Part shown: positions 1 to 64,000 of the stretch, one piece after another
How positions within the stretch are numbered: the first letter of the stretch is position 1
How the letters are laid out: the number at the start of each line of letters is the position of its first letter
Source of the DNA: a virus
DNA: 64,000 nucleotides
Virus record (IMG/VR): IMGVR_UViG_3300037190_000626
Location: 1 to 64,000 of that record
Direction: 5' to 3' (one strand)
The notes under the pieces: generated by a model
What the model saw: the letters and a program-made list of their open reading frames with translations, nothing else
Told to the model about the DNA's origin: nothing
The model's database searches: none
Made by a program: the position numbers and the translations under genes

Positions 1-561
1 ATATGAATATTTCTGAAACGCAAACGGTGTTTGACGCGTTGAGCGTCTGCAATCGTCCCGTCCACAACGGGACGTTATCATTAGGCAGAAACCCAAGACG
101 GGGTGAGCATATACTCACCCGCATTGATTCAAGCTTTCTATTGCCACCGGTGATGAAAGCTTTCATCAACGTCAACCCCGAAGCGGCCCTCGACTTCTTC
201 GATAGGTTATGCCTAGATAACGGCGGGAAGTTCCCCGAAGCCGCACTCATCGAGAAACTGGGGCTAGAGGTAGCCCCACACGCTGGGACGATCCGGTTCG
301 ATGGAAATCGACGAGTCGCAGTTAAACTCGGCGGAAGCAAGCTCATCGGCTACGGTCGAGGAGCAGAGTAGTCACAAGAGTGACTTATCGCCTGCACGGA
401 GCAGGCAGTTATGCGTTGAGATGTGTACAATGTGGTACAATCTCAGCCTGACTGCTCTCTGTGCAGGCGGACGGGGTTGGTTAGCATTCATACGCTTGAC
501 CTTCCCCCTTAGCTATTAGAGAATAAGACTATGTGTTGTACTTTTACCGAAGGAGAAAATC

Positions 562-894
562 ATGGGTTTGTTTGTTCGAGAAGATCTCAGTAAGTTTGCA
601 GATGATCTGGGGTCTGGAATTGTAGTACTGGAAAGTGAAGAGCGGCATAATTTTCCGCTAGCCATTGAAGATTTGCGTTCTATGGGTGCTCGTAATCTGG
701 CTATCGGGTATGCGGCAAAGTTGGGTTGTTCTGATCCTCGTGTTAACGGGGTTAGTAGCCCAGCTTACGCTGTGAATCAGGACGGCGATACGCTAGAGAA
801 AGTTGCGAATGATACTGACCTTCCCCCGCAACATCCTAAACGTCAGGTGTGCTCTTACCGTGTGGATATTCCAATATGCAAGAAATTAGTTTAG
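562..894 (+). CDS. hypothetical phage protein
   Basis: ORF of 110 aa with AAGGAGA Shine-Dalgarno just upstream of the ATG. Confidence 0.6.
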   Translation: MGLFVREDLSKFADDLGSGIVVLESEERHNFPLAIEDLRSMGARNLAIGYAAKLGCSDPRVNGVSSPAYAVNQDGDTLEKVANDTDLPPQHPKRQVCSYRVDIPICKKLV

Positions 895-1340
895 AGCAAT
901 GGGCCAAGTGCCTAGCCATTCTGGACCTTAAAGAAGTCAAACGGTACGGTAAACAACTGGGTATTACGGAAGATACTCTCTCTGTTTATTCGCAGTTACA
1001 GTTTGCGCTTGTAGACTGGCTATCACATCTGGGCATCTTCACGGATGCGGTGATCCTAGAGATTATTCGGACACTGTGTCCATGTATCGAAGGACTCTCC
1101 GTTGACTTCGAAGATAACGAAGAAGTCTCGGTATTCACCGTGGCGATATGCGATAGTCGGTGGGTATCATGCAGCAGGCGTGAAAAGTTCTTTGACGCTG
1201 AGACTTTCGAGGATGTCGAAGAACTTCCGGAATACGGGGTTACACACATCATGTGTGATGTAATACAGTTGTATAGCCGAATGCACTACCGATTGGTTAA
1301 AATAGAAAGCACCCCCAGCACGGAGGCTGAACATGCTTAG
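849..1340 (+). CDS. hypothetical phage protein (true start probably the internal MQEISL ATG)
   Basis: ORF overlapping both neighbours in operon-like fashion. Confidence 0.55.
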   Translation: MLLPCGYSNMQEISLEQWAKCLAILDLKEVKRYGKQLGITEDTLSVYSQLQFALVDWLSHLGIFTDAVILEIIRTLCPCIEGLSVDFEDNEEVSVFTVAICDSRWVSCSRREKFFDAETFEDVEELPEYGVTHIMCDVIQLYSRMHYRLVKIESTPSTEAEHA

Positions 1341-2019
1341 TACCAATCCCAAAGTGGTAACGCGAACGCTTTTAATGGAAGAAAGCACGCACGCCACTGT
1401 TCTGTTACTTATTCTCTTGGACACCTATGGTCCAGAGGCACTAGAGTGGGCTCCTGAAACTATTAGTATGGAGCTCAAAGATGATTATGCTGTGAATATT
1501 ACCAAGCAAACCTTGGATAAGACCATGGCAGCCATCTCGATTGTCACCACTAATTACTTCTACAAAGATGTATTGAAGTTTATTGAGCTGGTGAACATTC
1601 TCTCTGGTGATGACGCAGAACCTGATGAATTCGACCCGGCGACGGCTGGTGAGATTCTATGGGGATTGTCGGAAGCGTTCTTGTTGTGGCCTCCCGAGCA
1701 GGGAGACAACCCTGAGGATACTCAATTCTCTGCGGAGATCATTGAGTACATGTCACAGGTAATGCGGGATGAGGGTTATATGTCAGCACCAGATATGCTG
1801 GCCCTTAGCGGGCATGATACGACCCAGTTCGTCCGAGACACGTGGTCGGACGACCCTGAGATGTATCAAGCGATATACGAGGTACAGCAGCAGAAGATGG
1901 AAGACTTGAAGATGTCTTTGAATGACAACTTCAAAGAGTTACTTTTGCAGCTACAACTATTACCTGTGAAATCAGGGAACAAAGAAGAGATCATGAAGAA
2001 GATCATGAGCCCTAACTGA
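1333..2019 (+). CDS. acidic hypothetical protein of large phages
   Basis: 228 aa ORF, GGAGG SD upstream, followed by a terminator. Confidence 0.6.
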   Translation: MLSTNPKVVTRTLLMEESTHATVLLLILLDTYGPEALEWAPETISMELKDDYAVNITKQTLDKTMAAISIVTTNYFYKDVLKFIELVNILSGDDAEPDEFDPATAGEILWGLSEAFLLWPPEQGDNPEDTQFSAEIIEYMSQVMRDEGYMSAPDMLALSGHDTTQFVRDTWSDDPEMYQAIYEVQQQKMEDLKMSLNDNFKELLLQLQLLPVKSGNKEEIMKKIMSPN

Positions 2020-2043
2020 ATTAAATAATAACAAAATTAACTA

Positions 2044-2076
2044 CCCTCATTGACTACTGGTCAATGGGGGTTTTTT
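2044..2076 (+). terminator. intrinsic terminator
   Basis: CCTCATTGAC-tactg-GTCAATGGGG hairpin followed by a T-run, just after the stop at 2019. Confidence 0.75.
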
Positions 2077-2077
2077 A

Positions 2078-2752
2078 ATGGCATGGCAAGGAGTAATTAT
2101 GGGTTTGAACAAATATCGGGATGTCGAATATTCCGACGACGGCTGTGAGGTGTATGAGTGCATGGCCTGTAAAGCTCAGTGGGAGGTTAGATACTTTCCT
2201 ACTGCGTACTGCGGCAATTGCGGCATTAAATTCGAAGGACAACACGAGTGTCGTGGTCATTATACACCTCGGTGGGAGTATGAACGATTTGATGGGCATT
2301 ACTGGGATGAGAGAGACTACGAAACTCGCCGGGCTGAAGATAAAGAAAAAGAAGCTATCAAAGCCAAAGAAAAGGTGTGGGTGATTCAGAAGAGAATTAC
2401 TTTATTGGAAAGCGAGTATAGCTGGGATTACGAAAGCGATGCGGAACCTTTCCCACGTGTGGGGGAGTGGCGAGATGAGTACCGCTCCGATAGGCCTGCA
2501 TGGCTACACCCTGCAAGAGATATTCATGCAGAGCTCGTACGCCACAGAAAATACGATAACGATTTAGCGGAAGCTGAGGCGTACACCCAGCGTATAGAGA
2601 AGAAACAACTGTGTGAAACGGTCACCGAAGCAGGCGGGGACGTCAGCGAGTGGGGCTGCGACCGTGTCACCGTTGAGAAGTTCGAGCATAGAGTTGTCAC
2701 CAAGTTTCGTGGTGATGCTCGTGGCTCAGTTATTTATTACAGAGAAAGGTAG
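2078..2752 (+). CDS. hypothetical protein with N-terminal CxxC...CxxC zinc ribbon
   Basis: CMAC and CGNC motifs; GGAG SD precedes the internal MGLNKY start. Confidence 0.6.
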   Translation: MAWQGVIMGLNKYRDVEYSDDGCEVYECMACKAQWEVRYFPTAYCGNCGIKFEGQHECRGHYTPRWEYERFDGHYWDERDYETRRAEDKEKEAIKAKEKVWVIQKRITLLESEYSWDYESDAEPFPRVGEWRDEYRSDRPAWLHPARDIHAELVRHRKYDNDLAEAEAYTQRIEKKQLCETVTEAGGDVSEWGCDRVTVEKFEHRVVTKFRGDARGSVIYYRER

Positions 2753-3024
2753 AACATGAGTTTTATGGAAGAAGCCCTGACGGCGGCAGCAAAATGCCCC
2801 GAGAAGCACGACTTTAAAGTCGGCGACAAGATACGAATCCTACATCGAGATTACATCGATGAGATTGCGGTAGTCAGGGGTTTATCCGAGAACCTTCTCG
2901 GTAAGCCTTTGTTGGACGTCGATATCGACTATGGCCGTGATGGGATTTTGAAAGGCCTGTGTTTTTACCCTGACGAGGTAGAGCATTATGTGCCTCAATC
3001 ACTTACTGAACAGAAAGGTAAACT

Positions 3025-3717
3025 ATGTCACACGTAGCAGAAAGTAAAATCAAGATCACGGACATTCAGGCATTGCTTGAAGCCGTGAAGGCAGGTTGTC
3101 CCGACCTAGAATTGGTACGGGGAACCGAGTATCGAACGTGGGTTACGGATCACGGCTCCTTGGCGGGAGACTATCCGTTAGCCGCGCTATACCAGTTAAA
3201 GGCAATCGGTCAGATGACTAAGGACGGTCATGACGTGCACGCCCTAGCTAAAACTCAAGGAGTTACTCTTCCTGAGAAGCTGGCTGATGTTGAGAATAAT
3301 CCGCTAACTCTGGAAGAGCTAAGAAAGCTCAAACAAATTCCAGAATTTAAGGATGCACTCGACGAGGTAGAAAAGTCTATCAGCAAAGATTCGGAATACG
3401 TCATCCGATATAAAGAGGGTCACCCAGAGCATGGGAAAGCCTATGAAGTTGGTGTTGTACCTCACCCATACAAGAAGGGTGAGTACACATTGATGACTGA
3501 CTTCTATCAGAATGGCAAAGGCCTGTTCGATGCGAAGGGCTTAGGTGGTTACAAGCAGGTAGAGAAAGACGGGAAAACAAGTGATGACTGGGGGCAGGAG
3601 CTTCGCCAGCGTTATACCGTTATTGCTATGCGTAACCGTGCTCAGAAAGAGGGTAAGAAGGTTACTAAAGTAGAAAAACTAGCGGACGGTTCTGTCCGAA
3701 TGGAGATCTCAGAATGA
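3025..3717 (+). CDS. DUF1257/Ycf35-like protein
   Basis: N-terminus MSHVAESKIKITDIQALLEAVK and C-terminus ...LADGSVRMEI resemble DUF1257; neighbours a DUF2997-like gene and an AAA ATPase. Confidence 0.6.
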   Translation: MSHVAESKIKITDIQALLEAVKAGCPDLELVRGTEYRTWVTDHGSLAGDYPLAALYQLKAIGQMTKDGHDVHALAKTQGVTLPEKLADVENNPLTLEELRKLKQIPEFKDALDEVEKSISKDSEYVIRYKEGHPEHGKAYEVGVVPHPYKKGEYTLMTDFYQNGKGLFDAKGLGGYKQVEKDGKTSDDWGQELRQRYTVIAMRNRAQKEGKKVTKVEKLADGSVRMEISE

Positions 3718-3886
3718 GTGATGAACCTTTTTATCATTCTACTTTCCCGCCTTTTACTGGGAAAAAAGAGGCAATGTTTAAGTGCCGTGAGTGCGGTACG
3801 AAATATGAACAGTCATTTTGCTCAACTGACGATGTGGCTATATGCCGCTGGTGTAGTGGAGAAGAAAAAGAAGCGGGGATATTAGA

Positions 3887-4171
3887 ATGAGCGTACGTGA
3901 AGAAATAGATGAGATGATTCAGGAGATGAATCCTGACGCAATGTTCATGGACGGATTAGATGACGCCATTATTGGCATTGGATGCCAGTACACAGGTACG
4001 CCTCTGGTGGTCTATAGCGCTACCAAGATTATCGAATCCCTCATGGCGGGTGACGACGGGATGGACTATGAGACCGCCCAAGAGCATTACGGATTTAACA
4101 TTGCGTGTGCATACGTGGGAGAAGGAACCCCAATCATCGTTGAAGACTGGATAATCGAGGAGAACAAATAA
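3887..4171 (+). CDS. conserved small phage protein (DG.DDAIIG...FNI..AY.G..TP family)
   Basis: Motif recognised from phage hypothetical proteins. Confidence 0.55.
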   Translation: MSVREEIDEMIQEMNPDAMFMDGLDDAIIGIGCQYTGTPLVVYSATKIIESLMAGDDGMDYETAQEHYGFNIACAYVGEGTPIIVEDWIIEENK

Positions 4172-4365
4172 TGGCTAAGAAAGTAATTATCACAATTAAG
4201 CCTGATGCCGAGACAGAAATAACGGCGGAAGGGTTTACAGGTGCGGATTGTTACAAGGCTACGGCTCCTTTCGAGGAGCTGCTGGGTGATGACAAAACCG
4301 ACCGCAAAACCGACGATTTTTATCGCGGTGGTGGTGGTCAGCTTAAGGAGACAGAAAATGAGTAG
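4171..4365 (+). CDS. DUF2997-like small protein
   Basis: IITIKPDAETEITAEGFTGADCYKATAPFEELLG matches the typical pattern. Confidence 0.7.
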   Translation: MAKKVIITIKPDAETEITAEGFTGADCYKATAPFEELLGDDKTDRKTDDFYRGGGGQLKETENE

Positions 4366-6232
4366 CGTTTTTCATAAGATCCACGAGAACATCCGGATGG
4401 GTGAAGGTTGCGTGGTTGTTGAGACTGAAGAGTCACAAGACGTGATTGAAGAAATTCGTGGTGGCGTGTATGCCACCAACAAGGCCGCACAAGAACCTAA
4501 GGAACAAGTCTTTGTGGCTTTCCATGATGCGGTCCGTGGTCTTCAGGATATCGACGGAGATATTTTGAGTGCTGTGGCAGCTAACGAATCTAATGCTGAT
4601 GAACTTGCTGCTTTAGGGATGACGGCAGATGAGCCAGAAGCATGCAGTGCGTTTGACGCTATCAAGATGTTTTTGGACATTGCTGATGAACGTAAACGTG
4701 CCGCAGAAAATGGAGACGATAGCGCGAGTCATGATATCAAACAGGTTCTCGTGTTGAGAAACTTTGATCGGGAGTTGATGCCGCAGGGAAACCAGAACAT
4801 CAATGCTCGGCTTCTCATGGCAGTGCAACATCTCATCACCGTGGGTCGTATGACTGACGTGATGTTGGTTCTCTTGGTGAGCACAGGTGCAGAGTTGCCT
4901 GCTGAAATACGCGAGCACGTTGCTGGTGTCTTCCATGACCTTCCCGATAACGACGAGCGTCATGCTATCATCGAAGATCTGGCTGATGCTTGCGGTCTTG
5001 AGAAGGACGAAGACGCGGCTGTAAGGACCGTTGCGGCTACTAGTGGGCTGAGCCGGGCTTGGACCGAAAGAAGCGTTAGCGAGGCTCTGAGTCGCTACAA
5101 GGGTCTGGATACAGGCGCTATCTGGCGTATGAAAGCAGAGTATCTAGGAAAACAGGGGCTTTTGCAGCTCTGGACCCCGGAGTTCCAAAAAGAGGTAAAA
5201 CTCTGGCCAACACCCGATAGCGGGTTTGAAGGCTTCTCAGATGTGACGATGTTGCGTGAAGAAACGCATCAGCAGAACCGGGAAGTTCCCGCTGATAACA
5301 TCCGTGCCCGTCTTCGCTATTCAGATAGTGAAGTGATCAAGGAGCACTGGCTTGACCCGATGCCTACGGAAGAGTTTGAAGCGAAGTTTCGTCCTGAGCG
5401 TGACTTCTTCAGCTTCAAGTCTGTAATCGGGCTGAACGGTCTGAAGGGTTTCCTCCAGCGTGGTAATCGTGCTGGTATCCCTGACCGTGCCAAGATGAAG
5501 GGCGTTTTACTCGTTGGTGTTCCGGGTACCGGGAAGAGCTTCATCATGAAGTGTGCTGCCGGTGAACTTGGGATGCCGCTATCTGAGATGTCTGCTGCCA
5601 ACTTGTATTCCAAGTGGCTCGGGGAGACTGACAAGAATCTCCGCAAGATGCTCAGTACAGTTGAATCGATTGGCGGCATTCTCGGTATTGATGAATACCA
5701 GAGGTTCATGCCTACGGGCGGTGACGAGTCCGAAGGACGGACTAGTCAGAGTGTCGCAGGTGGAATGCTGACGTGGCAGAACGATCAGAACAGTGTGCTA
5801 GTGTTAGCCGCTGCTAATGACGTGAGTGCTATTCCGCCGGAATTCACTCGATCTGGTCGATTCGATACCACGTACTTCGTGGGCTTTCCTTCACGTGAGT
5901 CGAAAGACGCGGCGTGGGAGATGTATATCTCTCGCCACGAGCTGGATGAGCAGAAGCTTCCCGAAGATGACTATTGGGTACCGGCGGACATCGAAGTGTG
6001 CTGCAAAATGAGTGAGCAGCAGGGAATCTCCCTGCGTGAAGCAGCGAAATATATCAAGATCTCCTACTCAGGTACCGGGAAGGCTGTCTTGGATAAGTTA
6101 ATGGATTGGGCCGAAGATGCGGGCTGTATTGATGCTGAGACGAATGAACTCTTTGTTCATCCGAGGAAGCAGAAAAGCTCTGCCTCTGGTAGCCAAGCAC
6201 CGAAACGTACAGTTAGGAGTGTGAACAAATGA
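4358..6232 (+). CDS. AAA+ ATPase (Ycf46-like)
   Basis: Walker A GVPGTGKS, SKWLGETDKN, Walker B LGIDE, SRH PPEFTRSGRFD; start moved to ATG 4358 behind an AAGGAG SD. Confidence 0.85.
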   Translation: MSSVFHKIHENIRMGEGCVVVETEESQDVIEEIRGGVYATNKAAQEPKEQVFVAFHDAVRGLQDIDGDILSAVAANESNADELAALGMTADEPEACSAFDAIKMFLDIADERKRAAENGDDSASHDIKQVLVLRNFDRELMPQGNQNINARLLMAVQHLITVGRMTDVMLVLLVSTGAELPAEIREHVAGVFHDLPDNDERHAIIEDLADACGLEKDEDAAVRTVAATSGLSRAWTERSVSEALSRYKGLDTGAIWRMKAEYLGKQGLLQLWTPEFQKEVKLWPTPDSGFEGFSDVTMLREETHQQNREVPADNIRARLRYSDSEVIKEHWLDPMPTEEFEAKFRPERDFFSFKSVIGLNGLKGFLQRGNRAGIPDRAKMKGVLLVGVPGTGKSFIMKCAAGELGMPLSEMSAANLYSKWLGETDKNLRKMLSTVESIGGILGIDEYQRFMPTGGDESEGRTSQSVAGGMLTWQNDQNSVLVLAAANDVSAIPPEFTRSGRFDTTYFVGFPSRESKDAAWEMYISRHELDEQKLPEDDYWVPADIEVCCKMSEQQGISLREAAKYIKISYSGTGKAVLDKLMDWAEDAGCIDAETNELFVHPRKQKSSASGSQAPKRTVRSVNK

Positions 6233-6464
6233 GGTTAGCAGAAAAAACTACGGCTGTTTGTGAGGACGAAGCTAAGGAAGAAAGTTCAGTTTCGGAAGTT
6301 TCGACAACTGAAACGAAGACTTTCGAGGTTCCGGGCTGGGTGCAGGTGGTTCAAAGCTTTACCCAAGGCCTTGGTCTCTGTATCGGAGTTATTTTGGCAC
6401 TTCCGTTTATTGCCGTCAGCCGAGGCATTGAGTGGTATCAGAACAATAAAAATAAGGTGGAAAA

Positions 6465-7838
6465 ATGAGTATGACTTTTAACCAACAAGAATTGTTTGGA
6501 CAACCGGAGGACGATGGACTCCTCCAACAGGTTACGCAGGAGGAGCAGGACTACCTCGGGGGCGATACGATTGATACCCCGGGAGACTTGGGACCGAGCG
6601 AGGATTTTGATACCCTCGTGCAGAACTCCGGTTCGGAGTCTGTCGGAGATTTCCTTCAGGAAGAGTGCATGACTGTGGAGATGGAGCTTGGATCTCTCCC
6701 CACATCGTTTGCCATTCCCAAGGAAGTCAAGAAGAAATGGGCTGAGACTACGGACACGAATCAACGTCGTGTTCGGGGCCGATTGGCTATCCTCAGCTCG
6801 GATTCGCACCCTTACCTGAAGGAAGGGAATGCAATCAAGCGGCAGATCACAGCCATCTTGGACCAGTATACTCTACCTAAACAGCAGGTAGCTATATCTT
6901 CGGCAGGTATTACCGACGATGGTGCTAAGCTGATTTCCAAGAAGGAATCAGGTAAGCGGATCATTCTCAAGAGCTTGGTTGATGAGTTTACCGAGAAGAT
7001 TACCCCGGCTATTGACGCGTATATCATGTGGGGAGCCGGTCTTGATCAGCGACTTGACATGTTTCGCACGGAAGACCGAATAGCCCTTGGAGACGCGTGG
7101 GATCTAATGGAACCCAAGTATCCTAAGAGCCTTGCACCGCATGTGACGGTTGTTGAACCTACGTTCAGCCCGATCAACATCACTATAGATTTTGAGAAGG
7201 TTGCGCCGCGTAGTGCGGAACAGCTTCGCAAGACGAATGCTGCGTGGTTGGATGCCACTGTTGGTGCAGCAGTCGGTGAAGTCGTTGAGACTTTGCTTGA
7301 CAACGTACGAGACGTTGTGAGGCAGCTTGGTACTAGACAGCGGCTGCTTCCCGCTATTGGAAGTGAGTACGGGCATCTTCGTGAGCACGAAGTAAAGAAA
7401 ATCCTCAAGCACGAGGATGATCCTCAGAATATTCCTGCCGACTCGTGGTTGGTTTTCACTCAGGTTAAGGGGAGTGGAGTTAAGGAGCACCTTATTCCGG
7501 TTGCGGATTTCAAAGCCCAGCTGAATATGTATGCAACAGACGAGCACTGCAAGCTGTATTCCAGCGGCATTGATAAGCTCATGACGTTGGCTGAGAAGAT
7601 TGGAAATATCCAAACTATGCTGGGTGAGGATGGTCCCGCCATCAGTTCCTTTGCTTCCCAACTTCAGGATCTTTTGGTGAACTTTGGGCACACGCCCGGG
7701 GCAATTGCCAAGGAACTGAAGGGCGGCTTTGCCCGTAATACTGCGCGATCGCAGCTTGCCGGGTTAGCGGATTCTATTGAGGGGCAACTTGTCCAACGTG
7801 AGAAGAAGCAGAAAGTTCACCGAAGGAGAATTGGATGA
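6465..7838 (+). CDS. hypothetical helical protein, possibly DUF3150-like
   Basis: 457 aa ORF within the DUF1257/DUF2997/AAA cluster. Confidence 0.45.
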   Translation: MSMTFNQQELFGQPEDDGLLQQVTQEEQDYLGGDTIDTPGDLGPSEDFDTLVQNSGSESVGDFLQEECMTVEMELGSLPTSFAIPKEVKKKWAETTDTNQRRVRGRLAILSSDSHPYLKEGNAIKRQITAILDQYTLPKQQVAISSAGITDDGAKLISKKESGKRIILKSLVDEFTEKITPAIDAYIMWGAGLDQRLDMFRTEDRIALGDAWDLMEPKYPKSLAPHVTVVEPTFSPINITIDFEKVAPRSAEQLRKTNAAWLDATVGAAVGEVVETLLDNVRDVVRQLGTRQRLLPAIGSEYGHLREHEVKKILKHEDDPQNIPADSWLVFTQVKGSGVKEHLIPVADFKAQLNMYATDEHCKLYSSGIDKLMTLAEKIGNIQTMLGEDGPAISSFASQLQDLLVNFGHTPGAIAKELKGGFARNTARSQLAGLADSIEGQLVQREKKQKVHRRRIG

Positions 7839-8224
7839 TAGCGAAACCCAAAGATGTGGAGTATGCGCGAAATCGTTATTTAGCGATGTCGTTCAAACAA
7901 CTCCACACTCGTTTGGGTCGCATGACGAAGCCTGATAAATTACTAGCCTTCGCTACTGTGGTGGAAGAGGATTTGATGGAGTGGATGGCTCCGGGTGAGT
8001 TTTCACTTGATCAAATCCAAAAAACTCCGCAGTTTAAGTTGCTGGTCGCCATCAACGATAAGCGAAATGTTCCAACGGTAATTATTCCATCCACCCCCAA
8101 GGAATCGACACACTTGCAAGCGATCATTCGAAAGCCGCCTGTAAGTGTGAAGGTTCTGGGGGTGGTGGTTGAGGGCAGCGAACCTAAACGGAAGATACCA
8201 AGACGGAGGATATCAATGGAATGA
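7835..8224 (+). CDS. hypothetical protein
   Basis: ATGA overlaps with both neighbours. Confidence 0.55.
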   Translation: MIAKPKDVEYARNRYLAMSFKQLHTRLGRMTKPDKLLAFATVVEEDLMEWMAPGEFSLDQIQKTPQFKLLVAINDKRNVPTVIIPSTPKESTHLQAIIRKPPVSVKVLGVVVEGSEPKRKIPRRRISME

Positions 8225-8532
8225 AAAGTATCATTGTTAAACCCGACGGTAATGTTCTGAAGATTTACGAGCCGGGAGATGAAGAACTAGGTTTGACGAA
8301 ACGTCGAGCATCCCACGTTGAGCCCGTTAACCGGGTTCTTCGTGGGTTTTTTCATATGATCCGGAAGCGTTGTGCTGACGATAGTGTCATGGCAGCCTTT
8401 ACTCGTAAGTGGCCGTGCAAATGGAGAGCACGGATATTTGACGGTCCCACGTTAGGGCCGTTTAGCCGCAGGAGCGGTGCAATTGAGGCGGAAATTGAGT
8501 GCATCGAAAAAACCTTTCTAGAGGAGAAATGA
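8221..8532 (+). CDS. conserved 'RASHVEP...GP.LGPF' protein
   Basis: RRASHVEP and GPTLGPFSRR motifs, which I associate with prophage-like elements carrying the DUF1257/AAA module. Confidence 0.55.
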   Translation: MKSIIVKPDGNVLKIYEPGDEELGLTKRRASHVEPVNRVLRGFFHMIRKRCADDSVMAAFTRKWPCKWRARIFDGPTLGPFSRRSGAIEAEIECIEKTFLEEK

Positions 8533-8533
8533 T

Positions 8534-8953
8534 ATGAGACCTGAAGTACACATTGCGATTTTGAAGACGCTGACGAAGACGAAGCCTGAGTTGCCGCCGG
8601 GAACGACGTTCCCTGTGTCCGAGGTGGTCCAGCTGGACGTGAACGGGACTGTGCAAACAGGTAAGGCCACGACGGTCACGCCGCATTTTAAGCCGCCCGT
8701 TATTGAAGCGCTGGCTATTTTGATTAGTGAAATGGAGCCGGAAGAACAGATTGACGTTCTCGACGAGTTCGAATCAGCCATGAAGAAGATGATTCGACTT
8801 GGGGATAAGGTAGAACAGAAATATGCGCCGCAGATTTCACTCGTGAAAGATCGCGTAGAACGCGTGCAGCAGTCTTACCAGAAGAAGGTCGAACCTCGGC
8901 AACGTCGCGGTAACACGACTGTTGCTGTTGAAGTCAAGGAGATCTTAGTATGA
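8534..8953 (+). CDS. hypothetical protein
   Basis: 139 aa ORF, GAGGAG SD, tight packing. Confidence 0.55.
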   Translation: MRPEVHIAILKTLTKTKPELPPGTTFPVSEVVQLDVNGTVQTGKATTVTPHFKPPVIEALAILISEMEPEEQIDVLDEFESAMKKMIRLGDKVEQKYAPQISLVKDRVERVQQSYQKKVEPRQRRGNTTVAVEVKEILV

Positions 8954-10434
8954 GTGAGTGGATTACGGTTAATCGAGACGGTTTACGACAAATTAATGAA
9001 CGTCTCCTCGCACGTCGAGGCTTCGGCATGATTGCCGCTGAACTGTATCAGAACGTGATGGATACAGACGCGACGGAGTGTCTCTTTACCGTTACGAAAA
9101 TTGATGGCTTTGCTCGTGCGGAGATTATCGTACAGGATAACGGCCCCGGTTTTATTAATCTGAAGGATGCTTGGGAAATGTTTGGACCTTCTGAGAAGAA
9201 GGACAATCCCACGAAGGCGGGCAGATTTAACATCGGAGAGAAGGTTGTTCTTTCCTTCTGCTACAGCGCCACAATTGAGACGACTACCGGGACGGTTGTG
9301 TTTGATGAAAATGGCCGCCGTGAGTACCGTCGCAGAAAGCGCGAAGAAGGCACTAAGGTTACACTGGAAATCCGGTGTACCAATCATCAGTTCAATCAGC
9401 TGATTGAATATATGCCCCAGCTGATCGTGCGAGATGGGTTGAGGCTCTGTGTTAATGGTGCAGAGATCGCGGGTCGTGAGCCAATCGCAACGTGGGGGGA
9501 AACACTCCCTACCGAGATTGGTGAGGATTTGCGGCCCAGTCGTCGCAAGACCGAGGTGTGTGTTTACGAGGCCAAGGACGGTGAAACGCCCATGCTCTAT
9601 GAGCTGGGTATTCCTGTCGTGGAGACAGGTGATCGTTGGCACGTAAGCATTCAGCAGAAGGTTCCTCTCAATACTGAGAGAGACAACGTTACGCCCGCAT
9701 TTCTACGGGAAGTTCGTGTGTCTGTTGTTAATAACATGCACGATCAACTGACCGAGGAGGACACAGAGTCCACGTGGGTTAACGAAGCGACGAGCGATGA
9801 TCGTTGTGAAGATGAGGCAGCAGAGACTTTCCGTGTTAAGAAATACGGCGAGAAGAGTGTTTCGTTTGACCCGACGAATCCCGAGGCCAATGCTGTAGCC
9901 ATGAGTGAGGGGTATACGATTATTCCCTCTCGTGGTCTTACAGGCGGTCAGCGTACGAACCTGAAAGGGGCAGGTACGTTGCGGTCATCGTCGGAGCAGT
10001 ATCCCACAGCAGGCAAGGGAGCCTACAGTGACGATCCTAATGCACCTCCGGTCTATGTGCTTGAAGACGACGAGCTGACTGACGGAATGAAGAAAGTCCG
10101 TAAGTATGCCGAGGACCTCGGAAAAAGTCTGATGGGTGCGACGATAGCAGTTCGTTTCGTCAAAGGTCCCACGCGTTTTCAGCGTGAGTCGTGGGCTGCG
10201 GCTTACGGTGGCCGTCAGCTCGACTTCAACGTGGCTAACTTGGGAATGCAATGGTGCGACGAGAAGGGTGCTGTTGGGACACGGAGATTGGATGAGTTGA
10301 TCATCCACGAGTTCGGACATCACTACGAATCTAATCACTTCAGCAGTAACTATCACGAAGCCTTGTGTATGTTAGGCGCGAAGTTAAAGGCGGTAGCGTT
10401 GAAGGAGGCCAAAAATGGGTTGGTGGAGTATTAG
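8950..10434 (+). CDS. GHKL (HATPase_c) ATPase with C-terminal HEXXH motif
   Basis: ELYQNVMD, QDNGPGF, GRFNIGEK, GTKV Bergerat-fold motifs; IIHEFGHH near the C-terminus. Confidence 0.75.
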   Translation: MSEWITVNRDGLRQINERLLARRGFGMIAAELYQNVMDTDATECLFTVTKIDGFARAEIIVQDNGPGFINLKDAWEMFGPSEKKDNPTKAGRFNIGEKVVLSFCYSATIETTTGTVVFDENGRREYRRRKREEGTKVTLEIRCTNHQFNQLIEYMPQLIVRDGLRLCVNGAEIAGREPIATWGETLPTEIGEDLRPSRRKTEVCVYEAKDGETPMLYELGIPVVETGDRWHVSIQQKVPLNTERDNVTPAFLREVRVSVVNNMHDQLTEEDTESTWVNEATSDDRCEDEAAETFRVKKYGEKSVSFDPTNPEANAVAMSEGYTIIPSRGLTGGQRTNLKGAGTLRSSSEQYPTAGKGAYSDDPNAPPVYVLEDDELTDGMKKVRKYAEDLGKSLMGATIAVRFVKGPTRFQRESWAAAYGGRQLDFNVANLGMQWCDEKGAVGTRRLDELIIHEFGHHYESNHFSSNYHEALCMLGAKLKAVALKEAKNGLVEY

Positions 10435-10791
10435 CGAGACTATGGTTAACGGGGATGGACCTGCTGACCATATGGATAAAGCTGTTAGCAAAATCAGGGA
10501 AGAATATAAGGAAGTGTGGGGTAGGGAGCCCTACACGGAAGAACTAGAGGCTGTTTTAAAATTCTGTGTCGCTGGTGATTTCAAATCTAGTGATGAATCA
10601 ATGAAACGAGGTCCCGGTATTAACTGGGCAAATGAAAAAGGAGACTAGACATGAGTATTGAATTAATTGAGATGTTAGCAGGATTCGCGATGGGCGTTTC
10701 GTCTGCGGCAATGGTTGTACGTTACCGTGCATCGGAGTTTTCACTTCCGCGTTCGTTCTTTGCACGAGCAGCAGGACAGGAGGATAAGTAA

Positions 10792-11232
10792 ATGGGTGCT
10801 GATATTCTTTTATACGCCCTTCCGCATTGCGAGCTAACGGAAGAGCGTAAGGACAAGATTACAGAGACTGTAGAGGCAGTCTCGGATAATGATGTTCTCG
10901 ATTACAACGAGAATTATCTTCATATGGAACTTCCCGAGCTAGGTACTATGAACATGACCTACGGGGAAGGCGCGGAGACGGAGGCGCTGGCGACGTTAGT
11001 CCGGGCAGACATCTTAGATGCTTGTTTTGAGGTATTAGAGCACGTAGACAATCCCCGAGATATGGCGTCGATTTCCTTTCCGGGAATGAAGTATCGTGTG
11101 TTAATGACGGGTGGAATGTCGTGGGGTGACAACCCTACAGATAGTTCCCAGTATTTGGACAAGCTGTCCAATTTTGATGCGTTGTGGGGACTCCTTCAGA
11201 AGTTTGCGGAGGAGGACTGTCCATGGCAATGA
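10792..11232 (+). CDS. hypothetical phage protein (TGGMSWGD motif)
   Basis: 146 aa ORF with GGAGG SD. Confidence 0.55.
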   Translation: MGADILLYALPHCELTEERKDKITETVEAVSDNDVLDYNENYLHMELPELGTMNMTYGEGAETEALATLVRADILDACFEVLEHVDNPRDMASISFPGMKYRVLMTGGMSWGDNPTDSSQYLDKLSNFDALWGLLQKFAEEDCPWQ

Positions 11233-11912
11233 CACACGGTAATACGAAACTCGGGAAGCTCATCTGGGGATGGACTATCCCGGCCCTTCGCATTATCTGC
11301 GTAGGTGCTACGGATTTATGTAGATCCATGTGCTACGCGTTAAAGGGATTTTTCTTAATGCCTAATGTGAGTGACGCTCACAAACGTAACTACGAGGAGT
11401 CTCTTGAGGATGATTTCGTACAAAGGACGAACACGGATATCCGGCGTAACTTTATGCAGGTGGTGCGCGTTCATGTTGGCGGAGACTTCTACAGCGTAGA
11501 GTATATTCACAAGTGGATTAAAATTGCACAGCTTAATCCCGCTGTAGTGTTTTATGCTTACACAAGATCGTGGCGAGACCCTGAGTTCTTAGTGCATCTG
11601 TCGCAGCTGGGTATGGAACCTAACTTCTACATGTGGTGGAGTTGTGACCGTGAAACTGGGCCACCACCTACCAGTAAGTTTGCAAATGTAGCTTACTTGA
11701 TGGAGAATGACGATGATCTTCCCGCTTACGGGGTAGATCTCGTATTTCGAGATAGTGCTGCCACGGTATTGAAGTATATCCCGAAAGGCAGTTTGGTCTG
11801 TCCCTACGACAACGGAATCACTGAGACGACATGTTCTCAGTGTAAGATTTGTTTCAGGGACGAGGTAGTTCCAAGAAAAGGACAGAAAAATGAGCGGGCA
11901 ATTTCACTTTGA
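11223..11912 (+). CDS. gene product 88 (GP88)-like Fe-S/Cys protein
   Basis: GNTKLG...C..AT..C...CYA, VRVHVGGDFYS, FYAYTRSW, C-terminal CxxCxxC. Confidence 0.7.
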   Translation: MAMTHGNTKLGKLIWGWTIPALRIICVGATDLCRSMCYALKGFFLMPNVSDAHKRNYEESLEDDFVQRTNTDIRRNFMQVVRVHVGGDFYSVEYIHKWIKIAQLNPAVVFYAYTRSWRDPEFLVHLSQLGMEPNFYMWWSCDRETGPPPTSKFANVAYLMENDDDLPAYGVDLVFRDSAATVLKYIPKGSLVCPYDNGITETTCSQCKICFRDEVVPRKGQKNERAISL

Positions 11913-12171
11913 GTACACGACGGATGTTCCTGTTTATGACAGAGGAACAACTGTAACGACATGTACAACAGGGGTCTCTATCGAAAAGGATGACCCCAAT
12001 CAGGCCACGCTGGAAATCGAAATTAACTTTGATTCCACGCGGACAGACGCAGAAAGCATTGCAGTTGCATTTGATCAACTGCTGGAGACTGTAATGTCCA
12101 CTCCCGGAATCTTAGAAGACTACGGGAGTGTCATTGTAGATGCGTTCTATGTGCGGCGTAAATTCTAGAAT

Positions 12172-13347
12172 TTACACGGCGTAAAGGGCTGCAATCTCTT
12201 CTAGCTCAGTGTCAGAAAGCCCAACGTCGGCAGCCTCTTTTCCAAATTGAGGCTGCTGACCGGCTTCTGACAGCATGTGCTCCAGAAGTTCAGCATCCGG
12301 TCGCGGGAGCGTTTCCGCAACTGCGGCCATTTTTTCTGGGTCAATTTCCAAGCCTCGGGATACTTCTCCAGCGAAGTCAGTTCCGAACAACGATTCAACG
12401 TCTTCACGGGCGAGCTTGGACAACTGATCTCTATCGTAAACATTTCCGGTCTGCAAAGTGCAAAGCGAGTCTCGATCGGATGCTGCTTTTGTATATGTGA
12501 CTTTAAATATTACATCCTCAGGTCGCTGAATGTTGTCGGTGTACTTGCCGTTCAAGTGGATTGCACGGTCAATCATATCGACAGTTTCTGCGAGCTTAAC
12601 GAGTTGGTCCGGTTGCAACGCCAGCTGAGATTGTCCTCTGACGGTACTTGCAAGAGATTCGATTTGTCCACGATACTCGGCACTCTTACATAACTGCGCT
12701 CGTTGATTGAGCATTTTATATATTTCTGCCGGGTCGGGAATCCCATAGCCAGCTTGTTTTTCTACAAACTGATTAAGGTCGGCACCAAATGTTGCCCCCG
12801 TGGCAGCGGCTTTCTCTAACAACTTCTTGGCTATCGTATGTCGGTCATGGAACGGCAGCGTATCTCGATGTTCTTCGAGCCACTCAGCCGCAGCTTTAAT
12901 ATTTTGTGTGGATGTGAGCGGCAAGAATCGTTCTTTGTGACCTCGTGCGTCTACCCACACATACCCGTAAGCCGAATCAGGAAGTTCTTGCGATGCGAAG
13001 TCATTCGCTTGCTTAACTACACTATCGTAAGCTGGCTTAATTCGCCAGTAATCTACGTAATGTTGCAGACGTTGCTCAATACGGTTACGATCTTTAGGGT
13101 GGTATTCTGCTTTCTTTTCGTGAAAATATAAGCTAGAAAGCCAAGTAGCGGCGGGTGTGTGACATGCAAACTTGTATCTCACAGGATCGGCGTAAGTGGT
13201 GGTAGCAGGATTTTCCGGATTCATCGTGTTTGAAATATCGGCTTGTTTGACAAAGTCAGGAAAATCATACAGTTTACTTAAACGTGCAAGTTCTTCCCGA
13301 TTGACATCACTGGCCGGGTCGATAATTTGTGTTGTAGGCGATGGCAT
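12172..13347 (-). CDS. hypothetical protein, possibly virion/structural
   Basis: About 391 aa minus-strand ORF with recurrent KQA/KLA/KxAA motifs, near the terminase. Confidence 0.5.
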   Translation of the reverse strand: MPSPTTQIIDPASDVNREELARLSKLYDFPDFVKQADISNTMNPENPATTTYADPVRYKFACHTPAATWLSSLYFHEKKAEYHPKDRNRIEQRLQHYVDYWRIKPAYDSVVKQANDFASQELPDSAYGYVWVDARGHKERFLPLTSTQNIKAAAEWLEEHRDTLPFHDRHTIAKKLLEKAAATGATFGADLNQFVEKQAGYGIPDPAEIYKMLNQRAQLCKSAEYRGQIESLASTVRGQSQLALQPDQLVKLAETVDMIDRAIHLNGKYTDNIQRPEDVIFKVTYTKAASDRDSLCTLQTGNVYDRDQLSKLAREDVESLFGTDFAGEVSRGLEIDPEKMAAVAETLPRPDAELLEHMLSEAGQQPQFGKEAADVGLSDTELEEIAALYAV

Positions 13348-13350
13348 ATT

Positions 13351-15594
13351 ATGACTCTCCATGTCTTATGTTGGTCACGGATAGCCCCGGTACTGGGATT
13401 ACCCGAGACTGACTCAGTTCTTCCGGCAAGGACCACGTGTCCATTTTGCCAAGGTAAACTGTCAATCTATCAGGATACCAAATCAGGGGAGGAATGGGCA
13501 TACTGTTTTGATTGTCACTACTCTTCTAGTATACTCGATTTAGCGGCAAAAATCTGGGACGTTCCTCTTTCTGTGGCAGTGGAGCGTTTAAGTGCCGCTA
13601 CTTCCGTTAGCGTAACGTCTGACGATATAAATCGCTACATCAAACGAGAGGTTATTCCCCGGGAAAAGGCTCTTCGTTTATGGGGCCGCGCACGAAAAAA
13701 TCTGTTTAAACCCACGCAAAAGCTAGGAAAATTACGGGCCAAGCTAGGGCTTCGCACAAGTCAGATGAGTGTGAAACGTGTAGAAGCGGGCCCTGCGAAG
13801 TTATTTGGCGTTTCACACGTGGAAGAGATTCACAGAATATGGAACCCCGAACGAGTTAATCAAAAAAAATCTGATTTTTTTGTAGGAAGCCGTTGGGCGG
13901 ACGTTCTTGTGGTGCCATATTTCAGGGCTCCCGGAGATGTGTCTAGTCTTTTGTTTGTAGGAAGACAAGGTCGTCCGGCGCAAGATTATGTGTTCAAGAC
14001 TTACTCACGCCGTAATGCTCAGCACGCCTCGGTCGGATTTGCAGGTATAAACTCAGTTCTTGATTATGATAGTGCCCACGTAATTTGCATGAGTGACGCA
14101 CTAGCAATGTTGCGTATTCAAGTTCGCAATTTTAATACTTCGATGCAGCCGCTGCCTGTCATTGCATGGCGTGCAGATGAGAAATATCGTCTTTCTCATA
14201 ACTGGCACTTATTTAACGGTAAGAATCTAATCTTCTGGGAATGGGCTCCCAGTGCTGCTGTACTGTACCAGTGCATGATTTCAGACGGTTCTTTGACTCT
14301 GAACGTAGGGCCTAGAAAATATGACTATCGTGGAATATCGCATTGGATTCGTGATTTTAAGACGATGCACGACATCGAGCGAATGGTGCTTTCGGAGGCA
14401 AAGGAATGGAAGGCTGCCCTGTATGAGTGGTCGAAGGGTGTCGCAACAACAGACGGTCAAATATCCGAACTGCTGGCTGCTTGCTCTAGATTAGACTATG
14501 GGCTTTTTAATGAGGTACAAGACGCCCTCAAACTTCCGAAGGATCGGTCTCAGCATTACACACATACAACTACGATAGGTCGAGCGTCTTATACAGAACG
14601 TTCCGGGGTATGGTATCGCAGTAACAAAGAGAAACCCATATTGCCGGGCCATGTGGAAGTGCAACAGATAGTTACTCGGGGAAAGAGGTTGCCTGAGTAC
14701 ATCGGTGAAGTTTGTATTCGGGATGACCGTATCCCGTTCCGTATATCCGGTAAAAGTCAGCGATCGTTAAATAACAGTTTGTGGGCTTTGATCGAGGCAA
14801 ACGGATATTTTTGTGAGAAAACGCTTCCTGCTAATTACGCAGGACTTATGCAGATAGCGCTCGCGTTTCGGTTACCGCAGATTGTAAGAGGTAAAGATCG
14901 TCTTGGGTGGGACGGGGAAGGTTTTCAATTTGAGAACTTGCGTATCTCCGGTGGCGCGTACAAAACGACGCAGTACTTGCTACCCCAAGACGTAGGAGGG
15001 CCGCCCGGCTGTCAATATCGCTGGCGTCCTGAGGTGATCAGTAACTTACGAGCCGCTACGGGGCATGAGTCCGTGTGGGCGTGGAGTATTGTATTTAGTT
15101 TCGGCGCTCAGCTTGTAGCTTCTATGACAGGTCGAACTATCCCGTGGATTGCCTTCGACCATCCCACTCACTGCGATACAGCCTTTATTGAAATACTGGA
15201 TCGTCTGGACGTTTCTTTGACGGGTGAGTTTTGGGATCACTATTGGCCCGTGGTGTCGACAGTTACACCTAACAGGCGTCAAAAATTTAGGGCTACAATT
15301 ATTAACGAGGGGGAAACACCTAAGACAAATAGAGGGGTTTACCGTGTGGTCTCCCCCGAAGTAAACGCAGATTTTTCACCTAAAAATGTGCCCTTGTCCT
15401 TCAAGACCGTACTTCCTGATTTTTTGAAGTGGTCAACGGACAACGTAACTGCTTCTACTTTTTCAGACGAAATACACTGGCAGCTTCAGGTGTTAGCTCT
15501 GTTTAAAGCGTGGGCTAAGGACAGAAAAATAACTGGGCTGTACCCCGTGTTTAAAGAGGCAGCCCAGTGTCTTACATGTCTTCCCAGTCCTTAA
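13351..15594 (+). CDS. large protein with N-terminal primase-type zinc finger
   Basis: CPFCQG...WAYCFDC zinc-binding domain followed by a region resembling a degenerate primase core. Confidence 0.55.
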   Translation: MTLHVLCWSRIAPVLGLPETDSVLPARTTCPFCQGKLSIYQDTKSGEEWAYCFDCHYSSSILDLAAKIWDVPLSVAVERLSAATSVSVTSDDINRYIKREVIPREKALRLWGRARKNLFKPTQKLGKLRAKLGLRTSQMSVKRVEAGPAKLFGVSHVEEIHRIWNPERVNQKKSDFFVGSRWADVLVVPYFRAPGDVSSLLFVGRQGRPAQDYVFKTYSRRNAQHASVGFAGINSVLDYDSAHVICMSDALAMLRIQVRNFNTSMQPLPVIAWRADEKYRLSHNWHLFNGKNLIFWEWAPSAAVLYQCMISDGSLTLNVGPRKYDYRGISHWIRDFKTMHDIERMVLSEAKEWKAALYEWSKGVATTDGQISELLAACSRLDYGLFNEVQDALKLPKDRSQHYTHTTTIGRASYTERSGVWYRSNKEKPILPGHVEVQQIVTRGKRLPEYIGEVCIRDDRIPFRISGKSQRSLNNSLWALIEANGYFCEKTLPANYAGLMQIALAFRLPQIVRGKDRLGWDGEGFQFENLRISGGAYKTTQYLLPQDVGGPPGCQYRWRPEVISNLRAATGHESVWAWSIVFSFGAQLVASMTGRTIPWIAFDHPTHCDTAFIEILDRLDVSLTGEFWDHYWPVVSTVTPNRRQKFRATIINEGETPKTNRGVYRVVSPEVNADFSPKNVPLSFKTVLPDFLKWSTDNVTASTFSDEIHWQLQVLALFKAWAKDRKITGLYPVFKEAAQCLTCLPSP

Positions 15595-17554
15595 GGCTGC
15601 CCGGGGTAAGAGCGGAACCCAGCTCAGGTCCAACTTCCACGTCTTCGTACTGTGACAGATCAGGCCATCTGCCGGTCATATGACATAACATCATTGTTCC
15701 CATATTGACGGCTTGCGCAAAATCGTCGGGACCTGCTGGATCTCTTAGGATCTTGTAGCTATCACGTCCGAATGCGCTTTCGGTTTTATCCTCGATTAGG
15801 TTGAGGAAATCGTGTAGCAGACCTTTTTCTCCGGACCCCTTATAGTCGTATTGGAACGTCCGGATAACTCCTGATTTAATAAACTGGCACGTGTAGTTTA
15901 ATGACCGGGCTTTATCCATAGTAAAGTGATCCCGGGGGTGTAGATCTGTGGCGGGTTTGAAGTTGAGGACGTTTCCTCTCGCTGTTCCGACGTACGCAAT
16001 AGGGATAATATTCTGTTGCGGCAGTCCCGCCTGACTCATGACAGTTTCACGGATGGTTCCTGCTCCCGTGTAATCATGCACTAAGTGTGAGCACTTGAAG
16101 TGATTCATGATACCTAGAATAATCTTAGCCTCCCGGACATGCGCGTGAGGATGCAGGCTTCGATACCCATAGAGAACATCTATTTTCCCGTCCGATGAGT
16201 AGCCCATGACGGCAATGGACGTGTAAGACTGGTAGGCCATATCGGATTTACCTTTACTGACACCTCCTCCTCCCCAATCCACCGAACATACGCGGTAGTT
16301 ATATTCGTCAATGTGCTTAACGGCGTCTTCTAGTTCTCTAGGCCACGGAAGTCTTGCGGCTTTTTTGAGGTCCGTAATGGTGACGAGTTTACTGCCGGAG
16401 TCGTAGGATTCACCGCAGACTTCGTTCATGAAGACATTGACAGGTGTATTGCCTTTACCTTGTTGCTTACCGACTAACACTTCCCATTTCTCTGCGTCGG
16501 CGTAATGCATCGGCATGATGATTTGCGGCACGTGATAACCTGCGAAGGACCAGCGTTTTTCTGGGTACCTGTGTACCCATCTACCTGTTCCTCCTTGATA
16601 GGGTGGTCTAGGGTTTATTGGTTTTCTACACTTAGCACACACTACGCCCGGGCAGTTCTCAGATATATCCTCGTGGTGAGGGCCAATCATCTTAACGAGG
16701 TCGTACTCTATTGAAGGGATATTCCAGTAAGAGCAATGAGGGCATTTGACCATCCATTCGGCCATTGAGCTGTCTAGCCACAATGTTTCGATTGTATTGT
16801 CAAGCGTCTTCGGAGTACCCGCATACTGGAGAAGACCCCAGTCACGAGATGCTGAAATGGTTTCATGAATAACGGGCAAGAAGGAGATGTCCATGTCCTG
16901 TACTTCGTCGATAACGTTTTTGTCGGCGGAGATACCGCGAGTACGCTCGGCGTCCATCGAGGCGAATGAGAAGATCATTTGCGATCGGTTTTTAAAACTA
17001 CGCTGTAGTACAGAGTTAATTGTGGTGGTTCCTGAGAAGAGCTTCATCACAGGAGAAGTTTCAATAAAAGGACGCACGTAGTTCTGGGAGAAACGGCGAA
17101 TCATTTCAAAGAGGGGAGTAATGTAGAGGGTGCTGAAATAGGGAATACAGTTACTAAATAGAACACCCTGAGCTGCAAGTGAAGTAGATTTTGAAACCTG
17201 ACGTCCGGTTTTCAGAAGAGTCTTACGGGGCATTCGTGTTCTAAAAAACGGTGAGAAGGGGAAGTGATCGTGTAAGTGATAAGGTTTTCCCCGAATTTGT
17301 AGCAGTAACGGAAGCAGTGGTTTCAGGGTAAGATGCCCTGTCTTTTTCATTAGATGGCTGGCAGCCAGAAGTCGTTTACTAACTTCGTCTTCGTGGCCTG
17401 TCAGCCGGATATCTTTTAGCAAGTCGGAGGACATCAAGGGACCGATATCAATCATCCCTTCTCTGTCTTCTTGCTGTATAACGTCGCGGGCCGTTCGTCG
17501 CCCCGGTTTACTTTGTTGATCTTCAAGATCGGAAGGAGTTGATGTATGTTTCAT
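15572..17554 (-). CDS. terL: terminase large subunit (GpA-type)
   Basis: KTGRQVSKST, IDEVQD Walker B, AGTPKT coupling motif, CPHC/CAKC zinc, GYHVPQ, NEVCGE, VDWGGG nuclease motif; start likely MKHTST at 17554. Confidence 0.85.
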   Translation of the reverse strand: MKHTSTPSDLEDQQSKPGRRTARDVIQQEDREGMIDIGPLMSSDLLKDIRLTGHEDEVSKRLLAASHLMKKTGHLTLKPLLPLLLQIRGKPYHLHDHFPFSPFFRTRMPRKTLLKTGRQVSKSTSLAAQGVLFSNCIPYFSTLYITPLFEMIRRFSQNYVRPFIETSPVMKLFSGTTTINSVLQRSFKNRSQMIFSFASMDAERTRGISADKNVIDEVQDMDISFLPVIHETISASRDWGLLQYAGTPKTLDNTIETLWLDSSMAEWMVKCPHCSYWNIPSIEYDLVKMIGPHHEDISENCPGVVCAKCRKPINPRPPYQGGTGRWVHRYPEKRWSFAGYHVPQIIMPMHYADAEKWEVLVGKQQGKGNTPVNVFMNEVCGESYDSGSKLVTITDLKKAARLPWPRELEDAVKHIDEYNYRVCSVDWGGGGVSKGKSDMAYQSYTSIAVMGYSSDGKIDVLYGYRSLHPHAHVREAKIILGIMNHFKCSHLVHDYTGAGTIRETVMSQAGLPQQNIIPIAYVGTARGNVLNFKPATDLHPRDHFTMDKARSLNYTCQFIKSGVIRTFQYDYKGSGEKGLLHDFLNLIEDKTESAFGRDSYKILRDPAGPDDFAQAVNMGTMMLCHMTGRWPDLSQYEDVEVGPELGSALTPGSLKDWEDM

Positions 17555-18043
17555 ATAATTGTGACACTTAATAAAAGTGGGAGGTGTATTCGTGATGTTT
17601 TCGCGTACAATAAACTTTCGCAAGTATAATTTCGTCTCTAAAGCATAACGTAGATAGGAGGAGTCATGCCATCTCGAAGCCCTTTTGCGTTCCAACGCAG
17701 AAAACAGCTCAGGTCACTTAACTGGCCCGCTTCAACTTTTTCGCCGGATGAACTGTTAGTTCATAAATATCCTTCAGGTAAGACGCTACAAAAACTTGTG
17801 GCTGCCGAGGGGGATTCACCGCCGTTACGTGCGAAGCTTGTCGAGTGGACACCTCCTGATTCGGAGGAGTAAACACCATGGGAGATTTACTAAAAACATT
17901 CTCCACCATATTTGCAATCGCGGTAATATCGTGTGTAATTGTGGCTGGCGGTTTCCCCATCTTAATCTTTGCGATTTTGGGGTATGCCGCCGGAATGTAT
18001 TTTATAGATGATAAATTGAATAAATGAGAAAAAACGATAACGA

Positions 18044-18406
18044 ATGATAATTGAATTAATTATTGCCGCCTTAGCGACATGGGAGATCATTGAGATATGG
18101 CATCATAGTCTCTTGTTCGCCCCACTGCGTGCCCGCACTGAGCTTTGGACAAATAAATTGGGAGAGCTTATTGGCTGCCCCTTTTGTCTGGCTCCGTGGG
18201 TAGCGCTGTTGTCTGTGATGGTACTTTTTTCGCCTGAATGGTTTGGTTGGTCAGTCTGGTCCGGTTTAAGAGTTATATGGTACTCTTTTGCGGTAGCTAG
18301 GTTGGCTAACCTAGGCAATGATTATTTTAAAGCAACGTGTCGTACGCCTACACCGTACGATGGATTACTAGATTACCCTAATGAAGATGAAACAAGTGGT
18401 GATTAA
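18044..18406 (+). CDS. membrane protein with CPFC motif (DUF1360-like)
   Basis: Hydrophobic segments and ELIGCPFCLAPWVA. Confidence 0.55.
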   Translation: MIIELIIAALATWEIIEIWHHSLLFAPLRARTELWTNKLGELIGCPFCLAPWVALLSVMVLFSPEWFGWSVWSGLRVIWYSFAVARLANLGNDYFKATCRTPTPYDGLLDYPNEDETSGD

Positions 18407-18843
18407 TGGATGATATAAAGAAAGATAGCGATGTAAAACAAGCGGGCGTTATGTTCGACTCTCAGTTAGTCGAATTTTTTATGCCTACTATTACCGAAGC
18501 GTTTGCGGAGCATGCAGACGTGTTGAGGTCGGTGATTGTGAGCTTTGATTTTTACGGTCCGTTTAATGACACCGAAGGTGTTAGTAAGGGGATATGGTTA
18601 GGATCAGAAGGTGCTCAGACCGACCCGTCGGGTATTATTGGTTCCGCAGGAGTTACTCTTCAGGCAGCCGCTACAATTATTGATAGGGGTTTTCAGCTCC
18701 TAGGTGGTGTGCGTGAAGAGCTAGAAAAAACTCTTCAGGAGCTTAAGGAAAGGAGAGAGGAGCTTGAACAAGTCAAAACAGAACTCGGAAGTATCCGAGA
18801 CACTGGAGGAGCTTCTTCTTCGACTTCAGATCCAGCCAGCTGA
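18406..18843 (+). CDS. hypothetical protein with C-terminal coiled coil
   Basis: TAATG overlap with the previous gene; heptad-rich EELEKTLQELKERREELEQ. Confidence 0.55.
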   Translation: MDDIKKDSDVKQAGVMFDSQLVEFFMPTITEAFAEHADVLRSVIVSFDFYGPFNDTEGVSKGIWLGSEGAQTDPSGIIGSAGVTLQAAATIIDRGFQLLGGVREELEKTLQELKERREELEQVKTELGSIRDTGGASSSTSDPAS

Positions 18844-19357
18844 TTGGGACCTTCTCATAATTGGCGACGGCTCAGGCAGCAATTGGAATTACCAAAGCGG
18901 TTGGGCCTCTGTTTCGATAGAGAAAGCGACCTTGGAGAGACGTGTTTGGTTCGGGGCGATGAACTGTGGGACAGTTAATTTCTCGGAAATGATGGCTTAC
19001 TTGCAGCCGCTTAATTGGTACGTTGCACAAGAGTTGTCACGACGAAGTAACCGGGGAAAAGTGCGTTTCCGTAATGTGCATATAATTACAGACAGTAAAT
19101 ACTGTACGGATATGGGGGAAAGAAAGAATCTTACCCCTAATAAAAATGGCTCTCTGTGGCGTATCTTTGACGATTTCCAACGTCATGGTTTGCTGCTACA
19201 CTGGCACTGGATTCCACGCGCTAGTGTGGGATTAAATGTGTACGTAGATAAGCTGAGCAAGGAAGCTCGCTTAACGATTAAAAACTGTCAGGCACAAGAG
19301 CGAATAGAAGATTCAGGATTCGATGATTCTCGCACGGTGTATGACTTCAATCCTTAG
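18764..19357 (+). CDS. ribonuclease H-like protein
   Basis: IIGDGSGS, NFSEM, IITDSKY, HWIPR...NVYVDKL follow the RNase HI D-E-D-D spacing. Confidence 0.7.
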   Translation: MNKSKQNSEVSETLEELLLRLQIQPADWDLLIIGDGSGSNWNYQSGWASVSIEKATLERRVWFGAMNCGTVNFSEMMAYLQPLNWYVAQELSRRSNRGKVRFRNVHIITDSKYCTDMGERKNLTPNKNGSLWRIFDDFQRHGLLLHWHWIPRASVGLNVYVDKLSKEARLTIKNCQAQERIEDSGFDDSRTVYDFNP

Positions 19358-19367
19358 GACGTGCGGA

Positions 19368-19955
19368 ATGAACCAGTGGTGGCAAATGTGGAATAGCTAT
19401 TTCACGCCTGATGAGTGCAAAGAGATAATTTCTCTAGGCGCTGACTTGGGAAGTCGTGAGGGCACGATAGGCCACGGCAGTGGTAACAGTGTCAACAGTA
19501 AAATGCGACGATCAAAAGTCGGCTGGTTTGATCGAGGTGCTGAAAAATACCAGTGGTTATTTAGGCGGCTTGAGAACTCTTTTCAGTTTGCCAATGTAAA
19601 CGCCTTTAATTTTGAGCTGACGTACTTTCGTGAGATACAGTTCACAGAGTATGACGCGGATTATGAAGGCAAGTACGACTGGCACGAGGATTGTACTTGG
19701 TGTATGAATCACCCGACCCGTAGGAAGCTGAGCATATGCGTTCAGTTGAGTAATTCTAGTGATTACGTAGGGGGCGACTTAGAGGTTGATGCTTCGCAGG
19801 TAGGCGGAGACGGTCAAGTTCCGGACGCTAAGAAGATACGAGAACGGGGTACGACTTTGGTGTTTCCGTCTTTTTTGAGGCACCGTGTGACTCCCGTGAC
19901 GTCAGGAAAACGTTATTCGCTAGTGACGTGGTATGAAGGACCACCGTTTCGATAA
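19368..19955 (+). CDS. 2OG-Fe(II) oxygenase (PKHD-type)
   Basis: YDWHED (HxD), RKLSICVQL, GGDL, FPSFLRHRVTPVTSGKRYSLVTW. Confidence 0.9.
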   Translation: MNQWWQMWNSYFTPDECKEIISLGADLGSREGTIGHGSGNSVNSKMRRSKVGWFDRGAEKYQWLFRRLENSFQFANVNAFNFELTYFREIQFTEYDADYEGKYDWHEDCTWCMNHPTRRKLSICVQLSNSSDYVGGDLEVDASQVGGDGQVPDAKKIRERGTTLVFPSFLRHRVTPVTSGKRYSLVTWYEGPPFR

Positions 19956-19970
19956 GGTACTACAAATGAA

Positions 19971-20291
19971 ATGATAGACAATTTTGACGATTTAATAGTC
20001 GGCTTAAATGAGCCGATTAAATTACCAAAGAAGGAGCAGGAAACTGCTCCTTTTTCTAATGACCCAGCTTACTACCACCAGAACTTACCCCCGGACGATG
20101 AACCGGAACCGAAAGAAAAATTACGGAAAGTGCGTCCTTCCAGCTGGAAGGATGTGGATTCATTCGTCAAGACACGCAAGCTTACATGCGGAACGTGTCG
20201 AAAGTATTTGAATCCGGGGGACAAAGCGTGGCGCGTAGAGTACTACGACGGCGACGTGATCTGGTGGTGTATAGCGTGTTATGAGGACTAA
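19971..20291 (+). CDS. small zinc-finger protein
   Basis: CGTC...CIAC. Confidence 0.5.
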   Translation: MIDNFDDLIVGLNEPIKLPKKEQETAPFSNDPAYYHQNLPPDDEPEPKEKLRKVRPSSWKDVDSFVKTRKLTCGTCRKYLNPGDKAWRVEYYDGDVIWWCIACYED

Positions 20292-20293
20292 TT

Positions 20294-20863
20294 ATGAGTG
20301 AAGTTACAAGCGAAAGCGATTGGGTAAAAAAGTATAATATGGAGCGAGAAGCGAAGAAGAACGTATTCAAGGATAAAATGCCGTTATGGTGCAAGTTCTT
20401 CACGGAGAATGGAATTGCGCAAGTACTGTGTGAATACGAAGGTTCAGGGGACAATGGCTGTATCGATGCCGTTTATTTCTTCAAGGAATACAACGAGGAT
20501 CGGTCAAGCTGCGGGTACCACACAGAAGACGATGAGATACCTAAGGACGAGATAGCCAAGATAAAACTCCCAGACCACTTGAAACAAGAGACGTGGATAC
20601 CGCAAAAAGACCAAGAGGCGAAGTGGGGGATTCCTGAAAAAGACCAAGAGGTCACGGATTCCTATGATTACTGGGCGTCGGAAGCTTTACCTGACGGGTT
20701 CGAGATAAACGACGGGGGTTTTGGAATTCTCAATCTCAATGTAGCCGAGTGTCGTATGACTGTTGAAGCTAATACAAGAGTGACTCACTTTGAAACGGAT
20801 ACATACGAATTCAGCAAAGCGGAGGACGTCGATGGCACACCCCTTACATCACTCGATAAGTAG
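20294..20863 (+). CDS. DUF6878-like protein
   Basis: EYEGSGDNG and GFEINDGGFG motifs; paired with the following DUF6915-like gene. Confidence 0.55.
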   Translation: MSEVTSESDWVKKYNMEREAKKNVFKDKMPLWCKFFTENGIAQVLCEYEGSGDNGCIDAVYFFKEYNEDRSSCGYHTEDDEIPKDEIAKIKLPDHLKQETWIPQKDQEAKWGIPEKDQEVTDSYDYWASEALPDGFEINDGGFGILNLNVAECRMTVEANTRVTHFETDTYEFSKAEDVDGTPLTSLDK

Positions 20864-21305
20864 CGTGAAGCGGTGGGGCGGTGAAGTAGAGGACTACTTG
20901 CCTATCCACAACTTCTTGGACAGCACTAAGGCGCACATGGGCGACATTCGTCACCGTGCGTTATTGCACAACACATGGGGGGTGTTCCTATGTGAGAAAC
21001 TTTTTGGTATTTCTATTTGTAACAGTAATGGAAGGGATGTTCCCGTCCGGACAATTGCAGAAAAACATGTGGTGGAGGATTGTGGTTTCATTCCGTCTGT
21101 GTCAGACTGGCTGAAGAATTTACAGGCGTGCGAACCTTGGATGAAACGTGTCGGGATTAAAGATCCCCATCTTAACTCTGGAGAAGAAGAAAATGGCTAC
21201 AACAAAATCAAAAACCGAGACGACAGTGACAGCGCAGAAAACGAAGGGGCAACGAAAGAAGACCAAGCAACAGAAAGTTGTAAGTTTTCGCACGAAGTAC
21301 CCTAA
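20832..21305 (+). CDS. DUF6915-like protein
   Basis: MAHPLHHSISSVKRWGG...HNFLDSTK...RHRALLH...EKHVVED. Confidence 0.65.
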   Translation: MAHPLHHSISSVKRWGGEVEDYLPIHNFLDSTKAHMGDIRHRALLHNTWGVFLCEKLFGISICNSNGRDVPVRTIAEKHVVEDCGFIPSVSDWLKNLQACEPWMKRVGIKDPHLNSGEEENGYNKIKNRDDSDSAENEGATKEDQATESCKFSHEVP

Positions 21306-21573
21306 CATGACGAATAAGGAAATCGCAGAAAAGGTCGGGTGTAATCCGACTTATGTTTCTCAGATTTTACGGGGGTCCTTACCTTCTACTAAGATGACGA
21401 GGACTTCGAACGTCGGGGCAACGACAACTGCCGCTAAACGTCGCACTGCGGTAACTTCGCCCACTACCGGAGCGCTTCTTGCCGCATATCACGAGATGGA
21501 ATGTATTGTGAAGCGCGTCGGAACGTGCTCCGCTAAGACTATGCTGGAGGATATTTCGAACGGAACCACCTGA
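21193..21573 (+). CDS. helix-turn-helix protein
   Basis: MTNKEIAEKVGCNPTYVSQIL HTH. Confidence 0.65.
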   Translation: MATTKSKTETTVTAQKTKGQRKKTKQQKVVSFRTKYPNMTNKEIAEKVGCNPTYVSQILRGSLPSTKMTRTSNVGATTTAAKRRTAVTSPTTGALLAAYHEMECIVKRVGTCSAKTMLEDISNGTT

Positions 21574-22103
21574 TGAAACTTAGCGGTAAAGAGATTCAAC
21601 GCCGGGTCGAAGATAGTTCAATTGTAATTGAGCCCTTCGACCCGGCTTTTTTAAACCCCAATTCTTACGACCTGCGTCTTGGGGAGAAGCTTCTGGTTTA
21701 TTCTGAAAAGTGCTTGGACGCAGCGAAAGACAACCAGACAGAAGAAATCGTGATCCCTACTGAGGGGCTCATGCTACTGCCCGGAGAGTTATATCTGGGA
21801 GCAACGCAGGAATATACAGAAACCCCTAATCTTATCCCCTGCATTGAAGGCAGGAGTAGCATTGGACGATTAGGGATCAGCGTTCACACCACCGCTGGGT
21901 TCGGTGACGTAGGCTTCTGTGGGACGTGGACACTGGAGATCAGTGCCACCAAGCCCGTGTATGTCTACGCTGGGATGCGTGTCTGTCAGATCTATTACGA
22001 GCTCATAGAGGGCGAGTATGACAGCTACGACTCTGCGAAATATCAGGGTCAACGTGAACCCCGACCGAGCGGAATATGGCGTGAAAAGGAGGAATGGAAA
22101 TGA
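21573..22103 (+). CDS. dcd: dCTP deaminase
   Basis: PNSYDLRLG, IEGRSSIGRLG, TAGFGDVGF.GTWTLEI, KYQGQ. Confidence 0.92.
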   Translation: MKLSGKEIQRRVEDSSIVIEPFDPAFLNPNSYDLRLGEKLLVYSEKCLDAAKDNQTEEIVIPTEGLMLLPGELYLGATQEYTETPNLIPCIEGRSSIGRLGISVHTTAGFGDVGFCGTWTLEISATKPVYVYAGMRVCQIYYELIEGEYDSYDSAKYQGQREPRPSGIWREKEEWK

Positions 22104-22521
22104 AACTTAGTGAAAAAGACAAAGTGAATCTAATAGACGCACTTAAAGAATGGAAAGAATGTATCGGTCCCAAAGAGATGGACGAGCAAGATGCTGGTTT
22201 AGACGATGACCGCTACATTGACATGATGGCCCGACTGGAAGGAACGGGAGAGAGTACGATAACGACATTATTCAAAGGCGAGTACGTGCTGGTTGATTTG
22301 GTTGATGAAACCATAGAGCTAACAGTAGAGAACAATGTATATAGTCGCTCAGAATCCTTAGAGCTTCTAGAGGAACTAAAAAGGGCGTGTGCCGCAAGTA
22401 GATTTACAAAGAAGTCGGATGCGGACGACTATTTAAGCCGCTATCCCAATCACCTTCCAAGATTGCTGGAGGAGATTGAAGGCCGCGCCGAACGTAGAGA
22501 AAATCGTAAAGGAGATGAGCA

Positions 22522-22818
22522 ATGAGTAGAGATATTAATTACCTCCGGCTGCCTGTTTATATGCAGGACTCAGTCCAGTGGTATATCGAGGCAGGGCAGC
22601 CATTTGGCCATTTCTTAACTGCGGTATTCAGTAATGATTTGTCCGGTGCTTTCGCGCATGCTGATGATGCAAACCGGGAAGCTTTGCACGATTACGTTAA
22701 ATTCCTTTACAACGAACCTATCCCCGGTGGCTGTAAAGGATCTAAAGAAAACGTTAAAGCTTGGATTAAATCAGGGGGATTAAAAGGACAAAGGAACGAA
22801 CAAAATGTACGAACATGA
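22522..22818 (+). CDS. conserved small phage protein
   Basis: GHFLTAVFSNDL...ADDANR...FLYN...GS motif. Confidence 0.55.
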   Translation: MSRDINYLRLPVYMQDSVQWYIEAGQPFGHFLTAVFSNDLSGAFAHADDANREALHDYVKFLYNEPIPGGCKGSKENVKAWIKSGGLKGQRNEQNVRT

Positions 22819-23161
22819 TTTGAGAGATATGGCAAAGAACCTAGAGGAAGCAGGTTTGCTGATCCCGGTTCTTGAGCCAGAGATGGCTGTTAAACAGGCC
22901 GCTGAGTGCATGCAAAAGTCTTGGGAAGACAAGATTGCTATTGTGTGGTGTGTAGAGGACGTTAAAAGCATGGCCACTATACGCGGACCGTTTCCTGCAA
23001 ATTCCACGATCACTGACAGCTGGATGACAGACGAAGAGGCGATGGAAATTCTGCGTTACATGCGACGTAAACACGATGCGGAAATAGGTATTAATTGGAC
23101 TGTCATTCAGCATTACGTGGATGAGCTTAAATACGAGAAGGAACAGAAGGGCAAAGAATGA
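22805..23161 (+). CDS. conserved small phage protein
   Basis: IVWCVEDV...HDAEIGINW motif. Confidence 0.5.
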   Translation: MYEHDLRDMAKNLEEAGLLIPVLEPEMAVKQAAECMQKSWEDKIAIVWCVEDVKSMATIRGPFPANSTITDSWMTDEEAMEILRYMRRKHDAEIGINWTVIQHYVDELKYEKEQKGKE

Positions 23162-23305
23162 TGGAAGATACTAAGATACTAGATGCGGTTTTAGATATGG
23201 TAGACGTCAACGTCAATGGTGACTGGTGCGGCAATGACCCGGCACAAGAGTTCCAAGAAATTGCCAATTTCATTAGAGACGAGCGTACTAAGAAGGAGCG
23301 TAACA

Positions 23306-23650
23306 ATGGCCAAGCTGAAGGAAATGAGACTGTATGACTACTTGTGTACAGTCGATAGAGTAATTGATGGCGACACTGTAGACGTTGTCATTGATATGGG
23401 CTTCTACTTGAAGCAGACGGTACGTATCCGCCTGCTGAACGTGGATACTCCCGAACGTGGCCACGACGAGTGGGGCACCGCTACGGAGGCGATTAAGGAC
23501 TTGATTAAACAAGGGGAAAAAGTCGATAAGAGATTCTGGCTTAGCACCCATAAAACAGGCAAATTCGGAAGATGGTTAGGGACCTTGGTCTCTTACGATA
23601 AAGAGATTGCTATCAACGTGACTCTTTCTGAACGTTGGCCTGCCAAGTGA
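23306..23650 (+). CDS. thermonuclease (SNase-like)
   Basis: VIDGDTVDVVIDMGF, RIRLLNVDTPE, KTGKFGRWLG; start at MAKLKE behind an AAGGAG SD. Confidence 0.85.
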   Translation: MAKLKEMRLYDYLCTVDRVIDGDTVDVVIDMGFYLKQTVRIRLLNVDTPERGHDEWGTATEAIKDLIKQGEKVDKRFWLSTHKTGKFGRWLGTLVSYDKEIAINVTLSERWPAK

Positions 23651-23746
23651 TAATGGATTATCAACATCAAATCTTTATACCGAAACTTTAAGGTTCATGA
23701 GGCAGCTAGGAGGCTGGCAATAAGTGATGCTTTACTTAAGCAATTA

Positions 23747-24388
23747 GTGGACACGGGAGTTATTAAAGGCTTCCGCGTAAACACACACCGGAGAATCCCC
23801 GATTGGGAAATTCGAAGGTACCTTAAGCAGCATGGAATGCCAGCACACTTCTTACTGGAACCCCCGGAGCCAAACGAGATACTCACCACCGGCCAGATGG
23901 CTGCTGTGATGGGTTGCAGTGTTACGGTCGTTAAAAACCTGCTTAACGCAGGAAAACTGCGAAGCTGGAGAATAAAGAAAGATCGTCGAATATATGCGGC
24001 AGATCTTCTTGAGTATTTTCAAGAGCAGCAGATGACGGGAGCTTTGGCTAATCTTGAAATACATTTAAACGGAGGAGGAAATATGAGTGAAGATAGAACA
24101 TTAACAATTAGCAAACATGAAGTCGTGATTGACCGAATGTTTGCAGAAGATACGTGGGAGTTGGCATTTGGAGACGGTGCGTGGACAAATCAGCACACAG
24201 ACGAGGATGTCTACCAAAAGCTAAAAGAGTACGAGCAAAAAGCTCTGGCATGGGACACCATGTACGATGGACTCTTACCTCCTGACGGCAATGATGCCGA
24301 CGATACAGAAGAGAACTACGAGCTAAGGGAAAAGATGGACAAACTCATAGCGACTTTGTTGTTCAACGGAATTGCGAACGGAGACTAA
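23747..24388 (+). CDS. tandem excisionase-type HTH protein, in frame with a probable separate gene starting at 24083
   Basis: Two HTH_17-like repeats (…EAARRL…GVIKGFRV…RRI, the first extending upstream of 23747; LTTGQMAAVMG…GKLRSWRI…RRI); GGAGG SD before the internal ATG at 24083. Confidence 0.6.
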   Translation: MDTGVIKGFRVNTHRRIPDWEIRRYLKQHGMPAHFLLEPPEPNEILTTGQMAAVMGCSVTVVKNLLNAGKLRSWRIKKDRRIYAADLLEYFQEQQMTGALANLEIHLNGGGNMSEDRTLTISKHEVVIDRMFAEDTWELAFGDGAWTNQHTDEDVYQKLKEYEQKALAWDTMYDGLLPPDGNDADDTEENYELREKMDKLIATLLFNGIANGD

Positions 24389-24679
24389 GTGAATAAAAAT
24401 CTATTAAAAATCGATCAGGTCGCGGAAATGCTCGCAACTCAACCTAAGACCGTCAAGAGCTGGACCAGCAAAGGATTACTGGGTGCCGTCAAATTTGGTC
24501 GGACCATTCGTTATCGACCTGAGGATGTGCAACATTTCATCGACAAGAAACTAGCGCGACATATTGCAGCTTACATGAATCAAGCGTGGGAGCATCGTAA
24601 ATATTATACTGGTCAGCATTCAATGGCAGACATAATACTAGAGGCTCTCGGAGCCTACGAAAGAGAGGAGAATAAGTAA
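24389..24679 (+). CDS. excisionase-type HTH DNA-binding protein
   Basis: LLKIDQVAEML...TVKSW...GLLGAVKFGRTIRYRPEDV. Confidence 0.75.
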   Translation: MNKNLLKIDQVAEMLATQPKTVKSWTSKGLLGAVKFGRTIRYRPEDVQHFIDKKLARHIAAYMNQAWEHRKYYTGQHSMADIILEALGAYEREENK

Positions 24680-25242
24680 TGGGTAACAGTCAGATATACG
24701 AGATCCCCGGGTTTGTCAGCAGTTCCACTTGTGGCGAGATCGTGGCGTGGCTCAAAAATAGGAAAGAGTACGAACCAGAAAACGAAGGTAACGCCCACTT
24801 CGACGGGAGAACTGTACCTTTCAACAGAATACCTGATTTGCACATAAAGCAAATGGTGGGTGCTTTTCGTTTTGACATAACATCTAAGGTCCGGGGGTTA
24901 TTTGAGGGAACGTTATATCCTGACTACACCGATCTGGTTTATTGGCCAGACGGTATGGACATGGATGTACACGCAGATGCTGCTTGGCTGGACGGGACAC
25001 CTAACTATTGTGCTTACCGAAACGTATCAGGAGTCACTTATCTAAACGATGACTACGAGGGCGGGGAAACTTATTTCCCGGCCCTTGAGTACGAGGTTAA
25101 GCCGGAGAAAGGCAAAGTAGTTTTATTCCCGTCCGATCTGCAACATAGACATGGTGTCAGGGAGGTAAAGGGAGAGAGGTATACTATGCCGATATGGTTT
25201 ACTAAAGATATATCGCATCTAGAAGTGGAGGTAGGACCGTGA
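24679..25242 (+). CDS. 2OG-Fe(II) oxygenase (prolyl-4-hydroxylase-like)
   Basis: VHAD, YLNDDYEGGETYF, HRHGVREV...RYTMPIWF. Confidence 0.88.
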   Translation: MGNSQIYEIPGFVSSSTCGEIVAWLKNRKEYEPENEGNAHFDGRTVPFNRIPDLHIKQMVGAFRFDITSKVRGLFEGTLYPDYTDLVYWPDGMDMDVHADAAWLDGTPNYCAYRNVSGVTYLNDDYEGGETYFPALEYEVKPEKGKVVLFPSDLQHRHGVREVKGERYTMPIWFTKDISHLEVEVGP

Positions 25243-26195
25243 GTAACGCGAAGGAGAAAAGTAAGTAAAAGTGTAATACAAGGAGGTGAAAAATGTTAAC
25301 GATTGAATCTGTTATAGGTTTCGCGGGATTAGTGATCGGTTTTGGGATCGTATTCCTGTGGGGCGTTCGAATTGGTCGTAACTTGCAGTACAAGGAAGTA
25401 CAAAAGGTTACTCAGTTTCTGAGTATTTTGAAGGATCGTAAGATCTTCCAGTCAGAAGAATCTATTATTGCTGCCTACACGGTGGCGGAATGGTTATCGG
25501 GAAGGCTGGAAGATATTCGTGAGACCGGGCCTTACGAGGTTTGGCCGAAAGAGGAAGTTTCTTATGAAGAGGAGAATGTAGATGAAGATTTGTGTGAGAG
25601 TAGGACTGTTATTGTTAGCGCTGACGGTGCTGGCATCTAGTGGGTGCTCGGCGCACCATCATTTTGGCGTTCAAGGGGGTGTAGATATCCCTCCGCATGG
25701 GCATAAGTAGAATATAGGGGTATATAGTATGACATTCTTCGTATACCTAGATACACAATTTGCCTCTGACGCCTCGTCGGCGGAAGAAGCAATCGAAGAA
25801 GCAACAACTCAATTAATTGAGCGACTACAGAGAGCGCAGGCCGGGGAGCGCGATCAAGTGGAATGGCTCATAGAGGAGGAAGAATAATGGGTGCATGTAC
25901 AGATTACAGGCGATATATGGTCGCCAATAAACAGGAAGCGGAAAAGCAATTTATGGCTGACCAGTGTCAGTCGGCTTACGAAGATGGGAACAATTACTCT
26001 GGCTGCATTGGCGTGATGCCAAACGGAGTTAACTGGGTGTCAGAGGTATTTCCATCCGCGTTGGACGCAGAAAGACACATCACAACCAACCACGAGAAGT
26101 GGGAGCCAGCAATGGGTGCTGAGTTCGCAGACGATGCGGGGGATACCTGCGGGTTTTCGATCGGTGGTTGGTGTTCAAGCTGAAAGGAAGTAAGA

Positions 26196-26648
26196 ATGAG
26201 TAGATATAAAGAACGAGAATCAGATGTAGTAGTGGAGGTACTTGATCTAGCGCCTGCCATTGAGGAAGCGTATTCGCAGTTTGCGAAACCAAAAGACTGG
26301 AATGGTATAGGCTTTCACACCAACCTTGCGTGGGCACGTATAGTCACGTCAAAAGGTATCTTTGTCTTGAACTCTGAGGGTGTGGGAGGTGAAGACCCCA
26401 TCTCAGAAGACAAGCCGTTAGAAATTGGTCTTTACAAGACTTTCCCTAAAGAGGAAAAGAAGGTCCAAATCTTTCCTACTGTTTGGGCCGCGCTCAATTC
26501 GAAAGACGTTGAGGATCTTCCAGTAGTGGAAGAGGTCAGCTTGAAAGATTTCATCCGGGGCTTTGGTAGTCGGCTAGAGTGCAACTTCTGGGCGTGGGAC
26601 GAGAAGTTGAAAGATAAGGAGACTGTCGATGTCAAATTGGAAAAATAG
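26196..26648 (+). CDS. hypothetical protein
   Basis: 150 aa ORF, AAGGA SD. Confidence 0.5.
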   Translation: MSRYKERESDVVVEVLDLAPAIEEAYSQFAKPKDWNGIGFHTNLAWARIVTSKGIFVLNSEGVGGEDPISEDKPLEIGLYKTFPKEEKKVQIFPTVWAALNSKDVEDLPVVEEVSLKDFIRGFGSRLECNFWAWDEKLKDKETVDVKLEK

Positions 26649-27230
26649 AAGGCATCACAGCGGCAAAAAAGCGAGGAATGATATTATGCCCGGCCATCCC
26701 CCTAAACTTTGGTATGAATTACGGGCGCAGGCAGGAAAGCTGGTGCGGAAAAAGAAGTTGACAGTAAAGGAGACTGTCTAATGGCCATGGACCCTGAGTG
26801 GCATACCAAATCTCTACATGTACTCGAAGAGTTCGTGGAAGATGTGAGAGCCGCCAATGTCGAAGGAAAGATTGCGAAGGAGTGGCCTGACCTGTTTTTG
26901 ACGTTTAAGAAAGCGTGCCACATTCTCGGAGAAGAAGCGGACGAGGGGGATGATTGAGTGAGTAGTGTTGTCAAGGAGGACTATCTATGAAGTACATTCG
27001 AACGCAGTTTAGTGTGAACGGAGACGACAGGCTCGTAGCGCAGGAAATACGCGAGACGAAGAAGGAAACGATGGGCCAGCAAACAAAGGCGGATATCAAC
27101 AGGGACGTACGGATCGCCCTGTATCGTAAGCGTTACGAGGAGGGACGAGACTTGATGACAGGAAAGCCTATTCCCCCGGAAGATCGTGACGATATTATTT
27201 ACATTAGCGAAATGAGAAGGAAAAGCGAAA

Positions 27231-27497
27231 ATGGTCGACCCAACTGAAACCTTCCGCAGAGCGGAAGTTGCTAGAATTAACACAGAAGTAGAGAGTTCAG
27301 ACAAGGATACTGAACGAGTACGATTGGAAGAAAAACACGGGCAAGTGTGGGATACCACAGAACTTCAGCAGGATTTTGAAGTGCACGGTTTTGGGGCTCC
27401 TTACATTAACGTGACACGTAAGGAAGATAATGCCAAAGGGTCGCTGGAGTTCCAGCATGCCCCGAGGTTTTATTACGGCTTCCAGTCACACCCGTAA
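27231..27497 (+). CDS. conserved small phage protein (WDT.EL..DFEV.GF.AP...GSLEFQH.PRFY)
   Basis: Motif recognised; I associate this family with Planctomycete prophage-like elements. Confidence 0.55.
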   Translation: MVDPTETFRRAEVARINTEVESSDKDTERVRLEEKHGQVWDTTELQQDFEVHGFGAPYINVTRKEDNAKGSLEFQHAPRFYYGFQSHP

Positions 27498-27532
27498 ATA
27501 CTGGAATTTATTAGAAAGGATTCGAAAACCAG

Positions 27533-27841
27533 ATGGTAGAACGATTTGGGCCTAGCGTTAGGAGAACACGACGGCCCCCTGACCCTGAGTGGTTAAAGTT
27601 TATGTCCACAGACGAGAAAGAGGCTATGCGGTTAGAGGAGTGGATGCTGACTAGTTTAGCAGACACCGGCCTATCCGTACGTGCTGTCAATTGTCTGGAA
27701 GGAAAAGGTATTTTAACCGTGAGTCAGTTATCTCAGCAAACCAATGACGATTTGTTGGGTATCGTAAACTTTGGGGTACAAACATTGGAACAATGTAAAA
27801 GACTTCTGATGAACATAGGAGTTCCCCACAGTCTAAAGTAA
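27533..27841 (+). CDS. stand-alone RNA polymerase alpha C-terminal-domain-like protein
   Basis: LSVRAVNCLEGKGILTVSQL...DDLLGIVNFGVQTL matches alphaCTD (L.VR..NCL...I..+..L...LL...N.G..SL). Confidence 0.8.
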   Translation: MVERFGPSVRRTRRPPDPEWLKFMSTDEKEAMRLEEWMLTSLADTGLSVRAVNCLEGKGILTVSQLSQQTNDDLLGIVNFGVQTLEQCKRLLMNIGVPHSLK

Positions 27842-27863
27842 GAGAAAATTTGTTTAGCAGATT

Positions 27864-27895
27864 AAGCCTAGGGTGTGTTGCCCTAGGCTTTTTTT
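27864..27895 (+). terminator. intrinsic terminator
   Basis: AAGCCTAGGG-tgtgttg-CCCTAGGCTT perfect 10-bp stem plus T-run. Confidence 0.8.
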
Positions 27896-27924
27896 ATGCA
27901 CATTTGAGACAAGGAAACGAAAAC

Positions 27925-28689
27925 ATGGCTACAGTTACGAAGACTAGCGCAAAGAAGCCTGCGGCTAACGACCCTTTCGCTAAGACGCGAATTGAGATTC
28001 CCGAAGTGAACATGGATATCTTCAAGTGTCGCCTTATTGGCGAGACCCCGTTGGTTATTCATGCGATGGGTGAAAAGAAGCGTAAGGAAATGCGCGATTT
28101 GATGGGCCCCAAGACGGCGGCCTCTAAGGTGCGACCCCCAAAGGATCAGGCGGGTGAGTACTTTGACGCAATGTATATTTTGAACAATCAGATGGACAAG
28201 GACGGTAAACGCCCTAACCCACATCACAACGATCAGGAATACAGCTACGAAGGTATCTTCGTTCCGCTGGCCTTTGAAGACGCTACTGCGGTTCATGGTG
28301 TGCGTGCTTCCGGGTTCCGGCTCGGTATGGTTCGTGCCGCTAAGAGCTGCGGTGCTGTGATGACGGACACTCGCTGTAACATGCGAGTTAGAAGTCCGTT
28401 TGGCTCGTTCGTCCCGTTGAGCTTTGAGACGGTTGTCTCCCGGGAAGACCCCGTGAAGTTGCAGGGCAACAAGACTGACCTGCGTTACCGCCCTGAGTAC
28501 ACGGGCTGGTCAGTTGACATCGAGATTGAGCACATGTCGGACATCATCGGACCAGAGCAGCTGATTCAGTTGCTGCGTATTTCTGGTCGTACGGTTGGTG
28601 TCGGCGAATGGCGTAATGAACGTGGCGGCGAGTTCGGCGCGTTCGATGTGGATCTGGACAGCGTCGAGCTGGAAAAGAAAACTCTGTAA
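27925..28689 (+). CDS. stand-alone Cas7/RAMP-fold RNA-binding protein, putative effector of the adjacent pentamer-repeat arrays (Vipr-like)
   Basis: N-terminal strand CRLIGETPLVIH, central RYRPEY.GWSVDIEIE, C-terminal Gly-rich loop SGRTVGVGEWRNERGGEFGAFDV typical of RAMPs; start at MATVTK behind AAGGA. Confidence 0.75.
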   Translation: MATVTKTSAKKPAANDPFAKTRIEIPEVNMDIFKCRLIGETPLVIHAMGEKKRKEMRDLMGPKTAASKVRPPKDQAGEYFDAMYILNNQMDKDGKRPNPHHNDQEYSYEGIFVPLAFEDATAVHGVRASGFRLGMVRAAKSCGAVMTDTRCNMRVRSPFGSFVPLSFETVVSREDPVKLQGNKTDLRYRPEYTGWSVDIEIEHMSDIIGPEQLIQLLRISGRTVGVGEWRNERGGEFGAFDVDLDSVELEKKTL

Positions 28690-28871
28690 GTAAAGGGGTA
28701 AACTATGGAACAACAAGATCACTGGCAAGACAGTATACGCATCTTGTTCGCTTGCCCTTGGCATAAAAAGATGAGGGCGTGCCAATTGCTCTGCTTGCTT
28801 TTTGTAGTGGAGTGTCGGCTTGGTTTTTATGCTTGGAGCAGAAAACTATAACTCACGTTGAAAATGGTTGT

Positions 28872-28927
28872 CCGGGGGCAGTGGTGTACTAAGTCTTAGA
28901 CTAAGTCCGAAGCTGCCCCCGGTTTTT
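28872..28927 (+). terminator. GC-rich stem-loop with T-tail (terminator or structured RNA element)
   Basis: CCGGGGGCAG (28872-28881) pairs with CTGCCCCCGG (28913-28922), followed by TTTTT. Confidence 0.55.
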
Positions 28928-28947
28928 ATCTAGAAAGAAGGTAAATT

Positions 28948-29490
28948 ATGAGTAGTGGTTACGATGTAACTGTTGAATTTAGTGCCAAGCCGACTCGTCC
29001 TCTTAGCAATAAGGTGGCTGAAGAGGTTGGTCCTGAGATTCACGCATTGATGCAGAAGAACGAGGGGGACGAGCTTACCCCGCATGAGTACTTGGATTGG
29101 GTTAAGGCAAACCCAAACAGTAAGAGTTACAGTCAGTTTGAGTGGGAAGATACAATTGCTGCGAGAAAGTGGCGAGTTCATCAAGCTCGAAATATCATCA
29201 ATTCGATTGATATTAAGGTGATTGACGAACGCGGCGACGCGGTGAGCGTTCCTGCGTTCATTCATATTACGAGGGCAGACTCGGGTGAGGATGCTCGTCA
29301 GTTGTATACTTCTTACGAAAACGTTCTGAACGACGAGGAAAGCTCTTCACAGGTGGTAGCGAGAGCTTGCCGTGATTTCCTGTCGTGGCGTCGTCGTTAC
29401 CTGCTGCTCCGGGGTAAGCTGCCACTGGCAGACATTTACGATGCGACGGACGTTCTGGCTCAAGAGCTGGAAGCACCGGAAGAAGATTAA
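28948..29490 (+). CDS. conserved partner protein between the RAMP gene and the array
   Basis: LTP..Y...K.NP.S..Y..FEW.D..AA..WR..QAR..I.SI motif of a widespread phage hypothetical family; directly upstream of array 1. Confidence 0.7.
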   Translation: MSSGYDVTVEFSAKPTRPLSNKVAEEVGPEIHALMQKNEGDELTPHEYLDWVKANPNSKSYSQFEWEDTIAARKWRVHQARNIINSIDIKVIDERGDAVSVPAFIHITRADSGEDARQLYTSYENVLNDEESSSQVVARACRDFLSWRRRYLLLRGKLPLADIYDATDVLAQELEAPEED

Positions 29491-29568
29491 TTTGGGAGCG
29501 AATAGTTAGTTTGGAAATCTCGTCAAACAGCGTCGTGGGGACGTAACGCTATTCGTGTGACATGGCAT

Positions 29569-30312
29569 GGCAGTCATGGCGAGGTGTGACATGGTGAGCT
29601 GGGGCTTGTTAAGGTCTGGCGGGGTTAGGTCAGGTAAGGCAGTCTTGGCAGGGTAAGGTGTGTTAAGGCACTGCGAGGTGGGCCACGGTTAGGCGAGGAA
29701 TGGCAGTCATGGTTAGGTTTAGCGAGGCGGGGAGAGGTGCGGCAGGGTGCGGCTGGGCAGTCATGGCATGGTGCGGTCGGTACCGGCGGGGTCAGGAGGG
29801 GTAAGGCTCGGAATGGCAGTCAAGGTGAGGTTAGGCATGGTCTGGAACGTTATGCGCTGGTTTGGAGTGGTAAGGCAGTCGTGGCGGGGTGGGGCCGGTC
29901 TGGGATAGGTCCGGTTGGGTGAGGCAGTCGAGGCGGGGTCTGGTAAGTTGCGTTAAGGCGGGGAAAGGTGGGGTGGGTTACGGCAGTCAAGGCTAGGTGT
30001 GGTGTAGTGTGTCGAGGCGGCGAAAGGTCGGGCAGGGCAGTCATGGTGAGGCGGGGTGTTGCTGGGTGTGTCTGGTTCGGGGCTGGCGAGGCAGTCATGG
30101 CAGGGGGTGGTGGGTAGCGGCGGGGTCAGGAGGGGCAAGGCAGTCATGGTGAGGTGTGACACGATGAGGTGTGACATGGTTCGGCAGTCGAGGTCGGGTC
30201 TGGTTCGATCTGGCAAGCCGAGGCGTGGTGCGTTGAGGCAGGCATGGAATGGGTGGCACGGCGCGGTCAGACCACGGTGAGTAATGGCAAGGCTAGGCAG
30301 CCATGGCGCGGA
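29569..30312 (+). repeat. array 1: 13 units of GGCAGTC-NN-(GGY-NN)7-12, putative guide-RNA array
   Basis: Heads at 29569, 29638, 29702, 29756, 29815, 29874, 29923, 29982, 30036, 30090, 30139, 30183, 30237 (GGCAGGC), 30296 (GGCAGCC); unit lengths 69, 64, 54, 59, 59, 49, 59, 54, 54, 49, 44, 54, 59, all 9+5n. Confidence 0.92.
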
Positions 30313-30326
30313 TATTAACTTTACCC

Positions 30327-30698
30327 CTACTTTTCGCAGCTGCTGCAACGAGCACTCCATCTTGATCTCATCTGAGAGCGAACCGGACGTTCTTGTGCCA
30401 TAACACGTAGGGCCCGAAACGGCATAGTTGTAACTCTTACTGTGGTTCTCACAGTGGCTCTAACAAGCGTTCGAACTGGTTGTGCGTCACGGAGCCTCTT
30501 TGCGGCATTACGTAAGGGAGATCGGCAACTGCGGCCCTCTGCTGCGACGACAGGTTGCTTATCGGCTTCTTGCATACTGACAGCACTAACGTATGACACA
30601 GTTGACGCTTTGGATGCGTGATCACAATCTTGTGCGTTAACAGAGCTGAAAGAGAGAACACTTACGACAACGGCTGAAGCTAAACACTTTTTAAACAT
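30327..30698 (-). CDS. small secreted, Arg-rich protein lying between the two arrays
   Basis: Signal-peptide-like MFKKCLASAVVVSVLSFSSVNA; AGGA SD on the minus strand; PVRTLVRATVRTTVR low-complexity tail. Confidence 0.6.
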   Translation of the reverse strand: MFKKCLASAVVVSVLSFSSVNAQDCDHASKASTVSYVSAVSMQEADKQPVVAAEGRSCRSPLRNAAKRLRDAQPVRTLVRATVRTTVRVTTMPFRALRVMAQERPVRSQMRSRWSARCSSCEK

Positions 30699-30831
30699 GT
30701 CTTTTCCTGTTATTTAAGTGGTAATACGTAATGCTCCTACAAGGGAGCGACAAAATTGTAAATCTTTAATTGCGACACGGCATCCCCAAACCAGAGGTAT
30801 TTTTAAAAATACTCCAAAAAAGAAGTGACGA

Positions 30832-31017
30832 GGCAGTCATGGTTAGGTGCGTACTGGTGAGGTGGGTTCAGGTCAGGCAGGGTGTGGTATGGCAGTCAAG
30901 GCGAGGTATGGTCGGGTGAGACATGGTCGGGCTGGGCGAGGCGAGGAATGGCAGTCAGGGCAAGGTCTGGTTGGGTTTGATTCGGAGGGGCGAGGAGTGG
31001 CAGTCGTGGTGCGGTTG
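30832..31017 (+). repeat. array 2: 3 full units plus a partial unit of GGCAGTC-NN-(GGY-NN)n
   Basis: Heads at 30832, 30891, 30950, 30999; lengths 59, 59, 49; same 5-nt phase as array 1. Confidence 0.9.
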
Positions 31018-31021
31018 CTAG

Positions 31022-31387
31022 ACTTAAGCTTTTGACTTAAGCTTGTGAGTCCTTACGTTAAGTAATATATAAAACAAGGAGGAGTGATGAGACCTGAGTC
31101 ATTTAGGTCAAAACCATTTATTGATTGTTCTAAGTGGGAATGTTGGAATTGCGGTGCAATTCACCATTACATACCTGCTGATTGTCAAAAATGTCGGGTG
31201 AAATTTGTCTCCCGACCTCACTGGGGTGTTCCCGAGAAAAATTCGGAGATCTCTGAAGAGAAGAAAACATCAATATCTTTTGATGAGTTAATATCTGATT
31301 TACTGAAAGGACCAGAAGAAGAGTAACTGCTTGATGCCCTGTATATATTATCTATAGGACTCACAAGCTTAAGTTAAAAGCTTAAGT
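31022..31387. repeat. 32-bp inverted repeat pair flanking a small ORF
   Basis: ACTTAAGCTTTTGACTTAAGCTTGTGAGTCCT (31022-31053) vs AGGACTCACAAGCTTAAGTTAAAAGCTTAAGT (31356-31387), 31/32 complementary. Confidence 0.85.
31084..31326 (+). CDS. small zinc-ribbon protein
   Basis: WECWNCG...DCQKC; AAGGAGG SD. Confidence 0.55.
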   Translation: MMRPESFRSKPFIDCSKWECWNCGAIHHYIPADCQKCRVKFVSRPHWGVPEKNSEISEEKKTSISFDELISDLLKGPEEE

Positions 31388-31412
31388 AACTCTAAATTCT
31401 GGGATTGACGCT

Positions 31413-31802
31413 ATGGGAAAAAGTTACAGGTGGGCAGATGTGGCGGGACAGTTTGTTACAGAACTGTATGCCCGGGATGGTGAGCTATATGACGCATATT
31501 CCGATAAGAATCTGGATGTGCAGATTGAAGCGGCACTGGAGCATGGTGAGAGCTACGAGCTTACGATTGAGTTTCGTAGCAGCGGGTACTATGACCCCGG
31601 AGTCCTATCAGGGCCCCCGGAGAAGTGTTACCCGCCTGAAGGTGATGATGATCGTGAAATGGAAGGCGTGGCATTATCCGCAGAAAACAACAAGGAAGTA
31701 GAGCTGACGCATGCTGAACAGGAAGAAATGTTTGAGATTTACAGGGGCGGGATAGAGGATGTAGAACTTGAAACGCAAGACGACGACGGGGGTAGATACT
31801 AA
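31413..31802 (+). CDS. acidic hypothetical phage protein
   Basis: SSGYYDPG..SGPPE.CYPPEG.D.RE motif. Confidence 0.55.
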   Translation: MGKSYRWADVAGQFVTELYARDGELYDAYSDKNLDVQIEAALEHGESYELTIEFRSSGYYDPGVLSGPPEKCYPPEGDDDREMEGVALSAENNKEVELTHAEQEEMFEIYRGGIEDVELETQDDDGGRY

Positions 31803-31803
31803 T

Positions 31804-32703
31804 ATGCCTCCGGATTTTGCGATAACGATGACGACCTCTAAACCCTCCTTCCAACGCATTGCGGTGGCTAAGGCGTTACAGGAATTAGCGCCTAAGGTTT
31901 ATATAAGCTCTACTAAAAACAGGGATATGGTTCCCTTTATTCGGCAAGTGCAGAAACGGTGGAGACATTTCACTGTGACGCTCAAGGAAGCTGATTACGC
32001 ACCGTTTGACACTAAGAAGTTCGGGTACGCACGTAATTGTGTTCCTGTGCTGGTATCTAACCGGTGTGATGCCGGGGAAATTGTACCGTGTCAAATTCCG
32101 GTGTGTCCGTTTTGCTGGAGCAGACGTGTAGTAATAAAGGCGTGTAAGTTGCTTGAGGGGCACAAAAACGACATTGCGAATTGGAAGTGGGGGCACGTGG
32201 ATTTTGGGGGTGCCTTTAATGACGTGTCGGCATCTGTGAGAGCGGCACATCGGGCTATACCTGACTACAGCGGGGTGATTGCGTACACGTACTTGTGGGG
32301 CAATTCAGATTCTGAGACTCCCAGCTTTAGTGGCCGGGTAAAGTATCTTGCTGTCGGTGAGGCTGACCATCCTATCTCGCGAGGGGTACATGAAGTACTT
32401 AGTCCGTTCACTAAGGCCAAAGATGCCCCGCGAGCAATTGGACAGGCCTTTGCTTATCCGGTGCATGTTATGCCGCCGGTAGCCTCTAAGGAGCAGGTAG
32501 ATGCGAGTGTGTATTGGTGGAACCGATTACGGAAGGCAAGGTTTCGTGCGTTTAGAACGAGCGGTATTTTTTATCGTATGACGAAGCCAGCAGCGGGAAA
32601 GAGTAAGAGCAAGGAGGCCAAGTTTAATGATATTTACAAGAGACTTGAAGTACTTGAAAACAAGTTAGGTGTAGCGCCTAACGGGAGGAAAGAAAATGAG
32701 TGA
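31804..32703 (+). CDS. hypothetical protein with C-x-C...CPFC motif
   Basis: About 300 aa ORF containing PCQIPVCPFCW. Confidence 0.5.
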   Translation: MPPDFAITMTTSKPSFQRIAVAKALQELAPKVYISSTKNRDMVPFIRQVQKRWRHFTVTLKEADYAPFDTKKFGYARNCVPVLVSNRCDAGEIVPCQIPVCPFCWSRRVVIKACKLLEGHKNDIANWKWGHVDFGGAFNDVSASVRAAHRAIPDYSGVIAYTYLWGNSDSETPSFSGRVKYLAVGEADHPISRGVHEVLSPFTKAKDAPRAIGQAFAYPVHVMPPVASKEQVDASVYWWNRLRKARFRAFRTSGIFYRMTKPAAGKSKSKEAKFNDIYKRLEVLENKLGVAPNGRKENE

Positions 32704-33253
32704 GCAAGAGATAACATCTCCTCCATTTGCGACGCAATTGTGTACACCTTTAGTGATACACAGACAGTTGCAACTGTTAGAGGGGTGGGTAGATTCTCTA
32801 CGTTATTGGGCGAACGAAGAATCTCGTAGATTTGAAGCGCCAGAAGATCCGTTTATTCCAGACACGAGACCAGTGCCGGTTGATCCTGCGATATTGTCCA
32901 ACATAGCGATTCCAAGTTTGTTTCGCACGTGGATGACGCTGCGGGCTATTCGTGAGCGCTGGGACTGGATTTACCGGAATTACGAGGAGAATTGGGATTG
33001 TGATAAGTGTATTTTTAGCCGGATTATGTGTGTGAAGATGGGGGCACTTATCCTCCTAAACGCATTCCTTGATCCGGAAACCCACGAAGCGAAGCAGGAA
33101 GAAGAGCGTAAGGCCCAGCAAGAGCAGCTGGCTGAGACGCTTAAACAAATTGGTATTCCTGACACGCTTCTACAAGCAATGGGAGTAATATCCGGAGATG
33201 ACGATAAAGAAGAAATCGACTTCGACAAGCTGTTCCACCCCGACGATAACTGA
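32696..33253 (+). CDS. hypothetical protein
   Basis: 185 aa ORF, GGAGG SD, overlap with the previous gene. Confidence 0.5.
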   Translation: MSEQEITSPPFATQLCTPLVIHRQLQLLEGWVDSLRYWANEESRRFEAPEDPFIPDTRPVPVDPAILSNIAIPSLFRTWMTLRAIRERWDWIYRNYEENWDCDKCIFSRIMCVKMGALILLNAFLDPETHEAKQEEERKAQQEQLAETLKQIGIPDTLLQAMGVISGDDDKEEIDFDKLFHPDDN

Positions 33254-33290
33254 GGTGGGGCGGCGCTCGGTTCTTGCTGGTAAACGAGGC

Positions 33291-33542
33291 GTGAAAAGGA
33301 TTCACGTTAACCAACACATGATTCGAGCAAACACTAAGGACGATGAAGATCGCCCTATTTTTACATGTAAAGCGGGTAAAGCGAATTACCGAGGGCACGA
33401 GATTCAAATTCACGGGCCTTCGGTTCTTGTGTATCCGGAGAGGCCGCTCGGTTGCGGCGCACGTGTGTGGATTGAAACACTTTCACCCGTGTCTATTCTT
33501 GAATACACGGAGGAAATTACAACAGTAACAGAGGTGACGTGA
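33291..33542 (+). CDS. conserved small phage protein (IHVNQH.IR.N...GPS...Y....L.CGARVWIET)
   Basis: Motif recognised in the 3' part of ORF 33198-33542; GTG start behind GAGG. Confidence 0.6.
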   Translation: MKRIHVNQHMIRANTKDDEDRPIFTCKAGKANYRGHEIQIHGPSVLVYPERPLGCGARVWIETLSPVSILEYTEEITTVTEVT

Positions 33543-34120
33543 TGATGGAGTTGATAATTCAAAACGTTAGTGATGCTGAGAGTCCTTTGGAGTATTCTCC
33601 TTGGACTCTTATTTCGTTTAATGGCAAACACGTTAACTACGATAAGGACTTCGACCTTAAGGCTGCGGGCATTCGGCAGAAGGTAAAGGGTGCGACGGCA
33701 TTTTTCCTCGACTATTTCGAGCATGGCCAGTGTAGCTGGTCGTTGCGAGGAGAGGGCATGCAGTGTCGTTGGGATACAGCAACGTGTGCCGGGATCATTC
33801 TCGGGGACTACGAAGAATTAAAGCACCTTAGCCACGAGAGTCGATGTCAGCTCGCTAGAGACATGATGCGAAGGTACACGGATTGGTGTAACGGAAGTAT
33901 TTACGAGTATGCGTTTGTTGCCAAACATGTGTGTTCTCAGTGCAACCACACCAAGCTGGACTGGGACTGTACCGACTGGAACGGCACTTGGTATGACACC
34001 GAGGGCATGTTTGCAGACATTCAGACGGAGATGAAACGTGAGAAGTATGAAGTAAATAAAATCAGTGGTGGTGCGGCTTGGTTGGCGGATCATCACGAAT
34101 TAGAAGGGATAAAGATATGA
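33539..34120 (+). CDS. hypothetical phage protein
   Basis: LDYFEHG...WD...G...YTDWCNG.IY motif. Confidence 0.55.
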   Translation: MMMELIIQNVSDAESPLEYSPWTLISFNGKHVNYDKDFDLKAAGIRQKVKGATAFFLDYFEHGQCSWSLRGEGMQCRWDTATCAGIILGDYEELKHLSHESRCQLARDMMRRYTDWCNGSIYEYAFVAKHVCSQCNHTKLDWDCTDWNGTWYDTEGMFADIQTEMKREKYEVNKISGGAAWLADHHELEGIKI

Positions 34121-35267
34121 AATGTTGCATATGCGACGGAGAGATTGATAAACACTACACGCCGGAAGGCAAGATGTACTGGGACAAGGGACATAACCCG
34201 GCCCCGGTTAAAACAGGTGAGGATGACAGGTGCTGTGACAACTGTAACGCCACCGTTGTGCTTACTGCACGGCTAGGCGCCGTGGTACGTGGGTCGTATC
34301 CGGGGAAACTGAAGCTATAGAGGGGACAATAATGATTAACGCCGTAGAAACTTTCAAAGAGCCTTTCTTGGGTGAGGTTGAAGCCACCTTGGAGAAGGCT
34401 ATCAGTATTACGTGGGAGGGATGCCACAAAATCTATATCGCACTGGATGTGGAAAGTCACAAGCGACTGCTCGAATATGGCTATGAGATGGTACTCGTCA
34501 AAGACAAGGCTGAAGCCCTGAACCAATTGTACGAGTGGTTCGATGTTTCATGCGGTCTTAGGTTTATCAACGCCTGTGAGGGTGAAAGTACGTTTCATGA
34601 CGTGATACGTCAGTTCGACTATGACGAAGACGAAGACGAGGAGGATGAGTGATGACACAAGAGTTTTTTCAAATACTGATAAGTGTAGAGACAGAAGCAC
34701 AACGAGAAAAGATTCTCGCACACCTTAGGGAAGGGGAAGAGGAGAACACCCTAGATTTTGGTTTTAATGCAAAGTTGAAGGAGAGTGACAATGTCTACAG
34801 TTAAAGAATATACGCTTCACGGTACGAAATACCGTTTTGCAGTACGAGAGCGGACTGACACGGATCTCAACGAGGTTGGGAAAGCAAGAAAGTTTTCCGC
34901 TGTATGCTCAGCTTCCTACGTGGCCCTTGAGGAAACCCATACGTTTTCTTGGCACCCGACATTCGAAGAGGCTAACGAGGCCGCTATCGCTGCTGAGAAG
35001 CAGTTTGTGGTTAAACATGGAGAGGAGTTAGAGTATGATTGAACTAACAGACGGCAGTGTAAGTTTGCTGATCGGTGTTCTTCGAGAACACATTTTCGTC
35101 CACACGGGTGATAGGCATTCGGATAAGGCTACGCACCCTATTGAGGTGAACTTACTGGATCAGCTAATTGAGAAACGGGAGGCATTTCGTAAGTGCTATT
35201 ACCCCGGATATGCGGAAGGGAAGTCGCATGTTAAGCCCGATGGATGGGTAGACGATAACGAGGAGGA

Positions 35268-35726
35268 GTGAGTATGTACAAGTTTTTGATGGTATGGGTG
35301 CTTCTAGTACCTTCTGCATTTGCACAGGAAAGTCCGATTGCATTAGATATGCACGCGGAAGCGATGAAGCATCGTAAGCAGTATAATTTGAAGCCTCAGG
35401 TCTTGGATGAGGAGTGTTGCCAAATAGCTCAGAAGTGGGCGGAACAGATGGCATCACAGCATTCCATGTATCACGGCGGAGGTGAGAATATTATTGCGGT
35501 GGGTTACACCACACCAGCGAGTGCGCTCAGAGGTTGGATGGGATCATCAGGACATCGCTATTGGGTGTTGAGTAGTGTAGATAAGTGTGGGTGGGGAGCC
35601 GCCCAATCAAGCACTGGCAGGTGGTACTGGGCTGGGGCTTTTCGGAGTTCCAAGCCCGTGGTCAGGAAGGCAGCCACCACGACTTACTACACTCCTAGGC
35701 GAAGATTTAGAATATTTAGGAGGTAA
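35268..35726 (+). CDS. secreted CAP (SCP-like) domain protein
   Basis: Signal peptide, AQKWAEQMA..HSMYH, GENIIA, WMGSSGHR, GWGAA...YW. Confidence 0.8.
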   Translation: MSMYKFLMVWVLLVPSAFAQESPIALDMHAEAMKHRKQYNLKPQVLDEECCQIAQKWAEQMASQHSMYHGGGENIIAVGYTTPASALRGWMGSSGHRYWVLSSVDKCGWGAAQSSTGRWYWAGAFRSSKPVVRKAATTTYYTPRRRFRIFRR

Positions 35727-36567
35727 AGAGTGAGTAAAGAAACAGAAAAACCAGCGACAACTTATATAGTTGACATTGCCAGCGTCTACAGTGTCGACGA
35801 GAAAACCGCAGACGAAATTAAAGAACGTCAAGATTCCCAAAATCAAGCGTGGCTAATCGACCAAGTAAAAAAGGGTATGGTCTATGTGTGTGATGTCATA
35901 GAAGAAGATGGCTTTAAACACACGGGAGAAGCAAATGACTGAGAGAAATCACGGCGCAGGTCCTAACAAGATCCATACCTCCCTCAAGGAGCAGAGCCCG
36001 GAATACGCGAACAAGGCCCCAAGGCCTTGGGATAACGTTCAAATACGTATGGAGTATGGCGAATACGGGGGGCAGTTATGGGTGGACATGGACGATGAGA
36101 GGTTTACATGGGGACAAGGAGTCCTACTAGAAATATGGGAAGGTGAATTGCGTGTTGTTGTGTGGGCTGATCCTGAGAGTGAAGATCCTACGCACACGAT
36201 TCCTATTTCGCAGATGAGTTATGAGTTTAGAAAAGAATATGAAAGGGACTTTGAAGATGGCAGACAGACAAACCCAGCTAAGCCCGGAGTGGCAGGAGTA
36301 TGATCGTAGAGTACAATCTCTTGAAGACGAGGGACTTACACGCAGCGATGCCCAAGGCTGCATAGATGCCGAAGATAGGCTATTGGTAGAGCCTACCACC
36401 CCAAACTTAAAGGTAGAGGCCGAGCCTAGTGCTTGGAAACGGTTTTCAATCTTAGTCGATATCCACGACGACGCTCATAATCGCAGTCAACGCAGCGGTG
36501 CGGAAGATTGGCTACTGACTGAGCTTACCAACGGGATACTCGCTGACGGGGTGGTTTATCTAGCAGA

Positions 36568-37005
36568 GTGCAAAGAAGTACCACACGCGACCGAGGAAGA
36601 ACTAAGGAAGTACGACTAGAAGCGGGAAGGACCTTAAAGATGACAGAAAGCGAAACGAAGCCGAGCCGCGTACGTAGACTAGTAGACGCTACCATCATTA
36701 CGACGGTAAGCACTGCTGTAGCGTCCATAGTGGCCGGTGTGGCGCTCGTTGTTTATCAGCAGGTAGATTCGGCTAATAGGGCGTTAAGGGATCAGCAGGC
36801 CACGCTGGAGAGCCTCCGGCGTGATGTAGTCAAGACGCAAGAGCTTCTAACTGAGGAGCTTGCGCCCTTGAAGGCTCATCTTCGTCAATTGGATTCTAAT
36901 CACAATGTAACAATTGACGAGATTAGGAAGCAGGAAGATCGCCTCGAAGACAAGTTCAAGGGTGAAGCTAGGAACGCACAGCAACAGCAGCAGCGTATTC
37001 CGTGA
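36568..37005 (+). CDS. single-pass membrane protein with coiled coil
   Basis: TIITTVSTAVASIVAGVALVVY TM segment followed by heptads; start likely MTESET. Confidence 0.5.
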   Translation: MQRSTTRDRGRTKEVRLEAGRTLKMTESETKPSRVRRLVDATIITTVSTAVASIVAGVALVVYQQVDSANRALRDQQATLESLRRDVVKTQELLTEELAPLKAHLRQLDSNHNVTIDEIRKQEDRLEDKFKGEARNAQQQQQRIP

Positions 37006-37383
37006 TTACTTTGCGTAATTCATCTTCGCATCCTTGAAGCCATCGCCTGTTAGGTCGATGATATCGTTCTTGATCTTCATACGATCTCGGTTGAGGTCAC
37101 GGATATGGATAGCGCGTGTGCCTATTTCCTCTAGGCCAAGACCTTCGTCTTGACCTTTGCGAATAGCGTGCTCTGCGTCCCACATAAGACCGTTTACATG
37201 GTAAAGTTTATCAACGAGGTCGGCCAGATCTGGGTTGTCCAGATCGAGGCCTTCCTTGTAATAGTTAATCTGTTGCTGCATTTCATCCACGTCGATTTCG
37301 GAAGCATCTAGCCGCTGAATTTTCAGCAGTGCAATGGTGTAGCGATCTGCGACCTCTGGGATGGGTGTAATGATAGGTTTCAT
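37006..37383 (-). CDS. DUF6165-like helical protein
   Basis: E.ADR.TI..LK...L..VN..MWD.E..IR......R......N..R..IK..I pattern. Confidence 0.55.
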   Translation of the reverse strand: MKPIITPIPEVADRYTIALLKIQRLDASEIDVDEMQQQINYYKEGLDLDNPDLADLVDKLYHVNGLMWDAEHAIRKGQDEGLGLEEIGTRAIHIRDLNRDRMKIKNDIIDLTGDGFKDAKMNYAK

Positions 37384-37407
37384 ATAGGTTAAATTCCGGT
37401 ATTTAAA

Positions 37408-38544
37408 ATGAATAAACCATTAGCATTAGTCGCTTCGGATTTGCATTTGAAGCCAAAGACGTGGCGACACAGACCCATTGTAGGCGATTCCTACTACGCT
37501 TGGGAACAGATTCAGGAAGAAGCTATCCGATCCGGGGTGAATTTTGTCATCCTTGCGGGAGATCTTCTTGACCGTCAGATTAACGGCTCGGAGCCCATAA
37601 TCAAGTTGCAGCAGGGAATTGAGAAGCTTGGATTTGCAGGCATAAAGACGTTGTTCATACAGGGGCAGCATGAATATCAAGAATTTCCGTGGGCATCGTT
37701 AAGCAAGCATGCTCATCACCTAGCCTTTGCAGGCGTAGATATTGGACCTTTTTGGGTGGAAGGAATTGATTATCAATCCAAGGAGACGTTTCGACGGGAA
37801 CTGGAAGAGTGCTCTGAGATGGGTGACCAAGATATTCTGGTGATGCATCAGGTGTGGTTGGATTGGATGGGAGAGCGGGCGTTGCCTCAGGGATCTTTCT
37901 CAGACGTTCGCGAGATTGCCCCTAAACTTAAGACACTCATCACGGGTGATTTGCATGAGAGCCGTCTAGAGTGGTTTGACGATAAGAGTCTTCAAATTCT
38001 TTCACCCGGCAGTACGTGCATGCAGTCCGTGGCTGAGCCTCTCCAGAAGTACATGTATTATCTGTCTGAGGGGGATGACGGGCTCCCGGAGTTCGAGCCA
38101 GTTGAGCTGAAGTCTCGACCGGTTGTTCGGTTGGAAAAGAAGCTTGAAACCCCGGAAGATGTTAATGACGTAATGGGGAAGATCGAGGACGAGTTTGCTC
38201 GTGTGTTTGATTACGCAGATGCAAACAAGCTCCCGGAGGAGATATGTACTCCCATCTTTCACTTTACCTATTCGCATAATATTGCGGATGAGGTTCGTCG
38301 TATTGAGAATTTTCTCGATGGCAGGGCACATCTATTTTGGAAAGAGATACCCACCATGACAGCAGACGATGTCTATTCGGAGGAGTTTAAAGCGGGCGAC
38401 GCGGCTACAATGGCCGATATGTTACGGGACGAAGTGGATGACGAGAAGGTTCGTAATCTGTCCGAACGATTGCTTGCATCTCCTAACATAGTCGAAGAAT
38501 TAGTTCGGTGGCAGAAGGAGCAGCTGACGAATGAAAGTAGTTGA
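37408..38544 (+). CDS. Mre11/SbcD-like metallophosphoesterase nuclease
   Basis: SDLH, AGDLLD, QGQHE, MHQ, GDLH, SPGS motifs; upstream of a Rad50-like gene. Confidence 0.85.
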   Translation: MNKPLALVASDLHLKPKTWRHRPIVGDSYYAWEQIQEEAIRSGVNFVILAGDLLDRQINGSEPIIKLQQGIEKLGFAGIKTLFIQGQHEYQEFPWASLSKHAHHLAFAGVDIGPFWVEGIDYQSKETFRRELEECSEMGDQDILVMHQVWLDWMGERALPQGSFSDVREIAPKLKTLITGDLHESRLEWFDDKSLQILSPGSTCMQSVAEPLQKYMYYLSEGDDGLPEFEPVELKSRPVVRLEKKLETPEDVNDVMGKIEDEFARVFDYADANKLPEEICTPIFHFTYSHNIADEVRRIENFLDGRAHLFWKEIPTMTADDVYSEEFKAGDAATMADMLRDEVDDEKVRNLSERLLASPNIVEELVRWQKEQLTNESS

Positions 38545-39178
38545 CTTAGGTACACGCATTGGCACTACGTTGTTTTCGTTTTTACAGCGTGGAGGTAGGT
38601 TTTTCCCGTCTCGCCGGGACTTCATTTCCAAAATTCAACCTTCGGAATGTCTCGGGGTAGATAGGGAAGAAGTGTGTCGTGATGACTTGGAAAGTTTTGG
38701 CGCGTCTTTTGAGTGTTGGGATTTGTCTAAGGCGGCTTCGTTAGAAGAGCTGCCGGAAGCCGATTTCTATCTCGCGTCAAAGTTTCTGCATCATTTACCT
38801 ACCGCCGAGGCAATGGACAATTTAGTTCGTGCCGTGTTGTCCAAGTCGCGTCAAGGTGTTTGGTTCCGTTTGCTGAGTTTTGAAGATGACTCTCAAACAG
38901 GGGAAGGCGTTCTTCTCGACGAAGACTTGCGTTTTGGATGGAGTAAGAAATATCTTCCTTACTTGTGTAAGGACGTTGTTTCGCTAGTACCTAGGGACTC
39001 ATTTAACTTATCGCTCAATCCCGCTAGGCGTATTAGGCATACGAATGACTTTCGTGTGCTGCCTGTGTCGGCGGATGACGGCAAGGAGGAGTATGAGAAT
39101 GTCATGGGACATAAACCACAAATTAAGTTGGTTCCTCCTGTCGTGGTTGAGTGGGATTTATTTATAGAAAGAAAATAA
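38531..39178 (+). CDS. class I SAM-dependent methyltransferase-like protein
   Basis: KVVDLGT.IG, LGVD, WDL, DFYLASKFLHHL. Confidence 0.55.
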   Translation: MKVVDLGTRIGTTLFSFLQRGGRFFPSRRDFISKIQPSECLGVDREEVCRDDLESFGASFECWDLSKAASLEELPEADFYLASKFLHHLPTAEAMDNLVRAVLSKSRQGVWFRLLSFEDDSQTGEGVLLDEDLRFGWSKKYLPYLCKDVVSLVPRDSFNLSLNPARRIRHTNDFRVLPVSADDGKEEYENVMGHKPQIKLVPPVVVEWDLFIERK

Positions 39179-39179
39179 T

Positions 39180-41108
39180 ATGCGGATTAATACGGTTCGC
39201 CTTAAGAACTTTGGGCCGTACGAGGACGCGACATTTAACCTAAATCATGGATTGATTGGAATAGTAGGTCCCAATGGATGTGGGAAGTCGACCCTTGTAA
39301 ACGGCATTTACGCCTGTCTGACGAATGATTTCTCTCGCTTTCACGGTGTGAAGGCGGACATTATTCGTGACACGGCTCCGGCAGATGCTGCCAGCTTCAT
39401 TGAAGTGAATGGTGAGCATCAATCTGTAGAGTTCATACTGCGTCGTAATCTTCGTCCTAATAGTGCGAAGTTGATTATCGCAGGCGAACGTGAATACAAG
39501 AAAGCCGTAGATATCGAGGAACGCTTGGTCAAGGATATCGGACTACACAAGAGATTGATTGACACATATGTGTTTGTGAATCAGTGGAGTATGTTCGAGT
39601 TCCTGTCTCAGACAGACAGCAAGCGTGCTGAGTCTTTCCGCCACCTGTGCGGTACGGAGAAGTCAGCCGATATATATGATGCCTGTACGAAGTTCATGGC
39701 AAGTAGTGAATTGAATGTGGAGATCGTTGATAACAGCGATACTCTGGTAACTAATATCGCAGCTCTATCGAAGGAGATTGCGGAGGAAGAAGAAAAGCTC
39801 AAGGGGTTACAGGACCGACGATTGTCGGAGAATAGCCGTAACGGTGCTTTAGCAGTGGTTCAGAATCATGAGCGTCGAACGTCTCTGGTAAAGAAAATTG
39901 CTGAGTCTGAAGAGAATATACTGAGTTTCGAGAGTAGCTGGCATCTGCGAGAAGAGGAGCGCGTTGTCAGCGATAAAGCAATGTCTGCTGCCTGTCTGCG
40001 GACGGCTCAGACTCTAAAGAGTGTGGGTGCGGCGAATGCCTCCAAGGAGTTGTGGAATGTGTATAACGCTGCTGTGGCTGCGTGTGTGGCGTCTGTTCAT
40101 CGCTTAGATACACACGAAAGCAAGAAGCCGGTTTTAGATTTGTCGCCCGAGGTTTGTCCCACGTGTTTGCAGGAGGTGAAGGGGGAGCATTTGGAAGCTG
40201 CACTTCGCAAGGACTTCGAGGAGAAGCTCGCCTCTTATGAGAAGACTCATTTGATTCTGACAGAGCGGTGCACTCCCCCCGACTCCCCGACGTGTCCTTC
40301 CGAGGAGGAACTGGACATGATGCTGGAGTCGGCAAGTTACGACGAGAGAGTGCTCAAGGAGTGTGAGGCAGACTACAAGGAAAAGATGGATGCTGTTTCT
40401 TCGGTGTATTCGCGGTGGGAGCTAGAAAAGGAAGTAGAAGCTGCCGCTCACTTAGAACTCGAACAACTTCTTCCGACAACGGATGATCTTTATGACCGTG
40501 CGGTGGCTCGTCTTGCAGAGCACGAAGGACTGGCTACGGAGATAAGCGGCATAGAGGGACGCATCAGCGCTAAGCAGGAGTCCCTCAGTGACTACCAGTC
40601 ACTCTTAGACGAGCTTCGTGAGAAGATTGAGCGTCATAAGACTATGGGTGCGTTACGGGAGGTTGTGGGCGATGTCCGGGACGTGTTCCACTGGCAGAAC
40701 CTACCGAAGAAGGTAGCGCAGGCAAATCTGATGGGTATTACTGGAGAGATCAACGAGGCTTTAGAGATTTTCGGCAGCCCTTTCTGGGTGGAGGCGGATG
40801 TAAACTTGTCATTCAAGGTGCATTTTCCTAATTCGCCTGCCCGGTCTGCCGGGTCTTTAAGTGGCGGCCAAAAGGCAGTTCTAGCTATCTGCTTTAGAGT
40901 AGCGGTTAATCGTTTGTTTGGTATGGATACTGGCATGATGTTTCTCGACGAACCTACTGCTGGTTTGGATAATGATAACGTCGAATATTTCCAAGGAGCG
41001 TTATCTGTTCTGGCGGCTGAGGTGCGTGATAAGCGACAATTAGTAATAATTACGCACGCTGCGGAATTGCGAGGAACGTTTGATCAGGTAATTGAGATGG
41101 GTGTATGA
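39180..41108 (+). CDS. Rad50/SbcC-like SMC ATPase
   Basis: GPNGCGKST, zinc hook CPTC, signature LSGGQ, Walker B FLDEPTAGLD, IITH. Confidence 0.92.
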   Translation: MRINTVRLKNFGPYEDATFNLNHGLIGIVGPNGCGKSTLVNGIYACLTNDFSRFHGVKADIIRDTAPADAASFIEVNGEHQSVEFILRRNLRPNSAKLIIAGEREYKKAVDIEERLVKDIGLHKRLIDTYVFVNQWSMFEFLSQTDSKRAESFRHLCGTEKSADIYDACTKFMASSELNVEIVDNSDTLVTNIAALSKEIAEEEEKLKGLQDRRLSENSRNGALAVVQNHERRTSLVKKIAESEENILSFESSWHLREEERVVSDKAMSAACLRTAQTLKSVGAANASKELWNVYNAAVAACVASVHRLDTHESKKPVLDLSPEVCPTCLQEVKGEHLEAALRKDFEEKLASYEKTHLILTERCTPPDSPTCPSEEELDMMLESASYDERVLKECEADYKEKMDAVSSVYSRWELEKEVEAAAHLELEQLLPTTDDLYDRAVARLAEHEGLATEISGIEGRISAKQESLSDYQSLLDELREKIERHKTMGALREVVGDVRDVFHWQNLPKKVAQANLMGITGEINEALEIFGSPFWVEADVNLSFKVHFPNSPARSAGSLSGGQKAVLAICFRVAVNRLFGMDTGMMFLDEPTAGLDNDNVEYFQGALSVLAAEVRDKRQLVIITHAAELRGTFDQVIEMGV

Positions 41109-42028
41109 ATGATGACCTCAGGGTACATACCGACGCCGATGGCATCGTGTGGTGCGGACAACACGGAGTAGGGGCATATTGCACAGGCGATTCTCCGGAT
41201 GAGTTTGTGACAAAGAATGTGTTCAAGACTGCGCCAGTTGTCCGTGCCATGGGCTCTTCGGAGAATAGCAAGTTGCTGTTGGCTATGTATGAACGACATA
41301 AAAAAGCACCTGTGCTGGCGAAGCGGCAGGTATTGTTGGCGAGTCCTATGATTTGTCATACGGAGAAAGTACGCGCCGATCCGGAAGAAGTTCTTTACCG
41401 TCTATGGCAGTCGGACACTACGGCGAGGGTTTCGGCAAATTGGCACCTTATGCGGTCTGTAGATTTTAATGCGTATTTGCTTCACCTTGCGGTGCTAGAC
41501 AGTAAATACGCTGAAGGCGTCACCGACAAAGCAAAGATAATTTTTCAGTATCACCCCGCGTTTAATGCGATTTCATTCTTTGAGAATGTGGATGTAGATT
41601 CTGTAGTTTCTTTGTTGTCGTCAATTTTAGACCCCCGTTGGTATGTACACGCAGAGCGACCAAATAGGTTGTCAAAGTTGTTATGTTTCTTAGGGCTGAC
41701 GATTAGAAATTTTGATGAGTCTTCTGCGACCTTGGGAGGGTACAATTATGATAGAGCTTGTATGGTACATTCTAGCTGGAGCGGATTAGACAGACGTCCA
41801 GTGGATTACACGTCCCCGCGTAGTTTTTTGTGGCGGATTTATCGTCATCACGGAGGGGGCGATAAGGGCAGCTTACGGGCTTCTGAGGCGTTTATGCGTT
41901 TTGTTACTTTACACTGGCTTCAAGGGTTGAGTGGTTCTTCACGTAGACTATTTGACCCTTCGCTGTTTTTTAAGACGAATGATGAGGTCGTGGCGTATAA
42001 CACGCACATGACCGGTATACGGAGTTAG
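41105..42028 (+). CDS. hypothetical protein with IS110-transposase/Nop-like C-terminal helical region
   Basis: SLLSSILDPRWY...RLSKLLCFLGL resembles the IS110 'll.ei.D..RF.....l..y.GL' motif; no catalytic motifs recognised. Confidence 0.4.
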   Translation: MNDDLRVHTDADGIVWCGQHGVGAYCTGDSPDEFVTKNVFKTAPVVRAMGSSENSKLLLAMYERHKKAPVLAKRQVLLASPMICHTEKVRADPEEVLYRLWQSDTTARVSANWHLMRSVDFNAYLLHLAVLDSKYAEGVTDKAKIIFQYHPAFNAISFFENVDVDSVVSLLSSILDPRWYVHAERPNRLSKLLCFLGLTIRNFDESSATLGGYNYDRACMVHSSWSGLDRRPVDYTSPRSFLWRIYRHHGGGDKGSLRASEAFMRFVTLHWLQGLSGSSRRLFDPSLFFKTNDEVVAYNTHMTGIRS

Positions 42029-42033
42029 CTTTA

Positions 42034-42609
42034 ATGACTATGCGGGAGTTGACAGTGCGTATTCGTTTTGTGTCGCCTTCTCTGGGAAACCAGAAAATGG
42101 GAGACGGCTCAGGACGATTTGTTTTTCAAAGAAGCCCCACTGGCGGGATTATATTTTTACCCAGCTGGCACAACGCGAATATGCGTATGGCGGCCCAACT
42201 TTTAAATAGACACCAAAAAGCAGTACAGGACATACACTGGGATATAAATGTGGACGGACTGCTACACAGCAATCCGTGGCATAAGAATCATTACCGTTCC
42301 GCCAAAAGTCAGAAGCTGCGGTATTCTCTTCATGAGGCGTTTAACGTAGGACAAATCATAGGTTTAAACTGCATCGTACCTTCGGTGATAAAAGAAGAAG
42401 ACTTTTGGCAGTTGATGGGTAAAGCAGGCCAGTACAAGGGCCTCTCTCCGTGGAAGCCGGGAGAGCATGGATTTTATGAAGTGGTCTCTATTCGACCACG
42501 ACGAATGAATCGTTCTACGGATGACGATGCGCAATTGTCAGTTACGGATGACCAAGAAGCTGGTACTGCGAATACTAAAATAGAAAGAGCCGATCAGTCT
42601 GATGACTGA
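42034..42609 (+). CDS. second RAMP/Cas7-like protein
   Basis: ELTVRIRFVSPSLG first strand, HEAF..G..I, C-terminal AGQYKGLSPWKPGEHGFYEV Gly-rich loop. Confidence 0.5.
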   Translation: MTMRELTVRIRFVSPSLGNQKMGDGSGRFVFQRSPTGGIIFLPSWHNANMRMAAQLLNRHQKAVQDIHWDINVDGLLHSNPWHKNHYRSAKSQKLRYSLHEAFNVGQIIGLNCIVPSVIKEEDFWQLMGKAGQYKGLSPWKPGEHGFYEVVSIRPRRMNRSTDDDAQLSVTDDQEAGTANTKIERADQSDD

Positions 42610-42731
42610 CCGGCTCTCTCGTGGCGGATGGTTGGTTCCGGTGTGTTCTAGGGAGGTGGCAATTCCCCGAGGGACCCAACTACTTATATATTTTAAGCAT
42701 AAAAGAGAGGGTGTGCAACATAAGGTATAGT

Positions 42732-44240
42732 ATGTCAAGATCAAAAAATGAAAAAATTGTGACGCTATTGAAGCATGGAAATAGGCTATTGGTAGAGCCT
42801 ACCACCCCAAAAATACTGGATATTTTGTCATCAGAGCTTACTTTTACAGAGACAAGCATGGTGCGGGGATGGGAAGCTAAACAACGTAGAAGAGAAGGTA
42901 GGTCCGTTATGGACTATATCGATCACCCGTTGTTTGTATTGGACCATAAGTCGAGAATTGCCTGTCCTTATGGGTTTTGGAAGCGTATTAAGGTGGCTTT
43001 GTCTGGTGCGGGTTATTCCGTGCGATTCAAAGATTTGGCTCCGCACAGTAACCCGGCGGTGTTTGAGCCTTACTGGCAAAACATTAAAGGTATTGAACTT
43101 CGGGAAGGGCAGGACGAGTTTTTATTACAAGTTTTATCTAATCGGTGTGGACGCTTTGATTGTCCTCCGGGTTACGGCAAGTCTTTTTTAATTGGACTTG
43201 TAGGTTGCTTGTTACCTAAGGCTCGTATCGATGTAGTTACTACCCGGGTCTCTGTGCTGCGTGATCGTATATTTCCTGAGCTTTCTCAGTTGTGCGGTGA
43301 CGTGGGTATTGTGGGTGGCGGTAAGAGACGTATCGGCAGGCGTATTATGTGCTACACGGCGGCGTCTATGCACCACGCCACTGGCGACGCAGACATTCTG
43401 TTTGGAGACGAATGCCACGAGCTGGGAGCTGACAGGGCATCTCAGAATCTCATGCGATGGGATACGAGTAGAAACTTCGGGTTGTCTGCCAGCCACGATA
43501 AGCGAATCGACGGAAAGGATCTTCGAGTTGAGGGTATCTTTGGACCCGTGGTGCACAAGGTAGATTACGAGACTGCGAAACAGAACGGACTGGTCCTACC
43601 TATTCATGTTAACTGGTCTAACGTTGTCATGGATTACGATCCTTGCGGCGGCAGACACGATGTGGAGAAGAAGCGGCGAGGCATATGGTGCAACCAAGTT
43701 CGAAATAGTATCATCGCAGAGGACGCGCAAAGATACTCGGACGATCAGCAAGTTTTAATCACTTGTGAGACTATCCAGCACGCAATGAACTTGAAATCCC
43801 TGTTGCCGGAGTTTACTCTTGTATACAGGGAGGGATCGTTAACCTATGCAGATAGAGCTCGTTACGCACGTCAAGGACTTATCGAGCCGGACGAGCGCTT
43901 AATGGATCTTAAGCGTAGAATTTGGCTTACCAAAAGTTTTGAGCGTGGTGAGCTTAAGAAAGTTATTTGTACAACTGTGTGGAACGTGGGTGTATCTTTT
44001 AACTCTCTTGAAGTGCTTATCCGAGCTGACGCTGGCGGTAGTCCTATTAACGATGTACAGATTCCCGGCAGGGTTTCTCGTATAAGTGAAGGGAAGGAAG
44101 TCGGTACTGTGCACGATTATCTGGACCAGTTTAATTCTGGTTTCAAACGTCGAGCCAAGAACCGCAGTAAGACGTATAAAGAGAATAACTGGGAGCAAAG
44201 CTTCCCCCGAGAAGGTTTAATTGAGGAGTACTTAGCATGA
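42732..44240 (+). CDS. superfamily 2 DNA helicase (UvsW-like)
   Basis: CPPGYGKS, DECH, GLSAS, TTVWNVGVS, QIPGRVSR. Confidence 0.88.
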   Translation: MSRSKNEKIVTLLKHGNRLLVEPTTPKILDILSSELTFTETSMVRGWEAKQRRREGRSVMDYIDHPLFVLDHKSRIACPYGFWKRIKVALSGAGYSVRFKDLAPHSNPAVFEPYWQNIKGIELREGQDEFLLQVLSNRCGRFDCPPGYGKSFLIGLVGCLLPKARIDVVTTRVSVLRDRIFPELSQLCGDVGIVGGGKRRIGRRIMCYTAASMHHATGDADILFGDECHELGADRASQNLMRWDTSRNFGLSASHDKRIDGKDLRVEGIFGPVVHKVDYETAKQNGLVLPIHVNWSNVVMDYDPCGGRHDVEKKRRGIWCNQVRNSIIAEDAQRYSDDQQVLITCETIQHAMNLKSLLPEFTLVYREGSLTYADRARYARQGLIEPDERLMDLKRRIWLTKSFERGELKKVICTTVWNVGVSFNSLEVLIRADAGGSPINDVQIPGRVSRISEGKEVGTVHDYLDQFNSGFKRRAKNRSKTYKENNWEQSFPREGLIEEYLA

Positions 44241-45073
44241 TCAATGCTCGTACACACCGAAAGCAGCCAATGCCGGGGACGGAGTCCAAGTCAGTTCGAT
44301 TGTCTAATCAACTGGCGCCAGCCGAGGAGCGGCTAAGCGACGACTTAAAGAAAACGTACACGCTGGAACGTCGTCTTTTGGACGAGCGGTGTGGTCGTAG
44401 TCGTGGTCGTCCTTACAGTCCGTCCCCACGATACGATGGGGAGGATACAAGGGCAACGATTGAGGATATTCAACGAAAGCCGGAGAACACGTGGGTGAAA
44501 GTGGTGCGGGAACTTTGGCCCGCGAATGTTCACCCGTGTATTTATGTCCGGACTATTTTTCGCGGTATAGGCGGGACTGCTATGGCACCGCCGTATCCTC
44601 ATCAACTTTTGAGTAAGAAGTGGAAAGAATTTTTCCACGCGGAGAGCGCCAGATTAATTGATGAAATTCCTGCGGGGTTTTCCCGGCAATCAGAATTTTC
44701 TGCCTCCTCCATCTTGCGAAGTCAGCGTATATTGGGGTATGACTTACAACAGTCTGTGTACTATTTGTTGACGGACCGGCTGGCTCCTTTGACTTCGCTT
44801 TACCGCCATAGTTTAGCGAAGTCAATGTTACGGGAGCCAAACTTGTCGAAGATTGATCGTCCTGCATTGTTCGAGGGTGTGGCAGCCAGAACAGAGCGGC
44901 AGGCAGTCATTCAGTACACGCAATTCAGTGCTCAATACGCAGAGCACTGGAGGTTGATTCTTCCGGATGGCTTCCGGGAGACGGCGGAAAGGATTTACGG
45001 CGGATTATTGACGGTGTGTTTAAATGAGGGAGAGTTCGATGTCAAAACAGCGGTCACGGTTGACCGCTCGTGA
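44237..45073 (+). CDS. hypothetical replication-module protein
   Basis: 278 aa ORF overlapping both helicase genes. Confidence 0.55.
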   Translation: MINARTHRKQPMPGTESKSVRLSNQLAPAEERLSDDLKKTYTLERRLLDERCGRSRGRPYSPSPRYDGEDTRATIEDIQRKPENTWVKVVRELWPANVHPCIYVRTIFRGIGGTAMAPPYPHQLLSKKWKEFFHAESARLIDEIPAGFSRQSEFSASSILRSQRILGYDLQQSVYYLLTDRLAPLTSLYRHSLAKSMLREPNLSKIDRPALFEGVAARTERQAVIQYTQFSAQYAEHWRLILPDGFRETAERIYGGLLTVCLNEGEFDVKTAVTVDRS

Positions 45074-46727
45074 AATCAGACAATGCTTAAAGGTATTGTG
45101 TAGAAGTACGGAGCTATTTTCGTTATTTCACGAGCAACTTGAAGTTAACCACTTCAAAGGTTTTGAGATCTATCAGCTCGTATACCGTGTGCTAACTAAT
45201 TTTTATGGGGAGCATACTGAGCTACCCGGTCCCGGTGTCGTGTGGACCGAGTGTGACTCTATCCTTGAACAAATGCCAGAGCATTTTACAGGGGGAGAGC
45301 TTGAGGATCTTGAAGAATTTTTAAATGACACATACGAATCTGAAGAGTGGACTGGCGTTGTTGAGGATAAACAGCAAGTCCGCTGGGCGCTTAATAAGGT
45401 TCGTGATTTTATTGAAGAGCGCGTAATTACGGACTGTGTGGCTCCCTTATTGGGTGGCCCTACGGTTCCGATAGACTTACCTGACTTTTTGGTTCAGATG
45501 GGTGACCGTGTCACACAGATACAATCCATCGAGGAGCAGGAAGAAGGTAATTTAACATTCGGCAGTGACTGGGATAAGCGGGCTGGACTTCCTATACGTT
45601 CTACAGGCTTGTCGTATCTCGATGAGTTCATGTCTGGCGGTCACTGTGTTGGGGAAGTGTATGGCATTTTAGCGCCATACGGTACTTGTAAGACCACGTT
45701 GGCTACTATGCTGGCGTGTAATGAAGCGAGACATGCGCAGCAGGAGTATGACCCAACACGTCCAGATCGGTGCGGTATTTCGGTGATTGTTTCTTATGAG
45801 GCTCCTAAGCAGCCTGAGTTACATCACCGTTTTTTAATGTACCTTGCACAGATACGCCGAGATTCTTTGGAGGCTATGGGTGCTGATGGACTTAGCAGCC
45901 TAGGCGGTGACGTGGATAACCCGTTACCTTACGAGAAAGAATTATTTTATCAGCATATTCAAGATCAGATGTTTATACCGGAAGCCACACGAGCACTTCA
46001 GTGTGTGGACTTACTAAATAAACATTGTCTTGTGTTGGATATGACTGGTAATGATCCCACTTACCCCGGTGCGGGCGGTGGGGGGCTTAAGGAAATAAGT
46101 CGACGGATTCGACTTGAGCTTGCAAGGCGAGGCCCTGAGTACTATCTCACTTCAGTGGTGATTGACTACGTAGGAGCTTTGGTTAAGCGAGCGATGGCTG
46201 TATCTAATGAGGATAGCAACGAGCTTCGCCATCACATTACTAAAGTTCCGTTACTCGCGAGGAACGAGATTGCGACGGAATTTAAATGTCCGGTGTGGTT
46301 AGTACACCAGCTTTCTGGTCAAGCAAATTCAGTGCTTAAACCGGGGGCTTCGTTGCACCATACCGATTCTGCGGAGTCTAAGAGCTTCGCGGAAAACTTA
46401 GATTTTGCCTTCGTGATAGGTAATCTTAACGCGGATAATATGGGACAGATAGCTTGCACTAAGCACCGACGCGCAGCGAACGCACCACCTAAAGTGATTC
46501 AGGTGGATGGTATGTTCAATACTGTGTTGGCGCGAGATGACATGTTTGTCGATTCTCATACACGTGCCATTTTGGATAAAGATACTGCTAGCACTGCGGG
46601 TGTCGTTTCGTCACCCAGCTCAGTAGATTATTCCGCAAATGACTTAATGATGGATGACAATGAAATGACATGGGAACAAGAAAATGAGTCAAATGACCCC
46701 GGAGGCGACGAATTCAGTTTTGAATAG
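45039..46727 (+). CDS. DnaB-like replicative helicase
   Basis: STGLSYLDEFMSGG, LAPYGTCKTT (variant Walker A), SYE, VIDY, PVWLVHQL, acidic tail. Confidence 0.8.
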   Translation: MSKQRSRLTAREIRQCLKVLCRSTELFSLFHEQLEVNHFKGFEIYQLVYRVLTNFYGEHTELPGPGVVWTECDSILEQMPEHFTGGELEDLEEFLNDTYESEEWTGVVEDKQQVRWALNKVRDFIEERVITDCVAPLLGGPTVPIDLPDFLVQMGDRVTQIQSIEEQEEGNLTFGSDWDKRAGLPIRSTGLSYLDEFMSGGHCVGEVYGILAPYGTCKTTLATMLACNEARHAQQEYDPTRPDRCGISVIVSYEAPKQPELHHRFLMYLAQIRRDSLEAMGADGLSSLGGDVDNPLPYEKELFYQHIQDQMFIPEATRALQCVDLLNKHCLVLDMTGNDPTYPGAGGGGLKEISRRIRLELARRGPEYYLTSVVIDYVGALVKRAMAVSNEDSNELRHHITKVPLLARNEIATEFKCPVWLVHQLSGQANSVLKPGASLHHTDSAESKSFAENLDFAFVIGNLNADNMGQIACTKHRRAANAPPKVIQVDGMFNTVLARDDMFVDSHTRAILDKDTASTAGVVSSPSSVDYSANDLMMDDNEMTWEQENESNDPGGDEFSFE

Positions 46728-47778
46728 TCAGTTGTATCTTGCTTGTAAGCAAGTTTTCAGCCACGTCAAAGTTCAAAATCAAGGACAATCACAGCAGCGG
46801 TCCTTAACGTACGATCTTGTGACTAATAAGCACAAGCCGTCCGTAGAATACTCAGGAGAGTATTATATTGTTAGCTGTCCATTCTGTGCAGATACCCGTT
46901 TTAGACTTTACATAAACCACCGGTTCGGCGTTAAAGACGAATTCGGTCGTGAGGAGCTTCATCTCGCTCATTGCTTTAATGACGATTGCTTGAGCGTTTA
47001 TGATAACCGAGTCAAGCTGCACGATATGGTGAAAGGGCGTTATCGTTTCGCACCCGTGGTGAGACCCGGAGTCGAAATAGACGTTTCCGATTTTGTGGCT
47101 AAGTGGCCCGGCACTGTGAAGCGTGTGGATGCTTTGGAAGACAACCACCCTGCTCGTGCTTACCTGCGGTCGAGAAGTTTTGACCCAGATAGAATTGCGC
47201 GTTTTTACAATGTGCACTTCTGTGAGCAGAGCGACCGATGGTTGTGCAATAATCGGCTGATTATCCCCATCTATCACGACCGTGAGATGCGTGGATGGCA
47301 GGCGAGATACGTGGGTGAACTCAATTGGAAAGATCCTGAGACTCCGCCCAAGTACTATACGTGTCCCGGCACTAAACGTAGCCAGATGTTGTACAACCTT
47401 GCGAACGCCTCCCGCTATGAGACAGGCGTAATCGTGGAGGGCGTAACAGACGTGTGGGCGTTTGGACCGATGTCGGTATGCACATTGGGGGCGAGCATGA
47501 CAGCTCGTCAGCAGAGCTTGTTTGTTTCTGCCTTTGAGAGGCATACAGGCGTTTTATTGTATGACCCGGAAGAGATGGAAAAGCCTGCTATTCAGAAATT
47601 GATTTCTGATTTGAAAGGTAAGTGTGGTGGTGGTTTTGCCGCTGTAACGCTTCCGGCAGGTGTTGACCCGGGTCAAATGGATAGGCAGCTTATGCGTGAT
47701 TTCGTATCGCAGGAAGCTGCGAAACAGGGCTGCACAGTTAGTTGGGCTAAACGAAGTGAGGAGAATAAAGATGGCTAG
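46684..47778 (+). CDS. DNA primase (zinc finger + TOPRIM)
   Basis: CPFC...HCFN.DC zinc finger, RLIIPI, WQAR, PKYY, VEGVTDVW, YDPE, GVDPG. Confidence 0.88.
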   Translation: MSQMTPEATNSVLNSQLYLACKQVFSHVKVQNQGQSQQRSLTYDLVTNKHKPSVEYSGEYYIVSCPFCADTRFRLYINHRFGVKDEFGREELHLAHCFNDDCLSVYDNRVKLHDMVKGRYRFAPVVRPGVEIDVSDFVAKWPGTVKRVDALEDNHPARAYLRSRSFDPDRIARFYNVHFCEQSDRWLCNNRLIIPIYHDREMRGWQARYVGELNWKDPETPPKYYTCPGTKRSQMLYNLANASRYETGVIVEGVTDVWAFGPMSVCTLGASMTARQQSLFVSAFERHTGVLLYDPEEMEKPAIQKLISDLKGKCGGGFAAVTLPAGVDPGQMDRQLMRDFVSQEAAKQGCTVSWAKRSEENKDG

Positions 47779-50700
47779 ATTGAGACGTAAGATAAGTATG
47801 GATGCGTCTGGCCCTCCTCAACTGGGGACAGCCAGAACGTTGTCTAAGGCCGCTGATGCCGACAGGAAATTTGATCGTCAGCGAAAAGATGTTGAGGGGG
47901 TAGGTATGTATCCTTTGAATGCTCCCGGCATGCCTCTTCCACCGCCTATCGGCGGCTTTGTGAAAATGGCTGAGTATATGGGAGACAAGGAAACTGTCAT
48001 CAGCCAGAAAACTAGGAAGGGTGTCAAGATCACGGAGTTCGATCCTAGCGATATGCTTAAGGAGTTGTACGCGGAGGCCCTACGTAACCCCAATTTCCAG
48101 TGCAAAGTGTCGGTGGGACCGCACAGGGAAAAGCTGGCACAGTTTGTACCGGGTCACATCTGGGGCCAGCATATTATCGACGAAGGTAAGGGCGTAGACG
48201 GTCCTCATCCTGCGAAGGTGATGATTATCGGCAAGATGCCGTGGAAAGAGGAGGTGTCTAATCAGCGCAATATGACCGGTGAGTCGGGTCAGCTGTTGAC
48301 AGACATTCTCAGCGAGTTGCGTGTTCGTGGTTGGGGTAAGTGGTATGTAACTAACGTTCTTAAGTTTATGCCGCCAGACCTATCTACACGGATTAAAAGT
48401 CTGTGGTTGAAGGATTGCCTTCCGTTGCTACATCAGGAATTGCGGATTGTAAAGCCGGATTTTATCCTGTGCCTAGGGACAGACGCGAGTAAGTCTCTTC
48501 TAGGTCCGAAGCACACTGTTTCGTACATGGATGGGCGTGTAGAGGAGATCACATTTCCTACAGCCTTCGATTCTTCTGATCCTGAGGGACTGCGGGAACA
48601 CACAGCTAAAGTGATGGGTGTAGTTCATCCGGCGCAGGTTATGCGTGATCCGTCTTCCCGTCGTCAATTGGAAAAAGGACTTTCTCGGTTCAGTATGCTG
48701 GTACGAGGTAGGGATTTGTCCGAGGGCGAAGATGATATAGATCACCGGACCATCGATCATAGCGACGCTTTATTGTCTTTACTTCTGGAGATAGAAGATA
48801 ACGAAGAGTTTAGTAAGACAAACGTTGTTGCTGTTGATGCAGAGTGGCATGGAGACCACCCTGTGAATGCTGGTAGCTACATGCGGACTATTCAGTTTGC
48901 GTGGCTACCTAAGTGTGCTGCGGGCATTAAGCTCACTGGCCCCGGGGGTGCGGAGGTCTTCAGGGACAGCGATGGTAATGTCAACGTAGACGACGCTATT
49001 AGTTTGTTAAACGCATTCTTCCGTGGCGGAACATACGGGGAACATAAGTTCCGGGCTAAAAGAGTAGTTGGGCACTTTTTTAATGCGGACCTTGAGTGGC
49101 TTGTCCATTACGGTTTAGACCTGCGGAAGTCTTTCTCTACCCCGTTGTACGATTTAAAAATAGAAGACGAGACATCTCCATATCTTAAATTAGGGTTTTC
49201 GGTTGGTGACGTAGTTCCCGCATGGTACCGCTCAAAATACGAGGGCGGAGCTGATACGGGATTGATGGTGCACGCCATTGAAGAAACGGCACAGTACAAG
49301 TTGGAATCTCTCGCTATTCGCTACACCATGGCTCCTAGATATGACGCCGCTTTGGGGGAGTGGAAAACACAGCACTGCAAGGAGAAGGGTTTTTCCTCGA
49401 AGGGTTTGGAGGGGTACGGGGAGTGCCCTGACGACGTATTGTTACCTTATGGAATTTACGATGCGGATGTCACTCTTCGGCTTTTCTATCAGTTTGATGT
49501 TCTTTTGGATGAGGATTATGACGGTAACTGTTGTAGAGAGGCTTTTTGGGAATCGCAAGTAGCTACTCCCGCTGTGTTGGAGATCCACCAGACCGGGGTT
49601 CTTCTTAACATGGAAAGAGTTACTACACTCACACAGGCATTCTTGGGTGCCCGCGACGAAAAGATAGAGAAGCTCAGAGAATTGATGAAGTGGCCGGAGT
49701 TTAATCCCCGGTCATTGCAGCACGTTCGTGAGTTCCTCTTTGGGGTGCCGCTGAGCGGCAAGAGGGACGCGGACGGCAATCCTGTGCGTCTTGGACCCTC
49801 AGACGCGTTACGGCTGAATTTGGAGCCTTTGTTTGATACTTCTAAGCCGCCCAAGGCGTGGGTAGATATTAAAGCAATAGGCAAAGAGGACGAGCATAAT
49901 CCCAGCACCGGAAAGCAGGCTTTGTCTATTATTGCGCAAGAAGCTGGTGATCTGTTCCTTCTTGGTCCGGATTTCCCGTCGGCTGGGGATTATGTGAACC
50001 TCTTGCGAGACCACAGATTTTTGGATCAGGTACTCAAGACTGTTTTACGCCCGCCGGAGATGGATGAGGACGGTAATTTTGTACGTGATGAGAATGGCGA
50101 TCTAGACTACAGGGAGGGTCTGGCTGGTCATACTTGTGACGATGGTCGTGTACGGACTCACATCTATCAGACTTTGGAAACTGGCAGATGGGCATCGGCC
50201 CGGCCAAACTTGCAAAATATCTCGAAGAGCCGGGATAACGATTACAAACGGCTACTCGGGGACGGTTATAAGCATAAGCTTAGGTCTATGTTTACGGCTT
50301 CTACTGGTACTGTTTTTGTAGAGGCTGATTATGTGGGTGCTGAGTTGTTTGGAATGGCCATTATGTCGGGTGACACGCGTATGATCGACCATGCTAAACG
50401 TAACCAACTAGGTGAGTCAGATCCGGATTTCTATGATATTCACAGCAATGTTGCGAAGTTCGCATTTGGTTTAGATTGTGCCCCTACGAAATCAGGCCTT
50501 GTCGCTATAAATGCGTCTCATTTGCGAATTGTCGCTAAGAGTGTAATATTTGGGATAGCTTACGGTCGTGGGGCCAAGGCTATCGCAGTAGCGGCAAAGG
50601 AACAAGGAATAGATATTAGTGTGGGGGATGCGCAACGTATCATTGACGCTATATTTTCTATGTACCCGGGTTTAAAACCGTTTTTTGCGGAGTGTCAGGC

Positions 50701-51226
50701 ACGCGCAGTTCGCGATGAGATCCCGGGGTCTCCCGGGGGTGCTTGTTATGAGGGCTGGCTATGTAATTGTTTTGGGCGTCACCGCCGCTTTCCTGAGGTC
50801 AATAGAAACGACCGAGGGGTTCGCGGGGAATTTGGACGTCAGGCAATGAATTTTCCTATTCAGTCGATGATCGCAAGTGTAGTGAGCCGGGCAATGGGTC
50901 ATCTATACCAAGCTAGAGAGGATACAGGAGACCCCGATTTGTTCCGTATTTTCTTGCAGATTCATGACGCCATTCTTCTGGAGGTTCCTTATGCGAACGT
51001 GAAGTATGTGTGCGAGGAAGTTCTACCGTTCGCAATGCGTGATTGTGTTCCTATATACCCATCTGACTTGGAGGGCAATTCTTTCTCTGATGATCCGTAT
51101 TACCTAGGAATTGAAGCCGAGGTAATGGAGCATTGGGGCGAGCCAATCACCGAGGAACGGGCTGTAGACTTGGGACTCCCTACGGGAGTGCACGTTGGTA
51201 GCGGGAATGTGGTTAATTACACCTAA
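47771..51226 (+). CDS. family A DNA polymerase with N-terminal uracil-DNA glycosylase (family 4)-like domain and 3'-5' exonuclease
   Basis: UDG-like MIIGKMP..EE....GESG, YVTNVLKF, HPA; exonuclease VDAEW, FNAD, YGIYDAD; polymerase TGRWASARPNLQNI, ADY..AEL, KSVIFGIAYG, NFPIQS, QIHDA. Confidence 0.92.
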   Translation: MARLRRKISMDASGPPQLGTARTLSKAADADRKFDRQRKDVEGVGMYPLNAPGMPLPPPIGGFVKMAEYMGDKETVISQKTRKGVKITEFDPSDMLKELYAEALRNPNFQCKVSVGPHREKLAQFVPGHIWGQHIIDEGKGVDGPHPAKVMIIGKMPWKEEVSNQRNMTGESGQLLTDILSELRVRGWGKWYVTNVLKFMPPDLSTRIKSLWLKDCLPLLHQELRIVKPDFILCLGTDASKSLLGPKHTVSYMDGRVEEITFPTAFDSSDPEGLREHTAKVMGVVHPAQVMRDPSSRRQLEKGLSRFSMLVRGRDLSEGEDDIDHRTIDHSDALLSLLLEIEDNEEFSKTNVVAVDAEWHGDHPVNAGSYMRTIQFAWLPKCAAGIKLTGPGGAEVFRDSDGNVNVDDAISLLNAFFRGGTYGEHKFRAKRVVGHFFNADLEWLVHYGLDLRKSFSTPLYDLKIEDETSPYLKLGFSVGDVVPAWYRSKYEGGADTGLMVHAIEETAQYKLESLAIRYTMAPRYDAALGEWKTQHCKEKGFSSKGLEGYGECPDDVLLPYGIYDADVTLRLFYQFDVLLDEDYDGNCCREAFWESQVATPAVLEIHQTGVLLNMERVTTLTQAFLGARDEKIEKLRELMKWPEFNPRSLQHVREFLFGVPLSGKRDADGNPVRLGPSDALRLNLEPLFDTSKPPKAWVDIKAIGKEDEHNPSTGKQALSIIAQEAGDLFLLGPDFPSAGDYVNLLRDHRFLDQVLKTVLRPPEMDEDGNFVRDENGDLDYREGLAGHTCDDGRVRTHIYQTLETGRWASARPNLQNISKSRDNDYKRLLGDGYKHKLRSMFTASTGTVFVEADYVGAELFGMAIMSGDTRMIDHAKRNQLGESDPDFYDIHSNVAKFAFGLDCAPTKSGLVAINASHLRIVAKSVIFGIAYGRGAKAIAVAAKEQGIDISVGDAQRIIDAIFSMYPGLKPFFAECQARAVRDEIPGSPGGACYEGWLCNCFGRHRRFPEVNRNDRGVRGEFGRQAMNFPIQSMIASVVSRAMGHLYQAREDTGDPDLFRIFLQIHDAILLEVPYANVKYVCEEVLPFAMRDCVPIYPSDLEGNSFSDDPYYLGIEAEVMEHWGEPITEERAVDLGLPTGVHVGSGNVVNYT

Positions 51227-51234
51227 CAGGGAGG

Positions 51235-51924
51235 TTGAAACTTGTTGTGTTTGTTGTAATCGAAGGTATAGATGGTGCCGGTAAAGGTACACACACGAGG
51301 CGACTGGAAGAGGAATTGACGGGGGCAGGTTTAGACGCCTGTTCCTTCAGTTTCCCCGGATACGAGTTTACTAAGTTTGGAAAACTTGTAGGGGAGTATC
51401 TGGACGGTAAGTATGGAGAGGCGTTAGAGAAGTTTCCTGAGCTGATCGCCACTTTGTTTGCGGTCGATCGTTTTGAGAGGAAAGAGGACTTGGAAGCTAA
51501 TATCAAGTCACGAGACATCGTTCTTTGTGACAGGTATTGTTCCAGCAATGTGGGGTATGGATGCGCCAAGATTGCGAAAGAGGAGAGGGATTCATTTGCA
51601 AAATTCCTCACGTGGTTGGATTACGACTTGTTTGGGATGCCTATTCCAGACGTGGTAATCTATTTGGATATTCCCGTAAAATTTTCTGCTCAGCTCGTAG
51701 CAAAGAAGCAAGCACGCAGCTATACTGACAAAGCTGAAGATTTGCATGAGGCAGATCACGAATTCCTCGGAAGAGTTGCTAGTAATTATCGCTCACTGGT
51801 CCAAGACCAAACACGTTACCGTAATTGGGTAACGATTAACTTAGAGCGAAACGGGCACCTCCGAAAAGAAGACGACGTCTTCGAGGACATCTTGACTACC
51901 GTGCGAAACTTTTTGCATGAGTAA
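51235..51924 (+). CDS. tmk: thymidylate kinase
   Basis: IEGIDGAGKGT, SFPGY, LFAVDR, CDRY..SN..Y, PDVVIYLD. Confidence 0.9.
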   Translation: MKLVVFVVIEGIDGAGKGTHTRRLEEELTGAGLDACSFSFPGYEFTKFGKLVGEYLDGKYGEALEKFPELIATLFAVDRFERKEDLEANIKSRDIVLCDRYCSSNVGYGCAKIAKEERDSFAKFLTWLDYDLFGMPIPDVVIYLDIPVKFSAQLVAKKQARSYTDKAEDLHEADHEFLGRVASNYRSLVQDQTRYRNWVTINLERNGHLRKEDDVFEDILTTVRNFLHE

Positions 51925-51958
51925 AATGAGTAAAAAATGAGAAAAAAAGGAGAAAGAA

Positions 51959-53650
51959 ATGGCGAAGAAATTATCTCGCAACATCAAGCCTCGCGAAAAG
52001 GCTACGGCAGCCGAGCGTCAGCTCAGGCAGCCTCAGGAAGACGGACCTTCCACATTTATCCCAAGTGGTGATTACACGATTAATCCTACGCTGTCGGGAG
52101 TGCGTTTGGAACGCTTTTCGTCTATCTGGAGCAAGGAAGGTTCGAGTGCTTCGTTTCGAGTCTGGAATCATCTAGACGAGAAAGACCCAGAGAATAATCT
52201 ATACCGAGGCCGTCTTGGTCCCCGCATGGATGAACTTGGTGGGATGAGTATGTTCGGGCCCGTCGTAGTGGCCCCGTTTGTAGGTCTTGGACCTAAGGAT
52301 GTTCCTAATGGACAGGGACAGAAGTCTACATTTATTGTCACAAAAGATGCACCTCGTGTGCGGTCTTTGAAGTGGAAGAAAAATGTGACAGACGTCCTTA
52401 AGGAAAATGTACCGTTTTGGGAGCTTCCTTACCCGTCGTTCTACGATGCGTGTAAGAACGCTTTTAAGGCAGGTAAATTTGCTTCCGGCGGTCCACGCTG
52501 GGATTCTGAGTGGAATTCCCTAATGGACAACTCCGACGGTAAAGCCCCCATCGTGGATATGAAAACACGATATTTTGTAGTAGGGCATTTCTATGAGCTT
52601 GGTCCCGATTTCAATACCCAACACCAGACGATTAGACGGTGGGACGGTCAGAAAGAAACGACCAGTATTCTAGATCGAAAGGGCGTTCCTTACGGGCTCG
52701 GTGACAATGATCCTTTGGTTGTTGCATGGATGTCCGGTAATGCCGGTGAAAAAGTCTTGGATTTGTGTAAGACTTTGAAAGATGAGTGGAGTGGTGATGA
52801 GGAGGCTAACCCTGCGCTTCCCTACAAGTACGGTGATCCTTGTGGTACTTACAATAAGGAAACCGGCGGTGTGGACGGCGGGTTGATTTTCACCATGTTT
52901 AATCCGGAAATGTATCAACCGGAGAACCACGACCATTCTACTTGGGATGGGCGGATTCCTTCTCCCTCTGACTTCTCCAGCTACCAAGTTTCAGTTAGTC
53001 GTTCTTACACGGCAGCAGATGGAACGAAGTTCACCGGAGATATGGCACCTGAAGCAGCCCAGAAGATTTTCGATAAGAATCTTTATCCGTGGGCACAAGA
53101 GGGTGACGAGTCGGACAGCACACTTCTTCACGAGGCTACGGTCGAGGAAGAAGCGGTTCTGGTTGCCAAGGGTTTCGCGGATGTTCCTAAGCTTGTCGAG
53201 TTCGCTTGGACGAGTCACCCGGAATATCTGGAGTTTGACGAGGTGCAATCTGTTCTTCGCAAGCGTACGTCCGTCAGTATGCCGGAATCTGCGTTTGAAG
53301 ATGACGGTCCCGGAACTGGAATGTTTGAAACGCTTGAGGAAGTTCCCGTTCCCAGTGCCCCTGCCGAGACGCCTACCGCAGTCGACGAGTTCGACGAAGA
53401 GACTGGTGGTGAACTAGAGGCTGAAGCACCGTCCGCAGCGGACGATACTGAGTTTGACGAGTTTGCACAGTCGTTTGTGTCCGACGGTTCATTTGAAGAA
53501 GACGAGGGTGCTTCCGCTGAGTTTGACCCAGAAAAGGAAGCCGACGAGCTTTCCGAATCCATGGGGGAAAGTTTGTCCAAGGCTAGTAAAGCGTTAGCCA
53601 AATCAGCTAAGCGATCTAGTCCGAAACGCAAGCTAAACCCGCGCAGTTAG
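51959..53650 (+). CDS. probable ssDNA-binding protein with long acidic tail
   Basis: Position between polymerase/tmk and recA, strong AAGGAG SD, D/E-rich C-terminus, own terminator. Confidence 0.45.
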   Translation: MAKKLSRNIKPREKATAAERQLRQPQEDGPSTFIPSGDYTINPTLSGVRLERFSSIWSKEGSSASFRVWNHLDEKDPENNLYRGRLGPRMDELGGMSMFGPVVVAPFVGLGPKDVPNGQGQKSTFIVTKDAPRVRSLKWKKNVTDVLKENVPFWELPYPSFYDACKNAFKAGKFASGGPRWDSEWNSLMDNSDGKAPIVDMKTRYFVVGHFYELGPDFNTQHQTIRRWDGQKETTSILDRKGVPYGLGDNDPLVVAWMSGNAGEKVLDLCKTLKDEWSGDEEANPALPYKYGDPCGTYNKETGGVDGGLIFTMFNPEMYQPENHDHSTWDGRIPSPSDFSSYQVSVSRSYTAADGTKFTGDMAPEAAQKIFDKNLYPWAQEGDESDSTLLHEATVEEEAVLVAKGFADVPKLVEFAWTSHPEYLEFDEVQSVLRKRTSVSMPESAFEDDGPGTGMFETLEEVPVPSAPAETPTAVDEFDEETGGELEAEAPSAADDTEFDEFAQSFVSDGSFEEDEGASAEFDPEKEADELSESMGESLSKASKALAKSAKRSSPKRKLNPRS

Positions 53651-53669
53651 TAATAGTTCCTTTCAGTAG

Positions 53670-53707
53670 AGCAGGGAGGCTCCGTAGGCGGAGTCTCCCT
53701 GCTTTTT
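53670..53707 (+). terminator. intrinsic terminator
   Basis: AGCAGGGAGGCTCCG-tagg-CGGAGTCTCCCTGCT plus TTTT. Confidence 0.85.
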
Positions 53708-53731
53708 GTTAGGGGATAGGAGTGATTAGTT

Positions 53732-55180
53732 ATGGGTAAGAAGAAGAAAAAAGAAGATAACTCTTTTGAAGCGCAGTTGGAGGGGTTATTGCCTGCTTCC
53801 GAGGAGAAGGAGGAGGCACCGGAAGTTACTGCGAAAGAAACTACTAATATCCCTCCAGCGCAGTCCGAGCATAGTTACGCCGGTAAAGGTCCTGTGATCT
53901 CTAAGAAGAGGAAAGAGGACCTTCGTGCGAAGTGGAACGTTGTTAATCGTACCGACCAGCTGGATGCGATGATGGACGGGATGATGGAGACCGCCAAGAA
54001 TAAATTCAACGCCGAGTCGGTGTACGGCAGTAGTGAGGATTTCTCCGCTGTTGTGGTGGGTATCCCTCTTCCTAGTCTTTCTTTGGAGTATGTCACGGGA
54101 AATACTGTTTGGCCGTTGTCTTCGGTAGCTCAGATTGCAGGACGGTGGGGGACGTGTAAGTCTTCTCTGGCGTACGACATCTTTCGTTGGTTTTACGAGT
54201 ATGGGGGCCGCAGCATCTGCTTAGACACGGAATCTAAGTTTAATCCTGAACTGTGTCGCAGCATTATGCGATCAGGTGATGACAGTCGTGCGTTCCATTA
54301 CAACCGGTGTAAGTCGGTCGAGGACTGGCAAGACCGCATGACTTTTTATGTGCGGGAATGGAAGAAGACGCTGCTCGGCACGAAGGAGAAGCCGGGACCC
54401 GGAAAAGTTGTTCCCGTGGTGTTTTCTCTCGATAGTCTGGCAGGAGCCAGTAGCGACGAGGTGCAGGAGAAGATCCTCAAAGAGGGGCATGCGAGTCGTA
54501 TGCATCCCGTAAATGCCTTGAAGAATAGCATTTACTTATCCGGAATTCGCGGCGAGTTTGATTACTGGCCTTTCAGTCTCCTGATTGTTAATCACCTGAA
54601 GGAACGGACGGACGACACTGGTCGACAGTCTGATTATACTCCCGGCGGCGAGCGATTTAACTTTATCGAGACTTACGAGCTTAGAACCAGTGTTTGGTCT
54701 AAGAGAATCGCCAATACGAAGTTTGAGGGTGTGGGTATTCGTATCACGTGCTCTAAGAATTCATTGGCCCCTACCAATCGCAGAATACGCACCAGATTGT
54801 TGTGGTGGACAGAGTTCAGCGATGCGGGCGAGAAGACGGGTGATTTCAGGGTGTGGGATTGGAATTGGAGTACTGTTGCCATGCTTTATGACTTGCAGAC
54901 AAACGGGCGAGGCCCTGAGGGTGCAAGGCTGAAGAAGCTTGGCTGGAAAATGGATTTCAAATCTCCAGCCGCAGACATTGAATGTTTGGCCAGTTCTCCT
55001 CTGCTGGGCATGAAGAAGGGGGAATTCCTCCCGTGGCCGGAAGTGGGAGAGATGATTCACAATAATCCCGAGGTGATGCAGCTTCTGCGCACAGCACTGG
55101 GAATTGAAGATAGACGTAATATGTCACTTGGAGAAGATTATGAAGAGCAAGTAAGAACTGAGAAGAGTAAATTACGATGA
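53732..55180 (+). CDS. RecA/UvsX-like recombinase
   Basis: QIAGRWGTCKSS (variant Walker A), LDTES, LDSLAG, IVNHLK, TPGGE, KNSLAP. Confidence 0.8.
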   Translation: MGKKKKKEDNSFEAQLEGLLPASEEKEEAPEVTAKETTNIPPAQSEHSYAGKGPVISKKRKEDLRAKWNVVNRTDQLDAMMDGMMETAKNKFNAESVYGSSEDFSAVVVGIPLPSLSLEYVTGNTVWPLSSVAQIAGRWGTCKSSLAYDIFRWFYEYGGRSICLDTESKFNPELCRSIMRSGDDSRAFHYNRCKSVEDWQDRMTFYVREWKKTLLGTKEKPGPGKVVPVVFSLDSLAGASSDEVQEKILKEGHASRMHPVNALKNSIYLSGIRGEFDYWPFSLLIVNHLKERTDDTGRQSDYTPGGERFNFIETYELRTSVWSKRIANTKFEGVGIRITCSKNSLAPTNRRIRTRLLWWTEFSDAGEKTGDFRVWDWNWSTVAMLYDLQTNGRGPEGARLKKLGWKMDFKSPAADIECLASSPLLGMKKGEFLPWPEVGEMIHNNPEVMQLLRTALGIEDRRNMSLGEDYEEQVRTEKSKLR

Positions 55181-55758
55181 ATAATGAGCAACACCCGCTC
55201 TCGCCCCTTTCTATCCCGGATTACGATGATTCGGCAGTTAAGGTTGAGAAGTGGGAATCCGCCCGTGTGGAGTACACGATCAGGAGATTAAAGCTTGGGA
55301 ATCATGTTCTCAAGGAGTTGCGATCACGCGTAGCCGGAGGGAGACTGTCATTCGATGATTTCAATAACAGATTTCCCACGTTTCCTATGCTTTTGAGCGC
55401 TAGCTCACTGCCCGACGAACAACCACTGCACAGGCACCCGAAGGGTATTCACCCTATGTGGTTTAAGTCGTTTACCGGGCTTCCGTTCATCCGTTTCTAC
55501 GAGGAGGAGTTAGCAAGATACAAAGACGATATTTTTGGAGACGAGCCGAGGATACTAGGGATGGTTTTCCCGCGAAAAGGATTCGCACACGGTTTGATCG
55601 TTCACAACGGAGAGTGGCAAGCGTACCTGCCTAAAAATTCAGGTTGCCATTTGTATCAAGGAGGGAAAGTTAAAGCCATGACGTTGGTAGTTCAACCTTT
55701 TACCGCGTTATTGGATCACATTCGGGAAGGGCTCCATTGGGAGCCTGCTAACCCGTAA
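55177..55758 (+). CDS. hypothetical protein
   Basis: ATGA overlap with the recA-like gene. Confidence 0.55.
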   Translation: MNNEQHPLSPLSIPDYDDSAVKVEKWESARVEYTIRRLKLGNHVLKELRSRVAGGRLSFDDFNNRFPTFPMLLSASSLPDEQPLHRHPKGIHPMWFKSFTGLPFIRFYEEELARYKDDIFGDEPRILGMVFPRKGFAHGLIVHNGEWQAYLPKNSGCHLYQGGKVKAMTLVVQPFTALLDHIREGLHWEPANP

Positions 55759-55781
55759 ATTCTGGAATTTAGGAGTGTTTA

Positions 55782-56825
55782 TTGATGACTACTTTAATAT
55801 TGGCAACCACCGACAAAGCCCGCGAGAATATTCTTGAGAGCATGGAAGAGAAGACTCGCCACTTGGCAGTTGAAGGTGGTAGTAAACTGAAAAACCTGCA
55901 TACCGCAGGCATTTTGCTGTATTACGAATTGGGCGAAATGATTAACGATCTCTCTACGGATGAGACGATTGATGGCGATGGTGAGATTACTAAGCTCGCG
56001 CAGTACTGGGGTATTGATAATACCAATAAGCTGTACGAGTGGCGTAATACTGCCATGACTTTTGATAAAGCATTTCTGGCTGCGCAGGCACGTGTGCCGT
56101 TGCCCAACGGTCGGGAAATTACTTTCGAGCATTTTAAAGCGCTCCGCAGGGTTGAGGACCCCAGTACCCGCGAGAAGCTTCTGAAGCAAGTCCGCAAAGA
56201 CAGTTGGTCTGCATCCGATCTGGCCTCGGAAATTCGGGCTACTGGAAGTGTTAAGACGAAGCGACAGGGTGGGCGGAATCCGTCGATTCCTACCACGGCA
56301 GCGTCTATGGTGCAGAAGTGTTTCACACAGGCTCAGCAACTTCAGCGTTATTTGGTTGCTGTGTCGCCTGAGGTGGATCAGAAGTTCGAGGAAATTCCCG
56401 CTGACGAAGCTACGGAGAAGTTGCTCGAAACCATTGACAGCACGTCTGCCGTGTTAGATACCGTGAAGGAATACATTGCTGATTTCCACGAGTCACTCGA
56501 TACGGCCAGAGAGCGTGTGGTTACGATTATGGATAATACGGAAAATCAAGCAGCAACTGCTGTGGAAACTACATCGTCGACTAACATGTACGAAGATGCG
56601 GAGGCGATTTATTCAACTGCTGTACGTGCTGAACGTGAAGCGATGGATAGTCCTTCGCCTAGCGTCGAGGAATTGCGAGCGAGGACTGTTAAGACTGTAG
56701 TTAAGAAGAAGCGTGGTCGTCCCAAGGGGAGCACTAATAATGCTTCCGAAGGCGGGGCCACCTTAGTTAAGAAGAAGCGTGGTCGTCCTCGCGGAAGTAA
56801 AAACAAAAATACTTCTACTGACTGA
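55782..56825 (+). CDS. DNA-binding protein with two C-terminal AT-hooks
   Basis: KKKRGRPKGS and KKKRGRPRGS; DNA repeat TAGTTAAGAAGAAGCGTGGTCGTCC twice. Confidence 0.65.
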   Translation: MMTTLILATTDKARENILESMEEKTRHLAVEGGSKLKNLHTAGILLYYELGEMINDLSTDETIDGDGEITKLAQYWGIDNTNKLYEWRNTAMTFDKAFLAAQARVPLPNGREITFEHFKALRRVEDPSTREKLLKQVRKDSWSASDLASEIRATGSVKTKRQGGRNPSIPTTAASMVQKCFTQAQQLQRYLVAVSPEVDQKFEEIPADEATEKLLETIDSTSAVLDTVKEYIADFHESLDTARERVVTIMDNTENQAATAVETTSSTNMYEDAEAIYSTAVRAEREAMDSPSPSVEELRARTVKTVVKKKRGRPKGSTNNASEGGATLVKKKRGRPRGSKNKNTSTD

Positions 56826-56983
56826 GGGTGACAAGGATTGATGGAGTTTATGTATCGACGGGGATGGGGTTACCTTAGCGGTTGTCGTCGACCCGTTTTA
56901 TGGGTGTGTGGATACCGGGCTAAAACGTTCGTTACCGCCCCCCATTCCCCGCCGGTACTTTTCTTCACGGATGGAGAGTAACC

Positions 56984-57820
56984 ATGTGGTCAATTTGTAC
57001 AGTAACGTACGGTGATTATCCCGAGCTTATCGGCAAGACGTTGGATTCTATCCACGATCAGTATAATGCCCGAGTGCAGGATATACGTATCGGGCTTAAC
57101 GCTGTTTCCGAGGCTTCCTTTGACCGGGTTATGCGTTGGTGTGAGGGTTTCCGACTGTGTCCTGTTTATGTCTATCAGGAGGTGGACAATAGGAATGTCG
57201 GTAAATATCCTCTGATGCGTCGTATGTTTTATGAACGTCCTTCTCCGCTTAAGGAGGCAGAGGGGATCATGTGGTTTGACGACGACAGTTATCTGGATGA
57301 CAGCGTTACGGATGCGTGGTGGGATAAAGTAGAAAATGTTAGTCGCACCTCTACGGTAGTTGGGTTACGGCATTTCATCGGTACCCGTGGTAACCAGTGG
57401 CAAGGCATTATGGAGCAGCCGTGGTATCGAGGGCAGAAGATACAGAAACGCCATCGCTTCACGTTCATTACGGGGGGTTGGTGGCTGGCCAAGGCGGAAT
57501 TTCTTGAAGAGTGGGATTACCCTTTTCCTGAAATTTACCACAATGGGGGCGACTCCATATTGGGCGAGTTATGCAGACAACAGCGTGCGTCTATTTTAGA
57601 TTTTAAGGAAGGCGCACAGTGCCACGCCGATTGTTGCTATAAGAAAGTGGATAGTCGCGGGGTTGTTCATGTTAACGTTGGAGGACGAAAAGGAAGACGT
57701 GGCATAGGTAAGAAGGTCGCTGACGAGGTGTACCCTTGGCAATTTCACGGAGAACGGCCTGAGACTTATGACCACCATCAATTCGACATAAGGATATACA
57801 AATACGATGGAGTTCATTAA
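56984..57820 (+). CDS. GT-A fold (family 2-like) glycosyltransferase
   Basis: SICTVTY, WFDDDS DxD motif, TGGWW, GGDSILG. Confidence 0.65.
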   Translation: MWSICTVTYGDYPELIGKTLDSIHDQYNARVQDIRIGLNAVSEASFDRVMRWCEGFRLCPVYVYQEVDNRNVGKYPLMRRMFYERPSPLKEAEGIMWFDDDSYLDDSVTDAWWDKVENVSRTSTVVGLRHFIGTRGNQWQGIMEQPWYRGQKIQKRHRFTFITGGWWLAKAEFLEEWDYPFPEIYHNGGDSILGELCRQQRASILDFKEGAQCHADCCYKKVDSRGVVHVNVGGRKGRRGIGKKVADEVYPWQFHGERPETYDHHQFDIRIYKYDGVH

Positions 57821-58562
57821 CAAATTTATATCGGTAGAGCAGCATGTACGTTCGGGAATACGTCCAGTTTATCTTATGGACTATGACCCTAAGTATGTGT
57901 ACCGCACTTTGACATCTTCGCTGGGGTCGTCTGACGAGCCTGAGTGGGCTATTACCGAGGACAGCGAGAAAGTTCGTATTCCGGTGTTTGCCTATAGGAC
58001 GGGTAAAGAACCTGAGTCCGGTCTTTTTGGTTACGGCATGCAGATGGGCATGCAGGCACTTCATATCAACGAGCACCCGTACGATTGCGTGGTATTAGTG
58101 TTGGGAGTAGAGCGCCACGACCTGTCGGACGAAGAGGATGAGGATATAACGGATGCGTATAGAGTTTATGTGGGCATTTCATTTGCGAGGGAGAAATAAT
58201 TGTGGACGAAATTACTAAACGTGTAGCAAGAATTGAAGATGAAGTTTTGATGCTTAAAAGGAATCTAGCATCGTGGATGACATTTGCTGATGAGAGCAGG
58301 GTTCTTCCTATTGTGTCGTACCGTAGTTCTTATAACGGCAAAGACACACTGGAAACAGTGTCTGATCTTTCTCAGCTAGTTCCGGAGGCGCAAGAAGTTA
58401 TATCTGATGCCTTGGAGGAGTGGCACGGTGCTGCGGTCATTAAATGCTTGGGTGAGCTGGGAAAAACCATTAAGCAATTGGAGCGGGAACTTTTAGGTAG
58501 CCCCGCTATAGCGGCAGCAGTGACAGGCCCCCTAGGAGCTGCTGCTTTAGTCGAGGAGTCCG

Positions 58563-59471
58563 ATGATGAGTTTAGTAGCTAGTGAGCGATATGTGGTTGG
58601 TCAAATTTTGCAGCGGCGGGATCGTTTGTTTTCACAGTTGAAAGGTTTTGCGGATAAGCGTATTACGGACGACGTTCTTCTGGAGCTCGTGGCTGGTGTG
58701 TGTCGGGGGATGCCTGTTTCGGTTCGCAAGCACTTTGTTTCCCAGTCGCTTTTTGAGTTGATAGGGGAAGTCCCTAACCGAGAGACTTTGTTTAACACGT
58801 TTTGGCGGTTGTCAGGTAACTTACCGAAGTTGATGTCGGGAGCCCCTAGTCACCCTTGGAACGGGCAGAAAGGTTCTGAACTTGTTCCGGCCCAGATATT
58901 GGAGGTTAACCTTGTTCGCCGTTTTGGTGAGCTTGCCTACAGTATTTTATTTCAGTTTCTTGCAGGTTCTGCGTGCCCCCTTAGATCGCATCAGTATTGG
59001 TCTCCTAAGAAGGTGTCCTTTTTGGCTTCCCGGAAAGACGACAGCGGCTACGGGTTCATGTTTTCTAGGCGTACTGGGAGTCGCTCGAAACGCGTGTCAA
59101 AGTATCCGTATTCTGACGCCAGACAGCTTGTTGGAATGCGTTGTCTGGCGCTTCTAGACCCTGAAAAATCAGAAGACGGTCCTGATTTTCAGGAGATTAG
59201 ATTTTCGTCTAGTGTTTCTCTCCATAACCGGGAACTCCTTAAGAAACGTGCGAGGTTAGACGAAGGGTATTCGTGTCCGGAGAGCTTTCCTCCCACACAA
59301 ACGTGTCACACATGCTACATTGGACAGGATAAGTGTAGTGCCGCATGTCATCGCAAAACTTACGACATTGATTTTTGTGATAAATGTGACCAGCAAGCTT
59401 ATTTTGATACAGAAGATTTAAGTAGTTACTGTGTTAACTGCGCGGCAGAAGTTAGAAAAAAGAAGAAATGA
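58563..59471 (+). CDS. hypothetical protein with Cys-rich C-terminus
   Basis: CHTC...C...C...CDKC...CVNC. Confidence 0.55.
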   Translation: MMSLVASERYVVGQILQRRDRLFSQLKGFADKRITDDVLLELVAGVCRGMPVSVRKHFVSQSLFELIGEVPNRETLFNTFWRLSGNLPKLMSGAPSHPWNGQKGSELVPAQILEVNLVRRFGELAYSILFQFLAGSACPLRSHQYWSPKKVSFLASRKDDSGYGFMFSRRTGSRSKRVSKYPYSDARQLVGMRCLALLDPEKSEDGPDFQEIRFSSSVSLHNRELLKKRARLDEGYSCPESFPPTQTCHTCYIGQDKCSAACHRKTYDIDFCDKCDQQAYFDTEDLSSYCVNCAAEVRKKKK

Positions 59472-59480
59472 GAGGTCAAT

Positions 59481-60008
59481 ATGAGTGGTGCATCACTACA
59501 GGCGAGGATGACGGAGAACGATCCTCGCCTGTATAACGTTAATCGCGATTTAGCGCACAACTACAAGCAAATTTTAGAGATGGTTGCTGCTAGGCTGGAA
59601 GATGGCACGTGGCCGGAGCTAGACTCGCTGCTTAAAGAAAATGATGTCACGATGGATGACTTGGGGGAGGCATGTGCGGCCTTCTGCCGGTATGTGGCAT
59701 CAGCGACGACGGAGAAGAAAGCGACTATGCTTGAAGGTCTTGATAGTTCAGGATGGTTTGAGTGTAAACCGTTTGCGCAAGCTGCTTACTTAGCTGTAAT
59801 GGGAACTGTTGTTGCTGGGATAGCCCATCGCGGGATACGCGAGGCTACGCTGGGTGAGGACGGCCCCGCGTTGCGGGTAGGAGAGCTTCTGGAGTCGGGT
59901 GACCGGTGCCTTAAGGCGTTACGCGTTCCGCGATGGAGGCGGAGGGTAAACGGTATTACCTCACGATTTAAGGGGGCTTTTTCTGCTCTTTTCGGAGGTA
60001 CGCCTTAA
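59481..60008 (+). CDS. hypothetical protein
   Basis: GAGG SD; TAATG overlap with the next gene. Confidence 0.55.
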   Translation: MSGASLQARMTENDPRLYNVNRDLAHNYKQILEMVAARLEDGTWPELDSLLKENDVTMDDLGEACAAFCRYVASATTEKKATMLEGLDSSGWFECKPFAQAAYLAVMGTVVAGIAHRGIREATLGEDGPALRVGELLESGDRCLKALRVPRWRRRVNGITSRFKGAFSALFGGTP

Positions 60009-60532
60009 TGGCCAGACCGCGATATGAGAATTCTTCCACCTTACAGGAGGAAGTTAAATTCTTCAGTGATCTTCGACGCCTAGACGATTACGCGGAGTAC
60101 AGGTTTCAAAAACTACCACTTAGCTACCGATTGGAATGCGCCATCGAAGATAAGTCGAACGGTGATATCATCGGCTTCTGTGAGTTTAAGCGGCGAACTA
60201 ATCGCCGTGGCCAGTACCCGACGCTTTTGCTTAGCTTACATAAATATGCGGATCTTTGTGACTATGCCAAGTTCGGTGAGTCTTTCTTGTTTGTTCGCTG
60301 GGAAGACTTTGACGGGGTCTACCACGTCAACGAGCATGCAGATTCTGTTACGGATTACAAAATTGCGTGGGGTGGCCGTCGAGACCGCGATGACTGGCAA
60401 GATATGGAACCGACTATACACCTTCCGATAGAGCATTTTGAGGTAGTGAACACCGAACGTACCCCTTTGTCTCCTCAGCAGATTAAATCTGTTAACGATA
60501 AGTGGAAGTCCGGAGAGGGGTGGAGGGTATAA
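60008..60532 (+). CDS. PD-(D/E)XK nuclease-like protein
   Basis: KLP.SY.LE...GFCEFKRR...LLSLHK...VRWED...GGR.DR.D.QD.EP. Confidence 0.65.
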   Translation: MARPRYENSSTLQEEVKFFSDLRRLDDYAEYRFQKLPLSYRLECAIEDKSNGDIIGFCEFKRRTNRRGQYPTLLLSLHKYADLCDYAKFGESFLFVRWEDFDGVYHVNEHADSVTDYKIAWGGRRDRDDWQDMEPTIHLPIEHFEVVNTERTPLSPQQIKSVNDKWKSGEGWRV

Positions 60533-60564
60533 CTGAGGAGTCTAATAGACTCGAAGGAACGAGT

Positions 60565-61575
60565 ATGATAATTAACGAATGGGAGTCATCTTTTACGAAA
60601 AAATACGGCCACATCTTTCCTGACACGTACCTGTGTATTGATACAGAGTACACGGGAGGGAACGAGCGAGAAGATTTAATCGTAGAAATTGGCCACGTGA
60701 TGGTACAGGACGGCAACGTTATTGACCGTATGAATATTGTGCTGGATTGGACTACGCACAAGGATGTCAGCTCTGCGTTCTTACGTTATAAATTAGATAA
60801 CATTCGATCGCATATGGGGAGTGACTGGCGTGTTACGTGGGAAGTTATGCAGGAAGAAGGGGTATCACCCGTTAAAGCTTTCAGATTTTATGACAAGTTG
60901 TTTAGTACGTGGCACGCAAGGGATTTGCCTTACGTGGCACACAACGGGAGGTCGGCAGAAGAACGGATGTTGCGGGGAAACTTTAACCGCTTCATCAATA
61001 AACCGTTTGTCATGCAAGCTAACCAGCTGTGGGATACGGGGGCTATTTTTAAAGCAACCCAGTTGTTTGAATCTTCAAGTGAGTCGCACCGGTGGAAAGC
61101 AATTCCCGATAGTTCTGACAGTCTCAAGTCTTATTTTGATCGCGTTATAGGTGCGAGAATTAAAGGACTTCGTTGGAATTTAAAGTATTGCCTTGAGCAC
61201 TACAGTTTAATGGGTAAATTGGAGGATACGCACCGTTTCCATCAGGCGGATTATGATGCATACTGTTCTCACTTGTTGATGCAAGAATATAAGTCAAGAA
61301 TTACACGGAATAATTCAGGAGAAAACGCGGTTGAAAGTTCGGAGACTTTTGAGCGCATGTTCGAGGAGGAGATGGCAGAGGTAATAGTTTCTGAGGAAGA
61401 GGATATCCTGTCTAAGATAGTGGAAGAGGCCCCCAGACAGCCCTTACCTTCTTCCCCTAAGCCGGTAAAAGTAGAGGTACCTATACCGGCGGCGGTAAAC
61501 GTGGAACCAGAGACACTGAAGCAATCGCGACCTCAGCCCCGTCGGGGCAGAAAAAGAGGACAAAGAGTAATATGA
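60565..61575 (+). CDS. DEDDh 3'-5' exonuclease
   Basis: IDTEYTG, VEIG, VAHNG, WDT, FHQADYDA. Confidence 0.8.
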   Translation: MIINEWESSFTKKYGHIFPDTYLCIDTEYTGGNEREDLIVEIGHVMVQDGNVIDRMNIVLDWTTHKDVSSAFLRYKLDNIRSHMGSDWRVTWEVMQEEGVSPVKAFRFYDKLFSTWHARDLPYVAHNGRSAEERMLRGNFNRFINKPFVMQANQLWDTGAIFKATQLFESSSESHRWKAIPDSSDSLKSYFDRVIGARIKGLRWNLKYCLEHYSLMGKLEDTHRFHQADYDAYCSHLLMQEYKSRITRNNSGENAVESSETFERMFEEEMAEVIVSEEEDILSKIVEEAPRQPLPSSPKPVKVEVPIPAAVNVEPETLKQSRPQPRRGRKRGQRVI

Positions 61576-62144
61576 GTCATGACGACGTACTAGAAGAAGT
61601 AAGTAATTTTATGGGTAGCATTCCCCCACGGGGGAATGGCGCCTCTATTTTTTTAGGTATTGACCCCGGGGCTACGGGAGCCATTGCTTTTTTGCACCCT
61701 ACGGGGAATGAGAAAGCAATTGCGATAGACATCCCCACGACGAAGGTGGTCACTAAGAAGAAAGGCAAACCGAGTTATCGCACCCAGACGGACTTGGGTG
61801 CGTTGTGGGATATTTTTAAGTCGTTCGAGAGCAATTTTGGCCGATTACATGTGGTGATCGAACAGCAACAGCCTATCCCCCGTGACACTGCCTTAACGGG
61901 TTTCACCGTGGGCCGTAATTTTGGGATGTGGCCTCTGTTCTTGTATAGTCACGGTATTTCGCATGAGACTGTTCGCCCAGTAGCTTGGAAAAAGCAAATG
62001 GGTTTGATACGTAAGGATAAGGAGGCGGCTAGGCTTAAGGCCCAGAAGATGTTTCCGGGCGCCTCCTTGAGTCGTAAGAAAGATCATAACCGGGCGGAAG
62101 CTTTGCTTATTGCAGAGTGCGTACGTTCAAGGAGTATAGAGTAA
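61572..62144 (+). CDS. RuvC-like Holliday junction resolvase
   Basis: LGIDPGATGAIA, VVIE, P..WKK, DHNRAEALLIA. Confidence 0.85.
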   Translation: MSHDDVLEEVSNFMGSIPPRGNGASIFLGIDPGATGAIAFLHPTGNEKAIAIDIPTTKVVTKKKGKPSYRTQTDLGALWDIFKSFESNFGRLHVVIEQQQPIPRDTALTGFTVGRNFGMWPLFLYSHGISHETVRPVAWKKQMGLIRKDKEAARLKAQKMFPGASLSRKKDHNRAEALLIAECVRSRSIE

Positions 62145-63286
62145 TGGTTGAACACCCGCAGGACGATGAGTCCACCGAAGACATCGTCGAGCAGGCGAAG
62201 CAAGATTCAGTTGTGAATTCAGAAATCACGAAGGAACAACAAGAACATATGGATCGCTGGCAGGCCTTGTCAGAGAAGGCACAAGAGTTGCTTATCTCCG
62301 AGGAGGGTTTACGGCAGGTGGTGGGGGCGATGCTGGCTTCCCGCCAGTTGTATGCCATGGCACTGACCGATATGGATGTTCGTGTAGATGGATTGGAGGT
62401 AGACGACGAGGATAAAGATCAGCTGCGGGAGATTTTTATATCTGCTTCGGCTACGCAGGCGGCTAATCCGTTTGACGAGAATGAGCTTTTCCGGGGCATG
62501 GAAGAAACAGTGATGCCTTGGATGAAAAGTGTAGCCAAGGAGCACACACTTCTGGAAGAGCGTACTAGGCGAGAAGAAATTCAGAACGCGGAACAGGAGC
62601 GACGCGGGAAAAATGTCAAGGTAGGCGTGGAATATACACAACCTGATGAGGCACAGGCGACGTTGTCCGACGAACTTAATCGAACGCGGACGTTGGTATT
62701 GGTTGGGTGGCGTCCTGCTGTCTTGTGGGTCATTAATCATATGTTGGAGTACGTGACTTCTCAGGAGGCCTTTGCGACTTCGCTGGCTCCCAAGCAGACC
62801 GTTGTTTTGACTAGGAGAGGCGGCGGACACAGCGATCCCCGTATTATGACTATCGGGGAAAAAGGCTGGGAGAATTGCGCTAAGAGTAATGACGGGTGGA
62901 AGCGTACTTTTCAGGAGATGTATCTGGACAAGTTGAAAGACCCTGTGGACTTGTTTGTTGTTACTGATCTAGCGCATGCCCGTGAGGGTCACAGTTTCCA
63001 GTCACCCACGGCAAAAGCGTCAGAAGCACAAAAGAAGTTACGGAAGTGGGCAACGGTTATGGGCGCTGCTTTTGTGGGGGCCGTCTTATTGGACGGGGAG
63101 AAGCTTCCGGATTTTAATACTCCTATCTGGGAGCAGCTTCGTTTGTTCACATATTTACGCGGAGTGGGTGTGGAAGTGCGAGAGGATGGCGATTATGACA
63201 TCATCGTCGGCAGACATACTCGCATCGAGGGGGTTTCAAAAGAGGAAGTTGATGCCTTTTCGTCTAGCGACATTATCACACCGTAA
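62144..63286 (+). CDS. hypothetical protein
   Basis: About 380 aa ORF in the same operon. Confidence 0.55.
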   Translation: MVEHPQDDESTEDIVEQAKQDSVVNSEITKEQQEHMDRWQALSEKAQELLISEEGLRQVVGAMLASRQLYAMALTDMDVRVDGLEVDDEDKDQLREIFISASATQAANPFDENELFRGMEETVMPWMKSVAKEHTLLEERTRREEIQNAEQERRGKNVKVGVEYTQPDEAQATLSDELNRTRTLVLVGWRPAVLWVINHMLEYVTSQEAFATSLAPKQTVVLTRRGGGHSDPRIMTIGEKGWENCAKSNDGWKRTFQEMYLDKLKDPVDLFVVTDLAHAREGHSFQSPTAKASEAQKKLRKWATVMGAAFVGAVLLDGEKLPDFNTPIWEQLRLFTYLRGVGVEVREDGDYDIIVGRHTRIEGVSKEEVDAFSSSDIITP

Positions 63287-63301
63287 AGAAGGATATAATT
63301 T

Positions 63302-63886
63302 ATGAAATCTAGTATTGAGATTGTGGTTGGTTATTCGCTGGCACCGAGGGAGGTGAAGCCGGGGTCGACGGCGAAGAAGACGGCGGGGGAGAAATCTTTA
63401 GGTTTATCTCCTTACGTTAGTCAAGTGGCAGATGTCCATATGATCATCCCGGCGATTGAGAAAGCTATAACTTATCGTACAGCTAGTCGCGGGGAGGAAA
63501 GTGGCAAGTTGAGCGCACTGGGGGCCACGGCTTCTTTTATTAAGAAGCATTCCTACGACGTGGGTTTATCGCCCGTCTTCGTGGGCTTTGATATAAATGC
63601 TTTTCTGCGGTTTGTCGGTTTTGATTGCAGTTTGTCACATACATTTTTCCCGCACACCTACTGGGGAAGTACGGATCACTCCGCTGAACTTCACGATTAT
63701 TTGGGTGTACGATCGGCGACGGATGTGAAATCTGCTTTAAGCTACTTCTCTAGTGGGTTTAGCGGTGAAGACCTAGAGAAGTACATTGAGCTAGTGAAGG
63801 GGTGGGAGAGTCATACAGACGCTGAGCGGGATGCCCAGTTGGCGTTTTTGTTCGGCTCGATTTTTTGGTTATGGTCTACTCCTTAG
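63302..63886 (+). CDS. hypothetical protein, possibly a degenerate exonuclease fold
   Basis: AAGGA SD; FVGFDI...FL...H..AE.DA resembles DEDD motifs without the first catalytic D/E. Confidence 0.4.
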   Translation: MKSSIEIVVGYSLAPREVKPGSTAKKTAGEKSLGLSPYVSQVADVHMIIPAIEKAITYRTASRGEESGKLSALGATASFIKKHSYDVGLSPVFVGFDINAFLRFVGFDCSLSHTFFPHTYWGSTDHSAELHDYLGVRSATDVKSALSYFSSGFSGEDLEKYIELVKGWESHTDAERDAQLAFLFGSIFWLWSTP

Positions 63887-64000
63887 AGGTTGCAGTATGG
63901 CGGATCATGTAGGTGGACCACCGGAAAGTAAATTTGTAAAGTTTACGCCTTACAAGGTCAATGTACGTCCAGTGGAGTTTGGAGGGACGCCCCCTTCGTT

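What the first reader, a model, noticed from the sequence alone, without database searches (positions are those of the whole stretch)
29982..30035. Guide unit decoding to the ParB-like motif KYVVVEGNRR
Seen: AAnTAnGTnGTnGTnGAnGGnAAnCGnAG. Established: Y.VhEGNRR is the arginine-patch motif of ParB/Srx-like domains found in defence islands and mobile elements. Inference: targets a ParB-like nuclease/NTPase gene of the host or of a competitor.
Basis: partly seen in the sequence, partly recalled or inferred. Interest (0 to 1): 0.78.

Follow-up and report, generated by a model that had tools for sequence, protein, structure and literature searches.

The report
VIPR guide aimed at ParB-like defence gene
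This stretch is one guide RNA unit of a phage VIPR system, a CRISPR-like RNA-guided DNA silencer described in 2026, and its code exactly spells the conserved ParB-type motif of an anti-phage defence protein family, so the phage may use it to switch such genes off.

Summary
Positions 29989-30038 hold ten pentamers whose first two bases read AA TA GT GT GT GA GG AA CG AG, after a GGCAGTC head at 29982-29988.

This is a published system, not a new one. It is a VIPR system (bioRxiv 10.64898/2026.04.26.720920): a RAMP-fold Vipr gene (27925-28689), an accessory gene, and two GGY/NN guide arrays read with a one-base skip.

The exact gapped pattern gave these results:
- 8 hits in 185,579 species genomes, against about 1.1 expected. 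Seven are in frame.
- 26 hits in metagenomes, 23 in frame.
- 0 hits in viral contigs.

I scanned 24 of the 30 in-frame ORFs:
- All 24 match PADLOC PD-Lambda-5_A.
- 12 match Pfam ParB_N weakly.
- A model of one has KorB, ParB, Noc and sulfiredoxin as its best fold matches.

Limits:
- The host is unknown.
- There are no RNA data.
- Only 1 of 14 unselected family genes matches exactly.
- Other guides were not tied to the same genomes.

A defence gene as a VIPR target is not in the text I read of the three VIPR preprints. This scan has noted VIPR before on other DNA (496 notes in at least 371 genomes), including anti-defence readings.

The parts
27925..28689 (+). vipr gene: 254-aa stand-alone RAMP (Cas7/Csm3-like) protein. 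The likely start is the ATG at 27925, not the TTG at 27850.
   Evidence: AF2 model has mean pLDDT 79.5. Foldseek PDB top hits are Csm3/Cas7 chains of type III and VII complexes, E 2e-6 to 2e-4. It matches phrog_4652. 61 homologues align from MATVTK. 303 viral contigs encode relatives. A terminator-like hairpin at 27864-27890 lies inside the TTG extension.
28948..29490 (+). Candidate vap (vipr accessory) gene, 180 aa.
   Evidence: It lies between vipr and array 1 on the same strand. It matches phrog_15946, E 5.6e-14. It has no Pfam or PADLOC family. By eye, a gene with a similar FEW.D motif sits beside arrays in L010 and L078. Homology to the published vap1-6 was not tested.
29569..30300 (+). 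vrRNA array 1: 12 GGCAGTC heads, with units of 8-13 NNGGY pentamers separated by the 4-base AGTC. The last unit is degenerate.
   Evidence: All spacings are 5k+4. The closest relative, L009, has the same punctuation, with 10 of 13 spacings at 5k+4.
29982..29988 (+). Head or punctuation GGCAGTC before the unit in question. It is the end of the previous unit plus AGTC.
29989..30038 (+). Guide unit 8: ten pentamers, NN string AA TA GT GT GT GA GG AA CG AG. The inferred 1-nt-skip target codes (K/N)YVVV(D/E)G(K/N)R(R/S).
   Evidence: The target family is shown. There is no self-match above shuffled guides. The piece 29981-30048 is kept in rearranged array contigs of two marine runs.
30832..31015 (+). 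vrRNA array 2: 4 heads, 3 full units and a short end.

Best explanation
The unit at 29989-30038 is one guide of a VIPR system carried by an uncultured marine phage.

Shown here:
- A RAMP-fold Vipr gene and an accessory gene sit directly upstream of two arrays of GGY/NN pentamers on the same strand.
- The same gene-array pairing recurs in many viral contigs.
- The ten NN dinucleotides of this unit, read with one skipped base between them, exactly match the sense strand of genes for ParB-like proteins of the PD-Lambda-5_A / PDC-M38A defence-associated family.
- The match is at the stretch coding (K/N)YVVVEGNRR, with the skipped base on the codon wobble position.

Taken from the VIPR preprints (shown for phage SUSP1 and a Pseudomonas prophage, not for this locus):
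- Vipr protomers polymerise on the vrRNA, bury each GGY and expose each NN.
- The NN pairs bind one DNA strand with every third base flipped out.
- The bound complex blocks transcription on either strand.

Inferred:
- During infection this guide binds about 200-330 bp into the ORF of a PD-Lambda-5-like gene in the host chromosome, or on an island in it.
- Binding silences that gene, and by polarity the methyltransferase-like B gene downstream.
- This lowers a defence.
- Because the footprint lies on the invariant arginine-patch motif and ignores wobble bases, escape would need changes that damage the protein.
For: Locus:
- The Vipr fold is supported.
- The array grammar holds.
- 303 viral contigs encode relatives. 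In 33 of the 80 loci kept, a crude lag-5 test finds a period-5 array, mostly just downstream of the gene.
- The closest relative shares the GGCAGTC punctuation.

Code and mechanism:
- Preprints 10.64898/2026.04.26.720920 (Results, Discussion and three Methods sections read) and 10.64898/2026.04.26.720927 (abstract and one Results section).

Target:
- 8 exact hits in genome contigs, against 1.08 expected at random and 0.24 expected in frame. Seven are in frame.
- 26 exact hits in metagenome contigs, 23 in frame.
- 24 of 24 scanned ORFs match PD-Lambda-5_A, although they are only 14-25% identical to the first one overall.

Context:
- PD-Lambda-5_B lies directly downstream in L004, L005 and L095, 3 of the 7 downstream neighbours tested.
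- Other neighbours include DndB-like, PbeC/DndD-like, type IV restriction-like, SIR2_2 and an integrase.
- There are 0 exact hits in 2.9 million viral contigs. This fits a cellular or island gene better than a phage gene.

Other support:
- No self-target.
- A wobble-aligned guide on an active-site stretch is in print for SUSP1 vrRNA4.
- The unit is retained in rearranged array variants in runs X2 and X4.
Against: - The host is unknown, and no exact target was shown in a genome known to be infected by this phage.
- No RNA evidence exists for this locus.
- Three of the ten triplets in the unit are not GGY. The preprint reports that perturbing GGY motifs abolished silencing in SUSP1.
- Breadth is narrow. 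Among 14 motif sites in family genes drawn without the pattern from 400 gammaproteobacterial genomes, the guide's best match falls on the motif in 14 of 14. But only 6 reach 16/20, which shuffled guides also reach somewhere in a locus, and only 1 is exact.
- No second guide was tied to the same genomes. Units 4, 5 and 13 have 0 exact hits in viral contigs. In the five genomes with exact unit-8 targets, units 13 and 4 have no match within 3 mismatches, and unit 5 has one that contains a stop codon. None of the 14 other units reaches 80% in the 34 target loci above shuffled controls.
- PD-Lambda-5 can ride on satellites (PMC13612085, passages), so 'defence gene' and 'rival element' are not separable here.
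- The ParB assignment rests on weak scores: Pfam E<=1 in 12 of 24, PDB profile E about 1e-3, and no Foldseek match at E<=0.001.
Confidence: 0.6

Rival explanations
1. The guide is a working VIPR guide, but its purpose is competition between mobile elements, as in the published cases. The ParB-like gene would be targeted because it belongs to a rival satellite, integrative island, prophage or plasmid, whose maintenance or spread the phage blocks. Lowering a host defence would not be the point.
For: - Published natural targets are satellites, prophage regulators, vipr genes and vrRNAs.
- The exact-match gene in L004 lies directly after a tyrosine integrase with an Arm DNA-binding domain.
- PD-Lambda-5 A and B are reported on a P4-like satellite (PMC13612085, passages).
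- ParB-fold proteins are common on mobile elements (my own knowledge).
Against: - There are 0 exact hits in viral contigs.
- In L006 the gene lies near Mrp antiporter genes.
- In L005, L008 and L097 the neighbours are other defence-type genes, not element core genes.
- No other guide converges on the same loci.
- The two readings are not exclusive.
Confidence: 0.25
2. The match to the ParB-like motif is a coincidence, and the natural target is something else. One candidate is the unrelated gene hit on its antisense strand in three metagenome contigs.
For: - Three of the 26 metagenome hits (L089, L093, L112) lie antisense in one Thr/Pro-rich gene from a single sample series.
- VIPR can bind either strand.
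- About one random hit is expected in genome contigs.
- One of the 8 genome hits (L001) is in no ORF.
Against: - 30 of 34 hits fall in one frame of one family at the same motif. The chance of 7 or more of 8 hits in the sense frame is 2.4e-5, and the Poisson chance of 7 or more in-frame hits is 7e-9.
- In the three antisense hits the skipped base falls on codon position 1, not wobble. The three are close variants of one gene, so they count as one event.
Confidence: 0.07
3. The unit is a decaying or inactive array member. It was once a guide, but its three non-GGY triplets (AGT, GTC, CGA) now prevent Vipr from loading properly.
For: - 3 of 10 triplets deviate.
- Perturbing GGY motifs abolished silencing in SUSP1.
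Against: - All 20 NN bases still match real genes exactly and in register across the deviant pentamers.
- The preprint notes frequent internal degeneracy of natural vrRNAs.
- The piece is kept unchanged in three runs, including rearranged variants.
Confidence: 0.06

Closest known systems
VIPR type II system of Escherichia phage SUSP1 (Vipr + vap1 + vrRNAs; bioRxiv 10.64898/2026.04.26.720920 and 10.64898/2026.04.26.720927)
   Same: - A single small RAMP protein and an accessory gene next to GGY/NN pentamer RNAs.
- Specificity carried by the NN dinucleotides.
- A target read with one skipped base that falls on the wobble position.
- Coding-sequence targets.
- No self-targeting.
   Different: - Units here are 8-13 repeats, against 9-16 reported.
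- They follow each other with only a 4-base AGTC between them. There is no roughly 100-nt transcript with an invariant 3' tail or pseudoknot.
- tblastn of this Vipr against 50,697 phage records finds only 5 Gordonia and 1 Pseudomonas phage records at 24-26% identity, and no Escherichia phage.
- The source is marine and uncultured.
- Nothing here has been tested at the bench.
'Staggered' vrRNA arrays with 1-nt overlapping vrRNAs (legend of fig. S18 of 10.64898/2026.04.26.720920)
   Same: - Units are contiguous, so the end of one marks the start of the next.
- Read in the YNNGG frame, CAGTC and the next CATGG share one C. This gives the 5k+4 spacing seen in all units.
   Different: - Only the legend could be read.
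- The equivalence is my inference.
SUSP1 vrRNA4 on the satellite excision recombinase (bioRxiv 10.64898/2026.10.15.759431)
   Same: A wobble-aligned guide whose footprint covers codons of an active-site stretch, so that escape would damage the enzyme.
   Different: - The target here is the ParB-type arginine-patch stretch of a defence-associated protein family, found in cellular contigs of several phyla.
- It is not one satellite family of the phage's known host.
- There is no experiment and no known host.
Cas7/Csm3 backbone subunits of class 1 CRISPR effectors
   Same: Same fold (Foldseek E 2e-6, TM about 0.4-0.5 on the target). The published mechanism uses a thumb that flips bases periodically.
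   Different: - No CRISPR array or other cas genes in the window.
- The period is 5 nt, with 3 buried and 2 pairing bases, rather than 6 nt with 5 pairing bases.

Membership tests
VIPR system | Stand-alone RAMP-fold Vipr protein | tested here: met
   AF2 pLDDT 79.5, pTM 0.74. 73 PDB chains match at E<=0.001, and the top ones are all Csm3/Cas7 of type III/VII.
VIPR system | Adjacent tandem YNNGG (GGY/NN) repeats, at least four per candidate vrRNA | tested here: met
   There are 15 full units of 8-13 pentamers. 112 of 158 triplets are GGY and 126 of 158 are GGN. The criterion is quoted from the Methods.
VIPR system | Targets obey the 1-nt skip rule, with the skip on the wobble position | tested here: met
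   This was tested for unit 8 only. 30 of 34 exact NNx hits are in the sense frame of ORFs. Other skip lengths were not tested here.
VIPR system | No self-targeting at 80% or more NN match | tested here: met
   The best self-matches of 14 of the 15 units are 65-78% of NN bases. The 16-base unit 11 reaches 13/16 (81%), and shuffled orders reach 15/16. None exceeds shuffled orders.
VIPR system | vap accessory gene | tested here: inconclusive
   A 180-aa gene (phrog_15946) lies between vipr and array 1. It was not compared with the published vap1-6, whose sequences I could not see.
VIPR system | Invariant 3' tail or pseudoknot after the repeat tract (type II feature) | tested here: not met
   Only AGTC separates the units. 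This fits the 'staggered array' variant named in the preprint, so it argues against type II, not against VIPR.
VIPR system | vrRNA expressed and bound by Vipr; DNA binding and silencing | not testable with these tools
   No RNA run holds the stretch. This needs bench work.
ParB/Srx-like N-terminal domain (target protein) | Sequence and fold similarity to the ParB N-terminal domain, with the G-x-R-R arginine patch in it | tested here: met
   - Pfam ParB_N matches 12 of 24 at E<=1 (best 4.4e-6), and GmrSD_N matches 4 of 24.
- The profile finds Noc at E 0.0011-0.0017 and ParB at E 0.0029, over profile positions 43-118, which hold the motif.
- In the model, residues 1-120 have pLDDT above 86. The best Foldseek rows are KorB, ParB, Noc, PadC and sulfiredoxin at E 1.7e-3 to 0.1, none at E<=0.001.
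- The scores are weak but point one way.
- A single-sequence search found nothing.
PD-Lambda-5 defence system (target locus) | A protein matching PD-Lambda-5_A models | tested here: met
   24 of 24 scanned ORFs match at E<=1e-5. The best is 6.5e-164 over the full length for L004. 22 of 24 also match PDC-M38A.
PD-Lambda-5 defence system (target locus) | Adjacent PD-Lambda-5_B (methyltransferase-like) gene | tested here: inconclusive
   It is present directly downstream in L004, L005 and L095. It is absent in L008, L092, L103 and L113, where the neighbours differ. Only some exact targets are therefore full PD-Lambda-5 systems.
PD-Lambda-5 defence system (target locus) | Protects against phage | not testable with these tools
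   The family name comes from PADLOC. No member found here has been assayed.

The most novel reading that the evidence does not exclude
VIPR is used here as a programmable counter-defence. A phage guide silences PD-Lambda-5-type (and related ParB-like) defence operons by binding the DNA that codes their invariant arginine-patch motif. The neighbouring units may form a panel of guides against other conserved defence-gene motifs (DGQHR/DndB-like, HsdM-like). That target class is not mentioned in the parts of the three VIPR preprints that I read.
Probability: 0.35. Interest if true: 0.7.

Novelty: new member of a known kind. Interest (0 to 1): 0.45.

Why it matters
The system itself was described in 2026, so the locus only adds a new, divergent marine member with a compact 'staggered' array.

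The added value is the target. In the text I read, published natural VIPR targets are satellites, prophage regulators, vipr genes, vrRNAs and host decoy repeats. Here a guide exactly spells the most conserved stretch of an anti-phage defence protein family, and exact matches occur in cellular contigs of several phyla.

If the guide does silence such genes, VIPR would also be an RNA-guided anti-defence tool. The wobble-skipping code would then have a second use, hitting invariant motifs of defence genes in hosts the phage has not met.

This can be tested with standard E. coli reporter and plaque assays.

Tried and rejected
- **Tandem Repeats Finder** did not report the arrays, only short period-10 rows.
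- **Rfam** at E<=1 gave one irrelevant weak match.
- **blastn** of the arrays against phage records gave no match. tblastn with a 567-aa ORF (45024-46727) also gave none, so no cultured relative or host could be named.
- **Promoter and terminator scans** gave nothing usable inside the arrays.
- **Early ideas dropped.** Before finding the papers I considered several readings:
  - a TRAP-like ring-protein binding RNA;
  - a CsrA sponge;
  - G-quadruplex or R-loop DNA;
  - a packaging or partition site;
  - a coding region.
  I dropped them once the RAMP fold, the conserved gene-array synteny and the in-frame gapped hits were in hand.
- **Target proteins in Pfam and NCBIfam.** Pfam at E<=0.01 and NCBIfam gave no ParB call for the two proteins first tested. 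L005 matched only collagen-like models through its Gly-rich insert. phmmer of one N-terminal domain against PDB sequences gave nothing significant.
- **Viral contigs.** Units 8, 4, 13 and 5 each had 0 exact hits. I do not count this as evidence on those units, because 20-22 exact bases is a strict test.
- **The 34 target loci.** No other unit reached 80% above shuffled controls.
- **The five genomes with exact unit-8 targets**, searched within 3 mismatches:
  - Unit 13: no match.
  - Unit 5: one match, containing a stop codon.
  - Unit 4: no match.
  - The built-in backwards controls gave 0.
- **Unit 13 and the DGQHR gene.** It matches 17 of 22 bases on the DGQHR gene next to the unit-8 target in L097 and L002. 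But 0 of 120 close homologues of that gene fit its code at more than 8 of 11 residues, so I do not claim it as a target.
- **Similar guides elsewhere.** No guide like unit 8 was found in the 80 related viral loci above shuffled controls.
- **RNA and depth.** No RNA holder was listed for the stretch. Parts of the arrays have no cover in some runs. Neither point is used as evidence.
- **No empirical control for the two large scans.** A shuffled or backwards control could not be run on genome contigs or metagenome contigs, because each allows one scan. I give an analytic expectation instead. Its coding-density figure (0.87) is my own assumption.
- **What I could not read.** Supplementary files were not opened. 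Data S3 of the first preprint (lists of natural targets) and the figures, including S18, could bear on the novelty claim and on the array type. The claim that defence genes are not named as VIPR targets rests on three things:
  - searches;
  - the sections and passages read;
  - term searches for 'defense system', 'anti-defense', 'ParB', 'PD-lambda', 'methyltransferase' and 'methylase'.
I found neither 'methyltransferase' nor 'methylase' in its main text.

Full report
**What is in the sequence.**
- The window is the first 64 kb of a single 77,959-base virus record. Nearly all its genes are on the + strand.
- Two G-rich non-coding blocks lie at 29569-30300 and 30832-31015.
- They consist of pentamers NNGGY, in runs of 8-13, each run closed by the four bases AGTC.
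- The head GGCAGTC occurs 20 times in the window, against 6.5 expected. Sixteen of these lie in the two blocks.
- All spacings in the blocks are 5k+4.
- Of 158 pentamers, 112 carry GGY.
- No other part of the genome has this signal.
- The unit in question runs from 29989 to 30038, after the head at 29982-29988.
- Three of its ten triplets are not GGY.

**What the locus is.**
- The 254-aa protein at 27925-28689 has no Pfam or PADLOC family.
- It folds with pLDDT 79.5. Its best structural matches are Csm3/Cas7 subunits of type III and VII CRISPR complexes, E 2e-6.
- It has 61 relatives in the large protein set, and 303 viral contigs encode one.
- In 33 of the 80 loci kept, a simple lag-5 identity test finds a pentamer array, mostly just downstream of the gene.
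- The closest relative (55% identity, L009) has the same GGCAGTC punctuation.
- A literature search then showed that this is the VIPR system, described in 2026:
  - The Vipr protein is an early-branching RAMP.
  - vrRNAs are built of 9-16 YNNGG repeats.
  - Recognition of double-stranded DNA is through the NN dinucleotides, with one skipped base that mostly falls on codon wobble positions.
  - The result is transcriptional silencing (10.64898/2026.04.26.720920).
- The cryo-EM preprint shows that the thumb displaces G, G and Y on the guide and one base on the target (10.64898/2026.04.26.720927).

**How this locus differs from the studied type II systems.**
- The units have no long invariant 3' tail. 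Only AGTC separates them.
- In the YNNGG frame, CAGTC and the following CATGG share one C.
- This matches the legend of fig. S18 ('staggered' arrays whose vrRNAs overlap by 1 nt). I could not see the figure.
- tblastn of this Vipr against 50,697 phage records finds only five Gordonia and one Pseudomonas phage records at 24-26% identity.
- The phage is known only from marine and seawater metagenome runs.

**The target of this unit.** The exact pattern AANTANGTNGTNGTNGANGGNAANCGNAG was scanned in three collections.
- *Species genomes:* 8 hits across 185,579 species.
  - About 1.08 hits are expected for random sequence.
  - About 0.24 in-frame hits are expected from codon-start frequencies.
  - Seven of the 8 lie in frame in ORFs reading (K/N)YVVV(E/D)GNRR.
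  - They come from Erwinia, Vibrio, Brevibacillus, Hellea, a Desulfobacterales MAG, Flagellimonas and a Chitinophagaceae MAG.
- *Metagenome contigs:* 26 hits, 23 in frame in the same kind of ORF.
  - The other three are close variants of one unrelated gene, hit on its antisense strand with the skipped base on codon position 1.
- *Viral contigs:* none.
- I aligned 24 of the 30 in-frame ORFs, leaving out three short fragments and three near-duplicates.
  - They are only 14-25% identical to the first one overall.
  - They share Y-V-V-V-x-G-N-R-R as invariant columns (by selection) and an upstream LLLDP.NPR block.
  - All 24 match PADLOC PD-Lambda-5_A models, and 22 also match PDC-M38A.

**Is the target ParB-like?**
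- Pfam ParB_N matches 12 of the 24 at E<=1 (best 4.4e-6). GmrSD_N matches 4.
- A profile of the 24 finds Noc and ParB chains at E about 1e-3, over the region that holds the motif.
- A model of the Vibrio protein has a confident N-terminal domain.
- Its best matches are KorB, ParB, Noc, PadC and sulfiredoxin, at E 1.7e-3 and weaker.
- Each score is weak, but they all agree. I accept the ParB/Srx assignment.

**Context of the targets.**
- A PD-Lambda-5_B (methyltransferase-like) gene follows directly in L004, L005 and L095.
- Elsewhere the neighbours are a DndB-like DGQHR gene (L097), a PbeC/DndD-like and a PAPS-reductase-like gene (L008), and a type IV restriction-like gene (L113).
- Four of the ten neighbour proteins scanned matched nothing in PADLOC.
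- In L004 a tyrosine integrase lies just upstream. In L005, SIR2_2 and ParA-like ATPase genes lie nearby. In L006 the neighbours are housekeeping genes.
- PD-Lambda-5 has been reported on a P4-like satellite (PMC13612085, passages).
- The targets are therefore defence-associated genes, some of them on integrative islands.

**Limits and results against the reading.**
- *Breadth is narrow.* In 400 gammaproteobacterial genomes, 14 hold a family member.
  - The guide's best match in each locus falls on the motif at all 14 distinct motif sites.
  - Only 6 reach 16 of 20 bases, a score that shuffled guides also reach somewhere in such a locus.
  - Only 1 is exact, and it is the Vibrio gene already found by the pattern.
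  - The guide fits the family's most common motif version, not the whole family.
- *The host is unknown.*
- *No second guide was tied to the same genomes*.
The larger collections were no longer available to test them.
- *Unit 13* (the DGQHR reading):
  - It matches 17 of 22 bases on the DGQHR gene directly upstream of the unit-8 target in L097 and in the Erwinia locus.
  - None of 120 close homologues of that gene fits its code fully.
- *No RNA data exist*.

**Population data.** Contigs of four marine runs show the arrays rearranged: units are skipped, reordered, or replaced by other pentamer stretches. The piece 29981-30048, which holds this unit, is present without listed differences in three runs. 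In two of them (from two studies) it is joined to different neighbours. Assembly of repeats can create false joins, so I treat this as a hint that the unit is kept while the array turns over.

**Verdict.**
- The unit is a VIPR guide whose inferred target is the arginine-patch-coding stretch of ParB-like PD-Lambda-5_A / PDC-M38A genes.
- The mechanism (a Vipr filament on the vrRNA, gapped pairing, transcriptional block) is taken from the preprints and was not shown for this locus.
- A guide sitting on an active-site stretch, so that escape is costly, is also in print for a satellite recombinase (10.64898/2026.10.15.759431).
- A defence gene as the target is not in the text I read.
- This scan has met VIPR many times on other DNA (496 notes in at least 371 genomes). 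Other follow-ups have proposed anti-defence targets, and one such bold reading was later priced at 30 in 100.
- I rate the finding a new member of a known kind, of moderate interest.

Noticed in passing
window 27533-27841 (+): A 102-aa protein with an RNA polymerase alpha C-terminal domain (Pfam RNA_pol_A_CTD, E 2.7e-13) lies directly upstream of vipr. A strong terminator-like hairpin at 27864-27890 separates them. A phage-encoded alpha-CTD mimic next to a transcriptional silencer may be worth a look.
   Followed up: no
window 30327-30698 (-): This is the only sizeable minus-strand ORF near the locus (123 aa). It has a signal-peptide-like start and an Arg-rich rest, and it lies between the two arrays. 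It has no Pfam or PHROG family. It may not be a gene.
   Followed up: partly
window 29400-31150, runs X1-X4: Marine metagenome contigs show array variants. There are joints that skip 69, 144, 192, 889 and 912 bases, a join back from array 2 into array 1, and inserted stretches that are themselves pentamer-like. This suggests unit-wise turnover of guides in the population. Assembly artefacts are not excluded.
   Followed up: partly
window 30839-30893 (+); L097 about 5884-7131 (-); L002: Unit 13 decodes to (I/M)YAL(D/E)G(H/Q)(H/Q)(S/R)V(I/M). Its best matches among all held target loci (17 of 22) fall on the IFAVDGQHRLA stretch of the DGQHR/DndB-like gene directly upstream of the exact unit-8 target in two related loci. 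None of 120 close homologues fits the code fully.
   Followed up: partly
window 31021-31048 (+): A 13-base tandem repeat (2.2 copies, consensus GACTTAAGCTTGT) lies directly after array 2, before the next gene. Its role is unknown.
   Followed up: no
L005 3670-5412 (-): The Brevibacillus PD-Lambda-5_A homologue carries a long internal Gly-Ala-Gly-Thr-Gln repeat that matches collagen-like adhesin models.
   Followed up: no
L089 5053-5081, L093 1453-1481, L112 1480-1508: Three metagenome contigs of one sample series match the unit-8 pattern exactly, on the antisense strand of a Thr/Pro-rich gene, out of wobble register. This is probably one chance event. A true second target is not excluded.
   Followed up: partly
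L010 6656-6953; L078 2157-2661 and 3094-3627; L080 7023-7304: More distant Vipr relatives (about 30-39% identity) have NNGGC arrays with other punctuation (AGGC as well as AGTC). In L078, arrays lie on both sides of a gene with a FEW.D-type motif like the window's 180-aa gene.
   Followed up: partly
window 24679-25242 (+): A 187-aa protein matches PHROGs annotated as 2OG-Fe(II) oxygenase and DNA endonuclease (phrog_61, E 1.5e-23; phrog_2297, E 6.5e-21).
   Followed up: no

What the first reader, a model, noticed from the sequence alone, without database searches (positions are those of the whole stretch)
30036..30096. Guide unit decoding to a serine-recombinase motif (IDGVCVWRLD-R)
Seen: ATnGAnGGnGTnTGnGTnTGnCGnCTnGA reads as I-D-G-V-C/W-V-W-R-L-D; the AG of the next GGCAG head would add R. 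Established: D.hhVW+LDRL is the conserved motif of resolvase/large serine recombinases. Inference: a guide against integrative elements or prophages (inter-element conflict).
Basis: partly seen in the sequence, partly recalled or inferred. Interest (0 to 1): 0.72.

Follow-up and report, generated by a model that had tools for sequence, protein, structure and literature searches.

The report
VIPR guide unit reading a recombinase-like motif
This 54-base unit is one guide RNA gene of a phage VIPR system, a CRISPR-like DNA silencer first described in 2026, and its closest natural matches are a conserved strand of serine recombinase genes in other phages, although no perfect target was found.

Summary
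Window 30036-30089 reads GGCAGTC + AT + nine (GGY-like triplet + NN) pentamers. It is one of 18 head-marked units (16 complete) whose spacings all equal 5k+4.

The locus is a VIPR system: a Cas7/RAMP-fold gene, a conserved partner gene and GGY/NN guide arrays. VIPR is in print in three 2026 bioRxiv preprints. This scan has noted it before on other DNA (668 notes in at least 440 genomes).

I confirmed the "NN = codon positions 1-2" code on a sibling unit. Its pattern hit 120 of 120 metagenome stretches in frame on one type I R-M HsdM motif.

This unit has no perfect target in GTDB species genomes or IMG/VR. Freeing its fifth dinucleotide gave two in-frame families at 18-19 of 20 read bases:
- Gp3-like recombination directionality factors.

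Freeing five other positions gave no hit above 18/20 and no family cluster at 18/20 or better.

The next head's AG is not read. The next target codon starts TA in 119 of 120 HsdM hits and CG in 7 of 7 recombinase hits.

Verdict: a new member of a known kind. The recombinase target is plausible but not proven.

The parts
27925..28689 (+). vipr-like gene (Cas7/RAMP-fold protein, 254 aa from the ATG; the ORF opens at a TTG at 27850)
   Evidence: No Pfam or NCBIfam hit. PHROG phrog_4652, function unknown. AF2 model pLDDT 78. All top Foldseek PDB hits are Csm3/Cas7, type VII Cas7, Cmr4 or Cas7-11 (E 1e-6 to 3e-4, prob 1.0, TM 0.34-0.52). Homologues sit next to the same kind of array in 14 of 23 other loci. 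Conserved G-loop-like GVGEWRPE..G.FG.
28948..29490 (+). vap-like accessory gene (180 aa)
   Evidence: phrog_15946, function unknown. Homologues lie between vipr and the array in 11 of 23 other loci. AF2 pLDDT 86. Only weak winged-helix-like PDB matches, none at E<=0.001.
29569..30310 (+). vrRNA array 1: 14 GGCAGTC-type heads, 13 complete units
   Evidence: Grammar GGCAGTC NN (GGY NN)n. Spacings 69, 64, 54, 59, 59, 49, 59, 54, 54, 49, 44, 54, 59.
30036..30042 (+). head (GGCAGTC) of the unit in question
30043..30089 (+). guide part of the unit: first NN (AT) plus nine triplet+NN pentamers, giving 10 read dinucleotides
   Evidence: The first NN (AT) was not required in the scan, yet it is matched in 6 of 7 recombinase hits and 4 of 7 Gp3-like hits.
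30090..30096 (+). head of the next unit; its AG is not part of this guide's read-out
30832..31017 (+). vrRNA array 2: 4 heads, 3 complete units, separated from array 1 by a minus-strand ORF

Best explanation
The unit is one guide (vrRNA) gene in the array of a phage-encoded VIPR system.

Mechanism, taken from the preprints and not tested here: the array is transcribed on the + strand. The Vipr protein (27925-28689) polymerises on the RNA with one protomer per pentamer and buries each GGY. It presents the NN pairs, which base-pair with double-stranded DNA while every third target base is skipped. The bound gene is then silenced.

Shown here: the locus has the Vipr fold, the partner gene and the GGY/NN grammar. 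A sibling unit obeys the 1-nt-skip, wobble-aligned rule perfectly.

Inferred: this unit's ten dinucleotides read I-(D/E)-G-V-x-V-W-R-L-(D/E). The most likely target class is the conserved hydrophobic strand plus 'LD(R)' of the catalytic domain of a small serine recombinase (DNA invertase/resolvase type) carried by a rival phage or integrative element. Silencing it would stop that element's recombination. The exact natural target, which would need Cys or Trp at the fifth codon for a 20/20 match, is not in the collections I could scan.
For: System identity:
- Cas7-like fold.
- The vipr-vap-array module is conserved at 25-34% protein identity.
- 191 units from the other fetched viral loci and the window itself follow the same head and 5k+4 rule.
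- Units turn over between related phages.
- VIPR preprints 10.64898/2026.04.26.720920 (Results and two Methods sections read).720927 (abstract and two Results sections) and 10.64898/2026.10.15.759431 (abstract, two sections, passages).

All are in frame at Y-KDYILTMLFVK-YLSD of HsdM_N + N6_Mtase proteins, with free third positions.

This unit:
- With dinucleotide 5 freed, 29 IMG/VR stretches matched.
- Seven are PF00239 resolvase-domain genes (2 of the 7 checked by Pfam, E 5e-39 and 2e-37; PHROG names DNA invertase/integrase). They match in frame at 19/20 (4 hits), 18/20 (2) and 17/20 (1).
- One lies on a 46-kb phage contig rated 100% complete, just upstream of the terminase gene.
- Freeing positions 3, 4, 6, 7 or 8 instead gave 4, 8, 20, 17 and 15 stretches. 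None was above 18/20, and none was an in-frame conserved-family cluster at 18/20 or better, judged by eye.

Precedent: SUSP1 vrRNA4 silences a satellite's recombinase. By my own count along the sequence printed in that paper, its footprint (residues 79-84) is the strand just before the ..IDRIGR stretch, which is the same element.
Against: - No 20/20 or 9-dinucleotide-core match lies in a recombinase. GTDB species genomes gave 12 hits against about 17 expected by chance. None has AT in front. Ten have in-frame stops nearby, and the 2 open ones do not look like recombinases by eye. IMG/VR gave 1 chance hit.
- A second, unrelated family (Gp3-like, PF18897) matches equally well: 19/20 in 4 hits and 18/20 in 3.
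- A rough count says that 19/20 among about 17 independent 16-base hits is expected about 0.9 times by chance. The case therefore rests on frame, conservation and precedent, not on the score alone.
- Among 30 protein clusters of the matching recombinase subfamily, the fifth residue is L (in 23) or V (in 7), never C or W.
- The recombinase contigs at 18-19/20 have 55-61% G+C and the 17/20 one has 50%. The window has 48%.
- No other unit of this array reaches 85% on those contigs.
- Forty resolvase loci from five genome searches gave 15/22 at the canonical motif against a shuffled-guide null of 15-16.
- In 401 genomes at up to 2 mismatches there were 3 hits against 2 control hits, and none is a recombinase.
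Confidence: 0.5

Rival explanations
1. The unit is a VIPR guide, but its target is the Gp3-like recombination directionality factor of rival temperate phages (motif ..SEIEGVGVWRLESHGY..), not a recombinase.
For: Seven IMG/VR hits lie in frame, at 19/20 (4 hits) and 18/20 (3 hits). The single mismatch is GG against TG at the fifth dinucleotide. Pfam Gp3-like gives E 9e-41 and 1e-41 on the 2 proteins checked. A GGC-to-TGC change in the target would give a perfect match.
Against: All seven contigs have 68-72% G+C, against 48% for this phage, so a shared host is unlikely. No other unit hits these loci. I saw no published precedent for this target class in the passages I read.
Confidence: 0.15
2. 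The unit is a VIPR guide whose true target is some other gene, or a variant not present in the scanned collections. The 19/20 resemblance to both families is coincidental.
For: There is no perfect hit in two large collections. My rough expectation is about 0.9 chance 19/20 events in the scan. There is no co-targeting of the candidate contigs. There is a G+C mismatch. Dinucleotides 2, 9 and 10 were never freed.
Against: Both 19/20 families are in frame, with the skipped base on the wobble position, and on conserved motifs. Five control relaxations gave nothing comparable. The first dinucleotide AT, which the scan did not require, is matched in 10 of 14 family hits.
Confidence: 0.3
3. The unit is a decayed or decoy guide with no current target.
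For: It lacks a perfect match, whereas a sibling unit has more than 120. Four of its nine triplets depart from GGY (TGC, GTC, GTT, GGG).
Against: The perfectly matching HsdM unit also carries off-consensus triplets (GTT, GCG). This unit's length obeys 9+5n, and its head is intact.
Confidence: 0.05

Closest known systems
VIPR systems (Vipr + Vap + vrRNA), reference type II system of Escherichia phage SUSP1 (bioRxiv 10.64898/2026.04.26.720920 and .720927)
   Same: A lone small RAMP/Cas7-fold protein, a partner gene and phage-borne arrays of GGY/NN pentamers. Targets are read by the NN pairs with one skipped base aligned to the codon wobble position. There is no self-target.
   Different: The units here are 44-69 nt and are separated only by a 7-nt GGCAGTC head, with no roughly 30-nt tail or pseudoknot. 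The spacing of 5k+4 may correspond to the paper's 'staggered arrays with overlapping vrRNAs'. I read only the legend of fig. S18, not the figure. Protein similarity to SUSP1 Vipr was not tested. tblastn found only Gordonia, Mycobacterium and Pseudomonas phage homologues.
SUSP1 vrRNA4 against the F5 satellite excision recombinase (bioRxiv 10.64898/2026.10.15.759431)
   Same: A phage VIPR guide reads, wobble-aligned, a buried strand of a recombinase catalytic domain. By my count this is the strand just before the ..DR..R stretch. Natural matches there are imperfect (89.2% of read bases on average).
   Different: That case is shown experimentally, uses a six-unit footprint and has an identified satellite. 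Here the target element is unidentified, the best match is 95%, and a rival family matches equally well.
Class 1 CRISPR Cas7-crRNA backbones (Csm3, Cmr4, Cas7-11)
   Same: The fold of the protein, one protomer per RNA repeat, and unit lengths stepping by the protomer footprint.
   Different: The period is 5 nt with three bases buried and two read, rather than 6 nt with five read. There are no cas genes, no repeat-spacer array and no nuclease in the locus.

Membership tests
VIPR system | Vipr protein with a minimal RAMP (RRM core, G-loop, thumb) fold | tested here: met
   AF2 model. The top Foldseek PDB hits are all Cas7-family chains. The conserved GVGEWRPE..G.FG resembles the D-W-R G-loop residues named in preprint .720927. 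That last comparison is by eye.
VIPR system | Guide RNA genes built of tandem GGY/NN pentamers with hypervariable NN | tested here: met
   115 of 151 triplets start GG, NN is diverse, and units differ almost completely between related phages.
VIPR system | Adjacent accessory (vap) gene | tested here: met
   A conserved partner sits between vipr and the array in 11 of 23 other loci. Which of vap1-6 it is was not determined. Winged-helix likeness is only weak.
VIPR system | Natural targets follow the 1-nt-skip rule, with skips on wobble positions | tested here: met
   Sibling unit 29815: 120/120 in-frame hits in hsdM. This unit: 18-19/20 in frame in two families.
VIPR system | vrRNA is expressed and bound by Vipr; a conserved 3' tail or pseudoknot is present (type II) | not testable with these tools
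   No RNA run was listed. No long tail is visible between units, so this is not the type II architecture.
Serine recombinase (PF00239) as the guide's target | The guide's read bases match a resolvase-domain gene in frame at or above the preprint's 80% threshold | tested here: met
   Seven IMG/VR genes at 17-19/20. Pfam Resolvase E 5e-39 and 2e-37 on the 2 checked.
Serine recombinase (PF00239) as the guide's target | The match is unique to this family, and the target co-occurs with the phage (same host, or other guides converging on the element) | tested here: not met
   The Gp3-like family matches equally well. No other unit reaches 85% on the recombinase contigs. G+C is 55-61% against 48%.

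The most novel reading that the evidence does not exclude
This phage's VIPR array may be a mixed panel aimed at the host's restriction apparatus and at DNA-invertase or resolvase-type recombinases, rather than only at rival phages. One guide is a perfect, wobble-proof read of type I R-M hsdM across genomes of 30-65% G+C. This unit would silence Pin/Hin-type small serine recombinases. That would either lock invertase-driven switches, for example phase-variable specificity or host-range cassettes, or immobilise rival elements. The main texts of the VIPR preprints that I read do not mention restriction-modification targets.
Probability: 0.12. Interest if true: 0.6.

Novelty: new member of a known kind. 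Interest (0 to 1): 0.27.

Why it matters
The system itself is already described, and this scan has met it often, so this single unit adds little that is new.

It still has three uses:
- It shows independently, on an uncultured large phage, that reading NN as codon positions 1-2 recovers real conserved gene motifs.
- It gives a second natural example of a guide aimed at the catalytic-domain strand of a serine recombinase. That supports the idea that silencing a rival's recombinase is a recurrent VIPR tactic.
- It is a caution: a 95% match can be shared by unrelated families, so target calls at the 80% threshold need supporting context.

Tried and rejected
Work on what the array is:
- Tandem Repeats Finder found nothing, because the units are too variable.
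- Rfam gave only one sub-threshold chance hit.
- blastn of the array against the phage collection found nothing. tblastn of a neighbouring SbcC-like gene also found nothing.
- I first considered a TRAP-like or CsrA-like protein sponge, G-quadruplex DNA, Chi-site decoys and iterons or a centromere. I dropped these once the Cas7 fold, the conserved two-gene module and the HsdM result were in hand.

Work on targets:
- No self-target appeared in the 78-kb record under gap models 0-3.
- A motif-level test on 40 resolvase loci gave 15/22 at the canonical motif, no better than shuffled guides.
- Other units do not hit the HsdM, recombinase or VIPR loci at 85% or more, nor the whole recombinase contigs.
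- The own record has no PF00239 and no PF18897. The PF18897 search rang in none of the control genomes, so it says little.
- RNA evidence: no RNA holder was listed, and read laying was not used.
- The first literature search was uninformative. The second found the VIPR preprints.

Not done:
- Freeing dinucleotides 2, 9 and 10.
- Family searches of the non-family chance hits, which I judged by eye from in-frame translations.
- Assigning the VIPR type.
- Identifying the host.
- The supplementary tables of the preprints were closed. They may list recombinase or methylase targets and array types that bear on the novelty claims.

Full report
**What is in the sequence.** The stretch 30036-30096 reads GGCAGTC AT GGT-GA GGC-GG GGT-GT TGC-TG GGT-GT GTC-TG GTT-CG GGG-CT GGC-GA, followed by the next GGCAGTC. 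It is one unit of two + strand arrays, 29569-30310 and 30832-31017.
- Eighteen heads of the form GGCAGTCNNGG (two with one mismatch) lie there. The whole window holds 32 matches against 10.8 expected, and 0 of 100 shuffles reach 32.
- All 16 head-to-head spacings (44-69 nt) equal 5k+4, so each unit is a 9-nt head plus n pentamers.
- Of 151 triplets, 63 are GGT, 36 GGC, 13 GGA and 3 GGG. The dinucleotides vary freely.

**What the locus is.** Two + strand genes sit directly upstream.
- The first (27925-28689) has no Pfam or NCBIfam hit. Its AlphaFold model (pLDDT 78) finds only Cas7-family chains at the top of a Foldseek search of the PDB: Csm3, type VII Cas7, Cmr4 and Cas7-11 (E 1e-6 to 3e-4).
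- The second (28948-29490) is a well-folded protein (pLDDT 86) with only weak winged-helix-like matches.
From these loci plus the window I parsed 191 units with the same head and the same 5k+4 rule.
- In 24 loci with at least 3 units (the window included), homologues of the first gene lie beside the array in 14 of the 23 others, and homologues of the second in 11 of 23. They are on the same strand, at 25-34% identity.
- Closely related phages carry almost entirely different units.

**It is a published system.** A literature search found bioRxiv 10.64898/2026.04.26.720920. I read its Results and several Methods sections.
- It describes VIPR: a lone ancestral RAMP protein (Vipr), an accessory Vap, and vrRNAs made of alternating GGY/NN motifs.
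- The NN pairs read double-stranded DNA with one skipped base that usually falls on the codon wobble position.
- The system acts by transcriptional silencing, and natural targets are mostly on competing phages and satellites.
- The companion structural preprint .720927 (abstract and two sections read) shows one protomer per repeat, GGY buried and NN presented.
- The third preprint, 10.64898/2026.10.15.759431 (abstract, two sections and passages), shows a SUSP1 guide silencing a satellite's excision recombinase.
- This scan has met VIPR often: 668 notes in at least 440 genomes hold the search words.
- The window's locus meets every VIPR feature I could test. Its array architecture, a short GGCAGTC separator with no long tail, differs from type II. 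It may be the 'staggered' kind, of which I could read only the legend of fig. S18.

**Independent check of the code.** I scanned the metagenome collection with its pattern, which has 22 specified bases, so I expected fewer than one chance hit.
- All 120 are in frame at the same place...Y-KDYILTMLFVK-YLSD... (115 exact at the protein level). Third positions vary freely.
- Four of four proteins checked carry HsdM_N plus N6_Mtase.
- The hit loci span 30-65% G+C.
- The next codon starts TA in 119 of 120, so the AG of the following head is not read.

**This unit: exact targets.** The nine-dinucleotide core (18 specified bases) was scanned against two collections.
- It gave 12 stretches in one genome each of 185,579 species, where about 17 are expected by chance. 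None has AT in front. Ten have in-frame stops close by. The two open ones do not look like recombinases by eye.
- IMG/VR gave one hit, next to a stop codon and opposite the real ORF.
- So no perfect target exists in those collections.
- On 40 resolvase-domain loci the canonical motif (..GDVLTVWRLDRLGRS..) scored 15 of 22. Shuffled guides reach 15-16.
- In 401 genomes at up to 2 mismatches there were 3 hits against 2 for the backward control, and none is a recombinase.

**This unit: near targets.** Freeing the fifth dinucleotide (the odd TG) gave 29 IMG/VR stretches. Fifteen look like chance, and 14 fall into two in-frame families.
- *Family A* has 7 members and reads ..LRDI-(D/E)GVLVWRLD-RFGRS... 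It matches 19/20 read bases in 4 members, 18/20 in 2 and 17/20 in 1. Pfam calls it Resolvase (E 5e-39 and 2e-37 on two members) and PHROGs calls it DNA invertase/integrase. One member sits on a 46-kb phage contig rated 100% complete, just upstream of the terminase gene.
- *Family B* has 7 members and reads ..SEI-EGVGVWRLE-SHGY... It matches 19/20 in 4 members and 18/20 in 3. Pfam calls it Gp3-like recombination directionality factor (E about 1e-41).
- The first dinucleotide AT was not required in the scan, yet it is matched in 6 of 7 and 4 of 7 members.
- As controls I freed positions 7, 8, 3, 4 and 6. These gave 17, 15, 4, 8 and 20 stretches. None exceeded 18/20, and none was an in-frame conserved-family cluster at 18/20 or better, judged by eye.

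**Weighing the two families.** Both exceed the preprint's 80% threshold.
- For the recombinase: there is a published precedent. By my own count along the recombinase sequence printed in the third preprint, the SUSP1 vrRNA4 footprint (residues 79-84) is the hydrophobic strand just before ..IDRIGR. That is the element this unit reads. The G+C gap is also smaller, 50-61% against the window's 48%.
- Against the recombinase: 30 protein clusters of that subfamily have L (23) or V (7) at the fifth residue, never C or W. No other unit of the array hits these contigs.
- Against both: the score alone is weak, because about 0.9 chance events at 19/20 are expected among roughly 17 independent 16-base hits.
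- Family B contigs have 68-72% G+C, which makes a shared host unlikely.
- I therefore put the recombinase reading at about one half, Gp3-like at 0.15, an unsampled or different target at 0.3, and a decayed guide at 0.05.

**Verdict.**
The match is 95%, not perfect, and it is shared with an unrelated family.
- The system is already in print, so this is a new member of a known kind and of modest interest.

Noticed in passing
This suggests RNA-guided silencing of restriction-modification. The preprint main texts I read do not mention that target class.
   Followed up: partly
window 31022-31053 and 31356-31387: A 32-nt inverted repeat (97% complementary) flanks a 302-nt segment directly after array 2. 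The segment holds an 80-aa Cys-rich ORF (31084-31326) with no family hit. It could be a small mobile or invertible cassette.
   Followed up: partly
window 30327-30698 (minus strand): A 123-aa ORF with a signal-peptide-like start splits the two arrays. It is on the opposite strand from all its neighbours and has no Pfam or PHROG hit. No homologue was found beside the arrays of the other 23 loci.
   Followed up: no
window 27533-27841: A 102-aa protein just upstream of vipr carries an RNA polymerase alpha C-terminal domain (PF03118, E 2.7e-13). No homologue was found next to the other VIPR loci.
   Followed up: no
window 29756-29814 and 30090-30138: Two units share a stretch of about 23 nt, triplets included (GGCGG GGTCA GGAGG GGYAA GGC). 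Guides can therefore share segments by duplication.
   Followed up: no
L029:2548-2631, L087:11639-11726 and internal copies, L132 (reverse strand): In a related clade of phages, each sub-array is preceded by a conserved leader of about 40 nt (..GTAGGGCTCC..AAAAAGCCCGAGAC..). It may be a promoter or a processing element.
   Followed up: no
phage records H1-H19: Homologues of the Vipr-like protein in Gordonia, Mycobacterium and Pseudomonas phages (for example UmaThurman gene 39 and LESphi2) are annotated only as hypothetical proteins.
   Followed up: no
L302, L304, L310, L311, L313, L315, L326: Gp3-like recombination directionality factors of high-G+C phage contigs carry a conserved I/V-E-G-V-G-V-W-R-L-E strand. 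Its first two codon positions nearly coincide with those of an unrelated serine recombinase strand.
   Followed up: partly

What the first reader, a model, noticed from the sequence alone, without database searches (positions are those of the whole stretch)
30832..30890. Guide unit decoding to the DGQHR motif (DndB/DGQHR-domain proteins)
Seen: ATnTAnGCnCTnGAnGGnCAnCAnAGnGTnAT reads as IYALDGQHRV(M/I). Established: DGQHR is the signature of DndB-like ParB-fold domains, common in phosphorothioate (Dnd) and other defence loci. Inference: a second anti-defence guide. This is the clearest single piece of evidence for the codon-register code.
Basis: partly seen in the sequence, partly recalled or inferred. 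Interest (0 to 1): 0.86.

Follow-up and report, generated by a model that had tools for sequence, protein, structure and literature searches.

The report
Phage VIPR guide spelling DGQHR motif
This stretch is one guide RNA unit of a phage VIPR system, a CRISPR-like silencer first described in 2026, and its two-letter code spells the conserved DGQHR motif of a subfamily of defence-island genes, so it is a new example of a known kind.

Summary
Window 30838-30897 is 12 YNNGG pentamers ending in cAGtc.

The unit lies in two G-rich arrays (29569-30320, 30832-31020). They follow a Cas7-like gene whose family profile hits the solved SUSP1 Vipr protein (E 2.5e-12) and a small partner gene. This is a VIPR system (bioRxiv 10.64898/2026.04.26.720920).

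No perfect 22-letter target was found. The 18-letter core hit 20 loci (14 distinct sequences). Six loci (5 distinct) lie in frame on YALDGQHRV of DGQHR-type genes, and three of these were confirmed as TIGR03187. NN matches are 19-21 of 22. One lies beside SspC/SspD.

Against breadth, 0 of 4 unselected DGQHR genes reach 80%. No other parsed guide carries this code. The host and the physical target are unknown, so the anti-defence role is inferred.

This scan has noted VIPR arrays on other DNA many times. Verdict: new member of a known kind.

The parts
27850..28689 (+). vipr gene (Cas7-like RAMP). The ORF is listed from TTG 27850. The real start is probably the ATG near 27925, because a terminator-like hairpin lies at 27864-27890.
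   Evidence: The family profile A1 (24 sequences) hits PDB 36pp_D 'SUSP1 Vipr protein' at E 2.5e-12. The G-loop GvGdWRP aligns to the family's GvGeWRp. The AlphaFold model (pLDDT 76) finds Csm3/Cas7 chains at E about 1e-5. Homologues lie next to arrays in 28 of 37 loci.
28948..29490 (+). vap-like accessory gene (180 aa). A winged-helix-like fold is suggested only weakly.
   Evidence: Homologues lie next to arrays on the same strand in 29 of 37 loci. It has no Pfam family and matches phrog_15946. The model has pLDDT 90. The best PDB folds are forkhead, RepE and MarR, but only at E 0.08 or worse. It is paired with the vipr homologue in Mycobacterium phages such as Brocalys genes 45 and 46.
29569..30320 (+). 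vrRNA array 1: 12 GGCAGTC heads, 11 complete YNNGG units, then a degenerate tail
30832..31020 (+). vrRNA array 2: 4 heads and 3 complete units. It is separated from array 1 by a minus-strand ORF (30327-30698).
30838..30897 (+). The flagged guide unit: 11 variable NN plus the constant cAGtc pentamer, whose last C is the first letter of the next unit
   Evidence: Predicted target: ATxTAxGCxCTxGAxGGxCAxCAxAGxGTxAT.

Best explanation
The stretch is one vrRNA guide of a phage-borne VIPR system with a staggered array.

Shown here:
- A Vipr-family RAMP gene, a conserved partner gene and YNNGG arrays occur together. The same trio recurs in 28-29 of 37 loci.

Taken from the 2026 preprints (not tested here):
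- One Vipr protomer binds each pentamer.
- The GGY letters are flipped out into protein pockets.
- The NN letters pair with double-stranded DNA while every third target base is skipped.
- This gives an R-loop triplex that blocks transcription.

Inferred:
- This guide's natural target is the DNA encoding the invariant YALDGQHRV block of a subfamily of DGQHR-domain (DndB-like) genes.
- Such genes sit beside a GIY-YIG nuclease gene, and in one case beside SspC/SspD.
- The phage silences such a gene, whether it is carried by the host chromosome or by a rival mobile element.
For: Array grammar and periodicity.

Recurrence of the system:
- 36 of 91 fetched IMG/VR loci hold 5 or more GGCAGTC cores within 800 nt.
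- In 7 of those loci, 73 of 95 units have length 5k+4.
- Only two protein families recur next to the arrays.

Vipr membership.

Published rule and mechanism.

NN composition over 234 parsed guides: the first N is A .32 and G .30, as at codon position 1 (the comparison with codon usage is from my own knowledge).

Target scans with the 18-letter core:
- 9 loci in genome contigs and 11 in metagenome contigs.
- L099, L102, L105, L107, L110 and L111 are in frame on YALDGQHRV, with 21, 19, 19, 19, 19 and 20 of 22 NN letters. All pass the paper's 80% criterion.
- Wobble letters differ at 7 of the 9 core codons among them.
- L099, L107 and L111 are 22-37% identical overall, yet YALDGQHRV is their longest invariant run.
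- Guide-order shuffles never reach these scores (0 of 200 each).

No self-target: the best own-genome match is 16 of 22, equal to shuffles. No [DE]G[QH][QH][RS] peptide occurs in any frame of the phage.
Against: - No perfect 22-letter match in genome contigs or metagenome contigs. The 18-letter core gave 0 hits in viral contigs.
- Hit counts are not above a uniform-composition expectation. My arithmetic gives about 17 for 18 letters in 596 Gb on both strands, against 9 loci (5 distinct) seen. In 401 genomes at up to 3 mismatches there were 2 hits, against 3 for the reversed control.
- Any in-frame match must spell this peptide class, so the hits mainly show that the code equals a conserved block.
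- Breadth is poor: the 4 TIGR03187 genes drawn from 151 genomes match at only 11, 14, 13 and 16 of 22.
- None of the 233 other parsed guides carries the DGQHR code.
- The other 13 window guides do not converge on the six DGQHR loci.
- The best hit is in a Streptomyces record, an unlikely host for a 50% GC phage.
- Expression and processing of the array are untested.
Confidence: 0.62

Rival explanations
1. It is a genuine VIPR guide, but the DGQHR spelling is a coincidence. The real target is some other sequence, for instance in a rival phage, satellite or VIPR locus, that the collections do not hold.
For: No perfect match anywhere. Total hit counts are at or below chance. No second guide points to the same loci. 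The code does not recur among the 233 other guides. The published natural targets of phage-borne VIPRs are satellites, prophages and other VIPRs.
Against: Nine consecutive code words equal the longest invariant block of proteins that are only 22-37% identical. Matches of 19-21 of 22 are never reached by 200 shuffles. By my rough estimate, such a fit to a family signature is unlikely for a random guide, at about 1 in 100.
Confidence: 0.27
2. The guide serves inter-element conflict rather than anti-defence. In this reading the DGQHR gene it reads is cargo of a competing satellite, prophage or island that is switched on during infection.
For: The published role of phage VIPRs is silencing competing mobile elements. 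Silencing helps most against genes induced after infection (inference).
Against: The DGQHR subfamily was not recovered from viral contigs: 170 pattern stretches were found and none was confirmed. The one long context (L111) shows SspC, SspD and an SNF2 helicase, and no phage genes in the ORFs scanned.
Confidence: 0.3
3. It is not a guide at all. The G-rich pentamer tracts would instead be a DNA-level feature, such as replication or packaging repeats, iterons or G-quadruplex DNA.
For: No RNA evidence was obtained here. There are 0 Rfam matches in the window.
Against: The tracts are strictly linked to a Vipr-family RAMP gene across 28 of 37 loci. The YNNGG composition is that of published vrRNAs. 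The 1-nt overlapping units fit the 'staggered array' legend.
Confidence: 0.03

Closest known systems
Type II VIPR of Escherichia phage SUSP1 (Vipr, vap1, vrRNAs; bioRxiv 10.64898/2026.04.26.720920, .720927 and 10.64898/2026.10.15.759431)
   Same: A RAMP protein related by sequence (E 2.5e-12 to PDB 36pp_D). The G-loop [D/E]WR is shared. Guides are built from GGY/NN pentamers. A small accessory gene is present. The NNx target code lies in codon register on a conserved protein block, as published for the satellite recombinase.
   Different: SUSP1 vrRNAs are about 100 nt, with 9-16 repeats and a conserved 3' pseudoknot tail. Here the units are 45-70 nt, have no tail, end in cAGtc and overlap by one letter. 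The sequence match to SUSP1 Vipr covers only the C-terminal 75 profile positions. The predicted target is a defence-island gene family, not a satellite.
Staggered vrRNA arrays of other VIPR types (legend of fig. S18 of 10.64898/2026.04.26.720920)
   Same: The legend says vrRNAs derive from positions overlapping by 1 nt, so that the end of one marks the start of the next. All 14 complete units here are 5k+4 long and share one C.
   Different: I could read neither the figure nor the type tables, because supplements are closed. The VIPR type of this locus and the identity of its vap gene are therefore unassigned.
Class 1 CRISPR Cas7 backbone filaments (Csm3, Cas7)
   Same: Same fold by Foldseek (E about 1e-5, TM 0.35-0.41 on the query). 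One subunit binds per repeat of the guide, with thumb-driven base flipping.
   Different: There are no cas1, 2, 3, 5 or 6 genes and no repeat-spacer array. Periodicity is 5 nt with 2 pairing letters, rather than 6 nt with 5.

Membership tests
VIPR system | Vipr protein: a minimal RAMP with RRM core, G-loop and thumb | tested here: met
   Profile A1 against PDB gives 36pp_D 'SUSP1 Vipr protein' at E 2.5e-12. Foldseek top hits are Csm3/Cas7 chains.
VIPR system | G-loop residues that hold GGY (D177, W178, R179 in SUSP1, per 10.64898/2026.04.26.720927 section 5) | tested here: met
   In the HMMER alignment, GvGdWRP of SUSP1 lies opposite GvGeWRp of the family. The window protein reads GVGEWRN. D is replaced by E.
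VIPR system | Tandem YNNGG repeats (4 or more units) beside vipr, with GGY conserved and NN variable | tested here: met
   14 complete units hold 8-13 variable pentamers each. Over 234 guides, position 1 is C .53 / T .33, position 4 is G .90, position 5 is G .83, and positions 2-3 are near even.
VIPR system | An accessory vap gene in the locus | tested here: inconclusive
   A conserved partner gene is present in 29 of 37 loci. Its equivalence to vap1-6 could not be checked because supplements are closed. The winged-helix fold is weak, at E 0.08 or worse.
VIPR system | vrRNAs are expressed, processed and bound by Vipr | not testable with these tools
   No RNA data were available.
VIPR system | No self-target at 80% NN match or above | tested here: met
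   For this guide the best own-genome match is 16 of 22 (73%). Shuffles give mean 15.4 and maximum 17. One short 8-NN guide reaches 13 of 16 (81%), within its shuffle range (maximum 14).
Natural vrRNA target (criterion of 10.64898/2026.04.26.720920: gapless, at least 80% NN match under the 1-nt skip) | A site with at least 80% NN match | tested here: met
   L099 has 21 of 22, L111 has 20 of 22, and L102, L105, L107, L110 and L118 have 19 of 22. None is shown to come from a host of this phage.
DGQHR domain / DndB family (for the matched genes) | Score above the curated cut-off of TIGR03187 and PF14072 | tested here: met
   L099 scores 106.3 bits, L107 91.8 and L111 88.5, against a cut-off of 58.85. 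PF14072 gives 49.5-103.6 bits against 29.1. L102, L105 and L110 were judged only by their near-identical flanking peptide, and L118 only by motif and context.
DGQHR family as a whole being covered by the guide | At least 80% NN match in family members not chosen by the pattern | tested here: not met
   0 of 4 TIGR03187 genes from 151 genomes pass. They match at 11, 14, 13 and 16 of 22.

The most novel reading that the evidence does not exclude
A lytic marine phage uses a programmable VIPR guide as an anti-defence weapon. By reading the escape-proof YALDGQHRV block, it would shut off transcription of a DGQHR/GIY-YIG module linked to Ssp phosphorothioation in its host. This would extend VIPR from war between mobile elements to RNA-guided silencing of host immunity. 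None of the three preprints mentions this use in the main text I searched. Their supplements were not seen.
Probability: 0.25. Interest if true: 0.7.

Novelty: new member of a known kind. Interest (0 to 1): 0.4.

Why it matters
The locus adds a compact, tail-less, staggered VIPR array from a phage with no close cultured relative. Its closest terminase match is 30% identical.

It also gives a concrete, testable target prediction: a DGQHR subfamily found in phosphorothioation-type defence islands. If confirmed, it would be an example of a virus aiming an RNA-guided silencer at host defence genes rather than at rival elements.

The general code and mechanism are already published. The same idea has been raised repeatedly in this scan on other DNA, so the gain is incremental.

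Tried and rejected
Early ideas dropped:
- Terminal-repeat or packaging repeats, iterons, Rho or TRAP-like protein binding sites, a CsrA sponge, and TIGR-Tas arrays were all considered. They were dropped once the linked RAMP gene and the VIPR papers were found.
- Rfam gave 0 matches in the window.
- blastn of 29700-31400 against phages gave no match.

Host identification failed:
- The closest terminase and polymerase relatives are 23-30% identical and come from many hosts.

Target searches that gave nothing useful:
- Full 22-letter pattern: 0 in genome contigs and 0 in metagenome contigs.
- 18-letter core: 0 in viral contigs.
- The search for related loci with the DGQHR alignments on viral contigs: 170 pattern stretches, none confirmed.
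- 18-letter cores of two other guides (units at 30042 and 29988) on viral contigs, run as a rough control: 1 and 2 loci, none in a coherent family. This is a different collection from the one where the DGQHR hits arose, so it is only a weak control.
- The constant AG of the cAGtc pentamer does not match the next codon in any DGQHR hit. I therefore did not count it as a pairing position.

Sequencing runs:
- No RNA holder is listed.
- Three DNA runs of one study hold half or more of the words and may be the source sample. The other rows hold small shares.
- I draw no habitat or expression conclusion from this.

Supplements:
- Supplements of all three preprints (type tables, data S3 target lists) are closed. 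They may already list this locus, its type or defence-gene targets.

Full report
WHAT IS THERE

The window is the first 64 kb of a single 77,959-bp virus record with nearly all ORFs on the + strand. At 29569-30320 and 30832-31020 the + strand is G-rich, with GC skew up to +0.59. It carries 16 copies of GGCAGTC, all on the + strand; six more + strand copies and one on the minus strand lie scattered elsewhere in the genome.

Read from the C of each GGCAGTC, the DNA parses without remainder into YNNGG pentamers. Each unit ends in cAGtc, and the last C of that pentamer is the first letter of the next unit. This explains why all 14 complete units measure 5k+4: 69, 64, 54, 59, 59, 49, 59, 54, 54, 49 and 44 nt in array 1, and 59, 59 and 49 nt in array 2.

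GG autocorrelation peaks at lags 5, 10, 15 and 20 (78, 77, 59 and 60, against 16-31 at lags 2-4). Two control regions show no such peak.

THE OBSERVATION

It is the list of the two variable letters of the 11 pentamers of the unit at 30838-30892, written with a wildcard after each pair. A script that took these letters from the window returned AT TA GC CT GA GG CA CA AG GT AT.

The observation and its coordinates are therefore correct.

WHAT THE LOCUS IS

A scan of IMG/VR for the head motif at unit spacing returned 91 loci. Of these, 36 hold 5 or more heads within 800 nt on one strand. In 7 loci inspected, 73 of 95 units were 5k+4 long, with 13 at 5k+3, 5 at 5k and 4 at 5k+2.

All-against-all blastp of ORFs in those 36 loci plus the window found only two recurrent families, both on the array strand:
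- a protein of 230-280 aa (window 27850-28689) in 28 of 37 loci;
- a protein of 160-180 aa (window 28948-29490) in 29 of 37 loci.

Neither has a Pfam family. The profile of the larger family hits the solved 'SUSP1 Vipr protein' (36pp_D) at E 2.5e-12, with its G-loop GvGdWRP aligned to GvGeWRp. Its model finds Csm3/Cas7 chains.

Literature search then showed that this is a VIPR system. Vipr is a minimal RAMP. vrRNAs are YNNGG repeats with conserved GGY and variable NN. The target is read as NNx ('1 nt skip rule'), and the skipped base falls mostly on codon wobble positions. Sites occur on either strand, and binding represses transcription (10.64898/2026.04.26.720920, Results and Methods sections 20, 26 and 27).

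Structures show one protomer per repeat. GGY is held by the G-loop D177/W178/R179 and the thumb R138, and a gapped R-loop triplex forms (10.64898/2026.04.26.720927, sections 5 and 6). The legend of fig. S18 describes staggered arrays whose vrRNAs overlap by 1 nt, which fits the grammar here.

THE TARGET OF THIS GUIDE

The full 22-letter pattern has no exact match in genome contigs or metagenome contigs. The central 18 letters (TAxGCxCTxGAxGGxCAxCAxAGxGT) gave:
- 0 loci in viral contigs;
- 9 loci in genome contigs, of which 5 are one repeat at contig ends of a single MAG, so 5 distinct sequences;
- 11 loci in metagenome contigs, where L110 repeats L105 and L106 repeats L094.

Of these 20 loci (14 distinct sequences), six loci (five distinct) lie in frame on YALDGQHRV: L099, L102, L105, L110, L107 and L111. 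Counting the flanks, they match 21, 19, 19, 19, 19 and 20 of 22 letters.

L099, L107 and L111 score above the curated cut-offs of TIGR03187 (DGQHR domain) and PF14072 (DndB). These three proteins are 22-37% identical, yet YALDGQHRV is their longest invariant run. The sites differ at 7 of the 9 wobble letters.

A GIY-YIG ORF precedes the gene in L107 and L111. In L111 the next genes are SspD (PADLOC E 1e-126), SspC (E 6e-114) and an SNF2 helicase. The remaining hits are unrelated (a LysR gene, frames with stops).

A scan of 401 genomes at up to 3 mismatches gave 2 hits, against 3 for the reversed control. One of the two reads FYALDGQHRLM.

HOW MUCH THIS PROVES

Hit numbers are not above chance. 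For 18 fixed letters in 596 Gb on both strands I expect about 17 under uniform composition (my arithmetic). Any in-frame match must spell this peptide class.

What is not expected by chance is that the hits come from one alignment column of one family, and that nine consecutive code words equal that family's most conserved block. Shuffling the order of the guide's dinucleotides never reaches 19 of 22 on these loci (0 of 200).

Against a broad reading:
- The four TIGR03187 genes found in an unselected sample of 151 genomes match at only 11, 14, 13 and 16 of 22.
- None of the other 233 guides parsed from 35 arrays carries GA GG CA CA AG/CG in either orientation.
- The other 13 guides of this phage do not match the six DGQHR loci above shuffles.
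- The subfamily was not recovered from viral contigs.

The phage does not target itself. The best own-genome match is 16 of 22, as for shuffles, and it encodes no such peptide.

I put about 0.6 on a YALDGQHR-type DGQHR gene being the natural target. Whether that is anti-defence or a strike at a rival element carrying the module is open.

COMPARISON AND NOVELTY

The locus meets the tested VIPR criteria: protein, G-loop, repeat grammar and no self-target. Expression could not be tested.

It differs from the characterised type II systems in having short tail-less units in a staggered array, and from published target sets in pointing at a defence-island gene family. None of the three preprints mentions DGQHR, DndB, phosphorothioation, methylases or anti-defence in the main text I searched. 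Their supplements are closed.

This scan has already noted VIPR-like arrays in at least 432 genomes, several with suggested defence-gene targets. The finding is a correct reading of a new member of a known kind.

Noticed in passing
window 27533-27841 (+): The 102-aa ORF directly upstream of vipr carries a bacterial RNA polymerase alpha C-terminal domain (PF03118, E 2.7e-13, above cut-off). A phage-encoded alpha-CTD-like protein next to a transcription-silencing system may be worth a look.
   Followed up: no
window 30327-30698 (-): A 123-aa minus-strand ORF with a signal-peptide-like start splits the two arrays. It has no Pfam or PHROG family. It looks like an insertion into a once continuous array.
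   Followed up: no
window 31022-31053 and 31356-31387: A 32-nt inverted repeat, 97% complementary and built from AAGCTTAAGT-type subrepeats, brackets an 80-aa ORF with CxxC pairs (31084-31326) just after array 2. Contigs of two runs join the two arms on opposite strands.
   Followed up: no
window 29600-30950, contigs of runs X2 and X4: Metagenome contigs related to the arrays join distant units, with about 30 other pentamer-style letters between them (joints 29788>29981, 30048>30938 and 30042>30886). Related phages therefore seem to carry different guide sets. The contigs are short and repeat-rich, so misassembly is possible.
   Followed up: partly
I did not examine it.
   Followed up: no
L055 (IMG/VR locus), oriented coordinates 416-3947: One GC-rich viral contig carries three arrays with 30 heads in all, and units of up to 89 nt in the same grammar. 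This was the largest set seen here.
   Followed up: no
Mycobacterium and Gordonia phage records (e.g. Brocalys 32918-33879): Cultured actinophages hold adjacent homologues of both the vipr-like and the partner gene, each annotated as hypothetical protein. They could serve as laboratory models for this clade.
   Followed up: no
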